From contig JAZLKG010000103.1 in NCBI GenBank assembly GCA_045597465.1, forward strand, positions 404-64,403: 64,000 nt of DNA. Direction: 5' to 3'. This stretch comes from Bacteroidales bacterium. GTDB lineage: Bacteria; Bacteroidota; Bacteroidia; Bacteroidales; UBA3824. Each line of letters begins with the position of its first letter. Position 1 is the first letter of the stretch. A model generated the notes under the pieces. The model did no database searches. It was given only the letters and a program-made list of their open reading frames with translations, and was not told the DNA's origin. Of the stretch, positions 1 through 64,000 are shown piece after piece. Made by a program: the position numbers and the translations under genes.

Positions 1-1
1 G

Positions 2-94
2 ATGAACAACGATGCTGGAGGCCTCATAGATCCTAGTCAATTTGCAGGAACATTTGACGGAGGCGTAGCTCCTACCGAGGAGGTACCATTCTAA
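2..94 (+). CDS. 3' end of an unidentified CDS entering from the left edge (partial)
   Basis: This is the only frame open from the window edge. It ends ...GGVAPTEEVPF with TAA at 92-94. It is too short to identify. Confidence 0.3.
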   Translation: MNNDAGGLIDPSQFAGTFDGGVAPTEEVPF

Positions 95-125
95 GCTATG
101 CATACATAACTCATACTATACATAA

Positions 126-206
126 ACCGAAGGTGCAACATAGACCTACAAGTAGGTCTATGTTGCACCCTCGGTTACATAACACCTTGTCCCCGATGGG
201 GACAAG
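126..206. repeat. REP-like palindromic elements upstream of the Y1 transposase gene
   Basis: Perfect 18-bp-stem hairpin ggtgcaacatagacctac/gtaggtctatgttgcacc (132-169). Second hairpin cttgtcccc-gat-ggggacaag (186-206). The words accgaaggt (126-134) and gcaccctcggttac (164-177) recur inverted downstream of the gene. Confidence 0.75.
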
Positions 207-226
207 TCACAAAAAACAAAAAGGAA

Positions 227-685
227 ATGGCATATACGAAGCTATATATACATTTAATACTCAGAACATATAGATCGATATGGTCGATAGACGAGGATCA
301 CGAAAAGGAGTTTTACTATTATATATACAGCTATGCCACACAACGGCAATGCAAAATATTTAGAATAAACGGGATGCCTGACCATGTTCATATATTTGCA
401 TCCATGCCACCAACATTTGCAATCTCTGATTTTGTACATGACCTAAAACTTGCTTGCAACAGTTTTATGGAACGAAACAACAATAAATTTCCTGACTGGT
501 GCGGATGGGGAAAATCCTTCTGCGCCATATCATACAGCATCAGAGAAAAAGACCAGATAATAAATTATATCAAAAATCAGAAAACCCATCACGAATCTAT
601 ATCCACTTATACTGAATTAGAAACGCTAATAAAAGAAAACGAAATAGAATATGACCCAGCATTCCTTGATATCAATACCCAATAA
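227..685 (+). CDS. IS200/IS605-type Y1 (HUH) transposase, REP-associated tyrosine transposase (RAYT)-like
   Basis: 152 aa. HUH motif in MPDHVHIF. C-terminal catalytic-Tyr region INYIKNQKTHH. Single gene flanked by inverted palindromic repeats rather than IS ends. Confidence 0.8.
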   Translation: MAYTKLYIHLILRTYRSIWSIDEDHEKEFYYYIYSYATQRQCKIFRINGMPDHVHIFASMPPTFAISDFVHDLKLACNSFMERNNNKFPDWCGWGKSFCAISYSIREKDQIINYIKNQKTHHESISTYTELETLIKENEIEYDPAFLDINTQ

Positions 686-686
686 T

Positions 687-754
687 GTCCCCATAGGGGA
701 CGAGGTGTCAGTAACCGAGGGTGCACTTCCCCATAGGGGATGTGTACCTTCGGT
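687..754. repeat. REP-like palindromic elements downstream of the Y1 transposase gene
   Basis: Hairpins gtccccataggggac (687-701) and tccccatagggga (728-740). gtaaccgagggtgc (711-724) and accttcggt (746-754) are reverse complements of the words at 164-177 and 126-134. Confidence 0.7.
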
Positions 755-815
755 CATACGACTTAGTCGCATCCTCATACTCACCCTCCTCCTCCTCCCC
801 CTCCAAGTATCAGCC

Positions 816-2015
816 ATGCAGATACTGATCCCGATGGACGATACGCAGACCAACCACCTGAAGGCCTACGGCGTGTGCTACGCCATACTGGAGAAGGGCG
901 GAAGCGCCGAGTGGCTGCTCAACTACCGCGGAGGCAGTTTCCTCACCGACTACAGCGACGATGTGGTGGCCATGTGCAGGATAAGGAACGTCAGGTTTGA
1001 GTCGCTGGCTGATGCTGCCGTAAACAACATACTTGGCGAGATATCGCGCAACGATGTTAACATGGAGCAGATAAAGCTGGAAAAAGCACCCAAGATTGCC
1101 GTATACGCCCCAAAAACCTACAAGCCCTGGGACGACGCCGTAATGCTGGTGCTTACATACGCCGAGATAAAATACACCGTGGTATACGACGAGGAAATCC
1201 TGAACGGCGACCTCAAGGACTACGACTGGCTGCACGTTCACCATGAGGATTTTACGGGACAGTTTGGAAAATTCTACGCGCTATACAAGAATGCGCCTTG
1301 GTACAGAAACCAGGTAACGGAGTTCAACGCGCTGGCACAGAAAATGGGCTACAGCAAGGTATCGCACCTGAAGCTGGCCGTAGCCAAAACAATGAAGAAA
1401 TTTGTGGAGGACGGCGGATTCATGTTCGCCATGTGCTCGGCCACCGACAGCTACGACATAGCCCTGGCCGCCGAGGGCGTCGACATCTGTCAGCCCATGT
1501 TTGACGGCGACCCCATCGATCCCGACTGTCAGAGCAAGCTGGATTTCAGCAAGACATTCGCCTTCCAGAACTTCAAGCTGGAGCTCAATCCAAATGTATA
1601 CGAGTATTCTGATATAGACGCCACAAACACCCGCAACGTCCAGAAAAGCAACGATGTGTTCACACTGTTTGATTTCTCGGCCAAATGGGATCCCGTGCCC
1701 ACAATGCTCTGCCAGAACCACGAGGCCGTAATAGACGGCTTCATGGGACAGACCACGGCTTACAGGAAGGAGGTACTGAAGCCCTCGGTACTGATAATGG
1801 GCGACAACAAGGCCGCCAACGAGGCACGCTACATCCACGGCGAATACGGCAAGGGTACCTGGACATGGTATGCAGGACACGACCCCGCCGATTATCAGCA
1901 CTTTGTTGGCGACCCACCCACCGACCTGGAGCTGCACCCCAACTCTCCGGGGTTCCGCCTGATACTCAACAACGTGCTCTTCCCTGCGGCCAAAAAGAAG
2001 AAGATGAAGACATAA
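816..2015 (+). CDS. Conserved Bacteroidota protein of unknown function (homologues often auto-annotated asparagine synthetase B-like)
   Basis: Long ORF with core-like codon usage. I chose the ATG at 816 (MQILIPMDDTQTNHLKAYG...) because the 651-815 extension runs through the REP hairpins. The function call rests on memory of similar N-termini only. Confidence 0.8.
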   Translation: MQILIPMDDTQTNHLKAYGVCYAILEKGGSAEWLLNYRGGSFLTDYSDDVVAMCRIRNVRFESLADAAVNNILGEISRNDVNMEQIKLEKAPKIAVYAPKTYKPWDDAVMLVLTYAEIKYTVVYDEEILNGDLKDYDWLHVHHEDFTGQFGKFYALYKNAPWYRNQVTEFNALAQKMGYSKVSHLKLAVAKTMKKFVEDGGFMFAMCSATDSYDIALAAEGVDICQPMFDGDPIDPDCQSKLDFSKTFAFQNFKLELNPNVYEYSDIDATNTRNVQKSNDVFTLFDFSAKWDPVPTMLCQNHEAVIDGFMGQTTAYRKEVLKPSVLIMGDNKAANEARYIHGEYGKGTWTWYAGHDPADYQHFVGDPPTDLELHPNSPGFRLILNNVLFPAAKKKKMKT

Positions 2016-2017
2016 AT

Positions 2018-2094
2018 AATTACGAAATCCGAATTACGAATTACGAATGGCTATAATGGCAAAATTCATAATCTGTAATTCGGATTTCGTAATT
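2018..2094. terminator. Long hairpin between convergent genes, built from gaattac/gtaattc words (bidirectional terminator candidate)
   Basis: 20-nt arms aattacgaaatccgaattac (2018-2037) and gtaattcggatttcgtaatt (2075-2094). It lies between the stop codons at 2015 (+) and 2100 (-). Confidence 0.6.
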
Positions 2095-2099
2095 CGTAA

Positions 2100-2669
2100 T
2101 TACTTATTCAGATACGCCTCGGCCACCTCGCAAAGCTGTGCATAGAAATCGGCTCCAAAGGCCTCTGTTATGGGGTCCTCAAGGAATTTGTATACCGGCA
2201 CGCCGAGTTTGCTGCCGTTGGCGATGGCGCAGTCGCAGATATCCCAGCGGTGGAACTTAATGGCCTTGAAAGGTCCAACCTTGTCGATACGGATAGGATA
2301 CAGATAGCATGAGATTGGCTTGCGCCAGTTGGTTTTTCCATCCAGGAAGGCCCGCTCGTAGGCGCACATGAGCATGCCGTCCTTGTGGGTAACGAATGCG
2401 CACTCCTTGCTCGGCCCCAGAGTGGTGCATGGGTCGCCGTCGGGATCTATCTCCACCAGGCCATTCTCTTCCACGGCCCTGATATTGTCATCCGACATAT
2501 ACTGCTTGGCGGCCTCGTAGTTGCGCTCCAGCTCGTCATATTCCTTTGGGTCCACAGGAGCCCCCAGATCACCCTCAATGCAGCAGCAGCCCTTGCATGC
2601 CGCGAGGTCGCAGACAAACTTCTCCAGAAATATATCCTCGTCGATGAGTACGTCGTTCAATATAATCAT
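2100..2669 (-). CDS. DUF3109 family protein
   Basis: MIILNDVLIDEDIFLEKFVCDLAACKGCCCIEGD... is a Cys-rich N-terminus typical of DUF3109. The start is set at the internal ATG 2669, 14 codons inside the tracked ORF. Confidence 0.7.
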   Translation of the reverse strand: MIILNDVLIDEDIFLEKFVCDLAACKGCCCIEGDLGAPVDPKEYDELERNYEAAKQYMSDDNIRAVEENGLVEIDPDGDPCTTLGPSKECAFVTHKDGMLMCAYERAFLDGKTNWRKPISCYLYPIRIDKVGPFKAIKFHRWDICDCAIANGSKLGVPVYKFLEDPITEAFGADFYAQLCEVAEAYLNK

Positions 2670-2858
2670 GATAAATGTATTCTTATAGAAATTTATAATA
2701 AAAAAGCACAAAAAAAATAATTTATGAATAATCCATCGGTTGGTTTAATTTGTGATAATGCAGCCCCTATGGGAAACAGCCATTATTACAAACCAAAACA
2801 ATAGTTAGTTGGATTATTCATAAATTATTGATTTGTAGAAAGGTACAAATGCAAAAAT

Positions 2859-3590
2859 TCAGCATTCTTCCTGAAGTGCGCCCAGTCTCTCCAAACACAT
2901 GCGCGATGCAGTCTGCTCGGCCTCCTTTTTCGAAATGCCTACTCCAGTACCCATTTCCTCTCCGTTTACCGAAACAATCGACAGGAAATACTTGCTTCCC
3001 GGGGCGTCAAGAGCTGTATCGAACTCCACCTTGCGCTTGTTTTTCTGGCCCCATTCTATCATCTGGCTTTTGTAGTTGCAGTTGTGATGCTCCAATTCCA
3101 CAATATCCAGATAATTTGGCATAATGCGCTCGTAGATGTATTTTCCAGCTTTCTTGAAACCTCTGTCGAGATATACGGCACCAAGGAAAGCCTCGAAAGC
3201 GTCACCGTATAGATGGACGCCCTTGGCACTGGCTTTTACATTGGTTTTAACAAGTTTGTCGAGACCAATGTGTTTCGTTAGCTCCGAGAGATTCTCGCCA
3301 TTCACAATCCTTGACCTGGTCTGGGTGAGATACCCTTCCTGACGGTCTGGGAATTTCTTGTATAGATATTCTCCAATAAGCAGATCGAGAACAGAGTCGC
3401 CCAAAAACTCGAGCCTCTCGTTGTTGATCAGCTGACCGCCTCTCCTTATCGACTTGCTCCTATGGATAAGAGCAGTCTTGTAGAGTTCAAGGTCGTTTGG
3501 AAAAAAGCCCGTAATTCGTCTTATTGCTAAGACGAATTCTTTATCGGGCCTAAAAATAAATTTAATTAACGACAAAAAGTCGGTAAACAC
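2859..3590 (-). CDS. rnc: Ribonuclease III
   Basis: RNase III signature ERLEFLGDSVLD. C-terminal dsRBD-like region (GTGVGISKKEAEQTAS). Confidence 0.92.
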   Translation of the reverse strand: MFTDFLSLIKFIFRPDKEFVLAIRRITGFFPNDLELYKTALIHRSKSIRRGGQLINNERLEFLGDSVLDLLIGEYLYKKFPDRQEGYLTQTRSRIVNGENLSELTKHIGLDKLVKTNVKASAKGVHLYGDAFEAFLGAVYLDRGFKKAGKYIYERIMPNYLDIVELEHHNCNYKSQMIEWGQKNKRKVEFDTALDAPGSKYFLSIVSVNGEEMGTGVGISKKEAEQTASRMCLERLGALQEEC

Positions 3591-3610
3591 TGTCGATTAG
3601 TATTTAATGC

Positions 3611-4855
3611 TTAGAGCTGCTTGAACACCACCGAAGCGTTGTGACCACCAAAACCGAAGGTGTTGTTGAGGGCAGCCCTGATAGGACGCTCCTTAGCAAC
3701 ATTAGGAGTGATATCGAGTTTTGGATCGATGTCTGGGTCAGGTGTCACGAAGTTGATGGTAGGAGGCACAGTGCTGTTTGTCATCGCAAGCACGCAAGCG
3801 ATAGACTCTATAGCTCCGGCGCCGCCAAGCAGGTGACCAGTCATAGACTTGGTGCTGCTGATAGACAACTCGTAGGCATGTTCACCAAAAATCTGTTTAA
3901 TGGCCAAAGACTCAGCCTTGTCACCCAAACCGGTAGAAGTACCATGAACATTGATGTAATCAATCTCGTTTGGACTCATGCCAGCATCGTCGAGAGCCAT
4001 CTTCATTACCTGGGCAGCGCCACGTCCCTCTGGATGAGGAGCAGTAATGTGATGTGCATCGGCAGAAGCTCCGCCACCAGCCACCTCGCAATAAATCTTG
4101 GCGCCACGGGCCTTGGCATGCTCGTACTCCTCGAGAACGAGACATCCGGCACCCTCGCCAATAACGAAACCGTCACGGTCCTTGTCGAATGGACGCGAAG
4201 CGTGTGTAGGATCGTCGTTGCGGGTAGAGAGAGCCTTCATGGAATTGAAACCGGCAAGAGCCGAAATTCCTATAGGAGACTCGGAACCGCCTGTAACAAC
4301 AACATCGGCCTTGCCAAGACGTATCCAGTTGAATGCGTCGATGATGGCGTGGGTAGATGATGCGCAGGCTGATACTGTGGCGTAGTTGGGGCCGCGGAAG
4401 TCATATTTCATAGAAATATAACCGGCAGCAATGTCGCCAATCATCTTGGGGATAAAGAAAGGACTAAACTTTGGAGTACCATCGCCCTGGGCGAACTGGA
4501 TAACCTCGTCGCTCATAACGTTGATACCGCCAATGCCTGAACCCCATACAACACCGGTACGCTCAGGGTCCATGGCATCAAGGATGCCGGAATCCTGGAT
4601 ACCCTCCTCGGCTGCTATAAGGGCAAACTGAGTAAAGAGGTCCATCTTGGTGACAGACTTTCTGTCGAAGTATTTGGCAGGGTCGTAGTCCTTGACCTCG
4701 CAGGCGAACTTAGTCTTGAATTTTTCGGGATTAAAACGGGTAATTGGACCTGCACCGCTTACCCCAGCTTTCAAGTTATCCCAAAACTCGGCAATATTGT
4801 GGCCTAAGGGAGTTATGGCTCCCATGCCGGTTACAACTACTCGTTTTAATTCCAT
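3611..4855 (-). CDS. fabF: Beta-ketoacyl-ACP synthase II
   Basis: Active-site ACASS, HGTSTGLGD and GHLLGGAG motifs. Adjacent to acpP. Confidence 0.95.
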   Translation of the reverse strand: MELKRVVVTGMGAITPLGHNIAEFWDNLKAGVSGAGPITRFNPEKFKTKFACEVKDYDPAKYFDRKSVTKMDLFTQFALIAAEEGIQDSGILDAMDPERTGVVWGSGIGGINVMSDEVIQFAQGDGTPKFSPFFIPKMIGDIAAGYISMKYDFRGPNYATVSACASSTHAIIDAFNWIRLGKADVVVTGGSESPIGISALAGFNSMKALSTRNDDPTHASRPFDKDRDGFVIGEGAGCLVLEEYEHAKARGAKIYCEVAGGGASADAHHITAPHPEGRGAAQVMKMALDDAGMSPNEIDYINVHGTSTGLGDKAESLAIKQIFGEHAYELSISSTKSMTGHLLGGAGAIESIACVLAMTNSTVPPTINFVTPDPDIDPKLDITPNVAKERPIRAALNNTFGFGGHNASVVFKQL

Positions 4856-4893
4856 AAAATTACTTTAGCCTTTTTAAACGTTTGTAAAACAAA

Positions 4894-5130
4894 TTACTTG
4901 GCAGCACCCTCGATGAAAGCGATAGCCTCGCCTACTGTGGTGATCTTCTCTGCCTGATCGTCTGGAATGGTGATAGAGAACTCCTTCTCGAACTGCATGA
5001 TCAACTCTACTGTGTCGAGTGAATCTGCGCCGAGATCGTTTGTAAAGCTTGCTGTTTCAGTTACTTCTGCCTCATCAACGCCGAGCTTGTCAACGATGAT
5101 AGCCTTTACCTTTGAAGAAATTTCTGACAT
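4894..5130 (-). CDS. acpP: Acyl carrier protein
   Basis: 78 aa with the phosphopantetheine attachment motif [12 protein letters not shown]. Confidence 0.95.
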
Positions 5131-5426
5131 AATTTATTGAATTTAAATTTAATTATTAATAATGTGTTCTGATATACTAAGTATATTTCCGACTGCAAAG
5201 TAAAGAAATTTCGACCATAAAAAAAAATTTTTTTTATAATGCGTTGTATAACAAATCTTTATTTTTTCGAATAAGTACTTAATAATTAATTAACTAACAG
5301 AGAGATTTGAAAATTGAATGGTATGAAAAAAAAATTGTTTTTTTTGGTTTTGATATTGATTTTGATGCTAATTTTGCAGCTGTTTTCATACTTTTTCCGC
5401 AGCCAGCCATTTTTGCTGATTTCATT

Positions 5427-7046
5427 ATGCGCGCTTTTCGTTTCTTGATTATGGTGTTTGCCGTCTGGGCAAGGATACATGCCTATGCCCAGGTATCAGC
5501 CCCGGCCAAGGCCCCCATCGATATCCACCATGTGGACCTGTCGATAGAGGTGGATCCCGCACGCCGGTATATCAACGGACGGTGCACCCAGAGATTCGCC
5601 CTGGACAGCGCAGCCAGGGCTTTCCCCATGGAGTTTCAGCTGGCCGATGACTACATTGTGTCGTCCATCTCTTCCAACAATGCATCACTTTATTATTATA
5701 GAACCAACCAGCATCTGAGGATATACCCGCGCGGCGAATGGGCTCCCGACGACTCGGTAACCATACAGTACTACGGAGTGCCGCCAATATCAGGCCTGGG
5801 ATCGGTGGTTTTTGACACCCACGACAATACTCCCGTGTTCTGGACCATGTCGGAGCCATACGGGGCCATGGACTGGTGGCCGTGCAGGCAGCTCCTGGAC
5901 GACAAGATAGACTCTCTGAGAATAAGGGTGACATGCCCGGCCTGGTACAGATCGGCGGCCAACGGAGTAATATATTCCGACACAGTGGCCAATGGGCAGC
6001 GCACAACGGAATGGAGGCACAATTTTCCGATTGCATACTATCTGGTGGGGGTATCAGCAACCAACTACAGGAAATACTCCGACTGGCTGATATCGTCGGG
6101 CGGCGACTCGCTGGAGATGGTGAACTACGTGTATCCCGAGAAATACGACCAGTGGCGCAGGCGCACATACAAGATAGGCCCGGCATACAGGATGATGTGC
6201 GACTCATTTGGCCCCTATCCCTTTGCCGGAGAGAAATACGGACAGGCCCAGTTTGGCTGGAAGGGAGGAATAGAGCATCAGACGATGACTTTCCTGCACG
6301 CGCCCAATCTGGACCTCATGATACATGAGCTGGCGCATCAGTGGTTTGGGAACATGATTACATGCTCCAGCTGGAATGATGTTTTCCTCAACGAGGCATT
6401 TGCCACATACTGCGAGCTGCTGGCCACAGAGAAGGGCGTGGCGCAATCCAGCGATCCCGTGCAATGGAGGCGCGTGTGCATCAACAAGGCCATACGCAAA
6501 TCCGGCGAGAGCCTGTTGAGGAGCAATGTGGAGAGCGTCGACAAGATTTTCGATACCGACGTGGTGTACAGCAAGGGCGCCATGATGCTCCACATGCTCA
6601 GGAAAGAGATTGGCGACCATATTTTCTTCAGCTGCATGAAATCGTACGCGGGCAATCCGCTGCTGAAATACGGCAACGCCACAGCACAAAAATTCATAGA
6701 GACGGTGGAGATAGTATCGGGACGCAAACTGGACTGGTTTTTCGGGCAATGGCTGTACGGGGCCGGCATTCCGCGTTACAGCATAAGGTGGAAACAGCAG
6801 GGCGACGGACACGTGAGCCTGGTGGTAGACGAGGAGACCTCCGGCGGCACTGGCAAGTTCATGAGGGCCAAGATAGCCCTGATGCTGCACGGCACCGACG
6901 GCGAGAAAACCCTCTTTGTGCTCAACCACTCGGTAAACCACCAGCATTTTACAATAAACCCCAAGTTCAGGGTGTCGGATATAGAGTTCGATCCATATTG
7001 CGACCTCCTGAGCCTGGGGGCTGAGGTGGAAATGAAGAAGAAATAG
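5427..7046 (+). CDS. M1 family metallopeptidase (aminopeptidase N-like), secreted
   Basis: HELAHQWFGN zinc motif followed by NEAFATY. Start set at ATG 5427, giving the signal-peptide-like MRAFRFLIMVFAVWARIHAYAQ. Confidence 0.88.
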   Translation: MRAFRFLIMVFAVWARIHAYAQVSAPAKAPIDIHHVDLSIEVDPARRYINGRCTQRFALDSAARAFPMEFQLADDYIVSSISSNNASLYYYRTNQHLRIYPRGEWAPDDSVTIQYYGVPPISGLGSVVFDTHDNTPVFWTMSEPYGAMDWWPCRQLLDDKIDSLRIRVTCPAWYRSAANGVIYSDTVANGQRTTEWRHNFPIAYYLVGVSATNYRKYSDWLISSGGDSLEMVNYVYPEKYDQWRRRTYKIGPAYRMMCDSFGPYPFAGEKYGQAQFGWKGGIEHQTMTFLHAPNLDLMIHELAHQWFGNMITCSSWNDVFLNEAFATYCELLATEKGVAQSSDPVQWRRVCINKAIRKSGESLLRSNVESVDKIFDTDVVYSKGAMMLHMLRKEIGDHIFFSCMKSYAGNPLLKYGNATAQKFIETVEIVSGRKLDWFFGQWLYGAGIPRYSIRWKQQGDGHVSLVVDEETSGGTGKFMRAKIALMLHGTDGEKTLFVLNHSVNHQHFTINPKFRVSDIEFDPYCDLLSLGAEVEMKKK

Positions 7047-7047
7047 A

Positions 7048-7980
7048 TTATTGCATTTTCTTGATGTCTTCGATTATGTTTTGGGCAAGAGATGTGGCGC
7101 CTATGCGGAAAAAATCACGCAGATGATCTGGCTCATAGCCAAAATAATCGGCAACCTCACCACCATATCCATGACGGTCATATCCAGGGTCATCATACAT
7201 TTCGTCGATAGGCACCTGAAGCATTTCTTTTGCTATCTTGGCGTACTGCAAGGCTTCTGCTGTGGTACGGATGCCGCCTGCAACCTTCAAACCAACTACA
7301 ATTGAATTAGCTTCCTTGAAATCGTTAATTGCCAGAGCCATTATCAATGCTGACCTCGGAGTGGCGGCAGGGGAATACTTTCCTGTGGATGTCTTTATGA
7401 AATTGGCGCCGGCATACATTGCCGTAACAGCGGCATCGTATATCTGCTCGTCGGTATCATAGATTCCAGTCTCCAGAATCACTTTTAGTCCGCGGCCGGG
7501 ACAGGCATTGCGCATTGCCTTAAGGTCGTCATAGGCGGCAAAGAGGTTTCCGGATTTTATGTCACCGGCGTTTATAACTACGTCTATCTCGTCGGCACCG
7601 GCCTCCGCAGCCATCTTCACCTCCATCACCTTTACTTCTGTTGGAGTCTGCGCATGGGGGAAGCCTCCGGCCACTGATACGATTCTCCAATCCGGCATAA
7701 GGCCAAAGGGCATATCATAAAGGCACTTTACGAACCTTGGATATACACATACGCCAGCCACCTTAATAGAATCATGCTCATCATCCAATTTAAATTCGGC
7801 TTTTTGTGCCAACTCCTTTATCGATTGTTCTGTATCGTCGCTGCTGAGGCTGGTGAGGTCTATGCAGCGGAAAATATTCTCCAAAATTTGTTTGGTAGGC
7901 TTCAGGGGATTGTTCTGATACTCCTCGAGTTTGCGGTCCACATACTCGGAGCCCCATTTGCTGAATGATAGTTTGGTCAT
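7048..7980 (-). CDS. deoC: Deoxyribose-phosphate aldolase (long form)
   Basis: Class I aldolase motifs, including the Schiff-base lysine context FIKTSTGK and VKVAGGIRT. Confidence 0.88.
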   Translation of the reverse strand: MTKLSFSKWGSEYVDRKLEEYQNNPLKPTKQILENIFRCIDLTSLSSDDTEQSIKELAQKAEFKLDDEHDSIKVAGVCVYPRFVKCLYDMPFGLMPDWRIVSVAGGFPHAQTPTEVKVMEVKMAAEAGADEIDVVINAGDIKSGNLFAAYDDLKAMRNACPGRGLKVILETGIYDTDEQIYDAAVTAMYAGANFIKTSTGKYSPAATPRSALIMALAINDFKEANSIVVGLKVAGGIRTTAEALQYAKIAKEMLQVPIDEMYDDPGYDRHGYGGEVADYFGYEPDHLRDFFRIGATSLAQNIIEDIKKMQ

Positions 7981-7984
7981 GATA

Positions 7985-8314
7985 TTAGTTTTTGAGTTTC
8001 TCGTTGCTGATATGGCGTGTGCTGTCGCGCTCGGTTTTCTTGCGGATGTTGCGCTCCAGAGCCTCCGTGAGGTCTATGCCGCACTGGTTGGCCAGACAGA
8101 TGACCACCCAGAGCACATCGGCAAGCTCGTCGGAGAGGTCCTTGTTCTTGTCGCTCTCCTTGGAACTCTGCTCGCCGTAGGTGCGCGATATTATGCGGGC
8201 CACCTCTCCCACTTCCTCGGTGAGTATGGCCATGTTGGTGAGCTGGCTGAAATAGCGTACTCCGTATTTCTTTATCCAGTCGTCAACGGTTTTCTGAGCC
8301 TCTGATATCGTCAT
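7985..8314 (-). CDS. MazG-like nucleotide pyrophosphohydrolase
   Basis: 109 aa. The EEVGEV...E..DVL pattern (LTEEVGEVARII, ELADVLWVV) is typical of the MazG domain. Confidence 0.8.
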   Translation of the reverse strand: MTISEAQKTVDDWIKKYGVRYFSQLTNMAILTEEVGEVARIISRTYGEQSSKESDKNKDLSDELADVLWVVICLANQCGIDLTEALERNIRKKTERDSTRHISNEKLKN

Positions 8315-8763
8315 ATCCTATTCTTGGAATCTATAATTATCGTTACGGGGCCGTCGTTTAGGAGGCGCACCTTCATGTCGGCGCCAAACTCGCCTGTCTG
8401 AATCTTCTTGCCTAAAGCCTTCTCCAATACATCGATGAAATGCAGGTACATCGGCTTGGCGATATCAGGCTTTGCGGCCATTATGTATGACGGGCGGTTT
8501 CCCTTCTTGGTCATGGCGTGGAGGGTAAACTGGCTTATGAGCAGTATGTCGCCATCCACGTCACCGATGGAGAGGTTCATTACACCCTCGCTGTCGTTGA
8601 AGACCCTGAGGCCCACAATCTTCTGGGCTATCCACTGGAGGTCTTCCTCGGTGTCGTCGGCCACAAAACCGGCCAGTATCATGTATCCGCCCCCTATCTG
8701 GCCCTTTACGGAGCCGTCTATGGTTACTGATGCCTCAGTAACCCGCTGTATTACTACCTTCAT
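8311..8763 (-). CDS. dtd: D-aminoacyl-tRNA deacylase
   Basis: 150 aa with MKVVIQRV... N-terminus, SQFTL and NDGPVT motifs. There is a 4-nt overlap with the downstream gene. Confidence 0.92.
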   Translation of the reverse strand: MKVVIQRVTEASVTIDGSVKGQIGGGYMILAGFVADDTEEDLQWIAQKIVGLRVFNDSEGVMNLSIGDVDGDILLISQFTLHAMTKKGNRPSYIMAAKPDIAKPMYLHFIDVLEKALGKKIQTGEFGADMKVRLLNDGPVTIIIDSKNRI

Positions 8764-8769
8764 GATATG

Positions 8770-9840
8770 TTAGCAGATTTTCTTGTCGGCCTCCAGCTCG
8801 GTCTGTTTCTTGAGTGGCTCGATGCCTTCCATCATCTTGCGGGTGTTGTAGATGTCGATGGCTGTGTATATGGCGTTGCGGAACGAAGTCTCGTCGGCCA
8901 CGCCCTTGCCTGCGATGTCGAATGCAGGGCCGTGTGTGGGTGCGGTGCATACCACAGGAAGGCCTCCCGTGTACTGCACGCCGTTGTTTTTCTCTATTAT
9001 TCGGAATGGCACAAGAGCCTGGTCGTAGGTCATTGCCAGTACTGCGTCAAATTTTCTGTAGCTCTCGGCTGCAAAGAAACCGTCGGCGTTGTATGGTCCG
9101 AAACATACTATGCCTTCCTCTGACGCCTTCAATATAGCGGGATGTATTTTCTCGCCCTCGTCCTGGCCAAAGACACCGTAATCGCTGGCGAAAGGATTCA
9201 GGCCCAATACGGCAATCCTTGGCTTGCGGATCGAGAAATCGTTGCAGAGGGTCTTGGCCAGGGTGCGTATCTTCCAGAGAATCTTGTCGGTAGTAATGGC
9301 TGCGGGTATGCTGCCCACAGGCATTGGGCTTGTAACAGTGGCCACCTTTACATTCTGTCCCACGAAAATCTGCACGAAATTGCGGCAGTTGAGCTCCTGA
9401 GCCACAGACTCAGGCAATCCCGCGAAACGGAATCCTGCGTCGTTGATGTTGAACTGGTTGGCAGGTGCTGCCACAAGTATGTCTATGAGATTGTTCTTTA
9501 GGTCGGCCTGGGCACGGTGGATGGCGGCCAGACTGCACTCACCAGCCTGAAGTGTGTTGCTGCCAAGCTCCACAAGGGCCTTGTCGTCGCATACGTTGAT
9601 AATGTTGATGGTCCTGGGCACCAGCTCGGTGGCGTCATTGGCGTTGTTTACTGTAATGTTGGGCAGATTGATCTGCTTGCGGTGAAAGGCAGCTATCTTG
9701 GACGATCCGTATATCACGAATGTACAGTCCTTGTACATGTCGGGATCCTGCAATGCCTTGAATATCACTTCGTATCCTATTCCGTTGATATCCCCTTGGG
9801 TGATACCAATCACATATTTGTTGTCGTTAGTCTTTTCCAT
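8770..9840 (-). CDS. pdxA: 4-hydroxythreonine-4-phosphate dehydrogenase
   Basis: PdxA-like length, with N-terminal GDINGIGYEV and C-terminal THGPAFDIAGKG motifs. Confidence 0.88.
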   Translation of the reverse strand: MEKTNDNKYVIGITQGDINGIGYEVIFKALQDPDMYKDCTFVIYGSSKIAAFHRKQINLPNITVNNANDATELVPRTINIINVCDDKALVELGSNTLQAGECSLAAIHRAQADLKNNLIDILVAAPANQFNINDAGFRFAGLPESVAQELNCRNFVQIFVGQNVKVATVTSPMPVGSIPAAITTDKILWKIRTLAKTLCNDFSIRKPRIAVLGLNPFASDYGVFGQDEGEKIHPAILKASEEGIVCFGPYNADGFFAAESYRKFDAVLAMTYDQALVPFRIIEKNNGVQYTGGLPVVCTAPTHGPAFDIAGKGVADETSFRNAIYTAIDIYNTRKMMEGIEPLKKQTELEADKKIC

Positions 9841-9924
9841 TAGTGTTATGAGTTTTGTTAATAGCCGGCATCAGATGCCAAACCAAACACAAAGGTAAAA
9901 AACTTTTCCCAAATATCCAAAACT

Positions 9925-10740
9925 CTATTCCATGGGATTTACACAAAGAACCGGAATTTTTGGCTCGTTTGCTATAATCTGCTGCTCTGTCGCACCGAGC
10001 ACGTAGTCCTGGAAACGGATATTCTTGGTGGTGGTGATTATTAATAGGCCCGCTCCTATCTGTACGGCAAAATCGACTGCGGAGTTAGACAGGCCCTCTC
10101 CGGCATCGAGTTTCTGAAGCTCGTAGTTGATCTGCTCGGCCTCCAGGTATTTCACGGCTGCGTGTATGTTGGCCTGGGTGCGCTTGTTGACCTGAGGCTC
10201 CAGGCTGTCGATATAGCAAATATAGAACTTGCACTTGAACACCCGTGACATGAACTTTGCCCAGGTGAGTTTCTGACGGTCTTCCTGCTTGAAATCCAGT
10301 GGCAACACGATTTTCAGGATTCCGGCCTGCCGTGGCTTGTCCTGAACCACGAGGAATGGAGCCTTGCATCCGGCTATGACCTTCAAGGCCCAGCTTCCTA
10401 TAAACTTCTGCAAACCCTTGATGCCATGTGTGCCCATCACAGCGAGCTCGGCGTTACACTGCTCCACCACGGCTTTTATCTCTGTGAAAATATTGCCTGT
10501 ACGCACAATCACCCCGGGGCGTATGCCGTATTCGGTCATCACACGCTCTGCCACAAGATTGAGGCGCTCCACATGTATGGCGTTGTCGAGCTCGGTCTCT
10601 GTTATATGCACCAGGATGATATCCCTGTCCAGCTGCAGGGCAAACTCTATCGCGTGCATCAGGGCGAACTCGGCCTTTTCGGAATAATCCCAAGGCACCA
10701 CTATGGGGCTTTTGTTTGATGCTGTATCCATTGTATCCAT
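9925..10740 (-). CDS. Universal stress protein (tandem UspA domains)
   Basis: 271 aa with two Usp-like halves. It contains the MGTHG.KG motif and a C-terminal ...VLCV pattern. Confidence 0.75.
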   Translation of the reverse strand: MDTMDTASNKSPIVVPWDYSEKAEFALMHAIEFALQLDRDIILVHITETELDNAIHVERLNLVAERVMTEYGIRPGVIVRTGNIFTEIKAVVEQCNAELAVMGTHGIKGLQKFIGSWALKVIAGCKAPFLVVQDKPRQAGILKIVLPLDFKQEDRQKLTWAKFMSRVFKCKFYICYIDSLEPQVNKRTQANIHAAVKYLEAEQINYELQKLDAGEGLSNSAVDFAVQIGAGLLIITTTKNIRFQDYVLGATEQQIIANEPKIPVLCVNPME

Positions 10741-10898
10741 TGTTTACAATAAATCCTAAAACTCACGGCTATATTACTAAAAAAATATTTAACCGCCAAA
10801 TAAAATATGCAATATGTGTTCCAAAAAAGAACCCCATTTCCTTGACTTTGCAAGAAAATGGGGTTTGTACTATACGATGGGAACTATGTTACGCATAA

Positions 10899-11591
10899 TT
10901 AGTGAGCGAGGGCGAACTTGATAGGCACCTGGTGGCTTACCTTAACTGCCTTTCCGCGCTGCTTGCCAGGCTTGAACTTAGGCAGGCTGCTTACCACGCG
11001 GAGAGCCTCCTTGTCGAGCAACGGGTCTACACCACGCATGAGCTCAACGTTCTTTACTGAACCGTCGGTATCTACCACGAAGCGAACGTATACAGTACCC
11101 TGGATATCGTTTTCCTTGGCCATCTCTGGATACTTAACGTTCTCGGCGAGATACTTGCGGAGGGCAAGCTCACCGCCTGGGAACTCTGGCATCTCCTCAA
11201 CGATGAAGAATACCTGAGGCTCCTCTGGCTCCTCCTCTACTGGGGCTGTCTCAACAGGGATGTCGACAGGCACCTCTGCATCCACGTCCTCGGTGTCCTG
11301 CCATGGAACGTCGTCTACTTCCACCTTGTTGTCCACAATCTCGATAACGTCAGACACAGTCTGCTGTGGTGGAGGTGGTGGAGGAAGCTCTACCTGAGGC
11401 TGCTCTGTAATAGGAGCCATCTCCTCGTCCTCAATTATTGCCTCTATCTGTCCAAGCTCTTCAGCCTTCTCTACTGTGGTGCTCCACTCAAAGGCCAAGA
11501 ACAAAACTCCGAGAGTAGCTAACAAACCGATCTCGAAAAAGAAGCCTCTCTTATTCTCAAGGTCGGCCTTTTCTGTTTTCTTCTGTTCCAT
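10899..11591 (-). CDS. tonB: Energy transducer TonB
   Basis: N-terminal anchor (FFFEIGLLATLGVLFLAFEW), a Pro/Glu-rich linker (PPPPPPQQ) and a TonB C-terminal domain (FPGGELALRKYL...IQGTVYVRFVVDTDG). Confidence 0.9.
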   Translation of the reverse strand: MEQKKTEKADLENKRGFFFEIGLLATLGVLFLAFEWSTTVEKAEELGQIEAIIEDEEMAPITEQPQVELPPPPPPQQTVSDVIEIVDNKVEVDDVPWQDTEDVDAEVPVDIPVETAPVEEEPEEPQVFFIVEEMPEFPGGELALRKYLAENVKYPEMAKENDIQGTVYVRFVVDTDGSVKNVELMRGVDPLLDKEALRVVSSLPKFKPGKQRGKAVKVSHQVPIKFALAH

Positions 11592-11652
11592 TATTCTTTT
11601 CTTATTAAGTTTAAGTAATGTGTTTATTGTATGGAATTTTCAAAACGCAAAT

Positions 11653-11937
11653 TTAATGAGATAAATTGGTGTTTGAAAATTTTTGTTCCGTTTTTTTTCC
11701 AATTTTTTCCCAATTGGCCTCCGGGGGCGCCATTCTTGATGCCGTATCGGTGTCATAGCTACCGATTTTCGTTATCTCGAGTCCCAGTATCTGGGTTGTG
11801 GTGTCCTCCATGGACGGCCTGGGCGTCTCGTAGTTGATTACAAGAAACGCGGCCGAGAGGGCCACCGTAAGTCCAATCTGGAAGAATATGCCGCGCTTGT
11901 TTTCAAGGTCGGCTTCCTGAGTCTTTTTTCTTGTCAT
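11653..11937 (-). pseudogene. Truncated TonB N-terminal fragment
   Basis: The first ~35 aa (MTRKKTQEADLENKRGIFFQIGLTVALSAAFLV) parallel the N-termini of the TonB genes at 11591 and 15419. There is no linker or C-terminal domain, and the tail has no recognisable motif. Confidence 0.55.
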
Positions 11938-11967
11938 CGTCTTGGGATGTAAGTATCAGCCCGCTGG

Positions 11968-13266
11968 CTAAAAATCAAACAGCAGCTCCGGGTTTACCGG
12001 AGTATCCTGGTCCGCAACCTTCAGATACATCAGGCTTCCCGCAATGGGGTGGCCTATGGTCTGTCCGCAAAGGAGTGTGTCACCGACGCCAAGGGCCGCA
12101 GGCTCTATGTTGCCTATGGTGATTGTCATGTGGCGGTACTGCATGGAAACGCTGGCATCGGAGACTCCGCACACCCTGCATCCTGCCGGGGCGAATATCC
12201 TGGCCGACGCATCAGCCTGCATATCCATCTGCCTGTGCTGCACGCTGTATAGCATGCCCTCGGAATCCATTATGCGCTGCTGGTCGAAATAGCCCGCCGT
12301 AACGTTGTAGCTGCCCTCCACCGGCACCGGCAGCCCCGTGCTTATGGGGTTTGCCATGCCCGACAGCAGCATATATGCCGCCATCACCAGCGCCATCACC
12401 GGCAATGTGCATACAAACCTGACACGCCGTATCTTGTCGCCATCCTTGCTCAGCAGCTGGGCTATCCTCTGCAATATGGCTCCCGACGACTTGGTGGGTC
12501 CGTAGGCGCTTGTCCGGTTTTGCATCCCGAGCCTGAGTATCAGCCTGGAATACTCCGTGGCCTGTCCTGACACCCCGGAATCAGCTATATTCTCGCATAC
12601 CGCCCTGGACTCTCTGGCCGCCTCCCTCACCATTGGATTGAACCACTGGACCACAGAATAGAATCCGTAGACCACTGTGTCCAGCGAGTGGAGGCCGCGT
12701 ATGTGGTTGGTCTCGTGGGCCACCACAATATCGAGTTCCTCCCGAGAGAGCTGTGCGGCGCGCCTGCCCAGGAATATGTTGCCGAAAAACGAGAACGCCA
12801 CCGTATCGAGCGATGTCCGGTAGAGCCTGATGCCGCCGTCCAGCATGGTGTACTGTCCGTGTCGGAGCCTCAGGGTCTTGCGGATACCGTTAATGTAGCT
12901 CACCATCTTTACGGCCACTCCGGCTATGTATAGCGCAAACACTATCGCCACTACGTTATCAAAGATCTGATACTGCGTTATCCTGTCGTACCAATGGGCG
13001 AAAGTCCGCTCATGCGACAGTGTAACAATGTCTACGGGATCCAGGCTTATGATGTCGACCACAGAATCGACAGGTCTCGTAATCCTGGGCTGTGTGTAGA
13101 ACCTTACCTTCAGCAGTGGCAGCACATAGCTGGCCGCCGTGGCCGCAAGCAGGAATCCCCTCTCCCACCTGTTGTAGCTTGCCCCGCGATACACGTATTT
13201 GTATATTGCAGCAAGCACCGCGAAGATGATGCCGGCCTCTACCGTGTATTTTAGGAAACCAAGCAT
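11968..13266 (-). CDS. BlaR1/MecR1-type M56 peptidase signal transducer with a degenerate M23 (LytM)-like C-terminal domain
   Basis: Multi-TM N-terminus and HETNHIRGLH (HExxH) of M56. The C-terminus GDTLLCGQTIGHPIAGSLMYLKV resembles M23 but lacks the HxH. It lies immediately downstream of a BlaI-type repressor. Confidence 0.8.
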   Translation of the reverse strand: MLGFLKYTVEAGIIFAVLAAIYKYVYRGASYNRWERGFLLAATAASYVLPLLKVRFYTQPRITRPVDSVVDIISLDPVDIVTLSHERTFAHWYDRITQYQIFDNVVAIVFALYIAGVAVKMVSYINGIRKTLRLRHGQYTMLDGGIRLYRTSLDTVAFSFFGNIFLGRRAAQLSREELDIVVAHETNHIRGLHSLDTVVYGFYSVVQWFNPMVREAARESRAVCENIADSGVSGQATEYSRLILRLGMQNRTSAYGPTKSSGAILQRIAQLLSKDGDKIRRVRFVCTLPVMALVMAAYMLLSGMANPISTGLPVPVEGSYNVTAGYFDQQRIMDSEGMLYSVQHRQMDMQADASARIFAPAGCRVCGVSDASVSMQYRHMTITIGNIEPAALGVGDTLLCGQTIGHPIAGSLMYLKVADQDTPVNPELLFDF

Positions 13267-13275
13267 GGGCTTATG

Positions 13276-13632
13276 TTACTTTTGGTCGATGATTTCCTTG
13301 ATCTTGGAGATCTCGGAATCGGATATCTGCTCCTCGTCCACCATGTATGACACCATTGTCTCGTAGCTACCGTCGAAGTAGTTCTTGAGCATCTGGCCAA
13401 AGGTGAACTTCTTGTACTGAAGCTTGGATACCTTTGGGAAGTATTCGTATGTGCGGCCGTAAGCCTTGAAATCCACGAAACCCTTCTCCACCAGGATTCT
13501 CACTACCGAGCTTATGGTGTTGTATGGAGGCCTTGGCTCTTCCATCTCCTCGATTACATCCTTCACGAAAGCCTTCTTGAGCTTCCAGAGAATCTGCATC
13601 ACTCTTTCTTCTGCCTTTGTTAATGCTTCCAT
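13276..13632 (-). CDS. BlaI/MecI/CopY family transcriptional repressor
   Basis: 118 aa. Winged-helix N-terminus LTKAEERVMQILW... Its position upstream of an M56 sensor gene is classic. Confidence 0.88.
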   Translation of the reverse strand: MEALTKAEERVMQILWKLKKAFVKDVIEEMEEPRPPYNTISSVVRILVEKGFVDFKAYGRTYEYFPKVSKLQYKKFTFGQMLKNYFDGSYETMVSYMVDEEQISDSEISKIKEIIDQK

Positions 13633-13661
13633 AATTGAAAATTTAGTTGATTAATTGACTT

Positions 13662-13735
13662 TGCAATATTACAACTTATTTTTCAGTTCACCAAATTTAT
13701 TTTGCAGTTTTTTAACGGAATTTTCAGTTTTGTTT
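13662..13735 (-). promoter_or_regulatory. Promoter/operator block upstream of blaI-like gene (copy A)
   Basis: On the minus strand there is a TAATATTG -7-like box (plus 13664-13671), 32 nt upstream of the ATG. Three AACTGAAAA-type boxes are phased 20-21 bp apart. About 85% identical by eye to 15480-15550. Confidence 0.5.
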
Positions 13736-13783
13736 TTAATATGCTGGCTGATAGATTGTTGAGCAGGGTTTTTATTTTAGATC

Positions 13784-14165
13784 TGTGGAGACGGAGACCG
13801 TTAAATATTCGGTGGAATCCGTTAATTATGCGGTAGAGACCGTTAATCATGCGGTAGAGACGGACCATGGTCCGTCTCCACAGATACGGCAAACAAATTG
13901 ATTTTACGGACCGCAAATCATACGGTGGAGACCGTTAATCATGCGGTAGAGACCGTTAATCATGCGGTGGAGACGGACCATGGTCAGTCTCTACGGACAC
14001 GGCAAACAAATTGATTTTACGCCCGTTAATTATGTGGTGGAATCCGGTAATCATGCGGTGGAGACGGACCATGGTCAGTCTCTACGGAAAGGCAAACAAA
14101 TTGATTTTACGCCCGCAAATCATACGGTGGAATCCGTTAATCATGCGGTGGAGACGGACACGGCA
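13784..14165. repeat. Nested tandem repeat (about 21-bp sub-repeats interleaved with about 50-bp blocks)
   Basis: Blocks cggaccatggtc(c/a)gtctc(c/t)ac(a/g)ga.a.ggcaaacaaattgattttacg occur three times, plus a partial fourth. They are separated by 2-3 copies of c(c)g(t/c)(t/a)aat(c/t)at(g/a)(c/t)ggt(a/g)ga(g/a)(a/t). The first block contains the perfect 22-nt palindrome gagacggaccatggtccgtctc (13857-13878). Confidence 0.85.
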
Positions 14166-14173
14166 TCAGATTA

Positions 14174-14692
14174 TCACTCCGCTACGAATTTAACGGGAAC
14201 AGAATGGCTCACTTTCACTGGCTTTCCACGTTGACGTCCCGGCTTCCATAGAGGCTGCTTGCTCACCACACGCAGGGCTTCTGTATCGAAGGGTTCGCCG
14301 ACACCTCGGAGTAATTCCGGATTGGTGACCTTTCCATTTTCGTCGATAACGAATCTGACATACACGGTTGGACTTACTCTTGGCTCCACGTTTTCAGGGT
14401 AGCGCAGGTTTTCGGCGATGTACTTGCGGAGGGCAACCTCGCCACCGGGAAATACAGGCATATCTTCCACGATAAAAAAAAACTGAGGCTCGCAAACCTT
14501 TTCGTCATAGTCAGAATCATCACAAGCAATTTCCTCATCGGCACAATCATCAACCATAAATTCTTTAAACGATTCCTCAAGACAAGGACCATCACAAGGC
14601 CCATCAGATTGAATCTCGGGGATAGTATCGTTCTGCGCCCATAGCAGCGATGATGCCGACATCAGGGCCAATGACATTATTATTCGTTTCAT
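14174..14692 (-). CDS. Secreted TonB C-terminal-domain protein (signal peptide, acidic Cys-rich linker)
   Basis: MKRIIMSLALMSASSLLWAQ signal peptide instead of a TonB anchor. Linker DGPCDGPC...DDCADEEIACDD. TonB CTD FPGGEVALRKYIAENLRYP...VYVRFVIDENG. Confidence 0.8.
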   Translation of the reverse strand: MKRIIMSLALMSASSLLWAQNDTIPEIQSDGPCDGPCLEESFKEFMVDDCADEEIACDDSDYDEKVCEPQFFFIVEDMPVFPGGEVALRKYIAENLRYPENVEPRVSPTVYVRFVIDENGKVTNPELLRGVGEPFDTEALRVVSKQPLWKPGRQRGKPVKVSHSVPVKFVAE

Positions 14693-14717
14693 TTTTGGAA
14701 ATGTAATTAAGTGTTCG

Positions 14718-15419
14718 TTACTGAAGTTTGAACTTTACAGGAATCTGTATGCGAGTCCTCACCTTGCGGCCCATCTGCTGGGCGGGTGTGAATTTTGGAA
14801 GTCCTGATATCACCCTTGTGGCCTCCTTGTCGAGAAGAGGGTCTACACCGCGTAGAATCTCTATATCGCCTACACGGCCATCCTTTTCCACCACAAAACG
14901 CACATAAACAGTTCCCTGAATGTCGTTGTCCTTTGCCAGCTCGGGATAGTGGAGGTTTTTGGCGATATACATGCGTAGAGCAGTCTCGCCGCCCGGAAAC
15001 TCTGCTGCCTGCTCCACAAAATCGATGATAGGATCAATCTCGTCCACCGGCTCGGAATAAACGGCTGGCTCGGGCTCCACCATTTCCACGATTTTAACCT
15101 CTGTATTCTCGTCGGCCTCAGCATTAAAAAAGAAATCGTCGCAATCGCTCTCGGGATCGCTGCATATCTCTATTATTTCTACCACGTGCCTGGCAGGAGG
15201 AGTCGGAGGCAAAAGCTCCGGTTCCTGACGCGTGATGGGAATCTCGATCAAGTCCTCGGTGCCAGGATCGAAGGAAAGGCCGTAGTCCTCTGCCCTATCC
15301 ACAACTGTTGACCACTCGAAAGCCACAATCATCAGCGAAATCGCCACTATAAGACCTATCTTGAAAAAGATGCCTCTCTTGCCCTCAAGGTCTGCCCTAT
15401 TTGTCTTCTTCTGTTCCAT
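14718..15419 (-). CDS. tonB: Energy transducer TonB (paralogue)
   Basis: The N-terminus MEQKKTNRADLEGKRGIFFKIGL... and the CTD FPGGETALRMYIAKNLHYP...IQGTVYVRFVVEKDG closely parallel the gene at 10899-11591. Confidence 0.9.
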   Translation of the reverse strand: MEQKKTNRADLEGKRGIFFKIGLIVAISLMIVAFEWSTVVDRAEDYGLSFDPGTEDLIEIPITRQEPELLPPTPPARHVVEIIEICSDPESDCDDFFFNAEADENTEVKIVEMVEPEPAVYSEPVDEIDPIIDFVEQAAEFPGGETALRMYIAKNLHYPELAKDNDIQGTVYVRFVVEKDGRVGDIEILRGVDPLLDKEATRVISGLPKFTPAQQMGRKVRTRIQIPVKFKLQ

Positions 15420-15479
15420 AATATTGATGTATTAAAAAGGTTAGTACTTTAATTGCTTAATCAGTTATTTAACTGATAA

Positions 15480-15550
15480 TGCAATATTATAACTTATTTT
15501 TCAGTTATGCAAATTTATTTTTCAGTTTTATAACGTATTTTTCAGTTATA
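15480..15550 (-). promoter_or_regulatory. Promoter/operator block upstream of TonB paralogue (copy B)
   Basis: Near-duplicate of 13662-13735. It has the same TAATATTG box (plus 15482-15489) and three TTTTCAGTT boxes with 21/20-bp phasing (15501, 15522, 15542). Confidence 0.5.
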
Positions 15551-15686
15551 GATAATAAAAGATTGAGGGAAAGGAAGTTGGGAAGGGAATATTTTATGTT
15601 AAAAAAAAAGACAGATTGATACAAAATGTACCAATCCGTCCCCAGTATCAATGCGTCTGGAAGACGCTATATTGACTAACCGGGTA

Positions 15687-15722
15687 CGCCGAAGACGATG
15701 GCATCAGTGCCATCGTCTGGCG
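15687..15722 (-). terminator. Stem-loop downstream of metK (weak terminator candidate)
   Basis: 11-bp perfect stem agacgatggca/tgccatcgtct with loop tcag, extendable by cgcc/ggcg. No T-run immediately follows on the minus strand; a T9 run lies further down, near 15601-15609. Confidence 0.35.
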
Positions 15723-15752
15723 TGCTCGGTTTACAACGTACGTATCCGCCTC

Positions 15753-17039
15753 TTACAATGCGAACTCCTTCTTGATCTGCTCTACATAATCGAGTTTCTC
15801 CCATGTGAAGAACTCTACGGCCTTTGTTGTCTTCTTGCCGTTCTCGATTACCTCAACGTTCTCGGTGTATGGAGCGCGGCCAAAGTGACCGTAGGCTGCT
15901 GTGGCCTGGAAGATTGGGTTCTTGAGCTTGAGTCTCTTGATGATGGCGGCTGGACGGAGGTCGAAGATCTTGGCAATCTTCTTGGCTATCTCGCCGTCAG
16001 AAACCTTCACCTTGGCTGTGCCGTAGGTGTTTACGTAAACGCCCACTGGCTGTGCAACGCCGATAGCGTAGGCCACCTGTACGAGTACCTCGTCGCAGAC
16101 ACCTGCGGCCACCATATTCTTGGCGATGTGACGTGTGGCGTATGCTGCCGAACGGTCCACCTTCGATGGGTCCTTGCCTGAGAATGCTCCACCGCCGTGT
16201 GCACCCTTGCCGCCGTAGGTATCCACGATAATCTTGCGGCCGGTGAGACCAGTGTCACCGTGAGGACCGCCGATTACGAACTTGCCGGTTGGGTTCACGA
16301 AAAGCTTGTACTCTGTATTGAAGAGAGCCTTCTCCTTGTCGGAGAGTGTGGCGATGAGTCTTGGGATAAGGATATTCTTTACATCCTCGGTAATCTTGTC
16401 TACCATCTGCTTGTCGGCGGCGAGCTGGGCAGCCTCAGTGCAGTCGGCTGGCTTAATGAAATCGTCGTGCTGGGTAGAAACCACGATGGTATCGATGCGT
16501 GAAGGCTGATTGTTGTCGTCGTACTCGATGGTTACCTGGCTCTTGCTGTCGGGACGGAGGTAAGTCATCACCTTGCCCTCGCGGCGGATGGCTGCAAGCT
16601 CGATGAGGAGCTTGTGGCTGAGCTCGATGGAGAAAGGCATCAGGCTCTCGGTCTCGCGGACGGCGTATCCGAACATCATGCCCTGGTCGCCGGCGCCCTG
16701 GTTCTCGAGGTCCTCGCGCTCCACACCGCGGTTGATGTCCTGGCTCTGACCGTGGATGGCTGATATCACGCCGCAGCTGTTGCCGTCGAACATGTACTCG
16801 CTCTTGTTGTAACCAATCTTGTTGATCACGTTGCGTGCTGTCTGCTGATAGTCCACATGGGCCTGGGTCTTTACCTCGCCACCGAGAACGGTGAGACCTG
16901 TGGTAACGAAAGTCTCGCATGCTACCTTGGATTCTGCGTCCTGCTTGAGGAACTCGTCGAGAAGAGCATCAGAAATCTGATCGGCTACTTTGTCGGGATG
17001 GCCTTCTGATACTGATTCTGAAGTGAAGAAATGTGACAT
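15753..17039 (-). CDS. metK: S-adenosylmethionine synthetase
   Basis: [12 protein letters not shown]-terminus, [12 protein letters not shown] and GGGAFSGKD motifs. Confidence 0.96.
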
Positions 17040-17127
17040 TTGTTTTTAATGTTTTTGTTTGTAAATAAATAATTTTACTGTCATTAAAAAAAATGTGTGG
17101 GGAAATGATAATGTAAGGGATATTGCT

Positions 17128-17176
17128 TTAGCATTTTTTTTAGCGGTTGCAATCAAAACCAAATCTGTCCGCACTG
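17128..17176 (-). ncRNA. Candidate SAM-II-like pseudoknot riboswitch in the metK leader
   Basis: The minus strand reads GUGCGGACAGAUUUGGUUUUGAUUGCAACCGCUAAAAAAAAUGC. A GCGG/CCGC stem encloses a U-rich loop containing GAUUU and UUGC, and the 3' A-run can pair back to the loop. A CAAAnnTA (-7 box on the minus strand) sits near 17191-17198, about 150 nt upstream of the ATG. Recognised from memory of the consensus only. Confidence 0.35.
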
Positions 17177-17238
17177 TTTTTTAATCCGGGGCAAAGGTAA
17201 GAATAATTTCGGAAAACAAAGACAAAAAACAAAAAAAA

Positions 17239-17272
17239 ATCCACGACTGATGCATAAAGGCCAATCGTGGAT
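17239..17272 (-). terminator. Rho-independent terminator after the lipoprotein gene
   Basis: Stem atccacga/tcgtggat. On the minus strand it is followed by a long T-run (plus-strand A-run 17222-17239). Confidence 0.75.
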
Positions 17273-17282
17273 AAAAACAAAG

Positions 17283-17675
17283 TTACTTGAGAAGTTCGGC
17301 AGGCAAATCAATGGAAGCCTTGCCGGCAGATGTCTGGTATACGTATCTGATACCAACGCCAAGAGCGGCACAACCTTCGAAAAGCTCCTTGTCGGAAGCC
17401 TTGAGGTCATCAACGAGGGCAACCTTAGCCTCTTGAGGAGCATTTGCAATGGCCTCAAGATTGGTATCCTCTGGCACCGAATAATAGAAAACGACCCAAG
17501 AGCCTTCGGATTCCACCTTTTGCAAAACAACGCCATCGCCAAGGTCCTGAGGGCAACCCTCATTGGCAGAAGCGGCAAGTCCGGCTGCGGTAATACCGCC
17601 GCAGCTCTGAAGCATCAGGCCAAAGCCCATCACGAGGGCTACAAGGCCAAGATAAAATCTAGATAATCTTTTCAT
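17283..17675 (-). CDS. Hypothetical lipoprotein
   Basis: Start set at MKRLSRFYLGLVALVMGFGLMLQSCGG (signal peptide plus lipobox Cys). No recognisable domain. Confidence 0.65.
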   Translation of the reverse strand: MKRLSRFYLGLVALVMGFGLMLQSCGGITAAGLAASANEGCPQDLGDGVVLQKVESEGSWVVFYYSVPEDTNLEAIANAPQEAKVALVDDLKASDKELFEGCAALGVGIRYVYQTSAGKASIDLPAELLK

Positions 17676-17759
17676 GTTTATGTATGAATTTGTTTTTATA
17701 ATTACATCCTTTAGATAAGACAATGAGCAAAATTCCATAAAAAAATTTCGGAAATTTTT

Positions 17760-18959
17760 CTATGAAATTTTTCTCACTGGTATCAGCGAGGCCACAAAAC
17801 CTATCACAACCACCACGGCCACCGATGCAAGCACATCCATAAGCCTTATTTCAACGGGATATGTGTCGATAATGTAAGAGCCCTCGGGAAACGACAGAAA
17901 CCCGAAACTGATCTGGGCCCAGCATATCAGAAGCCCGATTACAAGGCCTGCCACAACGCCCGTAATGGTAATAAGCTGTCCCGTGCGCAGAAACACAGTC
18001 CTTAGGAAACCGCTGTTGGCGCCCAGGTTGCTGAGTGTCTGGATGTCATGTTTCTTGTCGATAATAAGCATTGTAAGCGCTCCTATTATGTTGAAAGATG
18101 CGATAACGATTATAAAGGACAGCATCACGAACACCGACAGTTTCTCACTGGCCATAATCCTGTAAAGCATGTCCTGCTGCTGAAACCTGTTTTTCACCAC
18201 GCATCCGGGGCCCAGCAATGCGGATATGCGACCGGCAACCACGGCAGCATCAGCACCGGGAAGCAAGGCCACCTCCAGCGACGACAGCTCAGTATCTCCA
18301 TACCGGAGCAGCCCGCGGGCAAACTCTATGGGCACTATCACATATCTGGAGTCGAAATCCTGATGGATATGGAAAATTCCAGAGGGGACTATGTATCCGC
18401 GGGCAAAACTCTCGTCGGGATTCAGCGACACCTTGGCATCACGCAGCGGCGCATACACGCAAAGGGGACGCACATTGTTGGTCTGAACCCACAGATATGC
18501 GGCGATATCAGCCCCAACCACGGCGTATGGCACACCGCTTTCGTCCCAGAGCTGATACTCGCCCTGATACACCGAGGCTCCTATGTTGCAGATTTCGGAA
18601 TAGTTGTAGTCCACGCCCTTGATGGTGGCTATGTGCTGGAGATTGTCATACTGGAAGAGTGTGGTCTCCTCTATGGACCGTGTCACGGCAGCCACTCCAT
18701 CCATGCCGGCTATGGCAGCCACGGCTGCGGAATCCAGCTCAAAGGTCTTTCCCTGCGAGGCCGACACCTTCAGGTCAGGATCAAACTGGTTTATCATGCT
18801 GGATATAAGGCCGTCGAAACCATTGAAGACCGACAGGATGACAATAAGCGCGGCAGTCATGCCCGCCACACCCACTACGGATATGATGGAGATGATGTTC
18901 ACCAGGCTTATCTTTCTGGCAAACAGGTAGCGGAATGCTATTTTCAGGGGCAGCTGCAT
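17760..18959 (-). CDS. FtsX-like ABC transporter permease (LolC/E family)
   Basis: 399 aa. N-terminal TM, a large periplasmic loop and three C-terminal TMs. N-terminus MQLPLKIAFRYLFARK is typical of LolE-like permeases. Confidence 0.82.
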   Translation of the reverse strand: MQLPLKIAFRYLFARKISLVNIISIISVVGVAGMTAALIVILSVFNGFDGLISSMINQFDPDLKVSASQGKTFELDSAAVAAIAGMDGVAAVTRSIEETTLFQYDNLQHIATIKGVDYNYSEICNIGASVYQGEYQLWDESGVPYAVVGADIAAYLWVQTNNVRPLCVYAPLRDAKVSLNPDESFARGYIVPSGIFHIHQDFDSRYVIVPIEFARGLLRYGDTELSSLEVALLPGADAAVVAGRISALLGPGCVVKNRFQQQDMLYRIMASEKLSVFVMLSFIIVIASFNIIGALTMLIIDKKHDIQTLSNLGANSGFLRTVFLRTGQLITITGVVAGLVIGLLICWAQISFGFLSFPEGSYIIDTYPVEIRLMDVLASVAVVVVIGFVASLIPVRKIS

Positions 18960-18978
18960 ACTGATTACAAATTGCGGA

Positions 18979-19788
18979 TTACTTTATAGCCTTTACTATC
19001 AGGCCTGTACCCTTGCTGTGGGTGGATAAGGTATCTATCCAGTTTAGCAAGAAACACCATGGATAGAATATCCAGTAATAAGGTATCAGGAGGATAAAGA
19101 AAAGCTTCGACTTGTTGAGCATCGTAATGGGCCACTTCATCGATAGAGTCCAGGCAATGGAGCCCGGAGTGCCATACGAGTAACGGGCCTCCACCTCGCT
19201 GAAACCGGCCTCGGCAAGCTTGCGCCTGATATCGTCGATATTGTAGCCGTCGCGCACATGCTCGTCGATGAAAGAGTGCTCGCCCTCGTCGTGGACATCG
19301 CTGCCGCCCTGGTCGCTCGGGGTCGATATCAGGAGAGTGCCGCCCTTCTTGAGCGATTTGGCGAAATTCAGGAACACCTTCCCGTCCTCCTGGATATGCT
19401 CCATGACATCCACCGACAGTATCATGTCGTACTCGTCCTCCCTTACAAAATCCGTGAGGTCGGCGTACTGGAAACTCACCCTCTCGCCGCGGCCTATCTT
19501 CTGGAAAAACTGGTTGCAGTCGTCAATCTGCTCCTGCTTGACATCCACACCAAGTATCTTGGCGTTGCTGATACGCGACGACATGTAATAGTCGTACTGG
19601 CCATATCCGCACCCGGCGTCAAGAATGCTGACAGAATCCCCTGTACGCTGGAAAATCTTGCGGAACTCGCGCTTGATATACCAGGCGCGCAGCAATAACA
19701 AGTCCAGCAGATGATAGAACAGCTTCCTGAGCCACAGGGCCTTGTTGAACACATTGCCAAGGGAGCGTTTTACTGGATCGTACTGCAT
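18979..19788 (-). CDS. Class I SAM-dependent methyltransferase with hydrophobic C-terminal tail
   Basis: Motif I ILDAGCGYGQ, post-I D (GVDV) and motif II DMILSVDVMEH. Confidence 0.8.
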   Translation of the reverse strand: MQYDPVKRSLGNVFNKALWLRKLFYHLLDLLLLRAWYIKREFRKIFQRTGDSVSILDAGCGYGQYDYYMSSRISNAKILGVDVKQEQIDDCNQFFQKIGRGERVSFQYADLTDFVREDEYDMILSVDVMEHIQEDGKVFLNFAKSLKKGGTLLISTPSDQGGSDVHDEGEHSFIDEHVRDGYNIDDIRRKLAEAGFSEVEARYSYGTPGSIAWTLSMKWPITMLNKSKLFFILLIPYYWIFYPWCFLLNWIDTLSTHSKGTGLIVKAIK

Positions 19789-19791
19789 GGC

Positions 19792-20166
19792 CTACTCCTG
19801 GTTTTCAGTTTTCTCGTTACGGAGGCTCTTGTCCTTGTCCAGCAGCTCGTTGATGCGCTCGGCATAATCGAGACTGTTGTCCATCATGAAGATGAGGTTG
19901 GGCACAATGCGGAGCTGATGCCTCACCTCCTTGCCAATGGCGAAACGTATATCCTTGGTTTTCACATCTATAAGATTGAAAACCTCCTGACGCTTGGTCT
20001 GAGGGAAAATGGATACGAAAACCCTGGCCTCGCTTAGGTCAAGAGTAATCCTTACCTCGGATACCGATATCATGGCTCCCGGATACTCTCCCGCATTGTG
20101 CAGGAAATAATTTGCCGCCTCCTTCAGGAGAAGCCGGCTTACTTTATTTTGTCTTGTATTGTCCAT
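19792..20166 (-). CDS. rbfA: Ribosome-binding factor A
   Basis: 124 aa. The pattern RQNKVSRLLLKE...VSEVRITLDLSEARVFVS is typical of RbfA. Confidence 0.85.
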   Translation of the reverse strand: MDNTRQNKVSRLLLKEAANYFLHNAGEYPGAMISVSEVRITLDLSEARVFVSIFPQTKRQEVFNLIDVKTKDIRFAIGKEVRHQLRIVPNLIFMMDNSLDYAERINELLDKDKSLRNEKTENQE

Positions 20167-20236
20167 CTAATGAAAATAATAAATTACAGCGCAAAGATAA
20201 TAACTATTTTATAATCGGCAAAAACAAAAAGACAAT

Positions 20237-20548
20237 CTACCCCTCGTATTTGGCCAATATCAGGGCCTCGCCATCCGCATCTATATATCCCTTGTTCTTG
20301 GCTGATACTATCACATCCAAAAGCGCATCCCTTGACACATTGAGCTCAAGGATGCTTTTATCTTGCAGGAGAGATTTCTCTGTAATGTTTACATGATAGG
20401 TGTCGTCGGCATTCAGCGATATCGTAAGAATATAATTACCAGTATGCATGACAAGGTCGTCCTTCCTGCTCCTGAAGAATGACACCCACAAATGATGGAG
20501 GCAGAAGCCTATCGCCGCCCCCGCAATCAATATTACAAGTATTCTCAT
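20237..20548 (-). CDS. Hypothetical small membrane-anchored protein
   Basis: 103 aa with one N-terminal TM (ILVILIAGAAIGFCLHHLWV). No motif recognised. Confidence 0.5.
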   Translation of the reverse strand: MRILVILIAGAAIGFCLHHLWVSFFRSRKDDLVMHTGNYILTISLNADDTYHVNITEKSLLQDKSILELNVSRDALLDVIVSAKNKGYIDADGEALILAKYEG

Positions 20549-20592
20549 TTTCTAAAAAACTCTTTTCAGTTTACTACAAACTTAAAACACAA

Positions 20593-20637
20593 ATGACACA
20601 GAAGCCACAAAATAGAATCTCGTGTCATCTGTGTCAT
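20593..20637 (-). terminator. Hairpin after atpG built from gtgtcatct words
   Basis: atgacacaga (20593-20602) pairs with tctgtgtcat (20628-20637). There is a tandem gtgtcatct x2. A T-rich tail follows on the minus strand. Confidence 0.5.
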
Positions 20638-20660
20638 CTGTGCGCTGATGCCGCCATCAT

Positions 20661-21521
20661 TTAGTTGGCATTGGCGCCTGATACAATCTCGATAATCTCG
20701 TTGGTGATGCTGGCCTGGCGCACCTTGTTGTACTGTAGGTTGAGGTCCTTGATGAGCTCGGTGGCGTTGTCGGTAGCCTTGTTCATGGAGGTCATGCGCG
20801 CGCCCTGCTCTCCGGCAAAACTCTCGGCAAGCGAGCTGAAAAGCGTAAGCCTCAGCCACTGCGGTATGAGAGAGCTCACAATCTTCTCCTTGTCGGGCTC
20901 AAAGATGTAATCACTCTTGAACTTGGAATCTCCGGCCTCGAACCTCAAAGGCAGGAAAACACCCTCGGACACATTCTGCACGGCGGGGTTCACAAATTCA
21001 TTGAAAACAATCTTCACGCTGTCGAAACCGCCGTCCACAAAAACCTCAGAAACCTCGTTGGCTATGGCGGCCGACTTCTGGTAATCCACAGAATCCACAG
21101 CGTCGGTATCAGACTTGTATACCGAGTATCCCGATTTTGCAAGCAGTTCCGAGATCTTGCGGCCTATGGCATAGAACTTCACCGTTACGCCCTTGGCCAT
21201 CTCGCGGTCGGCAAGCTGGGCGCAATATTTGAAAACATTGCTATTGAAACCTCCACAAAGGCCCTTGTTGGAGCTTACGGCTATCACGAGCATATTCTTT
21301 ACCTCGCGCTGCGAGGTATAGATATTTTCGTCGTTGTCGGCCAGAGTCTCCGACAGCACAGACAGCACCTCCTGCATCTTGTTCTTGTAGGGAACAATCT
21401 TGGAGACGAAATTCTGAGCCTTTCTAAGTTTTGCAGCAGCCACCATCTTCATAGCTGATGTAATCTGACGGGTGGATGTTACTGAAGCTATTCTGCTGCG
21501 TATTTCCTTCAAATTTGCCAT
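20661..21521 (-). CDS. atpG: F0F1 ATP synthase subunit gamma
   Basis: N-terminus MANLKEIRSRIASVTSTRQITSAMKMVAAAKLRKAQ and C-terminus ITNEIIEIVSGA. Confidence 0.95.
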   Translation of the reverse strand: MANLKEIRSRIASVTSTRQITSAMKMVAAAKLRKAQNFVSKIVPYKNKMQEVLSVLSETLADNDENIYTSQREVKNMLVIAVSSNKGLCGGFNSNVFKYCAQLADREMAKGVTVKFYAIGRKISELLAKSGYSVYKSDTDAVDSVDYQKSAAIANEVSEVFVDGGFDSVKIVFNEFVNPAVQNVSEGVFLPLRFEAGDSKFKSDYIFEPDKEKIVSSLIPQWLRLTLFSSLAESFAGEQGARMTSMNKATDNATELIKDLNLQYNKVRQASITNEIIEIVSGANAN

Positions 21522-21651
21522 AGCAATATTTATAAGTGAATGTTTCTATATTCCTGACCGTAAATTTACGGAACCAAAAATCAAAATTAACGGAGAAGCG
21601 GCATCCACGGATACCGCTCCACCGTATTATTGTAGAATGAGAGATAATTAA

Positions 21652-23235
21652 CTATTCCTTGTAATTGGAAGCCACATCCTTGGCCACAGTCTCGATGATC
21701 TTGGAGATATCATCGTTGATTACGCCCTTGCTCAAAGGCTCGAGCACGTCGGCGGCGTGTACAGCCTCCAGCTTGTCGAGGAATTCCTTCTCGAACTCGG
21801 CCACCTTCTTCAAAGGCACCTCGCGCATCAAGTTGTGGGTACCGCAGTATAGGATGGCAATCTGCTGCTCCACGCGGTATGGACTATACTGAGGCTGCTT
21901 GAGGATCTCGACATTTCGGCGACCCTTGTCGAGCACTGCTATGGTAGCCGCGTCGAGGTCCGAACCGAATTTTGAGAACGCCTCCAGCTCACGGAACTGG
22001 GCCTGGTCGAGCTTCAATGTACCTGCCACCTTCTTCATGGCCTTTATCTGGGCGCTACCACCCACGCGCGATACCGAGATACCCACGTTGATGGCTGGAC
22101 GCACACCGGCATTGAAGAGATTGGATTCCAAGAATATCTGACCATCGGTAATGGAGATTACGTTGGTAGGGATATAAGCGGAAACGTCACCGGCCTGAGT
22201 CTCGATGATAGGCAGCGCGGTAAGCGAACCGCCACCCTTTACGAGATGCTTGATAGACTCGGGAACGTCGTTCATCTGACGGGCCACCTCGTCATTGCTG
22301 ATGATCTTGGCGGCTCTCTCGAGAAGACGCGAGTGCAGGTAGAATACATCGCCAGGGTAAGCCTCACGTCCTGGTGGACGGCGGAGGAGCAACGACACCT
22401 CGCGGTAGCTGACAGCCTGCTTGCTCAGGTCATCATAAACGATGAGCGCGGCACGGCCAGTATCGCGGAAAAACTCGCCGATGGCGGCTCCGGCGTATGG
22501 AGCGTAATACTGCAAAGCGGCAGGATCTGATGCTGATGCCGACACGATAACGGTATAAGGCATTGCGCCCTTTTCCTCCAGAGTCTTTGCAATAGATGCC
22601 ACTGTAGAGCCTTTCTGACCTATTGCGACATAGATACAGTAAACGGGCTCGCCCTTTTCATAGAATTCCTTCTGATTGATGATAGTATCGATGGCGATGG
22701 CAGACTTACCAGTCTGACGGTCGCCGATGATAAGCTCACGCTGGCCACGTCCGATAGGAATCATGGCGTCGATAGCCTTGATACCAGTCTGGAGAGGCTC
22801 CTTAACCGGCTGACGGTACAATACACCCGGAGCCTTGCGCTCGAGAGGCATGTTGTAGAGTTCTCCGGTAATCTCGCCCTTGCCGTCGAGAGGCTCGCCC
22901 AGAGTGTTTACCACACGGCCAAGCACGCCCTCGCCCACATTGATAGAGGCGATTTTGTTTGTGCGCTTCACTTGAGTACCCTCGTGGATACCATCGGAAG
23001 AGCCCAGAAGCACGGCACCAACGTTATCCTCCTCCAGGTTGAGGACGATACCCTTGACACCATTCTCGAACTCAATCATCTCGCCGGCCTGCACGTTGCT
23101 GAGGCCGTAGATGAGCGCAGTACCATCGGCCACCTGCAATACCGATCCCACCTCGTTGAGAGAAACCTCGGTATCGATACCCTGCAGCTGACGCTTTATG
23201 ATCTCGGATACTTCACCTGCTTTTATTGAAGCCAT
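21652..23235 (-). CDS. atpA: F0F1 ATP synthase subunit alpha
   Basis: Walker A GDRQTGKS. High overall resemblance to AtpA. Confidence 0.97.
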
Positions 23236-23255
23236 AGTTCTGAGTATTTAGTATT

Positions 23256-23786
23256 TTACTTTAAATTTTCCTTTATCTTTGCAAGCTGGGTTCTCACGCT
23301 TGCATCGTAAACCTTGTCGTCGATCTGCACTATGATACCGCCAATGATACCGGGATCCACCTCTGGGGTAAGCTCCACGGCAGACGCGCCGGCACCGGCT
23401 ATCTCCCTTACCTTGGCCGCAACATCGGCAGAAATCTCTACGGCAGATGTCACCTTTACCCTGCGGATATTCTTGTATCTGGCGTAGAACTCCAGAAAAT
23501 CGAGACAGATAATCCTCAGGTAATTCTCACGCTTGTTTTTCACAAGCACTTTCAGGAAATCCATCGTGAGCTTGCAGAAACTGGATGCGAATAGCGACTC
23601 GAAAATCTCCATCTTCCTGGTATCCGCAATCACGGGACTCTCCAATACAGCCCTCAGCTCATTGGAACCGGCAATGCAGTCTCTCAGAGTTTCCACATCG
23701 CCCTTTACAACAGTGTCGCATTTCTGCTCTACCGCGGTCTGGAACAATGCCTTGGCATATCTTACCGATATCTTGCTGTCGTTCAT
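23256..23786 (-). CDS. atpH: F0F1 ATP synthase subunit delta
   Basis: 176 aa. N-terminus SVRYAKALF. Positioned between atpF and atpA. Confidence 0.88.
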   Translation of the reverse strand: MNDSKISVRYAKALFQTAVEQKCDTVVKGDVETLRDCIAGSNELRAVLESPVIADTRKMEIFESLFASSFCKLTMDFLKVLVKNKRENYLRIICLDFLEFYARYKNIRRVKVTSAVEISADVAAKVREIAGAGASAVELTPEVDPGIIGGIIVQIDDKVYDASVRTQLAKIKENLK

Positions 23787-23807
23787 AGTGTAAAATAGAT
23801 TATCCGG

Positions 23808-24302
23808 TTAGTTGAGAGTAATATTTTTAACAAGGTCGTTTACGTAATCGCCCTGCTTGATATCCGAGCTGAGCTCCCTGCGGAGGATCTTCTCGGCTAT
23901 CTCTACTGACAGTTCGGCCACCTTGCCTGAAATCTCGGCCATTGCAGCCTCCTTCTCGGCGGCAATCTCCTGGCGGGCGGCGAGGAGAATCTTGTCGGCC
24001 TCCGCCTTTGCGGCAGACTGAGCCTCAGCCACAATCTGGTCCTTGGTGGTTTTGGCCTCTCGGAGCAAGGCGTCGCGCTCTGCACGCGCCTCCTTCATGA
24101 TAGCCTCGTTTTGGGCATTGAGCTTCTCCATCTCGGCCCTGGCTGCCTGGGCGGAGTCCAGAGACTTGTTGATCTCGTCCTCGCGGTCCTGAAGCATCTT
24201 CATGATTGGCTTCCAGGCAAACTTGGCCAGGATAAAGAACAGAATGCCGAACGAAACCAGCATCCAAAACAGAAGTCCTAAACCCGGGGTTAATAAATCC
24301 AT
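23808..24302 (-). CDS. atpF: F0F1 ATP synthase subunit B
   Basis: Single N-terminal TM followed by a long charged helix. Its operon position fits. Confidence 0.9.
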   Translation of the reverse strand: MDLLTPGLGLLFWMLVSFGILFFILAKFAWKPIMKMLQDREDEINKSLDSAQAARAEMEKLNAQNEAIMKEARAERDALLREAKTTKDQIVAEAQSAAKAEADKILLAARQEIAAEKEAAMAEISGKVAELSVEIAEKILRRELSSDIKQGDYVNDLVKNITLN

Positions 24303-24430
24303 ATCGTTTACAAGTTAAAAAAGTTGAAGTAATCTAAAACCAATGTCCCGGCATCAGGCCCGTTGCCAACCGCATTGCGGCCTGATGACTGAGACAGAGA
24401 TTTTTCCTGTGGCTGATATCAGCCAAAATG

Positions 24431-24736
<306 letters not shown>

Positions 24737-24754
24737 TTATTGTCTACAATTTTA

Positions 24755-25837
24755 TCAGTGGGCCTCCACGGCCTCATGCTCCTCGCCTCCGCCTACAGCC
24801 ATGCTGAAGTAGATGGACGAGAGCAGGGTGAACACATACGCCTGGATGAAAGCCACCAAGAGCTCCAACACCGACATAAACACTGTGAACACTATAGAGA
24901 ACGATGCCACGCCGTAGCCCGCTGTTGGCGAGTTGGCGCCAAAGATGAATATCAGCGAGTAGAAGGCCAGCGCTATGATGTGGCCCGCGGTGATGTTGGC
25001 GAAAAGTCGTATCATAAGCACGATAGGCTTTGTGAACACGCCGATAAGCTCCACAAGGGGAATTATTGGCGGACACTTGAGCCATACAGGCACGCCGTGA
25101 GGCCAGAAAATGTCGATCCAGTAATGCTTGTTGCCCGAGAATGTGGTAATCACGAATGTAAACAGGGCCAAAACGCATGTTACAGCGATGTTGCCCGTTA
25201 CATTGGCGCCACCCGGAAGGAAAGGCACAAGTCCCAGAAGGTTGTTGATGAAGATGAAGAAGAACACCGTGAGCAGGAAAGGCATGAACTTGTCGCCATA
25301 CTTCTTGCCGAGCGATGCGTATGCAATATCGTTCCTCACTGTCATCACCAGCATCTCCACGCCATTCCAGAGACCCTTGGGAGCGCGTCCCACGTTTTTC
25401 TCGTAATGCTTGCGGAGTCCTATGAATATAAGGCAGATGATAATCATGCTCACGAATATGGCGGCCACATTCTTGGTGATGGAGAAATCCCAGGGACGCA
25501 CCTCCTCCCCATTGACAATCTCCACAATCTTGCCCTCGTATTTCTCCGACTCGCTGATGCGGAAGCCCTCGTATTCGGCCTCGCCGTGATGGAGATTGCT
25601 GAAGCAGAACATGTGGAAACCTGATGTCTCACTATAGAGAATACAAGGCAGGGGCAACGACAGATGGAAATCGCCGATAGTAGCCATGTGCCACTCGTAC
25701 GAATCGCCCACATGGTGAAGGATAAACTCACCAGGCTTGAAAGCCTCGGCCTGATGCTCCTCCTGGGCAATAGCCACCGATACATTCGCCATGATAAACA
25801 TGAGCGCTACGAATATTATTCTCTTAAACAAATTCAT
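24755..25837 (-). CDS. atpB: F0F1 ATP synthase subunit A (long N-terminal extension)
   Basis: Conserved RLFANITAGH arginine motif, polytopic, first gene of the cluster. Confidence 0.93.
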   Translation of the reverse strand: MNLFKRIIFVALMFIMANVSVAIAQEEHQAEAFKPGEFILHHVGDSYEWHMATIGDFHLSLPLPCILYSETSGFHMFCFSNLHHGEAEYEGFRISESEKYEGKIVEIVNGEEVRPWDFSITKNVAAIFVSMIIICLIFIGLRKHYEKNVGRAPKGLWNGVEMLVMTVRNDIAYASLGKKYGDKFMPFLLTVFFFIFINNLLGLVPFLPGGANVTGNIAVTCVLALFTFVITTFSGNKHYWIDIFWPHGVPVWLKCPPIIPLVELIGVFTKPIVLMIRLFANITAGHIIALAFYSLIFIFGANSPTAGYGVASFSIVFTVFMSVLELLVAFIQAYVFTLLSSIYFSMAVGGGEEHEAVEAH

Positions 25838-26083
25838 AATATTTTGTGATTTAGCTGTCCGCTATATTATACATTTTTTGGTCTCCTAAAATTATGAATA
25901 AATATTTTCACTGGCAAAATTTTTTGACACTTTTTTTTCATTTTTTTAATATATGCTTAATATACGCATTTTTCCGCTACAATAAAATAGCAAATCCTCA
26001 GTAATATAAAAACCAATTACAAGGCGCTGCAAGTAAAAAAACATAATAATAAAGCGAGAGTTGCAATAAATCAAAAAAAATTA

Positions 26084-26091
26084 TAACTTTG
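26084..26091 (+). promoter_or_regulatory. Bacteroidota -7 box (TAnnTTTG) for trpS
   Basis: TAACTTTG lies 46 nt upstream of ATG 26137, in an AT-rich divergent intergenic region. Confidence 0.4.
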
Positions 26092-26136
26092 CGGTCATTA
26101 TTATAAAAGGTATAACACAAAACTAAACATATCAAA

Positions 26137-27132
26137 ATGCAGACAGTATTAAGCGGAATACGCCCAACAGGTGACCTCCACCTTGGCAACTATTTCGGAG
26201 CCTTGAGGAATTTCGTAAGAATGCAGGACGACTACAATTGTTTCTTCTTTGTAGCTGACTACCATTCTCTTACCACACATCCTCATCCAGACGACATCCA
26301 GAAAAACGTAAGAAAAATCCTCAGCCAATACATAGCAGCCGGCCTCGACCCCGAGAAATGCACCCTCTACGTGCAGAGCGACCTTTTCGAGACAGCAGAG
26401 TTCTACATGCTCATGAACATGAACGCCTACATAGGCGAGCTGGAGCGTGTGGTATCTTTCAAGGACAAGGCGCGTCAGAATCCAGACAACGTAAACGCCG
26501 GCCTGCTCACCTACGCCGTGCTCATGGCCTGCGACATCCTTATCCAGAAGGCCGACCTCGTACCGGTAGGAAAGGATCAGGAGCAGCATCTGGAGATGAC
26601 ATGCAAGTTTGCCCGCAGATTCAACAACATGTATGGCGTGGAATACTTCAAGGAGCCAAAGGCATTCTCTTTCGGCGACAAGCTCGTAAAGGTTCCCGGC
26701 CTCGACGGATCGGGCAAGATGGGCAAGAGCGAGGGCAACTGCGTTTACCTGCTCGACAGCGACAAGGACATCCGCAAGAAAGTGATGAAGGCCGTAACAG
26801 ACTCAGGCCCAACAGAGCCAAACAGCCAGAAGCCAGAGGTAATCCAGAACCTCTTCACCATAATGGACCTCGTATCCGACAAGAGCACCATCGAGCATTT
26901 CGACGCCGCCTGGAACGACTGCTCTATCCGCTACGGCGACATGAAGAAGCAGCTGGCCGAGGACATCATCAAGGTGGTGACCCCAATCCGCGAGCGCATC
27001 AACGATATCTACAACGACGTTGACTACCTTGAGAAAGTGGCCCGCCTCGGCGCCGAGAAGGCACGTGTACAGGCTCAGAAAACAGTGGAGGAAGTTCGCC
27101 AGATCTTCGGTTTCCGTGCCAAGCATTATTAA
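26137..27132 (+). CDS. trpS: Tryptophan--tRNA ligase
   Basis: HIGH-type TGDLHLGNY and KMSKS-type KMGKS motifs. 331 aa. Confidence 0.95.
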   Translation: MQTVLSGIRPTGDLHLGNYFGALRNFVRMQDDYNCFFFVADYHSLTTHPHPDDIQKNVRKILSQYIAAGLDPEKCTLYVQSDLFETAEFYMLMNMNAYIGELERVVSFKDKARQNPDNVNAGLLTYAVLMACDILIQKADLVPVGKDQEQHLEMTCKFARRFNNMYGVEYFKEPKAFSFGDKLVKVPGLDGSGKMGKSEGNCVYLLDSDKDIRKKVMKAVTDSGPTEPNSQKPEVIQNLFTIMDLVSDKSTIEHFDAAWNDCSIRYGDMKKQLAEDIIKVVTPIRERINDIYNDVDYLEKVARLGAEKARVQAQKTVEEVRQIFGFRAKHY

Positions 27133-27140
27133 TAGTGGAA

Positions 27141-27180
27141 AGTGGAAAGCTTAAAGTGTAAAGCTTTCCACTTTAAGCTT
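27141..27180 (+). terminator. trpS terminator with two mutually exclusive hairpins
   Basis: agtggaaagctt/aagctttccact (27141-27172) and aagcttaaagtg/cactttaagctt (27147-27180) overlap. Followed by tt. Confidence 0.6.
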
Positions 27181-27204
27181 TTAATCATATAAGCAAACAA
27201 AAAA

Positions 27205-27708
27205 ATGGGAGTAAGCGAAAAGGAGTTTGAAACACTATTCAAAAAGTACTTTGTTGCCATTACATCCTACATCAACCGTTTTGTGAACAACGTGGACGAT
27301 GCCAAGGATATAGCCCACAAGGCTTTTATGAAGGTCTGGGAGAAACGCGACTCGATACCCGAGGGCAGCAACATCCCGGCTCTTCTGTATCGCATTTCCC
27401 ACAACCTGAGCATCAACTATATCCGGGACAACAAGAAATTCACTTCGAGCGACGACATGCCGCTCACCGAGACCGACAACCACGAGGCTGATTCCGACAT
27501 AAGGGCAGCAGAGCTGGAATCGGCAATAGTGGAGACCGTGCAGCACATGCCCGAGAAGATAAGGCAGGTGTTTGTGCTCAGCCGCTACGAGAAACTGGGC
27601 AACAGCAAAATTGCCGAGCAGCTGGGCATATCGATAAAGACTGTGGAGGCCCACATAACATCGGCACTGAAGGCACTGAGGCTCAAAATTTTCGGAAAAG
27701 AGAAATAA
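27205..27708 (+). CDS. ECF-type RNA polymerase sigma-70 factor
   Basis: 167 aa with region 2 (AKDIAHKAFMKVWEKR) and a region 4 HTH (NSKIAEQLGISIKTVEAHI). Confidence 0.88.
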   Translation: MGVSEKEFETLFKKYFVAITSYINRFVNNVDDAKDIAHKAFMKVWEKRDSIPEGSNIPALLYRISHNLSINYIRDNKKFTSSDDMPLTETDNHEADSDIRAAELESAIVETVQHMPEKIRQVFVLSRYEKLGNSKIAEQLGISIKTVEAHITSALKALRLKIFGKEK

Positions 27709-27854
27709 ATATCAGAATTTTAACATTTTTATTAGGGTTGCTGACTAATCACGTGTTATGTTAAGAAAATATTGTATGATTTTTGCATACAGAAAAAATG
27801 CTTACTATATATTAAGAGTCAACTTATTTTTGAGAACTAAATCTTTGAAACCAA

Positions 27855-28694
27855 ATGAACCGCAACAACGAAATACCTGACTTATCGGACATCAGGCTAT
27901 TGGATATTGACACTGGCGCGGAATGGAACAAATTCAAGGCTGCGGCAGGCATCAGAGAGCCTAAGGTCTTTAGTCTACGAAACTTATGGAAAGTGGCGGC
28001 ATCAGTGATACTGATAGCCGGTGCGAGTATTTTGGCATATAGCTATCTTGGAGGCCCCAAGGCTGAGACTTACGCATCAGCCGACAAGGCCATGGAGACT
28101 ATTGTGGAGACATCCACACAGATAAGCCTCAACAAGAACAGCGCCATAACATGCACCGACAACCGCGACAACGGAGAATACACCGTAAAACTGCACGGCG
28201 AGGCTTACTTCGACGTGGAGAAAAACCCGGCGCGCACTTTCAAGATCTCCACCGAGGACCTCACAGTGATAGTACACGGCACATCGTTCAATATATGCGA
28301 GCATGCCGACGAGACCACTGTCACTGTAACATCAGGAAACGTGGAGGTAAGATCCAACTCCAACAACGCCATGGTCAACAACATTACCAGGGGCGGCCAG
28401 GTGACTTGCCACAAAAACGGCGAGATAGAAGTGAGCGAGGTCAAAAACTTCAACAACATTGCATGGAAACTTCGCCAGCTGGATTTCTGCGATACTCCAA
28501 TGCACGAAATCATGGAGCAACTGAGCAAGGTATACGATTTCAGATACAAGTTTGCCGACGAGGAGACCGCCAACGCCACAGTAACCGGCAAATTCGACAA
28601 CCAGGAGCTTCAGCCTATATTCAACATACTGGAACAGGCCCTCGACCTAAAAATAGAACGGGGATCCAACGGGGTATGGACCATAGGCAAGTAA
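27855..28694 (+). CDS. FecR family anti-sigma factor
   Basis: Central TM (VAASVILIAGASILAYSYL), a FecR-like periplasmic domain (GEAYFDVEKNPARTFKI, VHGTSFN) and its position between the ECF sigma and the receptor. Confidence 0.85.
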   Translation: MNRNNEIPDLSDIRLLDIDTGAEWNKFKAAAGIREPKVFSLRNLWKVAASVILIAGASILAYSYLGGPKAETYASADKAMETIVETSTQISLNKNSAITCTDNRDNGEYTVKLHGEAYFDVEKNPARTFKISTEDLTVIVHGTSFNICEHADETTVTVTSGNVEVRSNSNNAMVNNITRGGQVTCHKNGEIEVSEVKNFNNIAWKLRQLDFCDTPMHEIMEQLSKVYDFRYKFADEETANATVTGKFDNQELQPIFNILEQALDLKIERGSNGVWTIGK

Positions 28695-28704
28695 GGAAAT
28701 ATAG

Positions 28705-31356
28705 ATGAGAGTATACAGGTTTTATGCGATATTATCAGCCACAATAATGATAATCCTGCAGCTTGCAGGGCCTGCAATGGCCCAAACAGGCAGCAAAGCA
28801 AACCTTATAGACATATCATACTACAACAGCCCGCTGCGCATGATACTGGACGACATATCGGCGCAAAGCGGGCTGTTGTTTGTATATAACAGCGAGCAGA
28901 TAAACGACCAGCGCACACTGGATATCAGGATAAGGCAGAAAAACCTGGAAAACGTGATGGACCAGCTATCCAACAAGCTGGGTTTCAACTACGTGATAAT
29001 AGACAAACAGATAATACTGAAGGCCAGGAAAGAGGAACACATAACATCCCCTAATCCCCAAAAAAACACCGCCACCATAAGCGGATACATACTGGACAGC
29101 ATAACCAGGGAACCCCTGATTGGCGCGATTGTAAGCGTGGAAAACGAGCCTCTTGGCACAACCTCCAATGCCGTGGGATACTACTCGATAACCCTGGAGA
29201 AGGGACCCTATACGCTGATATACTCCTATCTGGGATATCAGAGGGAATACCTGCCAGTGATACACAACGGCGACGACATAATAAACATGAACCTGTCGCC
29301 CACCGACCTGCAGCTGGAGGCCATCACTGTAACTAGAAACCACCAAAGCATGAACGCCAAGGACATGCTGCGCCGGAGCAGCCACCTCAATGTGGATGAT
29401 TTCACCAAATACTCGGGCCTGGTGCTGGGTGGCGATGTGGTGGGAATATTGTCCACCGACCACGGCATCACCCGAATATCTGACTGTTCGGCCTTCTACA
29501 GCGTACACGGAGGCTTCAAGGACCAGAACCTGGTGCTGATAGACGATGCCCCGATATACCACCCGTCACACCTGTTTGGATTCTACTCGTCGGTGGCGCC
29601 ACAGGCCATCAACTCCATAGAGGCCTACACTTCGGATTTTCCACTCAAATACGGCGGCAGGCTGTCGTCCATCACCGATATCAGGACCAAGGACGGAAGC
29701 CTTGGAAAACTGAACGCATGCGCCGAAACCACCCCGTTGACAACATCGCTGCGTCTGGAAACTCCCGTACTGCGCGACAAGATAACCGCAACCACCAACT
29801 ACAGGAAATCCACCCTGGGATGGGCTGCAAGCCTGCTGAACAGGGACGGAGACTTCAGCTTCTACGACATCCACGGCAAGGTGCATTTCAAGCTGTCCGA
29901 CAAGGACAGACTGTACCTGTCGATATTCAACGGCAGCGACTATTACTCGAATCTGGAGACAGGCAACAACTACGCCGTATCGTGGAAAAACCTGGCCGCT
30001 ACAATACGATACTACCGCGTGCTCAGCCCCAGGATGCACATGAGCCTGACCATGTATTTCGGGCAATACAAATACAAGGTGTATACCAACGAGGACCACA
30101 GCAACTTCTGGAACAACAGGATAGGCAACATAACCATAAGGAACGACATGACGTACAACCTGACGCCCAAGCAGCTGATAAGGCTGGGAGCCGAATATTC
30201 CTACCATATATTCACCCCCGCCACTCTGTATATCGAAAAGCTGAAATCCAACAGCGGACTGCTGACCGGAAACGCCGACAACGCTTGCCTGTATGCCGGG
30301 GTGGAAAGCAATATCAGCAAGAAAATATCACTGAAATACGGCGCCAGGCTAAACACATGGAGCAACTACGGACCGGCCAAAAGCTACGTGTATGACGAGC
30401 AGATCCGAAAATGGGACACCATATCGTATCCGGGCGGCAGATTCAACACATACTGGAGGCTTGAGCCAAGGGTTACGGCCCTGATGATTCCTAACAGCCG
30501 CCTGGCCATAAAGGTGACCGCCGAGCGCAACGTGCAGTTCCAGCACATGCTGAGCAACTCGATAAGTCCATTCACCACGCTGGACCTCTGGATACCAAGC
30601 GGCAAGACTTTCGTGCCACAGGAATCGCACTGCTACACAGCCAGCGCCACCATAAAACTGAGGGAGATAAACCTTTGGGCATGCATCTTCAGCAAAAGAC
30701 TCACCAACCTTACGGAATACAGGCTGCACGCCAACATGCTGATGAACCAGTATATAGAGACCGAGTTTTACCACAACGGAAGGGCGCGGAGCAATGGATT
30801 CGAGATATCAGCCGAGAAAAACACCGGAAAGCTCAGGGCCAAGGCATCGTATACATTCACCGCATCCAGACGATACACCCCGGACCTGTATGACTACAAC
30901 TACATACCCGACAATTCGATTCCACATGCGCTGCACATGATGCTGCAATACAGCATAACGCCCAAACTGGTGGCCAAGGCCGACTGGAACCTCACCTCGG
31001 GCATTCCGTACACCAAGCCTGTGGGCTTCTACTACTACAGCGAGTACAAAATACCCTATTACGGCGAGCGCAACAACGCGAGACTACCCAACTACCACAA
31101 GCTGAACATGGCGCTGGAATACAACTTCCGCAAGGCCAGAAACAGCAGCATTTCCCACAAGCTGACACTTTCGGTATATAATGTTTACAACCGCAACAAC
31201 TATGTAATGGTAAGCTACAACAAGATAGAGACCGACAATGGCAACTACGTGATACCATCCAATTATATCAAGGAAAACGATTTTGTAGCAACGGGCCTCG
31301 CGCTGCCCGGCCTGCTGCCCATGCTGAGCTATCAGATACAGTATCAGCAAAACTGA
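28705..31356 (+). CDS. TonB-dependent receptor with N-terminal signalling (STN) and CarboxypepD_reg-like domains
   Basis: Signal peptide, STN-like SYYNSPLRMILDDISAQSGLLFVY, ISGYILDSITREPLIGAIVSV and a long beta-barrel region. No SusD-like gene follows. Confidence 0.85.
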   Translation: MRVYRFYAILSATIMIILQLAGPAMAQTGSKANLIDISYYNSPLRMILDDISAQSGLLFVYNSEQINDQRTLDIRIRQKNLENVMDQLSNKLGFNYVIIDKQIILKARKEEHITSPNPQKNTATISGYILDSITREPLIGAIVSVENEPLGTTSNAVGYYSITLEKGPYTLIYSYLGYQREYLPVIHNGDDIINMNLSPTDLQLEAITVTRNHQSMNAKDMLRRSSHLNVDDFTKYSGLVLGGDVVGILSTDHGITRISDCSAFYSVHGGFKDQNLVLIDDAPIYHPSHLFGFYSSVAPQAINSIEAYTSDFPLKYGGRLSSITDIRTKDGSLGKLNACAETTPLTTSLRLETPVLRDKITATTNYRKSTLGWAASLLNRDGDFSFYDIHGKVHFKLSDKDRLYLSIFNGSDYYSNLETGNNYAVSWKNLAATIRYYRVLSPRMHMSLTMYFGQYKYKVYTNEDHSNFWNNRIGNITIRNDMTYNLTPKQLIRLGAEYSYHIFTPATLYIEKLKSNSGLLTGNADNACLYAGVESNISKKISLKYGARLNTWSNYGPAKSYVYDEQIRKWDTISYPGGRFNTYWRLEPRVTALMIPNSRLAIKVTAERNVQFQHMLSNSISPFTTLDLWIPSGKTFVPQESHCYTASATIKLREINLWACIFSKRLTNLTEYRLHANMLMNQYIETEFYHNGRARSNGFEISAEKNTGKLRAKASYTFTASRRYTPDLYDYNYIPDNSIPHALHMMLQYSITPKLVAKADWNLTSGIPYTKPVGFYYYSEYKIPYYGERNNARLPNYHKLNMALEYNFRKARNSSISHKLTLSVYNVYNRNNYVMVSYNKIETDNGNYVIPSNYIKENDFVATGLALPGLLPMLSYQIQYQQN

Positions 31357-31409
31357 TGCTTATGCTGTTTCTGATGCTGCTGATATTTCTGATGCTGCTG
31401 AAAAAGAAG

Positions 31410-31442
31410 AAAGGCCTGGAATCCGGTGGACTCCAGGCCTTT
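31410..31442. terminator. Bidirectional terminator between receptor gene and gldN
   Basis: aaaggcctgga ... tccaggccttt 11-bp stem between convergent genes. Confidence 0.7.
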
Positions 31443-31465
31443 CGCTTGTGTGATATATCAGGATT

Positions 31466-32320
31466 TTAGTACTCCCACAAATCCTGCTCGAAATTGAAAA
31501 TCTGCTCCTTGATACGCTCGGCCTCGAGAAGGCACTCCTCGCCCTGAGCATACTGCTGAATGGTACGGTTGTCGTAAACGTTTGACTCGGCAAAGATGTA
31601 GCTTGAGAAGAATCTCTTCTGGAAGATATCCTCGAAGTTGAGTCTCTGAGCATCGTTCCTCATATTGAAACACTCTGCATTCGAGAGAATCTTGCGGGCC
31701 TCAGGATAGTAAATCCAGAAAACCTTCTTCTGCTGAGGGCTCTCCATGTTTGGATCGTCGTCGCGGTAGTAGATTCTGATAGGGCAGATACCGATAATGC
31801 GGACATCCATTACAGAGCGCTGCTTGTCGAAGAACCAGAGCTCCTTGAGGAGGTATGCCTGAACCTCGGCACTGTTGTATGCCTGCTCTACGATCTTGGA
31901 CTCGATATTACCATCGAGATCCTCCACTGTAAGGGTCTCGGTCTTGCTACCCATATTGGTATGCACATTCTTCTCGGTAACGATTGTGCCGAACTCGTCG
32001 TCTCCATTCTCCTCGTAGGCCGTGAGGCCCTGAGTGTGGATACCCTCAAGAAGAACATCTATAAGGCTCATGCGGCCGTCCTGAGGACGCTTTGGGAAGT
32101 AGAGGTGATGGTTTGCACGCTCCTTGAGCTCGATGCGGCGCCAGATAATCTTGCTCCACATTACATCAGACTCCCTTACGTACTGGTAAGGAACAGGCTT
32201 GCGGTTTACAGTGTGTATCTTCTCGTAAGGAAGACCCAAGAGCTCCTGAGCTTGGCACTCTACGGTATCCAGACACTGCAACATGGCTAAAACAGCCATC
32301 AAGAACAGAATTTTTTTCAT
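31466..32320 (-). CDS. gldN: Type IX secretion/gliding motility protein GldN (PorN)
   Basis: Signal peptide, length and position after gldM. Conserved WSKIIWRRIELKE-type region. Confidence 0.88.
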   Translation of the reverse strand: MKKILFLMAVLAMLQCLDTVECQAQELLGLPYEKIHTVNRKPVPYQYVRESDVMWSKIIWRRIELKERANHHLYFPKRPQDGRMSLIDVLLEGIHTQGLTAYEENGDDEFGTIVTEKNVHTNMGSKTETLTVEDLDGNIESKIVEQAYNSAEVQAYLLKELWFFDKQRSVMDVRIIGICPIRIYYRDDDPNMESPQQKKVFWIYYPEARKILSNAECFNMRNDAQRLNFEDIFQKRFFSSYIFAESNVYDNRTIQQYAQGEECLLEAERIKEQIFNFEQDLWEY

Positions 32321-32541
32321 GATTTTATTGACTTAAATAGTAAACTTCGATATTAGAGAGTTTTTTATAAAACTTGTTTATTAAATATAAACTCTCTTTT
32401 CGCCGAAATATTGTAATGATGCCACAATATTTTTGATGAAAAAAGCAAAAAAAGGGAGAGTCTTAATAAACGCAAGGTATTATTAAAACTCTCCTTTTTT
32501 ATGACGGGAAATACCGGAAGGAATCCGATATCATCCTGATG

Positions 32542-34212
32542 CTACTTAAGCTTGAAGTTGATAGAACCGAGGTCACGGATAGAACCGTCAGGACCCTTGG
32601 CCTTGATATCGTCGATAGAAACACGGCTGCCAGGAGCAAGCTGGTTGATGAGGGCCTTCTGAGCTGGTGTGAAAGCGGCAGACTTGGATGGCTCATCCTT
32701 TACGAATCCCTTGATATTGGCCGAAACGGTGAATGAAACAACTGTAAACTTGAGGTCGAAATCGAAGTTCTCGAGGTCGGCCTTTACACCAGCCTGGTTG
32801 GCGAGTGTGGCCTTAGAGATTGTACCACCACGCTTGTTGGCAGGATCGTTACCTACAACAGCAACTGGGTCTGGAACTCTCTTAACACGGAACTCTCTTG
32901 TACCGAGGCTCTTTGTAGAACCGTCGATATTGGCTGAAACCGAGATGTTTACCTTGCCGGCTGCCTTTACAGTAGCGATGTACTCGCCAGGCTTTGCACC
33001 CTTGGTAAGTGAGCCGCCTCCAGTGATGGAAGGAATCAACTTAGATGGGTCAACACCAGAAGAAGTGATCTCGATTGGGTTGGCAACACCGATGTAGAGA
33101 ACGTTCATCTTGGTAGGTGAAACCGACAAAGAAGAAACGCCAACCTCGTACTCGCTCTTGAAAGGATACTCCTTGATCTCGCCAGTGTTCTTGTTTTTCA
33201 ACTTAACAACACCGCTGAAAGAGTGAGGTCCTGGGCTCTGGGTATTTCCGGTATAAGTACCAACACCGTTCTTAACAGTGATAGGCTGACCGCCAACGAG
33301 AATGTCAGGATTCTGTGTAGAGTCGTAAGCTGCGATAAAGATCTCAGCCTTGAAAGGCTCGCCTACCTGAACATAGTTAGATGGAGCTGTAACAACAGCC
33401 TTGATGGCGTTGAACTTCATATCAGCCTTGCCGATAAGGCCACGGAGATACTGAAGCATTGAAGCCTCCACGTTGCGAACGTCGCTCTGCATCTTGGTCA
33501 TAAGAGAGAGTACACCGGCAGCAGGAAGGTGCTCGAAGTTGGCAGCAGGCCAAGGAACGATAACGCCCTTCTCCTCCTGAGACTCTACAGCGTCTGTAGC
33601 GAGCATCTCGGTGATTGTCGCAATCATAGACTCCTTCTCACCAGCGGTAGAGAGTGTGTCCTTGTTCACGATATCAGAGAGATATGCCTTGAGGTCCTCA
33701 CGGCTGCTCTGAACTTTCTTGCCGTGCTCACCCTCATTCTCCTGAATGAAGATCTGACCACCGACATTGTTGTCGTCCTTCTTGGAAACGAGGTCTCCGA
33801 AATATACTGTATTCTTGTCGTTCTCATAGTTGAGATCCTTGCCGGCATAGAGAGCCTGCATACCAGCCTCAGGATTGCTCATATCATAAGGAACACCCTC
33901 GAGGGTGCAAACGAACAACTCCTTGTATCCCTGAACAACACCGTAAGCCTCCTCACAATGCTTCATTACATCCTCGGCAGTAGCCAAAATAGGAGCAACG
34001 CCAGGATCATTCTTCAAGGCATCCTTGAAGCCTTCATGCGTATCACTAATCACCTTCTCGTTGATCTGGTTTGTCTTGCGCAAAGACGAGTCCACGAGAG
34101 AGAATGCTGAAAGGATTTCTGCAGAAACGTTCAACGCCAAAAGCGCGGTATAGAACAGGTACATCATACCGATCATCGCTTGCCTTGGGGTTTCTTTTCC
34201 TCCTCCACTCAT
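32542..34212 (-). CDS. gldM: Type IX secretion/gliding motility protein GldM (PorM)
   Basis: N-terminus PRQAMIGMMYLFYTALLALNVS is diagnostic of GldM. 556 aa. Confidence 0.92.
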   Translation of the reverse strand: MSGGGKETPRQAMIGMMYLFYTALLALNVSAEILSAFSLVDSSLRKTNQINEKVISDTHEGFKDALKNDPGVAPILATAEDVMKHCEEAYGVVQGYKELFVCTLEGVPYDMSNPEAGMQALYAGKDLNYENDKNTVYFGDLVSKKDDNNVGGQIFIQENEGEHGKKVQSSREDLKAYLSDIVNKDTLSTAGEKESMIATITEMLATDAVESQEEKGVIVPWPAANFEHLPAAGVLSLMTKMQSDVRNVEASMLQYLRGLIGKADMKFNAIKAVVTAPSNYVQVGEPFKAEIFIAAYDSTQNPDILVGGQPITVKNGVGTYTGNTQSPGPHSFSGVVKLKNKNTGEIKEYPFKSEYEVGVSSLSVSPTKMNVLYIGVANPIEITSSGVDPSKLIPSITGGGSLTKGAKPGEYIATVKAAGKVNISVSANIDGSTKSLGTREFRVKRVPDPVAVVGNDPANKRGGTISKATLANQAGVKADLENFDFDLKFTVVSFTVSANIKGFVKDEPSKSAAFTPAQKALINQLAPGSRVSIDDIKAKGPDGSIRDLGSINFKLK

Positions 34213-34274
34213 ATTATACTAATTTTAATGATTAAAAAAAACTGATTAATTAAAAAGTGTGTTTAGGGCGATGA

Positions 34275-35165
34275 TTACATCTTAACGTTGAGTGCTGTAA
34301 GCATGTTGCCGTAAACGGTGTTGAGGGCCTTGAGGTTGTTGCCAAGCTTGTTAACCTCGGCAGAATATGTCTTAGCACCCTGAACAGACTCCTTGAGACC
34401 GTCGATAACAGAATCGAAGTCGTTGAGCTGGAGCTCGAACACGCCGTTGATAGCGCCGAGATTCTTGTTGAGTTTTGCGATGTTGTCGCTGTACTCCTTG
34501 TTGCCATCGGTGAGGGCGGAGAAGTCAACAGAACCGAGCTTTGTGATCTGGCCCTGTACAGAACCCATTGTGTTGGCCATATCCTCAGCTGAAGAGTTGA
34601 AAGAAGAGATAGCTGAAGAAGCAGACTGGAGAGTATCTGTGAAAGACTTAGAAGCAACAGCTGCGTTAGAAACAGAAGCGAGGTCCTTAGCGTTCTCGCT
34701 GAGGTTGGCGAGGTTTGCGCCAAGCTTATCGAAGAACTTCTCACCGCCGGCTCTCTCGAGCATCTTGTCGAAACCATCAAGTGCGGCACCGCCCTGTGAC
34801 TTGGCTACGCCACCACCCATGTTCTCGAAGTTGTATGGGCTGTGAGACTTGTCTATCTGGTTCTCCCAAGGAATAACCTTGCAGATAGGAGCTGGTGTGC
34901 CAGCAGCCTCGAGGTTCTCCTCATCCTCCTCTGTGAACATGAGCTCAGGGAAGATATTCTGCCAGTGGTACTCAGTTGGAAGTGGAGCGAAAGCTGTGAT
35001 CAAGAAGATAGCAGCCTCAGTAAGAAGACCTACCATCAACATGATAGAAGCACCTGGATAGTGCTGGATCTTGAACAGCGCACCGACGATTACGACAGCG
35101 GCACCAATAGAGTTGAATTTCTGGAAAATGTTAGCGAATTTCCTGGTTTTGTTAAATGCTACCAT
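34275..35165 (-). CDS. gldL: Type IX secretion/gliding motility protein GldL (PorL)
   Basis: N-terminal two-TM region FNSIGAAVVIVGALFKIQHYPGA is typical of GldL. Positioned between gldK and gldM. Confidence 0.92.
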   Translation of the reverse strand: MVAFNKTRKFANIFQKFNSIGAAVVIVGALFKIQHYPGASIMLMVGLLTEAAIFLITAFAPLPTEYHWQNIFPELMFTEEDEENLEAAGTPAPICKVIPWENQIDKSHSPYNFENMGGGVAKSQGGAALDGFDKMLERAGGEKFFDKLGANLANLSENAKDLASVSNAAVASKSFTDTLQSASSAISSFNSSAEDMANTMGSVQGQITKLGSVDFSALTDGNKEYSDNIAKLNKNLGAINGVFELQLNDFDSVIDGLKESVQGAKTYSAEVNKLGNNLKALNTVYGNMLTALNVKM

Positions 35166-35462
35166 AATTTGTTAATTTAAAAATTAAATTATTGAAAATT
35201 GATTATTTATTTCGTTTGTAATTGACCGCCAAAACGTACATTTTGGCGATAAAATTGACACGCTAAAGGTATATATATTTTGCGAAAGCAAAAAACTTTA
35301 TACGTATTTTTTTTAATATTTTTTTCAAATGCAAAAATTATTCCACAAAAAGGGTACTTAAAACTTTTTCTGAGGCACACAAATTAAAACAGAAATCGCA
35401 ATGCCTTGGCAGGTGATGCGCCAACAGCATTGCGATATTATCTGATGAAGTATTATGAAATT

Positions 35463-36905
35463 CTAGAAGTTGCCATAATCCCAATCTGTAGCGTTACGTC
35501 CCATGTAAGACCTTACACATCTAAAGCCGATATAGCACTTAGCTGTGTCCTGATACTCGTAGGTACGTGTGCCAACCTGGAGATAGTATCCAACGTCCTT
35601 CCAAGAACCGCCACGTACAACCTTGCGCTTGAGTACTGGAGGATCGTCGGCCATGGCGTTGTAGCTGTAATCTGGGTTGAGGTCGTGTGTGTATGAGTAT
35701 GCGCTCTCGTCGAAAGCGTTTGATGTCCACTCGGCCACGTTTCCAGCCATGTCGTAGAGGCCATACTCGTTAGGTGCGTATGTTGCCACCTCGATTGTCC
35801 TTGCGGCGCCGTCGTCAGCATAGCGTCCACGGAGAGGCTTGAAGTTTGCGATAAAACAGCCTGAGTTGTTTCTTGTATAAGGACCTCCCCAAGGATACAT
35901 TGAGAGTGCGAGTCCGCCGCGTGCGGCATATTCCCACTCTGCCTCGGTTGGGAGTCGGTACTGCTCCACCATAGGCTGATGGTTCTGACGGAGTGCGTTG
36001 TTGAGCAGATCGGTACGCCAGATACAGAATGCTGTTGCCTGTTTCCAGGTAACACCTACTACTGGGTAGTTGTCGAAAGCCACATGCCAGAAATACTTTC
36101 TTGCCATAGGCTCGTTGTATGAGTAAGTGTAGTCGCTCATCCAAACCAGTGTATCAGGATATACAGGGATACGGCCCTTCATGATGAACGAGCGTCTGTC
36201 CTGGATAGGAACCACGTTGCCCTTGGCATCGATTACAGTACCCTCGTACTTACCGCCGGTGTAGTCCTCGTTGAAGTTGTAGCGGTTTTCCTTGAGGGCG
36301 GCCTGCTTGAGGTCTACCCACTCGTAGTCGTAAACGAGCTTGCGGGCATCGATCTCCTGGAGCTTGTTGAAACGCTCCTCCTTTACAAGGTAGAGGTCCT
36401 TGATGGCATCGGAGATTGCCTGACGCTCATCGCCCTTGCCGCTCTTGTCCCAAACCTTGTCGCGGTTTTCCCAATTCAGCCAGCAGGTTTTTGGGTTTTC
36501 AGGGTCGTACTCGTTGATGTCGACCTTGTCCTCGTCCACATGGATCTTGAACATGTTTCCCTTGCTGTCCTCGCCGGCACCCGCAATGATGCAGAGACGC
36601 ATTGCGATGGAATCGCGCACCCACTCCACAAACTGGCGGTACTCGTTGTTTGTAATCTCGGTATCATCCATCCAGAATGGATCCACTGTCACTGTCTTTG
36701 ACTGTGATGTAAGCGCAAAAGGCACGTCCTGGTCGTTTGGTCCCATGTTGAAGCTACCCTGAGGGATGAAAACCATTCCGTATGGGTCTGCCTCAGCATA
36801 GTTTGCAGGACGGTTTAGAGCTCCAGTAAGCTCGCCCGTTGCTCCCTTGTTGCATGAGCTTAGCATCAGAAGGCCCGATGCTGCTGCCACTAAAATCTTT
36901 TTCAT
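35463..36905 (-). CDS. gldK: Type IX secretion/gliding motility lipoprotein GldK (PorK), FGE-sulfatase fold
   Basis: Lipoprotein signal LSSC. SUMF1/FGE-like motifs (RGGSW, GFRCV). Confidence 0.92.
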   Translation of the reverse strand: MKKILVAAASGLLMLSSCNKGATGELTGALNRPANYAEADPYGMVFIPQGSFNMGPNDQDVPFALTSQSKTVTVDPFWMDDTEITNNEYRQFVEWVRDSIAMRLCIIAGAGEDSKGNMFKIHVDEDKVDINEYDPENPKTCWLNWENRDKVWDKSGKGDERQAISDAIKDLYLVKEERFNKLQEIDARKLVYDYEWVDLKQAALKENRYNFNEDYTGGKYEGTVIDAKGNVVPIQDRRSFIMKGRIPVYPDTLVWMSDYTYSYNEPMARKYFWHVAFDNYPVVGVTWKQATAFCIWRTDLLNNALRQNHQPMVEQYRLPTEAEWEYAARGGLALSMYPWGGPYTRNNSGCFIANFKPLRGRYADDGAARTIEVATYAPNEYGLYDMAGNVAEWTSNAFDESAYSYTHDLNPDYSYNAMADDPPVLKRKVVRGGSWKDVGYYLQVGTRTYEYQDTAKCYIGFRCVRSYMGRNATDWDYGNF

Positions 36906-36959
36906 AATACTTTTATATTTTTCCTAAGTTGATATTACACATTAGTTATTTTTCTATTC

Positions 36960-37883
36960 CTAAAGGAACCTCACGCTTCTCACTTTCTGTGCTGGCTTGC
37001 TGCGCTCCGGCATGAAACTGTATCCGAGCATCACCTCGAAGGAACCCATGTTTGTTTTCCTAAGTTTCGATATTCCAAGCTCATAGGCCAGGCCCACTCT
37101 CAAATCCTTCATTATTGTAAGGCCGCCCAGCAGTGTTATTGCGTCGCCGTTTCTATAGGTAACGCCACCCCATGCCTTTTTATTGTATAAAATATTAATA
37201 TTTATATCAGTTTGTGTTGTGTTTCCATCCGACATCAATATTATCGAGGGCGTCACATCAAATAACGTGTTTGGTATGGAAATATTGTATGATCCCGAAA
37301 AATAATAATGTCTTGCAAGATAAGTTTCGCCGTCCTCGGAGAAATCGAGCACCGGCTTGGCCACGTGCATCGACGACACTCCCAAAGTAAGGCCGCCCAC
37401 ATTATAATATAGGCCTGCGCCGAGGTCGAGTATCATTTTCCTGGTCTTTCCTGCAAATATCGCCTCTGTCTGGTCGGGAAACTGCCACTGGCCATCCACG
37501 CTCTTGTTGTAGATTCCGGCGTCCACTCCTATCGAGAGCCTTCCGGTACCTACCTGGATGTGCTGTGCGTATGCCGCCTTTGCCGTGAAATTAGACTCAT
37601 AGCCCACATTGTCGCTTATGATGGAGAGGCCCACACCTGCCAGAGCACCCAGCACACGCACCGGGGCATCGGCGCACATCATCGTGGTGGAGGGTCCGCC
37701 GTCCATGCCTGCCCACTGGTTGCGGTATATCAGGGTGGCGTTTATCAGGTCGCTGGCTCCGCAGTAGGCGGGATTGTAGGCCACCTGATTGAACATGAAA
37801 TGGCTGTAATGGGCATCCTGCTGGGCTATTGCCGACAGCGATACACACATGGCTGATATCAGGGTTATTAGAGTCTTCTTCAT
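36960..37883 (-). CDS. porP: PorP/SprF family type IX secretion system membrane protein
   Basis: The N-terminus after the signal peptide, QQDAHYSHFMFNQVAYNPAYCG, is the family signature. It heads the gldKLMN cluster. Confidence 0.9.
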   Translation of the reverse strand: MKKTLITLISAMCVSLSAIAQQDAHYSHFMFNQVAYNPAYCGASDLINATLIYRNQWAGMDGGPSTTMMCADAPVRVLGALAGVGLSIISDNVGYESNFTAKAAYAQHIQVGTGRLSIGVDAGIYNKSVDGQWQFPDQTEAIFAGKTRKMILDLGAGLYYNVGGLTLGVSSMHVAKPVLDFSEDGETYLARHYYFSGSYNISIPNTLFDVTPSIILMSDGNTTQTDININILYNKKAWGGVTYRNGDAITLLGGLTIMKDLRVGLAYELGISKLRKTNMGSFEVMLGYSFMPERSKPAQKVRSVRFL

Positions 37884-37887
37884 AAGA

Positions 37888-40419
37888 TCACTTCTTAGAG
37901 GTTTTCTTTGTAGTGGTTTTGGTGGCTGATGCTGACTTTTTGGTTGTTTCCTTCTCGGGGTCCACGCCGGCTATCTTCAGGCAGTCGGCCTCGCTAAGAG
38001 TAGCGGGATCGGTCTGCGACGACAGCTTAAAGTACTTTTTCTTGTACCAGATGGTGGGGTGTCCCCAACGGTCCCTTACAATGCGGAGGTTGTCGTTGAA
38101 CTCCTTTATGAGGTTGTTGGCGTCTTTCTCGGCCTTCTCCTTTATCAGCTCTATGCATCGCTCGTAGGATACAGTCATAGGGTCGTCGGTTTTCTTAAGC
38201 GACACAAACTTGCTGTTCCAGCTTACGTATGGACCAAAACGGCCCACGGCCACCTTTATCTTGTAACCCTCGTACTCGCCCAGGTCGCGTGGCAGCTCCA
38301 GGAACTTCAGGGCCTGATCCAGGGTAATGTTGTCGATGGTGTATGGCTTCAGGATGGTGGCGTACTTTGGCTTCTCGGGGTCGTCGGCCTCGCCCAGCTG
38401 AACCATTGGCCCAAAACGGCTTACACGCGCATACACGTTCTTTCCGCTCTTGGGGTCCACGCCCAGAAGCGTGCCGCCCAGCTCGTTGCTCAAAAGCTCC
38501 AGAGCCTCCTCCAGGGTGATGCTCTCTATGTGCTGGCTCTTCAGCAATGATGCGAACACTGGTTTCTCGGCGTCGTCGTTGTTGCCCAGCTGCACGATGG
38601 GTCCAAAACGGCCAATGCGCACGCTCACAGGCTTGCCGCTCTCGGGGTCGGTGCCCAGCAGACGCTCGCCCGACGAACGCTCGCCCTCCTCGATGCTCTT
38701 CTGAGTGGTGTCGTGGAAAGGCTCGTAGAAATCGTGGAGCATCTTGGTCCATTCCAGGTCGCCTGATGCTATGTCGTCGAAATACTTCTCTACCGTGGCG
38801 GTAAAGTTGTAATCCATTATGTCGTGGAAATGCTTGCCGAGGAAATCGGTCACAACCATAGCAATGTCGGTGCAGAACAGCTTGTTTTTCTCGGCGCCGG
38901 TGTTTTCCTTCTTTATCTGACGCTTCACCTTTCCGCCTTTAAGGCTGAAGCTTACGTATTCGCGCTCCACGCCGTTGCGGTCTTCCTTTATCACGTATCC
39001 ACGCTTTATAATAGTAGTGATGATGGGCGCGTATGTGGAAGGGCGGCCTATGCCGAGCTCCTCAAGGCGCTTTACGAGGCTTGCCTCGGTGTATCGTGGG
39101 TTGGGGCGCGAGAATCTCTGGTTTACCTCCATCTGGCTGAGGCTGATGCTTTCCTTTCCCTGCAATGCAGGCAGCAGCTGTTCGTCCTTGGCTGTCTCGT
39201 CGTCGGTGCCCTCGGAATATACCTTTAGGAAACCGTCGAACTTTATCACCTCACCAGAGGCCTGAAACTGATGCTTTGTGCCCTTGGCGTCGATCTTCAC
39301 GGTGGTGCGCTCTATCTGAGCATCAGCCATCTGAGACGCCAGAGTGCGCTTCAGGATAATCTCGTAGAGACGCTGCTCGTCCCACTTCTGCGAAACCACC
39401 TGCTGCATGCTGGTAGGTCTTATGGCCTCGTGGGCCTCCTGTGCGCCCTTGGTCTTGGTCTTGTACTGACGTGGCTTGCTGTAGGCCGCGCCGTATTCCT
39501 TGGTGATGAAATCCTTGCATGAGTTCATGCATACGTCGCTAAGGTTGGTGCTGTCGGTACGCATGTATGTGATGAAACCGCTCTCGTACAGGCTCTGTGC
39601 CAGCGACATTGTCTGGCTAACGGAGAAACCTAGCTTGCGGCTGGCTTCCTGCTGAAGAGTGGATGTGGTGAAAGGCGCTGCCGGAGAATGTTTGCCCGGC
39701 TTGGTAACCACCGAGTTGACAACGAAATCTGCGCCGTTGCACTCGTCGAGGAATTTCTTTACGGCATCCTCGTCGGCCAGGTCGCCGTTGTATTCGGCGC
39801 GGAAGGCGGCATCAGAGCTTGGCACAGAGAAATTGGCCTGGGCCTTGAACGACGGAGTGCTCACGAAATTGATGATCTCCCTCTCGCGCTCCACGATAAG
39901 GCGCACTGCCACGCTCTGCACGCGGCCGGCGCTAAGGCTGCTCTTCACCTTCTTCCAGAGCACCTCGCTGAGCTCGAAACCCACAAGGCGGTCCAGAATG
40001 CGGCGGGCCTGCTGCGCGTTTACGAGGTTGGTATCTATGGTGCGTGGATTCTTTACGGCCTCCTCGATGGCTTTCTTAGTAATCTCATGGAACACAATTC
40101 GCTTTGTGGTATCTACCGGCAACTTAAGCGTAACGGCCAGATGCCATGCTATAGCCTCTCCCTCGCGGTCCTCATCGGATGCGAGCCAAACCTGCTTGGC
40201 GGCTTTCACCTCCTTGCGCAGGTCGGCCACAACGGCCTTCTTGTCGGCGTCGATCTCGTATTTGGGCTCAAAATTGTTCTCGATGTCGATACCGTAATTC
40301 TTTTTAGCAAGATCACGGATATGTCCAAAACTTGGTTTTACAAGGTAGTCGTCGCCAAGAAGCTTCGCAATGGTTTTGGCCTTGGCTGGAGACTCCACTA
40401 TTACTAAGTTTGCTGCCAT
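37888..40419 (-). CDS. topA: DNA topoisomerase I
   Basis: Toprim LVIVESPAKAKTI, catalytic Tyr context ITYMRTDS and repeated C-terminal RFGP modules. Confidence 0.96.
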   Translation of the reverse strand: MAANLVIVESPAKAKTIAKLLGDDYLVKPSFGHIRDLAKKNYGIDIENNFEPKYEIDADKKAVVADLRKEVKAAKQVWLASDEDREGEAIAWHLAVTLKLPVDTTKRIVFHEITKKAIEEAVKNPRTIDTNLVNAQQARRILDRLVGFELSEVLWKKVKSSLSAGRVQSVAVRLIVEREREIINFVSTPSFKAQANFSVPSSDAAFRAEYNGDLADEDAVKKFLDECNGADFVVNSVVTKPGKHSPAAPFTTSTLQQEASRKLGFSVSQTMSLAQSLYESGFITYMRTDSTNLSDVCMNSCKDFITKEYGAAYSKPRQYKTKTKGAQEAHEAIRPTSMQQVVSQKWDEQRLYEIILKRTLASQMADAQIERTTVKIDAKGTKHQFQASGEVIKFDGFLKVYSEGTDDETAKDEQLLPALQGKESISLSQMEVNQRFSRPNPRYTEASLVKRLEELGIGRPSTYAPIITTIIKRGYVIKEDRNGVEREYVSFSLKGGKVKRQIKKENTGAEKNKLFCTDIAMVVTDFLGKHFHDIMDYNFTATVEKYFDDIASGDLEWTKMLHDFYEPFHDTTQKSIEEGERSSGERLLGTDPESGKPVSVRIGRFGPIVQLGNNDDAEKPVFASLLKSQHIESITLEEALELLSNELGGTLLGVDPKSGKNVYARVSRFGPMVQLGEADDPEKPKYATILKPYTIDNITLDQALKFLELPRDLGEYEGYKIKVAVGRFGPYVSWNSKFVSLKKTDDPMTVSYERCIELIKEKAEKDANNLIKEFNDNLRIVRDRWGHPTIWYKKKYFKLSSQTDPATLSEADCLKIAGVDPEKETTKKSASATKTTTKKTSKK

Positions 40420-40574
40420 TTAGTGTAAATTCTAAAATGTTTGGTTTTTGTAAAAGCAGGCAATGCCTGATAAATCAGGGTGCAAAGTAATAAAATTTGG
40501 CGGCCATTGACAAATTTTTTTTTCAAAATCGCACATTATATATTATAAACCTTGGTTTATTGCACTGAAATTTA

Positions 40575-40582
40575 TAATTTTG
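40575..40582 (+). promoter_or_regulatory. Bacteroidota -7 box for PBP1A gene
   Basis: TAATTTTG lies 42 nt upstream of ATG 40624. Confidence 0.4.
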
Positions 40583-40623
40583 CGCCTAAGTTTTCACCAA
40601 CAAACCAACTTTACAGCAACAAA

Positions 40624-43140
40624 ATGGAACTAAGCCAAAAAACACAAAGGAATTTCTTCATATTCCTGTGGGCCGCATTCATCATACCGGTAATAGCGGC
40701 TTTCGTAATATTCTTCATGATAGGCACGGGCAGTCTGGGCACCATTCCTGATTTCGAGGATCTGGAAAACCCCAAGAGCAGCCTTGCCAGCACCATCAAA
40801 TCCAGCGACGGAGCCATACTGGGCAAATTCTACAAGGAAAACCGCACCACCAACGACCGTTTCAAGGATATTCCCGTAAACATAAAGACAGCGCTGCTGT
40901 CCACCGAGGACGTGCGTTTCTACGACCACGCAGGAATAGACCTCACCGCACTTTTGCGCGTGGTGAAGGGCTTCATGGGCGCGGGATCCACTTCCGGAGG
41001 CTCCACTGTAACACAGCAGCTGGCCAAAAACCTCTACAAGCTGCGTGGCGAGGATGTAAACATCAGGAACAGGGCCATTACAGAGAAGTTTGTCCTGAAG
41101 CTTCAGGAATGGGTTACCGCCGTGCTGCTGGAAAAGCGCTACTGCAAAGACGAGATAATGAGCATGTACCTGAACACCGTTACCTACGGACACAACACTT
41201 TCGGAATAGAGGCCGCATCACGCACCTTCTTCGACAAGAAACCCGAGGAGCTCACCCAGGACGAGGCCGCCGTGCTTGTGGGTCTGCTTCAGGCTCCATC
41301 AAGATACAGCCCAAAATCGCACCCTCAGGCTTCCAAGACCCGCCGCAACACGGTTTTGGGACAGATAGAGAAGTATCAGGCCGACATAAAAGAAATCTAC
41401 AAGGGCACCAAGAGCGAGAAGGACTTCCACCTGTACTCGCACGCCGAGCTGGAGGAGATGAGGGCCAAGAACATAGAGCTCCATTTTACAGCCGAGAGCC
41501 ACACCGAGGGCGGCGCACCATATTTCAGGGAGTTCCTGAGGCTGTTCATGACCGCCAAGAAACCCGAGCGCGCCAACTATGCTGAATGGCAGGACGACGT
41601 ATACCACGAGGACTCTCTCATGTGGGAGACCAACCCGCTGTACGGATGGTGCAACAAAAACAAGAAGGCCAACGGCGAAAACTACAGCATCTACAACGAC
41701 GGACTTACGATATACACCACCATCGACAGCCGCATGCAGGCGTTTGCCGAGGAGGCCGTAACGATGCACATGGGAAAAGGCTTCAAGGTGGGACAGTTCT
41801 CGTATGACCCTCTCCAGGGCCTTTTCGAGAGATCGGAGATAAAGCTCCACAAGAAGCTGAACATAGGCGGACACGACTTTATCCGCCCGTTCAGCAGCAG
41901 GATATCCGAGGCTCAGACCAAGCAGATAATCAACCAGGCCGTAAAGCGCAGCGAGCGCTGGAAGGCCGGCAAGGCGGCAGGCCTGGATTCCGTACAGATA
42001 ATAAAGCAGTTTTTCGAGATGACTCCTATGCGCGTGTTCACATGGAGCCATCCCGAGGGACATGACACCGTGATGATGCCTATGGACTCGCTGCTCTACT
42101 ACAAGAGATTCCTGAGATGCGGAATGATGAGCATGGAGCCTCAGACCGGACACGTGAAGGCATACGTGGGCGGCATCAACTACAAATACTTCCAGTACGA
42201 CCACGTAAGCCTGGGACGCCGTCAGGTGGGTTCCACCTTCAAGCCCTACGTATACTGCGGTATGTTCCTGAACAGAAAGGAGATAACACCTGAGCACATG
42301 CTGGCCAACGTGGAATACAGCTTCGACAATCCGGGCGGTACTCCCCCATTCTACACACCAAGATTCTCGAAATCGAGCCGCGACGGCGAGATGATATCCC
42401 TGAAGACCGGCCTTGCGCTAAGTCTCAACCAGATATCGGCATGGTGCATGAAATCCACCGACCCTAAAACCATCATCAACTTTGTGCACCGCATGGGCAT
42501 CATATCGCCCATAGAGCCCGTGCCATCGATATGCGTGGGCGCCGTGGAGCTAAAGATAAAGGAGATGGTATCGGCCTACTGCGCCTTTGCCAACAAGGGA
42601 CAGAGCACAAGCCCGATATTCGTAACCGAAATCCGCGACAAGAACGGCAACCAGGTGGCCACATTCAGCACCACCCACAAGGAGGCAATCCCCGAGATTA
42701 CAGCCTACAAGATGGTGGAAATGCTAAGGGGCGTAACACACGGCGGCACCGCCACACGCCTCATGATGCCTTCGGTATTCGGCCTCAAGGCTGATATCGG
42801 CGGCAAAACCGGAACCACCAACCTCTGCGCCGACGGATGGTTCATGGGCATCACTCCTCAGCTGGTATCGGGAGTATGGGCCGGCGGCGAGGACCGCGCG
42901 GTGCAGTTCTCCAACGGCGAGATAGGCCAGGGCGCGCGCATGGCAATGCCTGTGTTCGGATACTACATGAAGAAAATCTACGAGGACCCCGAGCTCTCGA
43001 AGATTTACCGCGACGACGTGGAGTTTGCCAAGCCCGAAAACTACGACGAATACGAGAACAGCGAGAGCCTGAGCGAGGGCAAGACCATAGAGCACAGCGT
43101 GGATTTCGAGGAGTTCAACGAGTATCAGGAGGAATTCTAA
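40624..43140 (+). CDS. Penicillin-binding protein 1A (bifunctional transglycosylase/transpeptidase)
   Basis: GT51 motif STEDVRFYDHAGID and transpeptidase STFK (GSTFKPY) and KTGT (GGKTGTTN). Start set at ATG 40624 rather than the upstream TTG of the tracked ORF. Confidence 0.93.
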   Translation: MELSQKTQRNFFIFLWAAFIIPVIAAFVIFFMIGTGSLGTIPDFEDLENPKSSLASTIKSSDGAILGKFYKENRTTNDRFKDIPVNIKTALLSTEDVRFYDHAGIDLTALLRVVKGFMGAGSTSGGSTVTQQLAKNLYKLRGEDVNIRNRAITEKFVLKLQEWVTAVLLEKRYCKDEIMSMYLNTVTYGHNTFGIEAASRTFFDKKPEELTQDEAAVLVGLLQAPSRYSPKSHPQASKTRRNTVLGQIEKYQADIKEIYKGTKSEKDFHLYSHAELEEMRAKNIELHFTAESHTEGGAPYFREFLRLFMTAKKPERANYAEWQDDVYHEDSLMWETNPLYGWCNKNKKANGENYSIYNDGLTIYTTIDSRMQAFAEEAVTMHMGKGFKVGQFSYDPLQGLFERSEIKLHKKLNIGGHDFIRPFSSRISEAQTKQIINQAVKRSERWKAGKAAGLDSVQIIKQFFEMTPMRVFTWSHPEGHDTVMMPMDSLLYYKRFLRCGMMSMEPQTGHVKAYVGGINYKYFQYDHVSLGRRQVGSTFKPYVYCGMFLNRKEITPEHMLANVEYSFDNPGGTPPFYTPRFSKSSRDGEMISLKTGLALSLNQISAWCMKSTDPKTIINFVHRMGIISPIEPVPSICVGAVELKIKEMVSAYCAFANKGQSTSPIFVTEIRDKNGNQVATFSTTHKEAIPEITAYKMVEMLRGVTHGGTATRLMMPSVFGLKADIGGKTGTTNLCADGWFMGITPQLVSGVWAGGEDRAVQFSNGEIGQGARMAMPVFGYYMKKIYEDPELSKIYRDDVEFAKPENYDEYENSESLSEGKTIEHSVDFEEFNEYQEEF

Positions 43141-43141
43141 T

Positions 43142-43954
43142 ATGAGGAGGCTTCTATTGGCTGTCGGCATGGCCATCTCGGCAAGCGCCTGCGTTCACGA
43201 ATTTCCGTTCAGGCAGGGCGAGGTGGACGAAAACACGATAGTAATAGAAGGCTACATCACCAACGAATACATGCACCACACGGTGCAGATATCAAGGCTG
43301 TCGTCATACGAGGACACCGTCCGCAATATGCTGAAAGGCGCTTACGTGGCGGTATCATCGGGCGACAGCACTTATTACTACAACGAGACCGAGGACGGAA
43401 TATACACATCGGAAACCAAGTTTGTGGGCGTGGCTGGCAATGTATACTTCCTCCACGTAAGGATCAACGATTCCACAATCATATCGGCCGAGAGCAGGAT
43501 GCTCCCCGTAACGCCGCCCGAGAAAATCACATTCAAGAGCCATCCCGACGGCAACAGGTCGATAGGCTATATTGCTGAGGCTTTCGTATCAGAAAACCCC
43601 GCCAAGTACGTGGTGCAGGTAAACTGGACCGACCATAGCAGCGAAGAGCCCCGCCGGGCCAACTTGTACTACTATTCGCTCACCACGGTGGACATATCGC
43701 AGCTGTTTGCGCCCAAGGTTCAGGAAACAAGGTTCCCATCGGGAGCCCAACTGATAGAGCGCAAATACAGCATCGACAAAAACTACGAGACCTACCTGAG
43801 ATCGCTGCTGGCCGAGCAGCTGTGGAGCGGCGGATATTTCGACGAGGCCCACGGAAACCTGCACACCAACCTGATATGCAACCGCAGCCAGGTGAAGACC
43901 GCCGGATATTTCTCGGCCAACACGGTATACATTGATACTTTGGTGGTGGAGTAG
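43142..43954 (+). CDS. DUF4249-like lipoprotein
   Basis: Lipoprotein signal AISASAC. IVIEGYITNEYMHHTVQISR and GNVYFLHVRINDS patterns resemble DUF4249. Its start lies 1 nt after the PBP1A stop. Confidence 0.55.
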   Translation: MRRLLLAVGMAISASACVHEFPFRQGEVDENTIVIEGYITNEYMHHTVQISRLSSYEDTVRNMLKGAYVAVSSGDSTYYYNETEDGIYTSETKFVGVAGNVYFLHVRINDSTIISAESRMLPVTPPEKITFKSHPDGNRSIGYIAEAFVSENPAKYVVQVNWTDHSSEEPRRANLYYYSLTTVDISQLFAPKVQETRFPSGAQLIERKYSIDKNYETYLRSLLAEQLWSGGYFDEAHGNLHTNLICNRSQVKTAGYFSANTVYIDTLVVE

Positions 43955-44066
43955 GGAGTAGATAGTAGGTAGTAGTTAGTAGATAGTAGAAAGTAGAAAG
44001 TAGAAAGTGTAAAGTGTAAAGTGTAAAGTAGATAGTAGTTGGTAGATAGTAGTTAGTAGGAATGAA
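43939..44066 (+). repeat. Cytosine-free tract with six tandem heptamers (gtagaaa x3, gtgtaaa x3) flanked by tagatagtag words
   Basis: Direct reading finds no C on the plus strand from 43939 to 44066. The heptamers lie at 43986-44027. The tract spans the stop at 43952-43954 and the folK ATG at 44062. Confidence 0.9.
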
Positions 44067-44547
44067 CACACATATATTATTAGGAACAAACCTTGGCGAC
44101 AGGGAGGGTTTCCTGAAGCTGGCCATAGAGCTGATAGAGCAGCGTGTGGGCCGCGTAACAAGGAAATCGCCGATATACGAAACCCAGTCGTGGGGGTATC
44201 AGGACAACGACTACCTGAACCAGGTGATAGTATGCGAAACCACGCTGAGCCCCGAGGAAACCCTGAAGGCCACAAGCCGGATAGAAAACGAGCTGGGGCG
44301 CATACGCGACAGGCAAGGATATCAGGCCCGCACAATAGACATCGACATTCTGCTATGCGGCAGCGAGGTGGTGGACTCCCCTACCCTGACGGTGCCTCAT
44401 CCAAGGATGCAGGAAAGGAAGTTTGTGCTGATACCTATGTGCCAGCTGGACGGGGACCTGATGCATCCCACTATCAACAAGACAATGAACGAACTTTTGC
44501 AGCAATGCACCGACAACTGCAACGTAAAACCATATAAACAGCAATGA
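44062..44547 (+). CDS. folK: 2-amino-4-hydroxy-6-hydroxymethyldihydropteridine diphosphokinase
   Basis: 161 aa with HPPK motifs (TIDIDIL, VPHPRMQERKFVLIPM). Confidence 0.9.
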   Translation: MNTHILLGTNLGDREGFLKLAIELIEQRVGRVTRKSPIYETQSWGYQDNDYLNQVIVCETTLSPEETLKATSRIENELGRIRDRQGYQARTIDIDILLCGSEVVDSPTLTVPHPRMQERKFVLIPMCQLDGDLMHPTINKTMNELLQQCTDNCNVKPYKQQ

Positions 44548-46520
44548 TCTCAGTAAACAACGTAACTGTTACATTCTCAGGCAACGACCTGTTTCAGGAT
44601 ATAAGTTTTGTAATCAACCCCAAGGACAGGATAGGTCTGGCCGGCAAAAACGGCGCGGGCAAATCCACATTGATGAAGGTGATTGTGGGCGAGCAGCCGC
44701 TGGAGCGCGGATCGGTAACCATACCGGGAGGCGTAAGCATTGGCTACCTGCCTCAGCACATGGACCTTCCTGCCGGCAGAACGGTGATGGAGGAAGCCCT
44801 TACCTGTTTCGACGAGGCCAAGCAGCTGGAGGCTGAGATCGCACAGCTGAGCAACGAGATTGCCACCCGCACCGACTACGAGAGCGACAGCTACATGGAC
44901 CTGATCCACCGCATGACCGAGGCCAACGACCGTCTGGAGATGATGGGGAGCAGCAAGAGAGAGGCTGAGACTGAGGTTGTACTGAAAGGTCTCGGTTTCA
45001 AGCAGACCGATTTCACACGTCAGACCTCGGAGTTCTCGGGCGGATGGAAGATGCGCATAATCCTTGCGAAGGTGATCCTGAGAAAGCCAAACGTGTTTCT
45101 CCTCGACGAGCCCACCAACCACCTCGATATTGAGTCAATCCAGTGGCTGGAGGATTTCCTGAAGGACTACGCCGGCGCAGTGGTGCTAATAAGCCACGAC
45201 CGCACATTCCTCGACAATGTTACCAAGCGCACCATCGAAATCTCTCTCGGAAAGATTTACGACTACAACGCACCTTATACCAAATATCTGGAACTCCGCA
45301 AGGAGCGCCGTCAGCAGCAGATATCGGCCTACGAGAATCAGCAGAAGATGATAAAGGAGACCGAGGATTTCATTGAGCGTTTCAGATACAAACCCACAAA
45401 ATCCAATCAGGTTCAGTCGAGAATCAAGATGCTCGACAAGATTGAGCGTCTTGAGGTGGATCTGGAGGACAACAGCAGCATCCATTTCAAGTTTCCACCG
45501 GCTCCAAGAAGCGGTCAGATTGTAGTGAAAGCCAATCAGATGACCAAGGCTTTCGGCGAGAAGGTGATATTGAAGGACATAGATTTTCAGCTGGAGCGCG
45601 GCGAGAAGGTTGCCTTTGTGGGCCGAAACGGCGAGGGCAAAACCACATTCTCACGCTGCATAATAGGTCAGCTGCCATACGACGGCGAGCTTAAGCTGGG
45701 CTACAACGTATCCATCGGCTACTACGCACAGAATCAGGACGAGCTTCTGGATCTGGAAAAGACAGTTTTCCAGACCTTGGACGACATAGCAACCGGCGAC
45801 ATGAGAACCAAGGTACGCGACATCCTTGGCGCATTCCTCTTTGGCGGCGAGGACATCGAGAAGAAGGTGAAGGTGCTTTCCGGCGGCGAGCGCGCACGAT
45901 TGGAGATGGCCAAGCTCCTCTTTGAGCCATACTCTCTCTTGGTGCTCGACGAGCCTACCAACCACCTCGACATCAGAAGCAAGGAAATCCTGAAGAAGGC
46001 ACTGCTGGCCTACGACGGCACAATAATCCTCGTAAGCCACGACCGTGACTTCCTCCACGGCCTTGCCGACACTATCTACGAGTTCAAGGACCAGAAGATA
46101 AAGCAATACAAGGGCGACATCAGCTACTTCCTGGAAAAGCTGAAGCTGGAGAATATGAAGCAGTTTGAGGCTCAGAAGCCCACTGCGGCCAAGCTACAGG
46201 AAACCCAGGCATCAGCCACTAAAAACACCCCCGAGGCCGATACCGCAGCACCCGCCGCCGGCAGCAAGGAGGATTACATGCTGCGCAAGGAAAAGGAGAA
46301 AAACCTCCGCAAGCTGAAGACCCAGGTGGAGAAATCCGAGCAGAGGATAGCCCAGCTGGAAAGCGAGATGCAGGCCATAGAGAAGAAGCTAGAACTGTCT
46401 GAAAACCAGACCGATATGGACCTCTTTAAGCAATACGACAACATAAAGGCCGAGCTGGAAAACGAGATGAATTTCTGGGAGGAGGCCACCATGAAGTACG
46501 AGGAGGCGTCGGCAGAATAA
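44544..46520 (+). CDS. ABC-F family ATPase (no transmembrane domain)
   Basis: Two ABC cassettes (GKNGAGKST / LSGGWKMR; GRNGEGKTT / LSGGERAR) and a C-terminal coiled-coil tail. Confidence 0.92.
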   Translation: MISVNNVTVTFSGNDLFQDISFVINPKDRIGLAGKNGAGKSTLMKVIVGEQPLERGSVTIPGGVSIGYLPQHMDLPAGRTVMEEALTCFDEAKQLEAEIAQLSNEIATRTDYESDSYMDLIHRMTEANDRLEMMGSSKREAETEVVLKGLGFKQTDFTRQTSEFSGGWKMRIILAKVILRKPNVFLLDEPTNHLDIESIQWLEDFLKDYAGAVVLISHDRTFLDNVTKRTIEISLGKIYDYNAPYTKYLELRKERRQQQISAYENQQKMIKETEDFIERFRYKPTKSNQVQSRIKMLDKIERLEVDLEDNSSIHFKFPPAPRSGQIVVKANQMTKAFGEKVILKDIDFQLERGEKVAFVGRNGEGKTTFSRCIIGQLPYDGELKLGYNVSIGYYAQNQDELLDLEKTVFQTLDDIATGDMRTKVRDILGAFLFGGEDIEKKVKVLSGGERARLEMAKLLFEPYSLLVLDEPTNHLDIRSKEILKKALLAYDGTIILVSHDRDFLHGLADTIYEFKDQKIKQYKGDISYFLEKLKLENMKQFEAQKPTAAKLQETQASATKNTPEADTAAPAAGSKEDYMLRKEKEKNLRKLKTQVEKSEQRIAQLESEMQAIEKKLELSENQTDMDLFKQYDNIKAELENEMNFWEEATMKYEEASAE

Positions 46521-46532
46521 AACACATACGTT

Positions 46533-47534
46533 ATGGAAAACATCAGCAAGACATTGAAAATAGCCGAGGTTGCAGAGCTGGTGGTGCTGGGCATAATAAT
46601 GCTTTGCGCCAAGCTCGACATAGACGACACCATGCTAAGGCAGATGCTTATAGTGACATCGCTTGCGCTGGCGGCCGTGTACATGGTATCGCTGTTCAGG
46701 ATAAGCCTTACGGGAATGGAGCGCGGCGAAAACGCCCGGGTGATAGGCCGCAGGAAATTCGCGCTTATAGCCCTGGCCATGCTGTCGATAGGTATAATGT
46801 TCAAGTTCAAGCATTTTCCCGGCGGATCGCTGATGCTGATGCTTGGCTCGGTAACCCTCGTGATAGTTCTCATAATGCTGATATTTGGCAGCGACTACAG
46901 CAGTCAGGACGCTCAGACGGAAGGCCGCCATGCCACCGAGGAGATTCAGCCTCAGGCCCTTGGCAGAAGCGAGCTGATGCCGCGCGCAATAATCGGCATT
47001 GCCATAGGAGTGCTGATACTGCTGTATGGACACAGGATGGAGCCATACCACGCCAAGACCGAGCTCGTAGAATCTCTGGTGAGCAGCGAGATGGTGAATG
47101 TGCCCATCTCCCGCGACGATGCCAAGCTGATAGCCGCCTGGTACGACGTTAGCCGCGGTTTCAAGAAGGAGAAGGTTTTGGAGGCCTACGGAGTGTCGGA
47201 GGCGGATTTCGATTCCAAGGCTGAGGCTCTGGCATACGGCGGCAGGGGAAACATCCCTCAGGAAAGGAACATCAGGATTATAGGCGAATACCGCAGAGAC
47301 CGCAACTGGCCATACACCGACCTCAAGAAGCTTGTGGCTCCCGAGGATACCGCCTATGTGTATTCGCTGCGCTCGGTGGTTTACCAGGTTCTCTGGAACG
47401 ACCCCTACATTCAGCGCGCCATGGACCTCGACAACATCGCCAAACACACCGACGACAAGGCTTTCAAGGCTTTCGTAGAAAAGGATTTGGAGGAAGAGCG
47501 TTTCTATTTGGACAGGCTGCCGGTGATATATTAG
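46533..47534 (+). CDS. Hypothetical membrane protein
   Basis: Five or six hydrophobic helices in the N-terminal half and a soluble C-terminal half without recognisable motifs. Core-like codon usage. Confidence 0.7.
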   Translation: MENISKTLKIAEVAELVVLGIIMLCAKLDIDDTMLRQMLIVTSLALAAVYMVSLFRISLTGMERGENARVIGRRKFALIALAMLSIGIMFKFKHFPGGSLMLMLGSVTLVIVLIMLIFGSDYSSQDAQTEGRHATEEIQPQALGRSELMPRAIIGIAIGVLILLYGHRMEPYHAKTELVESLVSSEMVNVPISRDDAKLIAAWYDVSRGFKKEKVLEAYGVSEADFDSKAEALAYGGRGNIPQERNIRIIGEYRRDRNWPYTDLKKLVAPEDTAYVYSLRSVVYQVLWNDPYIQRAMDLDNIAKHTDDKAFKAFVEKDLEEERFYLDRLPVIY

Positions 47535-47548
47535 AGGGGGAGGAAGGA

Positions 47549-47703
47549 TCTATTTTCCTTGTCTCAGGAACATCAAATGTCATAGTTACAGTACACATAG
47601 CGATATTTGTTAAGGTTACAAGGCAAACAATTTATTTCAAATAAGGAAATTATTGGGGAAGAAAAAAGTTTGTTCGGCATGAGATACCGGACAAACTTTT
47701 CTT
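47549..47703. repeat. Direct repeat copy 1 (about 155 bp), including a bidirectional terminator hairpin at 47664-47700
   Basis: Roughly 90% identical by eye to 49796-49951; the first 76 nt differ at one position. It contains a decayed copy of the 5' end of the small gene at 49672-49887, and the aaaagtttgttcgg/ccggacaaactttt stem. Confidence 0.9.
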
Positions 47704-47778
47704 TATCACATAGGCAATAGTATCAACTATGCAAACAAATCGCAAATAAAATTGCCAACTGACTTTCCTCCGCGAAGG

Positions 47779-48039
47779 CTATTTTACATACTTATCTTTC
47801 CAAACCTGTTTGTACTCAATTGTATTCTCCGAATGGTCGTCATAATCATAATACAAATTAAAATGACCATTTTTTTCGAAAACTAATGTCTGAACAAACC
47901 ACTTCTTTTCATTATAATCTGACAACAAAATCTGATACAGTTTATCGAAACAACCACGCACTGAATTTCTCGAAATATTATATTCCTTCTCCAATGCGAA
48001 ACATTGAACAAAGCGTCCTTCTACCAAAGTATAGAACAC
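47779..48039 (-). CDS. Small hypothetical protein (possibly a truncated immunity-protein-like domain)
   Basis: 86 aa. It starts 5 nt after the ATPase stop. The WFVQTLVFEKNGHFNLYYDYDD pattern resembles cytoplasmic immunity proteins, but this is a weak impression only. Confidence 0.45.
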   Translation of the reverse strand: MFYTLVEGRFVQCFALEKEYNISRNSVRGCFDKLYQILLSDYNEKKWFVQTLVFEKNGHFNLYYDYDDHSENTIEYKQVWKDKYVK

Positions 48040-48044
48040 AAATT

Positions 48045-49490
48045 CTATGGCTGGAGGGGATGAGGTAGGGATTGTATTAAATCATCAAGAACAACCTCAC
48101 TATTTACAACCGAGGAGTGTTTGCCGGGTTTTACTCCCAATGGGGTGATAAAAGTCTGAAGAATACTCTTGCCGCATTTGGACACACGGGCAAACAATGC
48201 CGCACGTTCCCGCAAACGCTCCTCGTAATCCTTGTCTATCACAAACTTGGTTTGGGAGAATTTTATCTCGCAAAGATTCACAAAGCCCTCACCATGATCC
48301 AATATAAGGTCTATCTGCGCCGACTCCTCATCAGAACGATACGACCATGAACTTACATCACTTGCAAGTGTATCAATCCTTAGAGCCGACCTAATTTGAG
48401 GAATATGGTTGAGACACGTCTGCTCAAAGGCATAGCCATACCAATTAGTTTTTACAGTCTCCTTTACCTTGCTCCAAGCTTCAGAATCATGCCCCTTGTA
48501 TTCTTTTACAAATCGAAGATAAAACAATACGTACATATCAGTAAGCTGATACATGGATTCTTTCACCTTCTTTCCGTAGGCATTGTAGCAACGGATAAAA
48601 TCACATTTGCAAAGATTATCGAGAATCTCCGACAAATGGCCGTTTTCCTGCAATTTGAGCTCGCGAAGAATCTCAGACCGAGTAAGCCCCTTCAGTTTGG
48701 TGGCAATCACTTCCACAATCCGCCTATACGAGACGGCCTCATTAAACAACGACCTGAAAAGGAAATCATACTCGTCCCTAAGTGGACCTTCCTCAGAGAA
48801 AAACAAGGTGTTGATATTCTGTTCCAAACTGAGCGATGGCTGCATCATGCTCAAATAAAACGGGATTCCTCCAATAGTCATATAACTCTGCAAAACTGTC
48901 ATTCTTGTCCAATCGAAACCATTCCGTTTCAGATATAGCTCGGTCTCCAAAAGAGAAAAAGGACTCAATTTAATACGACGGGTAACCCTGTTGTGGAGGC
49001 CACCCTTGTCGCCAAGCAATGTATTTGTCATCCAAGTGGTTGACGAGCCACAAACAATAAGCTTAAGTTTATTCTGCTCCGAGGCCCACATATTCCAAAA
49101 AGCCTCCAATGCACGTACAAAATTGGACTTGGGAGAATCGTGCCAAGGCAATTCATCAATGAATACCACAATCCTCTTTTTCTTGATCTCGGAAAGGAAT
49201 TTACGCAATTCAGCAAAAGCCTCAAACCAAGTGCTTAAGGTCTTGATACTGCGGTTTGAATACAATTCAAGCTGAATTCTGAAATTCTCAAGTTGGTCCT
49301 TGAGGTCCAAACCGAAAATTCCAGAAGTATAAAAATCAAATTTGTTTTTGAAATACTGCTTTATCAGATATGTCTTGCCAACTCTGCGTCTTCCATAAAC
49401 AGCAATAAATTCTGCCCGTGGAGATTCCATACAATACCTCAAGACATCTTGTTCGTGACGCCTTCCTACTACTTCCTTTGCGTATGCCAT
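48045..49490 (-). CDS. P-loop ATPase (ATPase_2/Arch_ATPase-like) fused to a PD-(D/E)xK-like C-terminal domain (DUF234-like)
   Basis: Walker A GRRRVGKT, Walker B VVFIDELPW and C-terminal QIDLIL...LCEIKF. Start set at MAYAKEVVGRR (49490). Paralogue of 59550-60983. Confidence 0.82.
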   Translation of the reverse strand: MAYAKEVVGRRHEQDVLRYCMESPRAEFIAVYGRRRVGKTYLIKQYFKNKFDFYTSGIFGLDLKDQLENFRIQLELYSNRSIKTLSTWFEAFAELRKFLSEIKKKRIVVFIDELPWHDSPKSNFVRALEAFWNMWASEQNKLKLIVCGSSTTWMTNTLLGDKGGLHNRVTRRIKLSPFSLLETELYLKRNGFDWTRMTVLQSYMTIGGIPFYLSMMQPSLSLEQNINTLFFSEEGPLRDEYDFLFRSLFNEAVSYRRIVEVIATKLKGLTRSEILRELKLQENGHLSEILDNLCKCDFIRCYNAYGKKVKESMYQLTDMYVLFYLRFVKEYKGHDSEAWSKVKETVKTNWYGYAFEQTCLNHIPQIRSALRIDTLASDVSSWSYRSDEESAQIDLILDHGEGFVNLCEIKFSQTKFVIDKDYEERLRERAALFARVSKCGKSILQTFITPLGVKPGKHSSVVNSEVVLDDLIQSLPHPLQP

Positions 49491-49520
49491 ACCTGCGATT
49501 ATTATGTTATTTTGAATGCG

Positions 49521-49528
49521 CAAATATA
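49521..49528 (-). promoter_or_regulatory. Bacteroidota -7 box for the left ATPase gene
   Basis: TATATTTG on the minus strand, 31 nt upstream of ATG 49490. The identical octamer precedes the paralogue at 59522-59529. Confidence 0.45.
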
Positions 49529-49546
49529 ATAATAAATTCATTATAC

Positions 49547-49585
49547 CAGGGCGGAATCCACAAAAAAAACATAGATTCCGCCCTG
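49547..49585. other. 12-bp-stem hairpin between the small lipoprotein gene and the ATPase promoter
   Basis: cagggcggaatc ... gattccgccctg with an A8-containing loop. Confidence 0.6.
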
Positions 49586-49671
49586 ATATAAAAGAGCAAT
49601 TTTAAAGTTAGGTAATTGCAAATCGAGCGGTTAAGATTGTAAAAAAGAGATTATTATTGAAAGAATTTTTC

Positions 49672-49887
49672 TCACAATTCTACAATTCCTCTTGTATTAG
49701 AATCCCGGTTTCTTCTGATCTCATTTACGAATTCCTCAGCAGTCATATTGTCGTCCTGCCATTTGCCACGGAACTCTTCTGTCCAAGGTTTATTATCTAT
49801 TTTCCTTGTCTCAGGAACATCAAATGTCATAGTTATAGTACACATAGCGATATTTGTTAAGGTTACAAGGCTGGCAATTAATTTCAA
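49672..49887 (-). CDS. Small hypothetical protein with lipoprotein-like signal
   Basis: 71 aa, MKLIASLVTLTNIAMC... Its 5' end lies inside direct repeat copy 2. Confidence 0.45.
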   Translation of the reverse strand: MKLIASLVTLTNIAMCTITMTFDVPETRKIDNKPWTEEFRGKWQDDNMTAEEFVNEIRRNRDSNTRGIVEL

Positions 49888-49951
49888 ATATAGAAATTAT
49901 TGGGGAAGAAAAAAAGTTTGTTCGATATGAGATACCGGACAAACTTTTCTT
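49796..49951. repeat. Direct repeat copy 2, including the bidirectional terminator hairpin at 49912-49948
   Basis: See copy 1. On the minus strand the hairpin plus T-run follows the stop of the 137-aa gene (49994). Confidence 0.9.
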
Positions 49952-49993
49952 AATAGGAATAAAAGGTCTATCTTTGGGACAAAGAGTTATTCT

Positions 49994-50407
49994 TTATTTC
50001 AAAATCTTGATTCCAACATAGATTGCATCAGCAACTCCAGCATTAGAGTATATAGTAGTCGCCGCAAAATCCTTACCTTCAATATTTACACTATTAGTAT
50101 CCTTATAAGTCACTTTCAAATAATCTAAATCAAAGCGTCTCACAAAAGACTTTAACAATTCTATGGTAATCATATTGTTAGGTGAACACAACTCATCAAT
50201 AATCAATTTGCGTCGAATAGCATACAACTTTTTCAACTCAGCATCAATCTCCTTGTTTGACACACCATTGATATGAGGCAACACAAACAGATCCATAGCC
50301 TTTTGTATTATCGGACGAGGTTGTATAGCAATGGGAAGGATAAAATGCTTCTTCCTTTCCAACTCCTGAATCTTTTTTTCGATTTCTGGCAATGACAATT
50401 GTTCCAT
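49994..50407 (-). CDS. Hypothetical protein, third gene of the dynamin-like cluster
   Basis: 137 aa with AT-rich codon usage matching the two upstream genes. It lies 73 nt downstream of the second GTPase gene. No motif recognised. Confidence 0.6.
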   Translation of the reverse strand: MEQLSLPEIEKKIQELERKKHFILPIAIQPRPIIQKAMDLFVLPHINGVSNKEIDAELKKLYAIRRKLIIDELCSPNNMITIELLKSFVRRFDLDYLKVTYKDTNSVNIEGKDFAATTIYSNAGVADAIYVGIKILK

Positions 50408-50466
50408 ATATTAATTGTATTAATACCGACGTCATCACAACCGCGTCGGCGGTATTAAACTAGTTA

Positions 50467-50474
50467 CAAAATTA
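50467..50474 (-). promoter_or_regulatory. Possible internal -7 box ahead of the 137-aa gene
   Basis: TAATTTTG on the minus strand, directly after the stop of the GTPase gene. Confidence 0.3.
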
Positions 50475-50480
50475 ATTATA

Positions 50481-52175
50481 TTAGGCCTCCTCCCATTCTA
50501 CATCCTTAATATCTGAACCGTAAAATTTATCAAGTTTAGCCTTATACATACCAAGCTTGTTCAACTGAGATTTCAAATCTGCAATCTCTTGATCACGCTC
50601 CTCAACTTGTTTTTTCAGTTCCAAATAAGCAGGAGCATAATTCTTGTAATATGCATCATCACTGTTGAACTCTTCGAATATGGAGGCAAAAAAGTTGTTG
50701 ATCTCTCCTTTCAAATCTTCCTTGAGTATTTCACATTCCTCAGTCTTTTTCTTTTTCTGCCACCAATCGTAAATAGCCATACCGATATCCAAAACCACAC
50801 CGGCGATAGCAATTCCCTTGGAGATATTCTTTGCGAGATTAACAGCTCCATAAGGCTTGAACTTCACGGCAGGAGCAATTAAATTCCTTGCTGCCAAAAC
50901 GGTTTTGTTTGAAATATTGAGACCCTTCGCAGCCTTCATTCCTGTCTTCAAGCCCTCCTGAACCATCTGATTTTGTTTTTTGAAGGAAACTTCAATATCT
51001 CCACTAAACTTACTCATCTTATGAACATTCGATTCTGTACATGACTTAATGAGCAAATTGATTTTGGCTATAAACAAGTAAAAAGAAACCTTTTTATCTT
51101 GAATTCCCAAATGAGTTTCTACAACACTGCCAATAGTCTCATAATTTGCATTGCTAATTTCGGAAACGATGAAATCCTTAAACTGAGTCAAAGACTCAAA
51201 CAAATCATCCCTATTAGTTTTCAAAGACTTCTCTGTTCTATCCAATCCATCATGCAAATGTTTTTGTTCAAACTCACAACTATCCAATGCCTTATTTAAA
51301 GGCAAGATTTCATACTCGATAGTCTTTCCCACAGAGGAAACCACATCCTTGACAGAAGCAAGAACAGACGAATTTTGAAGCTCAGAAACATCGCTATTAT
51401 CAACAACAGAATCCAACACTTTACGTAAATCTCCAATATGAGAACGTTCCATATAGTCGTCAGATTTAGCGAACCAATACTTGAGCCCCTTACCTTTAGG
51501 ATCGGCGGCAATACAAGCAATGTTCAAACAATCAGTTTCTGATTTCGAAAGATTGATTTCATTCTGGAACCTGGTCCTCAAATTTTCCTTTCTAATACGT
51601 GCTGCATCACAAAACTCCTCTTCATCCAAAACATCACATACAGCATCCATCTTATTGATTACAAAGATTGTATTAGGTAATTTATTGTAATCACGCAAAA
51701 CACGCTTCAAGACAGGAATATGACTTTGTTTGATAGGGTTAACTGCGCCACATACGTATATAACTATATGAGCCTCTGATATATACTTCTCAGTAATGGA
51801 AGAGAACTTTACCATTTGGCCATCAATCTCCTTTTCCTTAGTTCCAAAGAGACCTGGGGTATCAACAATCTCAAAACCCTCTCTTAGACCATCAGGACGA
51901 TAAATCGTCAACTCATCTGAAGATTCGTCATTGTCAATTTTCATAGAATCTTCAAGACGACCAAGCAAAGCAGCGATAACGCTTGTTTTTCCATCAGAGA
52001 AGCTACCAAGAAGTACAATCTTGGTGACACCTACAGACAAGGTTCTCTTGACCTCGTCAATTTTGGAGATCAATTCAGAGACGTCAAGTCCCAACTCCTG
52101 ACCTTCCTTAAGGATTGCATCCAATTTTGAAAAATCATAATTGGAGTTTTTGCTAGCGAAATTATAGACTTCCAT
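50481..52175 (-). CDS. Dynamin-like GTPase B (BDLP/LeoA-like) with C-terminal hydrophobic paddle
   Basis: G1 GSFSDGKTS, G3 DTPGLFG, G4 NKMD. Long helical stalk-like region, hydrophobic GIAIAGVVLDIGMAIYDWW and a C-terminal coiled coil. Confidence 0.8.
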   Translation of the reverse strand: MEVYNFASKNSNYDFSKLDAILKEGQELGLDVSELISKIDEVKRTLSVGVTKIVLLGSFSDGKTSVIAALLGRLEDSMKIDNDESSDELTIYRPDGLREGFEIVDTPGLFGTKEKEIDGQMVKFSSITEKYISEAHIVIYVCGAVNPIKQSHIPVLKRVLRDYNKLPNTIFVINKMDAVCDVLDEEEFCDAARIRKENLRTRFQNEINLSKSETDCLNIACIAADPKGKGLKYWFAKSDDYMERSHIGDLRKVLDSVVDNSDVSELQNSSVLASVKDVVSSVGKTIEYEILPLNKALDSCEFEQKHLHDGLDRTEKSLKTNRDDLFESLTQFKDFIVSEISNANYETIGSVVETHLGIQDKKVSFYLFIAKINLLIKSCTESNVHKMSKFSGDIEVSFKKQNQMVQEGLKTGMKAAKGLNISNKTVLAARNLIAPAVKFKPYGAVNLAKNISKGIAIAGVVLDIGMAIYDWWQKKKKTEECEILKEDLKGEINNFFASIFEEFNSDDAYYKNYAPAYLELKKQVEERDQEIADLKSQLNKLGMYKAKLDKFYGSDIKDVEWEEA

Positions 52176-54039
52176 ATTTTTTACTTCTTAAATTTTCAGC
52201 GTATTCACGGATTCGCAATTGAGTTGACTTTATTGACGAATCAATAGTGTTCAATTTTGAAATTGACTCATCCACAGAACGAACAACATTATCTTCTTTA
52301 TTCTCAAACTCTTCATTGATAAAAGGCAATGATTTTGAATGAAAATTATCGATTGTTGTTTTACGTGCTTTCTCTATTTCAACTCTGGCTTTATTCTGTG
52401 CCTCTCTTATTTTTTCACTTCTATCCTTAAAGATAGAAACCAGAATACCAAAAACAGCACCTACAACTGCCCCTATTGCAGTACCAAGAACTGGAATAAC
52501 TGACCCCAAGCCGGCTCCTGTTCCTGCGTAACCTAATACGCTCAAAACATCAGAACCGAAATCACCCCAATTATAATCCATATTTTCAGTAATTTGCCCT
52601 GCTTGAATACCTTGTACAGAAAATGGAGTAAACGAAACATTGAAATAAGCCTGTTTCTTCTTTACATCATTCTTGATTGAAGCAACGGCACTATTAATTG
52701 CATGCTTTATACCATTTTCTATATTGTATTTCAAAATAGACTCAGCTCCATCGAAATTTTGAATTTCCTGAACGATACTTCGTTCAACTTCATCCTTGAA
52801 TTGATTGAAGGCTCCATTAATTTCCAAATCACATTGTTTCCTCAAATGAATTTTGGCATCATCGAAAATTTCAGCAATAGCATTTTTGAAATTATTGTGT
52901 TCCTGTAATTTACGACTTATGATTTCGCTCTGCTCTGTTGTAGTTGCAGAGAATGACTTATAGGCTCTTTTAATCAGAGAAACAAGTTTATTTTTATTTG
53001 ACTCAACAATCTCCTCTTGGGCATTCTTAGACTTCTTGAAAACCAAATCTACCAAAACCTGAAACTGCGAGAATTGAAGAACTTCACTTGAACTACCAAA
53101 ATACTTCAAAAGTTTCTTCTGATTTTTAATCAAATCTTGACGCTCAGATGAGAATGTGGCGTTAGCACACATTGCCAAATATGCCTGCAATGCAATACTT
53201 CCTTGATAAGTGTCTTTCCCAAGGAAAGCCTCAAAAGTATCATATATCAAACTATTGGTCTTGATGACAGAATCAGTCAGCAAAGTCTCTCGCTCAGACT
53301 CCTCGTCGTAATTGCCAACTCCACCCTTGATATTGTATATGGAATAAACCTTAGCGCCATCGCTAAGATACCTTTTAATTTTCTCTGCTGTTGCGGAATT
53401 AGGTTTCTGATTCTCACCCTGTACATAAAAAATAATATGAGCCTTAGAAAGACCTTTCAAGATATTGTCCTTGACCTCATTTTCATTACCCTCAATACCT
53501 GGCACATCAATCAGAGTAAAATCTATACCATTGATTGTCAAATCGTACTCTGAGTAATCACGGGTAAAGTCATGACGACCATCACCGACAATAAGACCAT
53601 CGTTATTAGATTTTCTATTCTTGTCAAAAAGAATTCTGAAAGTCTCAACAATTGTGGATTTACCTGCGTTGGTCTCGCCGAAAAATCCAACGACAAGCCT
53701 ATCCCAAACCTGATTATTCAAAGACCTATCGGCTAAATCTACAGCTTCATCAATTTGCGTACTAATAGCAGACACATAGGCATCCTTAATGGAATTGAAC
53801 CTAGTGTCATCGTCGTAAATTGACGAAATATCGCGTCTAACTTCCTGTAAAATATTTATATAATCCTTGTAAACTCCTTCCATTTTTTCCTTATTGGACT
53901 TTGTATATTCGTCCAACAACTTTACAAAAGAAGTCTTAGCATTATCCATCGCTGACTGGAAACGAGTCCTTCCTTCCTTCCCCCAATCAGCAATACCATT
54001 GGTTATTAAATTTAACAATGGTCGATTATCCATTTGCAT
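52162..54039 (-). CDS. Dynamin-like GTPase A with glycine-zipper membrane segment
   Basis: G1 GETNAGKST and G3 DVPGIEG, but no canonical N/TKxD. Hydrophobic VLSVLGYAGTGAGLGSVIPVLGTAIGAVVGAVFGILVSIF. Start set at ATG 54039 (MQMDNRPLL). Its stop overlaps the next ATG by 14 nt. Confidence 0.75.
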   Translation of the reverse strand: MQMDNRPLLNLITNGIADWGKEGRTRFQSAMDNAKTSFVKLLDEYTKSNKEKMEGVYKDYINILQEVRRDISSIYDDDTRFNSIKDAYVSAISTQIDEAVDLADRSLNNQVWDRLVVGFFGETNAGKSTIVETFRILFDKNRKSNNDGLIVGDGRHDFTRDYSEYDLTINGIDFTLIDVPGIEGNENEVKDNILKGLSKAHIIFYVQGENQKPNSATAEKIKRYLSDGAKVYSIYNIKGGVGNYDEESERETLLTDSVIKTNSLIYDTFEAFLGKDTYQGSIALQAYLAMCANATFSSERQDLIKNQKKLLKYFGSSSEVLQFSQFQVLVDLVFKKSKNAQEEIVESNKNKLVSLIKRAYKSFSATTTEQSEIISRKLQEHNNFKNAIAEIFDDAKIHLRKQCDLEINGAFNQFKDEVERSIVQEIQNFDGAESILKYNIENGIKHAINSAVASIKNDVKKKQAYFNVSFTPFSVQGIQAGQITENMDYNWGDFGSDVLSVLGYAGTGAGLGSVIPVLGTAIGAVVGAVFGILVSIFKDRSEKIREAQNKARVEIEKARKTTIDNFHSKSLPFINEEFENKEDNVVRSVDESISKLNTIDSSIKSTQLRIREYAENLRSKKYGSL

Positions 54040-54470
54040 CAAAAACAAAATTTCCGGGCTCCTTGGGAAGTTAAACATCAATGTAACCACACATAAAAAA
54101 AGCGTGGAGCCGTACATCACCCGTCCCACGCTCAAAAGGCCTTCGCTATGCCCGCTAATATCGGAAACGAGCAATGCGAAAACCCCACACTATGGTATAA
54201 TAACGCCACACCACACCCATAGAGGGTACGGCATAGGTGTATATACACAGCCATAGGGCATTCCACATTGCCTTGCATCGACATTAGCTTAGAAGTTGCG
54301 AAGTTCTTTGAGCGCCGAAACAAGGCGTGTAAACGCCTTAATATGTAAAAAGTGGAACAGGCAAACCAACTTGCCCATTCCACTTGCAATATTACAATTT
54401 ATTATTTTAAAAGCAAAGAAATCTCGGAGATTTTTTTATGACCTTTTCAAAAGCGCCTGAACATCATCCT

Positions 54471-55469
54471 CTACTTCAATCCGAACGCCTCGCTGTAAGG
54501 AATCAATCCGTGTTCCTTCTCGTGATTGATCCATGCGGTCTCCTGATGACTGCGCTCGATTATCGAGGAAGTTGAGAGAGCGCCGAAAGTTGACAACACA
54601 CCGTCGAGTACGCCAATTTCATATTTTGATAAAATGGAAGTATCGCCATCATATTCCGCAGAAAGAGTGGCACATTCCATTTCGTGATAAATCTGAACAC
54701 GTTTCTCCAATCCCGGAATATTGTCGTAAATAGTATCGTAATGATCAGGTACGGGGCCAAATTGGATTGCCCTATATTGCAAACCACTGATAGAGCACCC
54801 CGACCTTCTGAAATTATAGAAGTCGGAATAAAACATCATCTTGTTGAGTTTGGTAGGACTAACACCCTTGCATCTTGTCACTAAATACTTTACCATCGCA
54901 GACACCTTGGCCGGATTGTGCGAGCCATATCCATTCATAATGTCAACGGAACGGTTTCTACCATAAATTATGGATTTCAGGGAATCATCAGGATTGAACT
55001 CATCAACGGATTTCACCTGATTCAAGAGTTTGTCATATTCAGACTCCGAAAACTCAGAACGGCTACTTTCGAGCAACGACAACATAGTTGACTTGTTTGT
55101 GACAGCACGTATCATTTTGCCGTTGGACTCCGAAGGCATACATCCATCCTCGTACTGTTTCCACTGGTTGACACCGAATCCCATTATCTTTGAGATTTGT
55201 GTATAATTCATTCCATATCTGAGCCTGATACTTGTTATCTCCTCGGGGAAAGGAACTCCGTGGCGAATTCTCCACTGACTATAAACCTCATTGACCCAAA
55301 GATCTTCCTGATCATCGCCTGTAAACTGTTCACCGGTATCCTCACAGACATAATAACGGCAGTGCACCTGAAATTTCTCCTTGCGGAACTCGCGCTCCTC
55401 CTCATCAAAAACCTCAAACACACGACCTCCAGTAAATGGACTTCTCAATGCTGTCAATTTCTTTTCCAT
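54471..55469 (-). CDS. Antitoxin-like fusion: MqsA-type ribbon/XRE-HTH N-terminus plus Panacea (DUF4065)-like C-terminus
   Basis: N-terminus SPFTGG...HCRYYVCEDTGEQF and HTH MNYTQISKIMGFGVNQWKQYEDG. C-terminus KLNKMMFYSDFYNFRRSGCSISGLQYRAIQFGPVP. Start set at MEKKLTALRSPF (55469), 11 nt after the toxin stop. Confidence 0.7.
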   Translation of the reverse strand: MEKKLTALRSPFTGGRVFEVFDEEEREFRKEKFQVHCRYYVCEDTGEQFTGDDQEDLWVNEVYSQWRIRHGVPFPEEITSIRLRYGMNYTQISKIMGFGVNQWKQYEDGCMPSESNGKMIRAVTNKSTMLSLLESSRSEFSESEYDKLLNQVKSVDEFNPDDSLKSIIYGRNRSVDIMNGYGSHNPAKVSAMVKYLVTRCKGVSPTKLNKMMFYSDFYNFRRSGCSISGLQYRAIQFGPVPDHYDTIYDNIPGLEKRVQIYHEMECATLSAEYDGDTSILSKYEIGVLDGVLSTFGALSTSSIIERSHQETAWINHEKEHGLIPYSEAFGLK

Positions 55470-55479
55470 AACGACCTCC

Positions 55480-55773
55480 CTATTTCTTGAACGCATAATT
55501 GATCGGGTGCTCAGCTTCGTGGAATGATATACAAATTGTGTTGCTGACGCCATAACTCACGGCGTCAGAGATTGTCTCCACGTAATCACTCACCTCGATA
55601 CTTCTTACAACCTCTTCCCTATACTTTCGGGTAATACCCAAAGCAAGCAAGGCCCGTTCATTCTTTTCTCTATTGAGAAAGAAAATGCCGAAAATATCAA
55701 ACTTGGGCATAAAATGACGCAGAAAGGACTCAACCTCTTGCTGTGTTTTTATCATATTGCTCATAACTAACAA
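55480..55773 (-). CDS. MqsR-family-like toxin (short; possibly internally deleted)
   Basis: ALLALGITRKYREEVVRSIEVSDY and the C-terminal ICISFHEAEHPINYAFKK match my recollection of Bacteroidota MqsR-like toxins. The segment between them seems shorter than usual. Alternative starts at 55764 or 55755. Confidence 0.6.
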   Translation of the reverse strand: MLVMSNMIKTQQEVESFLRHFMPKFDIFGIFFLNREKNERALLALGITRKYREEVVRSIEVSDYVETISDAVSYGVSNTICISFHEAEHPINYAFKK

Positions 55774-55789
55774 TAAAAATTATCGAAAG

Positions 55790-55797
55790 CAAAATTA
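55790..55797 (-). promoter_or_regulatory. -7 box for the toxin-antitoxin operon
   Basis: TAATTTTG on the minus strand, just upstream of the toxin start. It is preceded by the hairpin 55800-55838, which ends the DUF418 gene. Confidence 0.4.
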
Positions 55798-55848
55798 CAC
55801 TTTTTAGTTAGATTTTAAAAATATTTTTCACTAAAAAGTTCATCCCCT

Positions 55849-57030
55849 TCACTTCCCATACACCACCCGTCTCCAAACCCACTCCAACGGACCTCTGTCG
55901 AAATTCCTCAGCCAGAGCCAGGCAAAGCACATCAGAAACAGATAAACTCCTACTGCCACGAGTTCGGTCTGCCACAATCCGAGAGAGCATCCGAGGCCGA
56001 AGCCCACGCCATAGAACAGCACAACGCCCATCACCGACTGCGAGATATACGTCGTCAGCGACATCTTGCCGGGCAGGGCAAGAGATTTCCAGATTGCGGA
56101 ATTGCGGGTATAGAGATACAGAATCGACAAGGCGGCCATATATCCCACACCAAGCGGATACACCGAGAACACATATATAATAGAGTGCACGATTTTGCCG
56201 AAAGGATAATCGCAAGTGGCGCTCCAGGCGTACATTCCAGACAGTGGAAGGGCAACACATATCGCGACTTTGCAAACCTTTTTAAGAAGCGGTTTCTGCG
56301 CCTCAATGTTGGCGTGGATACCGTTTTTGCCGATATAGAGGCCAAGGACAAAGAGTCCGAGAACCTTGAAATATCTGTGACTTGAGACGAACTCCCACAT
56401 CCTCTCGAAAGCGCCCTGAACAAGAAACTGCGACATTCCAACGTAGCTGTCGGCATCGCGGAGCCAGGTGTGGAAATTCTCCTCACAGATACCGAACCTT
56501 CCGGCCCAATACCACCAGGCATCGTAAGGAACCTGACTTGGATCGATTCCTGTAACGGCAATCAGTATATCGCAAAGCACTGGCAAGAGCAGCAGCGCCG
56601 ACGCCCATATCAACAGAGTCTTGTTGGAACAGTTGTAGAATACAGGCAAAACCATTCCCATCAATGCATAAAGAAGGAGAATGTCTCCGCTCCATATCAG
56701 CATCAGATGAAGGAAACCGAAAAGGGCGAGCATCAGCATCCGCCGGTAAAAAATCCTCATTCCATCGGCGCCACGCTTCTTGGCGTTTCCGATAATGATA
56801 GAGAATCCGATTCCGAAAAGCACAGAGAATATTGTGTAGAACTTGCCGTCGATAAGCAGCAACTGAAGCCAACGTGTTACGCCGTCGGCATCAGCGGAAG
56901 GCATGGCAGCCGCCACGCTCTCGGGCAGGAAACTGTACAGCGAGAACTCCGGGAAGTTGGCCAAGGCAATTCCCAAGAGCGCAAAGCCCCTCAAGGCATC
57001 AAGAATCTGGATACGTGGATTGTTTGTCAT
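55849..57030 (-). CDS. DUF418 (YeiB-like) polytopic membrane protein
   Basis: N-terminus RIQILDALRGFALLGIALANFPEF is typical of DUF418/YeiB. It has many TM helices. GC-richer than its neighbours. Confidence 0.8.
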   Translation of the reverse strand: MTNNPRIQILDALRGFALLGIALANFPEFSLYSFLPESVAAAMPSADADGVTRWLQLLLIDGKFYTIFSVLFGIGFSIIIGNAKKRGADGMRIFYRRMLMLALFGFLHLMLIWSGDILLLYALMGMVLPVFYNCSNKTLLIWASALLLLPVLCDILIAVTGIDPSQVPYDAWWYWAGRFGICEENFHTWLRDADSYVGMSQFLVQGAFERMWEFVSSHRYFKVLGLFVLGLYIGKNGIHANIEAQKPLLKKVCKVAICVALPLSGMYAWSATCDYPFGKIVHSIIYVFSVYPLGVGYMAALSILYLYTRNSAIWKSLALPGKMSLTTYISQSVMGVVLFYGVGFGLGCSLGLWQTELVAVGVYLFLMCFAWLWLRNFDRGPLEWVWRRVVYGK

Positions 57031-57043
57031 TGTTGTCAGCAGA

Positions 57044-57673
57044 TTACTTCTTCACCATAACGTTCACAATCTCACCCACATACATCACGTGAGCGGCGGT
57101 ATCGCCATTGGTGTACATAGCGCGCATGTGGTCGGGAAGTTTGGAATGATCGAGCAATGTGGAATATACGGTCTTGCACTCCACGGCGAGGGTGGCCTCC
57201 TTGAAGACAGGGTTGCCAAGCTCGGTGAATTCCACGGTAAGGCCTGCCGAAGCAGCCTTGTCCTTCTCGTCGCGGCCCGAGTGCGAGCCCATATACTGAA
57301 GCGCAGGACGCGCATCGCCTGGGAATGCAGTCACTGTGAAATATGGCGACGACTTCATAAACTCGTTGGTATGGCGTGAGGTGCGCACATAGACATTCAC
57401 TACCGGGCGCCCCCAAAGCATTCCCCAAGTGCCCCACCCTATCGTCATTGCATTGTAGGCAGTATCGTTTCCTGCTGCGAGCAGCATCCACTGGTCACGG
57501 AGACCGGCTATTGGATTGTATGGAATCTCGTCGGAGGATACGGTTTTCCACTCGGTGACGCGAGCCTCCTGAGCGGTGAGTTTCTTGTTGTTGTCTGATG
57601 CGCTGTTATTGGAGCATCCTGAGAATGAAAGCATTGCGGCAACTGCCGAGGCAAGGAATATGAGTTTTTTCAT
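57044..57673 (-). CDS. Flavin reductase-like (FMN-binding split barrel) protein with lipoprotein signal peptide
   Basis: The core DQWMLLAAGN...NAMTIGWGTWGMLWGRPVV...GSHSGRDEKDK...HVMYVGEI resembles flavin reductase family proteins. The N-terminus MKKLIFLASAVAAMLSFSGC is lipoprotein-like. Confidence 0.7.
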   Translation of the reverse strand: MKKLIFLASAVAAMLSFSGCSNNSASDNNKKLTAQEARVTEWKTVSSDEIPYNPIAGLRDQWMLLAAGNDTAYNAMTIGWGTWGMLWGRPVVNVYVRTSRHTNEFMKSSPYFTVTAFPGDARPALQYMGSHSGRDEKDKAASAGLTVEFTELGNPVFKEATLAVECKTVYSTLLDHSKLPDHMRAMYTNGDTAAHVMYVGEIVNVMVKK

Positions 57674-57775
57674 TGTGTTTTGTAGTTTTTTTGGGGTTAT
57701 AACGATTTGACTATGGCAGAGGGAGGAGGTTTAATTTTTTATCATAACTGCCCAAAAGCTCAACCTTTTTTTCGC

Positions 57776-57875
57776 AGAATTTGCACAGATTCTCAAGTTT
57801 TGAATCAGGAATTCCCAAAAATTGCCCAAAATCTCAATATTTTCTTTGAGGAATTTGCACAGATTCTCAAGTTTT
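57776..57875. repeat. Pair of 26-bp perfect direct repeats
   Basis: gaatttgcacagattctcaagttttg occurs at 57776-57801 and at 57850-57875. Between them lies ttcccaaaaattgcccaaaatctc, related to the GCCAAAA words at 59.1-59.5 kb. Confidence 0.85.
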
Positions 57876-58000
57876 GGAGGATTCTGAATTTTCAGTTATA
57901 ACTGAAAAAAAAAATAGGCAGACTTGAAGTCCGCCTAATTTTATAGAACTCATAGCCGTAAAACAGTCCGCATCTTATTCCACGATATATAACGCCGAAA

Positions 58001-58714
58001 TCATTTCAATTCTTTCTTCAACTTCTCAACAACAACCTCAGAACTCTTCCGTGCTGAATTGTCGAGAGAATAATTGAACCCGTTTTGTATCGGCTTAACA
58101 ATCAACATAGGTCTTATACCTTCAAGCAAAACATTGGCTATCTCAACATTGCCCTTATTTACTGACTTACCAATAAGGCTATCACAAACTGAGTTGTTAA
58201 TAGAGACATAGCGAATATATTTCGCATTATTGGAGATCGTTAAAGAGTCAAAAACATCTCCACGTACAGCTTCGATAGACGAAGTAAAAGAAGATAGAAC
58301 CTCACTTAGTTTCACTTTGTTGCCGAGACTATCATAATATGCGATCTCCTTCTTGAAAACAAATCCATTCACCAACTCGAAGTTACTGAGAGTAGAATCA
58401 GTCTCTTCGTTCTCCTTCTTGTCCTTTGACATTTTGCCAAGGACCTTATGAGCCTTGGCAAAATCACCATCCTCTACCAAGGAATAAATATGGGAAGTGT
58501 AATCGTATGTAAAATGCTTATAAAGGAAATAACCACCTACTACCAAACCAACAAAAAAGATAAAGACTATCCAACGAACAATGGCTATTCGCCTTCTTTC
58601 TTTTCGTTCTCTTTCTTCTCTTTCTCTTTTTTCCTCTTCGCTTTCATCAAACAATCCGCCGATAAATTTTCCAATTCCAATCGCAGCGGAAATTGTACCC
58701 AATGTTATGGACAT
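58001..58714 (-). CDS. Hypothetical membrane-anchored protein with charged ER-rich linker
   Basis: 237 aa. N-terminal amphipathic Gly-rich segment, EEEKREREERERKERRR, a TM (WIVFIFFVGLVVGGYFLY) and a soluble C-terminal domain with no motif. AT-rich codon usage. Confidence 0.55.
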   Translation of the reverse strand: MSITLGTISAAIGIGKFIGGLFDESEEEKREREERERKERRRIAIVRWIVFIFFVGLVVGGYFLYKHFTYDYTSHIYSLVEDGDFAKAHKVLGKMSKDKKENEETDSTLSNFELVNGFVFKKEIAYYDSLGNKVKLSEVLSSFTSSIEAVRGDVFDSLTISNNAKYIRYVSINNSVCDSLIGKSVNKGNVEIANVLLEGIRPMLIVKPIQNGFNYSLDNSARKSSEVVVEKLKKELK

Positions 58715-59129
58715 AATAAATTGTTTTTTTAGAGCATTGTCACTGCCTAAAAACGTTGATGACCAAGCACAAAAAACGTGGACAAACTATATCCACATTC
58801 CAGGTGCTTGGTCATACCTTGTCCGAAAGATATAAGTTGATGCCCACGCAATAGCGCGAGCATTCGCAACTCATCCTAATTCGGACATCCTTATGCGACC
58901 AAGCTTCGGAATGTTTTTAGAATAGTAGCAAACGCTAGTTAATAATATGTTAATTAATTGTACGCAAATAAATTACGTAATTGAGACCATTGTTTTTGTA
59001 ATAATGATTTCAACATTGACAAAATTGATAATAATTTGTCGAAAAAACAAATGATTGAACGATTATTTTTATTTACCTCGGCCTCACGTAGCCGACAATA
59101 TCAATAGTGCAGTACCAATTTTCCCTCCA

Positions 59130-59510
59130 CTAAATTGCCAAAAGTTGCAAAAATCACAACTTTTGGCAATTTAGCGTATGATAACTCGCCATTAACTCAA
59201 AAAAATTGAGATTTTGGCGAGTTATCGTTATTATAACTCGCCATTAACTCGAAAAAATTATGATTTTGGCAAAATAAACACCAATTAAATTGCCAAAAGT
59301 CACAAAAAACACAACTTTTGGCAAAATAAACATCAACTAAATTGCCAAAAGTTACATTTTTGAGAGATTTTGGCAATTTATCACCATAATAACTCGCCAT
59401 TAACTCGAAAAAATTTTGATTTTGGCGAGTTATCATTATCATAAAATGCCAAAATCATAAAAAAAATGAGATTTTGGCAAATTATCACTATCATAAAATG
59501 CCAAAATCTA
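59130..59510. repeat. Dense array of at least six hairpins built on TTGCCAAAA/TTTTGGCAA and ATAACTCGCCA/TGGCGAGTTAT words
   Basis: Hairpins at 59130-59174 (18-bp arms), 59180-59226, 59290-59323, 59339-59379, 59389-59433 and 59447-59479. Direct repeat tatcataaaatgccaaaatc at 59437 and 59489. Confidence 0.85.
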
Positions 59511-59521
59511 AAAATAATACG

Positions 59522-59529
59522 TATATTTG
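59522..59529 (+). promoter_or_regulatory. -7 box for the right ATPase gene
   Basis: TATATTTG lies 21 nt upstream of ATG 59550. Confidence 0.45.
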
Positions 59530-59549
59530 CATCATAAATTCCAAGCACA

Positions 59550-60983
59550 ATGAACATAATAGGACGCATAAACGAGATAAAAAAACTTGAAGACTTGTAC
59601 CAAAGCGACAAGTCTGAATTCGTTGCAATATACGGCAGACGACGTGTCGGCAAGACTTTTCTAATAAAAGAATTGTTCAAAAAACGTCTGACATTTTATC
59701 ACACAGGACTTTCTCCGTATGACAAATACGATGGGAATCATATGCACAATCAGATAAAAGCCTTTTACAATAGCATGATGGCCTTTGGATTAGAGCCTGA
59801 CGAAAAACCACTAAACTGGTTGGAAGCATTCTTCATGCTTGAAAGAGCCCTCTCCAAAATCGACGAAGGTCAACGAATAGTAATATTCATAGATGAATTA
59901 CCCTGGATGGATACACCCAAATCGCTATTCATAACAGCTTTGGAGCATTTTTGGAACAGCTGGTGCAATTATAGGGATAATGTAATGCTGATTGTTTGCG
60001 GTTCTGCAACATCGTGGATGGTCCACAATCTGATAAACAACAAAGGCGGATTGTACAACCGACTTACATATAACATAAAACTTGAGCCGTTTACACTTTT
60101 GGAATGTGAGAGATATTTCAAAAGCAAAAACATGGCAATGAGTCGTTACGACATAGTAGAAACATATATGGCTGTAGGTGGAATCCCTATGTATTTGAGC
60201 CAATTTGAAAAAGGTCTTAGTGTACCAAAGAATCTAGACAAAATCATATTCAACAAGAACGCTATCCTCCAACTGGAATTCAAAAGGCTGTTCGGCTCAC
60301 TCTTTATAAATCCTGAAGCCTACGAGAAAACTATAAAAGCCATTGCGAAAACAAGATCAGGAAGCACAAGAAACGAAATAATAAAGGAGACCAACATGAA
60401 ATCAGGGAAAGGCATTTCCACGATATTAGACAACTTGGAAGCCTGCGACTTTATAATACACTACAAGCCATACGACACCAAGAAAACTGTAAAATACAAA
60501 CTAGTTGACCCATTCATACAAACTTGGCTTTCGTTTATGGCAGACAGTAAGCCCAAAGACAATTTCTGGGAGTCAAACTACAAAACCAACACTCTGAACT
60601 CATGGAGGGGACTGGCTTTCGAGAACGTATGCTTCAACCACATCAGACAAATCAAAAACAAACTGGAATGTGGAGGCGTACTTAGCATAGAACAACCCCT
60701 TATAATATACGGAGAAGACGGCAAAACAGAAACTCAGATAGATATGTTGATTATCAGGAATGACAACGTGGCAAATCTTTGCGAGATTAAATTCTGCAAA
60801 GACGAGTTTGCAATAGATGAAAAATACAGGAGAAAAGTAGAGGCTCGAGCCGACAAACTACTGGAGACTCTCCCCAAAAAAAGTTCCGTACACATAACAT
60901 TCATCACCACATTCGGAGTAAAGCAGAATATGTATTCCGGCATAGTGCAAAACTCGGTAACTATGGAGGATTTGTTTTTGTAA
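59550..60983 (+). CDS. P-loop ATPase (ATPase_2-like) fused to PD-(D/E)xK-like C-terminal domain, paralogue of 48045-49490
   Basis: Walker A GRRRVGKT, Walker B VIFIDELPW and C-terminal QIDMLI...LCEIKF. Confidence 0.82.
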   Translation: MNIIGRINEIKKLEDLYQSDKSEFVAIYGRRRVGKTFLIKELFKKRLTFYHTGLSPYDKYDGNHMHNQIKAFYNSMMAFGLEPDEKPLNWLEAFFMLERALSKIDEGQRIVIFIDELPWMDTPKSLFITALEHFWNSWCNYRDNVMLIVCGSATSWMVHNLINNKGGLYNRLTYNIKLEPFTLLECERYFKSKNMAMSRYDIVETYMAVGGIPMYLSQFEKGLSVPKNLDKIIFNKNAILQLEFKRLFGSLFINPEAYEKTIKAIAKTRSGSTRNEIIKETNMKSGKGISTILDNLEACDFIIHYKPYDTKKTVKYKLVDPFIQTWLSFMADSKPKDNFWESNYKTNTLNSWRGLAFENVCFNHIRQIKNKLECGGVLSIEQPLIIYGEDGKTETQIDMLIIRNDNVANLCEIKFCKDEFAIDEKYRRKVEARADKLLETLPKKSSVHITFITTFGVKQNMYSGIVQNSVTMEDLFL

Positions 60984-61012
60984 TTTTTTTTGTTACTTTC
61001 AATAATTACAAC

Positions 61013-61020
61013 TAACTTTG
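61013..61020 (+). promoter_or_regulatory. -7 box for purM-like gene
   Basis: TAACTTTG lies 33 nt upstream of ATG 61053. Confidence 0.4.
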
Positions 61021-61052
61021 CGGTGTATATACATTTTAATCAATAGATACCC

Positions 61053-62222
61053 ATGGAAGAAGAACTCCGCTATGGACAGCGCGGTGTATCCGCCTCTAAG
61101 ACAGAGGTCCACAATGCAATTAAGAATATCGACAAGGGCGTTTTCCCTAACGCCTTCTGTAAGGTGGTTCCAGACATTCTGGCTGGCGATCCCGAATATT
61201 GTGTAATCATGCACGCCGACGGCGCAGGCACAAAGTCGTCATTAGCATACGCTTACTGGAAGGAGACCGGCGACCTCTCGGTTTGGAAAGGCATCGCTCA
61301 GGACTCTCTCATCATGAATGTAGACGACCTCATCTGCGTGGGCGCCACCGACAATATCCTCGTTAGCTCCACAATAGGCCGCAACGCCAACGTGATTCCA
61401 GGCGAGGTGATCTCTGAAGTCATCAACTCTACCGACGCCCTCATGGCTCAGCTCCGCAGCTACGGAATCGAGATCTACGGCACTGGCGGCGAGACTGCCG
61501 ACGTTGGAGACCTCGTACGCACCATCATCGTGGACAGCACCGTTACCTGCCGCATGAAGCGCTCCGACGTTATCGAGTGCAACATCAAGCCCGGCGACGT
61601 GATAGTTGGCCTTGCTTCTTTCGGTCAGGCATCTTACGAGACCGAGTACAACGGCGGAACTGGCTCAAACGGACTCACATCAGCCCGCCACGACGTTTTC
61701 TGCAAGGACGTTGCAAACAAGTATCCTGAGACCTACGACCACGCTATTCCAGAGAACCTCGTTTATTCTGGCTCTATGAAGCTCACCGACAAGGTGGCAG
61801 GCGTTGACGTAAACGCAGGCAAGCTCGTACTCTCCCCCACCCGTACCTACGCACCTATCGTAAAGAAGGTTTTGGAGAAATACCGCAGCAAGATTTCCGC
61901 GATGATCCACTGCTCGGGCGGCGCTCAGACCAAGGTAATCAACTTCATCAAGAATATCCACGTTGTTAAGGACAACCTCTTCCCAGTGCCACCACTCTTC
62001 GCCCTCATCCAGGAGCAGAGCAAGACACCTTGGAAAGAAATGTACAAGGTATTCAACATGGGACACCGTTTCGAGTTCTACACCGACAAGGAGACAGCCC
62101 AGGCCATCATCGAGATTTCCAAGTCGTTCAACGTGGACGCTCAGATAATCGGCTACTGCGAGGCCGCCGACGAAAAGAATGTAACCATCAAGTCCGACAA
62201 GGGCACTTTTAATTATAGATAA
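61053..62222 (+). CDS. purM: AIR synthase-related protein (PurM-like phosphoribosylformylglycinamidine cyclo-ligase)
   Basis: 389 aa. HADGAGTKS and later GGETAD motifs are typical of the PurM superfamily, Bacteroidota long form. Confidence 0.8.
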   Translation: MEEELRYGQRGVSASKTEVHNAIKNIDKGVFPNAFCKVVPDILAGDPEYCVIMHADGAGTKSSLAYAYWKETGDLSVWKGIAQDSLIMNVDDLICVGATDNILVSSTIGRNANVIPGEVISEVINSTDALMAQLRSYGIEIYGTGGETADVGDLVRTIIVDSTVTCRMKRSDVIECNIKPGDVIVGLASFGQASYETEYNGGTGSNGLTSARHDVFCKDVANKYPETYDHAIPENLVYSGSMKLTDKVAGVDVNAGKLVLSPTRTYAPIVKKVLEKYRSKISAMIHCSGGAQTKVINFIKNIHVVKDNLFPVPPLFALIQEQSKTPWKEMYKVFNMGHRFEFYTDKETAQAIIEISKSFNVDAQIIGYCEAADEKNVTIKSDKGTFNYR

Positions 62223-62225
62223 TAA

Positions 62226-63317
62226 ATGGCAGAAAATCTTATTTTAACAAAGCTTGAAGGCGTTAAGCAGCGTTTCGACGAGGTATCAGAACTCGTGAAC
62301 TCGGCAGACGTGATGTCTGACATGAAGCGCTACGTGGCCCTCAACAAGGAATTCAAGAACCTGGAGCCTATCATAAAGGCTTACGACGAATACAAGAAAA
62401 TCCTCGCCAACATAGAGGAGGCCAAGCAGATACTCGCCGAGGAGAAGGACGAGGAAATGCGCGAGATGGCCAAGGAGGAGATGAACTCGCTCACCGAGTC
62501 TTTGCCTGCACGCGAGGAGGAAATCAAGCTCATGCTCCTGCCCAAGGACCCCGAGGACGAGAAAAACGCAATCTTCGAAATCCGTGGCGGTACTGGCGGC
62601 GACGAGGCAGCCCTCTTTGCCGGCGACCTCTACCGCATGTACTGCAAATATTTCGAGAAGCGCCGCTGGAAGGTGGAGGTTACACGTTTCACCGAGGGCA
62701 CCATGGGTGGCTACAAGGAAATAGTGTTCACCGTATCATCATCAAGCGAGGGCGTTTACGGAATCATGAAATACGAGTCGGGCGTTCACCGTGTACAGCG
62801 TGTGCCTGATACCGAGACTCAGGGCCGTATCCATACATCGGCAGCATCAGTGGTAGTATTGCCTGAGGCTGGCGAGTTCGACGTTGACCTCAAGGAGTCA
62901 GACGTTCGCAAGGATACATTCTGCTCGTCAGGTCCTGGTGGACAGTCGGTAAACACCACATACTCAGCCATCCGACTCACCCACATCCCTACAGGATTGG
63001 TTGTTACATGTCAGGACGAGAAGTCTCAGATCAAGAACCTCGAGAAGGCCATGCGCGAGCTCCGTTCACGCCTCTACGCCATCGAGTATCAGAAATATCT
63101 CGACAAGGTAGGATCTCAGCGCAAGACAATGGTTTCCACCGGCGACCGCTCGGCCAAGATCCGCACCTACAACTACCCACAGTCGCGAGTTACCGACCAC
63201 CGCATCAACCTCACACTCTACAACCTTCCTATCGTGATGGACGGCGAGATTGATGAGCTCATCGAGAAACTCCAGATTGCTGAAAACGCAGAACGTTTGA
63301 AGGAATCAGGCTTGTAA
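62226..63317 (+). CDS. prfA: Peptide chain release factor 1
   Basis: GGQ motif ([11 protein letters not shown]) and an RF1-type tripeptide region [14 protein letters not shown]. Confidence 0.93.
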
Positions 63318-63323
63318 TAGAAT

Positions 63324-63430
63324 AGAACGCAGATGACGCGGATTGAGCGGATTACCGCAGATATCAGGCTCACCTGCGTTCTTTAATAAATAAAAAACAG
63401 CGCAGATCCGCTCCATCCGCGTAATCTGCG
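63324..63430 (+). terminator. Compound inverted repeat after prfA built from gcagat/gcggat words
   Basis: 9-bp stem agaacgcag/ctgcgttct (63324-63382) followed by a T/A-rich run. A 25-nt imperfect inverted repeat joins 63328-63352 with 63406-63430. Confidence 0.55.
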
Positions 63431-63449
63431 TTCCAATAATCATTCATCC

Positions 63450-64000
63450 ATGAATTACAACGAAATCGCCGCACAGATCCAGAAGAAGAAATCCTTCCTC
63501 TGCGTAGGTCTGGATACTGATATCAACAAGATACCTCAGCACCTCCTGAGCGAGGAAGACCCAATATTCGCCTTCAACAAGGCAATAATCGACGCCACAG
63601 CGCCTTATACAGTGGCATACAAGCCAAACACAGCCTTCTATGAGTCGTTGGGCATCAAGGGCTGGATGGCGCTCGACAAAACCGCAAAATACATCAAGGA
63701 GAAATACCCTGAGATTTTCCTCATCGCTGACTGCAAGCGTGGCGACATCGGCAACACTTGCAAGATGTACGCAAAGGCATTCTTCCAGGAGATGCCTTTC
63801 GACGCCGTTACGCTCGCTCCATACATGGGCAAGGATTCGGTGGCTCCATTCCTCGAGTACGAGGGCAAGTGGTCGATAATACTCGCGCTCACATCAAATC
63901 CTTCGGCAGCCGACTATCAGTACGTAAAGGATGCTGATACCAACGAGCTCATCTACGAGAAGACCCTGAAATACGGTCAGCAGTGGGGCTCTGAGCAGAA
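63450..64000 (+). CDS. pyrF: Orotidine 5'-phosphate decarboxylase (5' part; runs off the right edge)
   Basis: Own translation from ATG 63450: [24 protein letters not shown]...[12 protein letters not shown]... It has the type-2 PyrF motifs [10 protein letters not shown] and LCVGLD. It is absent from the ORF track because no stop is reached. Confidence 0.85.

Follow-up and report, generated by a model that had tools for sequence, protein, structure and literature searches.

Does a tandem of dynamin-like GTPase genes followed by a small gene without recognisable motif form a new kind of defence module, or does it belong to a system already described? The question is raised by three minus-strand open reading frames (ORFs), A, B and C, in a 64,000-nt stretch of an uncultured Bacteroidales chromosome (contig JAZLKG010000103.1), referred to here as the window. 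The original prediction, made from the letters of the sequence, proposed a translationally coupled GTPase pair plus a 137-aa orphan, and supposed that this combination may differ from the described two-gene type. The system in question is Eleos, for which models exist in DefenseFinder and PADLOC and which was reportedly named ‘Dynamins’ formerly, by Millman et al. in 2022. Eleos consists of two genes, encoding LeoA and LeoBC, and acts against phages (bioRxiv 10.1101/2022.12.12.520048). The reading favoured here, at a probability of about 0.8, is that an Eleos anti-phage module was acquired horizontally and lies in a variable defence hotspot of the chromosome, with C as a likely accessory gene. 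The ORF check of the window recovered the predicted layout, and the features discussed below are the following.

47548..55800, no strand: low-GC accessory island with the Eleos module (composition, Pfam/PADLOC matches, synteny break)
47779-48039, island: truncated YezG-like immunity gene (Pfam/PADLOC)
48045-49541, island: PDC-S27 ATPase a (Pfam/PADLOC)
49672-49887, island: orf71
49909..49951, minus strand: hairpin terminator after leoBC-leoA-C, inside a direct repeat (dG -16.5 kcal/mol, z = -6.7)
49994..50407, minus strand: gene C, 137 aa, N-terminal helices and a beta-rich C-terminal domain of about 60 aa ending IYVGIKILK
50408..50480, minus strand: spacer from leoA to C, 73 nt, with a weak hairpin and a match to TAATTTTG at 50467-50474
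50481..52175, minus strand: leoA (gene B), LeoA/HP0731-family dynamin-like GTPase, 564 aa (PADLOC, NCBIfam, Pfam, PDB)
52162..54039, minus strand: leoBC (gene A), fused LeoC and LeoB dynamin-like GTPase, 625 aa from the ATG at 54039 (PADLOC, Pfam, homologue identity)
54471-55553, island: Panacea/MqsA-like antitoxin (Pfam/PADLOC)
55480-55773, island: 97-aa upstream ORF

Identity of the GTPase pair

The product of gene B matches the PADLOC LeoA model PDLC03840 (1.4e-148, residues 13-553 of 564), the NCBIfam model NF041922 (467 bits for a cutoff of 325), Pfam DLP_helical (3.5e-54) and the LeoA structure PDB 4AUR (2e-89, residues 18-547), and shares only 39-53% identity with its nearest LeoA counterparts across the databases searched. 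Eleos calls for LeoB and LeoC, fused or separate, beside LeoA. In gene A both lie on one polypeptide, with PADLOC matches to LeoB (3.1e-98, residues 140-623), LeoBC (8.5e-94, residues 44-605) and LeoC (3.8e-15, residues 49-143), together with Pfam matches to MMR_HSR1 and Dynamin_N. The protein is also 33-57% identical to the gene found 5′ of LeoA in 75 loci. The dynamin nature of both proteins, and the kinship with LeoA/LeoBC suggested for them, were thus borne out by the family models.

The G1, G3 and G4 motifs expected of dynamins are present overall. LeoA carries GSFSDGKTS at residue 57, DTPGLFG at 105 and a canonical G4, NKMD, at 174, and LeoBC carries the P-loop GETNAGKST at residue 121 and the G3 motif DVPGIEG at 178, while its G4 deviates, reading N-I-K-G at residue 236 within YNIKG at 235. 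This deviation had been taken as a sign of an unusual protein. However, N-[VI]-[RK]-G occurs in all 68 of the 68 aligned LeoBC homologues; the deviation is therefore the family consensus and no reason to place the protein outside the LeoBC family. Both proteins contain a hydrophobic paddle segment, of glycine-zipper type at residues 508-539 in LeoBC (Kyte-Doolittle 2.26) and at residues 444-473 in LeoA (1.65), which, together with DLP_helical on LeoA, gives the pair a BDLP/LeoA-type architecture at the sequence level.

The genes are adjacent and co-oriented in the Eleos order, and the leoBC stop codon (TAA, 52164-52162) overlaps the leoA ATG (52175) by 14 nt. In all related loci with enough upstream sequence, leoBC lies immediately 5′ of leoA; a short overlap of stop and start codons is usual, and the closest relatives have a 6-nt gap. 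The arrangement is thus the norm of the family. Since the PADLOC LeoA and LeoBC profiles match end to end, standard defence-finding models would call the locus Eleos, and at the level of sequence it is an ordinary member of this known LeoBC and LeoA system, with a predicted function. The main practical result is accordingly a correction: the locus is Eleos by standard models, its odd G4 is a family trait and its extra gene is sporadic.

The 5′ end of leoBC deserves a remark. The ORF remains open up to a TTG at 54174. Alignments with relatives and with the PADLOC LeoBC model begin only at about residue 41-50, and translation may therefore start at an internal ATG, at 53949 or 53883, rather than at that of 54039.

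Genomic context and transcription signals

GC content falls to 35-38% at 49-54 kb from about 50% elsewhere, and GC3 of leoBC, leoA and C is 0.32-0.38 compared with 0.63-0.72 in core genes. Synteny with the closest genome (L011, ABC-F 93% identical) stops at the ABC-F stop codon at 46526, and the Eleos module is absent from the corresponding position in that genome. In another genome (L009), the ABC-F and AIR-synthase-like flanks recur and enclose different content. The AT-rich, compositionally foreign island of the original prediction is therefore real, its borders being set by composition and synteny only. These comparisons came from a second scan of genome contigs, which used the ABC-F gene as query for synteny; a scan with LeoA alone retrieved no relatives, its peptide patterns being too specific.

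In the flanks of the module, Pfam and PADLOC identify two PDC-S27 ATPases, a YezG-like fragment and an antitoxin of Panacea type; the predicted toxin-antitoxin neighbour is borne out as a toxin-antitoxin-like pair. No tRNA was detected in 40-64 kb and no integrase among the ORFs scanned. None of the Leo loci contains a counterpart of orf71, the 97-aa ORF, the YezG fragment or a 237-aa ORF, and these are therefore not counted in the module.

The unit closes, as predicted, with a hairpin at 49909-49951 whose stability was reached by 0 of 200 shuffles and which has an A-tract on one side and a T-tract on the other. A simple terminator scan missed it because its stem is AT-rich. The hairpin belongs to a direct repeat of about 160 nt, with a second copy at 47548-47706 (repeat families D2 and D4, aligned). 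The hairpin in the spacer between leoA and C is not significant (fold z = -0.71) and was discarded as a candidate internal terminator. The TAATTTTG element in the spacer matches the Bacteroidetes -7 promoter motif, and C may have its own promoter motif there; TAnnTTTG shows no overall enrichment, so statements on promoters are weak. No such -7 motif was seen 5′ of leoBC in the motif scan, and the scans for sigma-70 promoters and simple terminators gave counts at or below shuffle expectation.

Gene C beside dynamin-like pairs

Whether C is a regular partner of the pair was addressed in a sample of about 88 other LeoA loci, 76 of which include at least 600 nt of downstream sequence. Relatives of C occur in one other lineage only (L005-L007), where its C-terminal domain recurs in two small genes right after LeoA, a link that rests, for L005, on a short domain (leave-one-out E 1.2e-4, small database). 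ORFs with this domain are absent from L001-L004 and L095-L178, and C is also missing from most of the closest LeoA loci (50-53% identity). The three genes therefore do not consistently co-occur, as a three-component variant of Eleos would have them do, and the co-occurrence envisaged in the original prediction is limited to L005-L007 among the sampled loci.

Among 1.84e9 proteins, the sole homologue cluster of C (P0122, P0126 and P0127) forms a tight same-strand array 1.1 kb 3′ of a divergent LeoBC-like/LeoA-like pair. This metagenomic three-GTPase cluster (L089/L091) resembles the window in that a LeoBC-like and a LeoA-like gene in tandem are followed by small same-strand genes, including the sole full-length homologue of C and a shorter paralogue with the C domain. 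It differs in that its GTPases match the Leo models only weakly (1e-17 and 3e-14) and in encoding a third Dynamin_N protein, of 778 aa, as well as five more small proteins without counterpart in the window. ORFs with the C domain are confined to the window, L005-L007 and the L089 group, and the three contexts share no neighbour other than the dynamin-like pair. C is thus no pure orphan: a single full-length homologue, a distant one, and three relatives at the level of the domain were found, each beside a dynamin-like pair.

A serious competitor, placed a little below even odds, is that the locus is a plain two-gene Eleos and that C is an unrelated hitch-hiker, independently transcribed and functionally untied to the GTPases. 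Consistent with this, the sampled LeoA loci beyond L005-L007 have no C-like ORF; the genes 3′ of LeoA are highly heterogeneous (toxin-antitoxin pairs, small transmembrane peptides, Zn-ribbons); the promoter-like motif lies 60 nt 5′ of C; and in L089 the C homologue follows the pair only after three other small genes. Against it, the one independent cluster of homologues among 1.84e9 proteins again lies behind a dynamin-like pair, in an array of same-strand genes, domain relatives directly follow LeoA in L005-L007, and control Bacteroidales loci totalling 1.34 Mb contain no such GTPase. In addition, C precedes the terminator that it shares with the pair, and its GC3 (0.36) is like that of the pair (0.32 and 0.38) rather than of the neighbouring cassettes (0.46-0.48); position and composition both support C as a gene of the module. 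On balance C is a plausible but unproven lineage-restricted accessory gene, and is not a core or general Eleos component.

A more speculative proposal, held tentatively and with less confidence than the preceding alternative, is that Bacteroidales Eleos-type pairs carry a fast-evolving, exchangeable small gene in third position that tunes or triggers the GTPases, for example as a phage sensor, a membrane adaptor or an inhibitor released upon infection. Small third genes are common and heterogeneous behind LeoA in gut and rumen Bacteroidales. Candidates would be the C-family beta-domain proteins (window, L005-L007 and L089) and, elsewhere, single-transmembrane peptides of 48-59 aa, proteins of 78 and 98 aa, the recurrent DUF6140 and Zn-ribbon proteins of about 70 aa. 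If so, a dynamin-associated accessory family would exist, with C of the window as its first recognisable member. The new finding is modest: a rare small-protein domain is linked three times to dynamin-like pairs. The literature search found no published mechanism of Eleos; since the mechanism is apparently unpublished, a recurrent partner protein could offer a way to learn how phages are sensed or blocked by a dynamin-like pair, and small third genes would be worth retaining in constructs for the genetic dissection of Eleos.

Proposed function and mechanism

The pair is best read as acting in defence or on membranes, and protection against phages is predicted from its context of defence-type neighbours in a variable island. 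A characterised relative is the LeoA/LeoB/LeoC system of enterotoxigenic E. coli (ETEC) H10407 (PDB 4AUR). The resemblance includes homology of LeoA over its full length, a second dynamin-like protein encoded directly 5′, hydrophobic paddles and an expected hetero-dimerisation. In contrast, LeoC and LeoB form a single polypeptide here, and the LeoC model is unmatched past position 97 (in ETEC, this part includes the C-terminal membrane anchor). The ETEC genes belong to the tia pathogenicity island, and the assays on them concerned vesicle secretion rather than phage defence. LeoA fails to bind GTP on its own, and it has been proposed to hetero-dimerise with LeoBC (PMC4159319).

The best available mechanistic analogy for the pair is DynA, whose membrane binding is needed for phage protection through a delay in lysis (PMC12998192). 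In both cases two dynamin-like units would cooperate, membrane binding by the paddle would be essential and protection by delayed lysis would act at the population level. Nevertheless, DynA is a single fused polypeptide encoded by a chromosomal housekeeping gene of Firmicutes, and its sequence relationship to the pair is at superfamily level only.

With the membrane and assembly steps of LeoBC drawn from the literature on LeoA, BDLP and DynA, LeoBC would be anchored in the cytoplasmic membrane through its glycine-zipper hydrophobic hairpin and would join LeoA in a heterotypic assembly of dynamin type. Both partners would be needed to bind or hydrolyse GTP, which fits their synthesis from overlapping genes. 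Upon phage attack, the assembly may remodel or stabilise the membrane, so that entry is blocked or lysis and the release of progeny are delayed. C would most likely be a lineage-restricted accessory factor (adaptor, regulator or sensor) that acts on the pair through its conserved C-terminal beta domain.

An unlikely alternative is that the module serves membrane vesicles or envelope maintenance rather than immunity, through the release of outer membrane vesicles (OMVs) or the repair of envelope stress in gut Bacteroidales. ETEC Leo was characterised as a vesicle-secretion factor and not as a defence system, with knockouts of leoA and leoB reducing vesicle-associated secretion by about 50% (PMC4159319), and DynA also responds to pore-forming antibiotics (PMC12998192). 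The putative membrane-binding paddles of both proteins would suit such a role. However, a maintenance function accords poorly with the patchy distribution of the module and its absence at this position in the closest genome, with its foreign composition, with neighbours of defence type (PDC-S27 twice and the Panacea toxin-antitoxin system) and with the listing of the LeoA and LeoBC family as an antiphage system. The two roles are not mutually exclusive.

The protein encoded by gene C

C has no match in Pfam, PADLOC, NCBIfam, PHROG or PDB, and a word-indexed homologue search returned only C itself. Scans of five C-family members with Pfam and PHROG gave scattered coiled-coil noise only, and IMG/VR held no relatives of the C family or of LeoA. 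AF2 models of C are of low confidence (pLDDT 47.7 from the single sequence and 55.8 with a 2-sequence alignment), and Foldseek found no match in PDB below E = 1. Among 1.84 billion representative proteins, the only full-length homologue is P0122 (E 1.7e-5), and a profile of C with P0122 retrieved no further ones. By these searches, C belongs to a very rare family of small proteins, all cases of which found so far lie beside dynamin-like pairs. The lack of family and structure matches and the low AF2 confidence would suit a spurious ORF, a very improbable reading given a chance of about 5e-5 per frame, estimated from base composition, for 137 open codons in 35% GC DNA, a leave-one-out HMM E of 1.4e-9 and a position on the strand of the pair, 73 nt from leoA and ahead of a terminator, and one effectively refuted by the homologue, which is 30% identical and shares the conserved blocks PNxxIT..LKS.V....YL..TY and IYS..GV...Y.G.

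Identity and Layout of the Leo Genes

Three ORFs had been predicted on the minus strand of this uncultured Bacteroidales bacterium, and all three are found as described:

52162-54039, minus strand: leoBC, 625 aa from the ATG at 54039, with no stop codon upstream as far as a TTG at 54174
50481-52175, minus strand: leoA, 564 aa
49994-50407, minus strand: C, 137 aa

The end of leoBC (TAA at 52164-52162) overlaps the start of leoA (ATG at 52175) by 14 nts, 73 nts separate the stop of leoA from the start of C, and the motifs and hydrophobic stretches quoted for the two GTPases are present. The description of an AT-rich island is equally accurate, with a GC content of 35-38% at 49-54 kb versus ~50% in the remainder of the window and GC3 values of 0.32 (leoBC), 0.38 (leoA) and 0.36 (C) versus 0.63-0.72 in the flanking core genes. 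Folding against shuffled sequences also supports the strong hairpin proposed to follow C (49909-49951; −16.5 kcal/mol, z = −6.7, 0 of 200 shuffles as stable). This hairpin is bordered by an A-tract and a T-tract and was not picked up by a generic terminator scan because its stem is AT-rich. The observation of a three-gene unit on an AT-rich segment is confirmed. Alignments of LeoBC with its relatives and with the PADLOC LeoBC model begin at about residue 41-50, suggesting that the real start of leoBC may be an internal ATG, at 53949 or 53883.

Both large proteins match dynamin-like families in profile searches (Pfam and PADLOC, and NCBIfam for LeoA), as had been anticipated. LeoA is assigned to the LeoA/HP0731 family of dynamin-like GTPases: it matches the PADLOC LeoA model (1.4e-148, residues 13-553), NCBIfam NF041922 (467 bits, cutoff 325), Pfam DLP_helical (3.5e-54) as well as Dynamin_N, and the crystallised LeoA of ETEC (4AUR; 2e-89). 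Its partner is assigned as a fused LeoBC, with matches to the PADLOC models LeoBC (8.5e-94), LeoB (3.1e-98, residues 140-623) and LeoC (3.8e-15, residues 49-143). Leo proteins were first described in PMC4159319, and the two-gene antiphage system Eleos is defined as LeoA plus LeoBC (bioRxiv 10.1101/2022.12.12.520048). Under this definition, the sequences make the locus a standard Eleos call: the system is known, and its Bacteroidales representative seen here is new and fairly divergent.

Comparison with Related LeoA Loci

In 91 related LeoA loci (L001-L007, L095-L174 and L175-L178), LeoA is 39-53% identical to that of the window. In L001-L007 and L095-L174, LeoA is immediately preceded by a LeoBC homologue at all loci with sufficient upstream sequence, and the LeoBC match typically ends ~11 nts within the LeoA match (tblastn coordinates). 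The called genes of L175-L178 likewise follow the order LeoBC then LeoA, and in the closest relatives 6 nts lie between the two genes. This order and overlap make the coupling of leoBC and leoA a family trait.

The unusual G4 of LeoBC (YNIKG) had been put forward as a distinguishing mark of the locus. This is contradicted by 68 distinct LeoBC homologues, in whose alignment N, V/I and R/K are each found at the corresponding positions in 68/68 sequences and G in 64/68, so that the non-canonical G4 is the LeoBC family consensus rather than a local peculiarity.

Small Genes Accompanying LeoA

Downstream sequence of at least 600 nts is available for 76 LeoA loci, and 46 of them carry a same-strand ORF starting within 250 nts after LeoA. 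About 17 of these 46 ORFs are tightly coupled (gaps of 5-26 nts) and heterogeneous, including 48-59-aa single-TM peptides and proteins of 78, 98 and 190 aa. Furthermore, two small protein families are repeatedly encoded close to LeoBC-LeoA pairs and in the same orientation, DUF6140 (~74 aa) at ~35 loci (L095-L174, L001-L007) and a ~70-aa CxxC...CPxC Zn-ribbon-like protein at ~30 loci; neither occurs in the window. Together, the heterogeneous third genes and the recurring families indicate that an extra small gene is common in this clade and that its identity varies. The DUF6140 and CxxC...CPxC genes either precede LeoBC or follow LeoA (e.g., L005 6046-6270 and L002 3306-3521). In several Prevotella-type loci (L097 7740-, L158 4506-, L145 2805- and L103 7921-), LeoA is followed by the 48-59-aa proteins, each with one C-terminal TM helix, mostly after 6-26 nts and after ~230 nts in the L103 group; these proteins are possible unannotated membrane partners.

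C has no match in Pfam, PADLOC, NCBIfam, PHROG or PDB, and a word-indexed search of 5.8e9 proteins returned C itself alone. HMMER over 1.84e9 representatives yielded one credible relative, P0122 (144 aa, E 1.7e-5), which is 30% identical over the full length and shares the blocks PNxxIT..LKS.V....YL..TY and IYS..GV...Y.G. This full-length homologue and its conserved blocks show that C is a real gene. Two structure predictions of C are of low confidence (pLDDT 47.7 and 55.8) and found no match with Foldseek; only secondary structure can be stated, with two predicted N-terminal helices followed by a beta-alpha-beta4 domain.

Two contigs of 41-47 kb (L089 and L091) encode P0126 and P0127, members of the P0122 cluster. 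Their genes are part of a compact same-strand array, 1.1 kb downstream of a pair of tandem Dynamin_N genes (573 and 599 aa) whose products have weak matches to the Leo models (LeoBC 1.2e-17, LeoA 3e-14). A third Dynamin_N protein (778 aa) lies farther upstream of the pair. The three Dynamin_N genes and seven small same-strand proteins, among them two that carry the C domain and a CxxC protein of 149 aa, form an uncharacterised cluster (L089 1906-10893, same coordinates in L091). The CxxC protein is also found downstream of C-like genes in L005 (42% identity).

In an all-against-all comparison, three other small proteins proved to share the beta-rich domain that makes up the C-terminal ~60 aa of C (ending IYVGIKILK): a paralogue of 86 aa in L089 (ending LYVGQKITA) and the products of two tandem genes (104 and 110 aa, ending LYVGQKITAS) directly after LeoA in L005-L007, where the pair is of the Eleos type and LeoA is 52% identical to that of the window. 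In leave-one-out HMM searches of 24,581 six-frame ORFs from collected loci, E-values were 1.4e-9 for C and 1.2e-4 for the L005 proteins, with noise from ~0.1. The sole neighbour common to all three contexts of the domain is the dynamin-like pair. Bacteroidales loci anchored on ABC-F, taken as a rough control, contained 0 such GTPases in 1.34 Mb, hence chance adjacency of an independently found C homologue to the pair is unlikely, of the order of 1% or less. L001-L004, the 80 metagenomic LeoA loci and L175-L178 all lack the domain, which makes C a sporadic, lineage-restricted companion rather than a core component.

Of the three features by which the original prediction set the locus apart, two are family norms, while the small gene holds as a rare accessory tied to dynamin-like pairs, the evidence for this linkage being suggestive but thin.

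Possible Mode of Action

The locus combines two dynamin-like GTPases with membrane paddles, overlapping genes, an accessory-island location and a linked small gene. No published Eleos mechanism was found in the literature. LeoA by itself does not bind GTP, and its activation by LeoBC was proposed (PMC4159319). LeoBC would insert its glycine-zipper hairpin (residues 508-539) into the inner membrane and hetero-oligomerise with LeoA. Upon infection, this assembly could remodel or stabilise the membrane, by analogy with DynA of B. subtilis, for which delayed lysis and limited phage spread require membrane binding (PMC12998192). C, for its part, would be an adaptor or regulator working via the conserved C-terminal domain. 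A role in vesicle biogenesis or envelope repair, as in ETEC, is a minority alternative, and is compatible with defence.

Genomic Island and Transcription

The ABC-F protein encoded at 44544-46520 shares 93% identity with its counterpart in MAG JAZQPB010000150 (L011). The window and L011 are colinear (35.8 kb to 46526), and similarity ends at the ABC-F stop codon, beyond which L011 has other genes, encoding a hydrolase, a SNF2 helicase and an AAA protein. In a genus-level relative (L009), the same ABC-F and AIR-synthase-like flanks enclose other content, including a PDC-S27 homologue. This synteny break and the differing content of L009 mark 46.5-61 kb as a variable hotspot. The genes around the Leo genes include:

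47779-48039, minus strand: truncated YezG-like immunity gene, 86 aa
48045-49541, minus strand: first PDC-S27 ATPase (PDC-S27a), ATPase_2 + DUF234, PADLOC 5.5e-185
54471-55553, minus strand: Panacea-domain antitoxin with MqsA-like N-terminus, 360 aa, Zn-ribbon/HTH and SocA/Panacea C-terminal domain
59550-60983, plus strand: second PDC-S27 copy (PDC-S27b), ATPase_2 + DUF234, PADLOC ~1e-185, beyond two core-like genes

Composition, the synteny break and these neighbours back the proposal of a foreign segment beside a toxin-antitoxin pair. No tRNA genes are present at 40-64 kb, and IMG/VR holds no relatives of LeoA or the C family. The 47779-48039 ORF matches the YezG-like model in its C-terminal half alone (positions 62-130 of 146) and is probably what is left of a polymorphic-toxin immunity gene after truncation. 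The PDC-S27 ATPases, candidate-defence proteins, share 39% identity and lie on opposite strands, one on each side of the Leo island; L009 has two more homologues. The gene for the Panacea protein is preceded and overlapped by a 97-aa ORF without family match (54471-55773 span, minus strand), whose product is a candidate for a new toxin in a Panacea-type toxin-antitoxin pair.

A strong terminator is placed after C, and a hairpin in the LeoA-to-C spacer is not significant (z = −0.71). The spacer contains TAATTTTG at 50467-50474, which fits the Bacteroidetes −7 motif TAnnTTTG; therefore, C may be co-transcribed with leoA, separately transcribed, or both. The motif shows no overall enrichment in the window and is not found upstream of leoBC (54040-54470). 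Island copies lie 20-60 nts upstream of the starts of PDC-S27a (whose probable start is internal, at ~49490), orf71, the 97-aa ORF, PDC-S27b and the AIR-synthase-like gene.

A direct repeat of ~160 nts (47548-47706 and 49795-49954; 94% and 83% identity over two parts) includes the Leo-operon terminator hairpin and the 5′ end of orf71. Its copies flank the cassette of the truncated YezG-like gene and PDC-S27a on both sides, which suggests recombination at this element as the route by which the cassette was inserted or exchanged. Directly upstream of PDC-S27b (ATG at 59550), a 52-nt unit with the form of an imperfect palindrome/hairpin is repeated ~6-8 times at 59126-59536, with related units at 57746-57876; this array could be a REP-/MITE-like element or a regulatory array.
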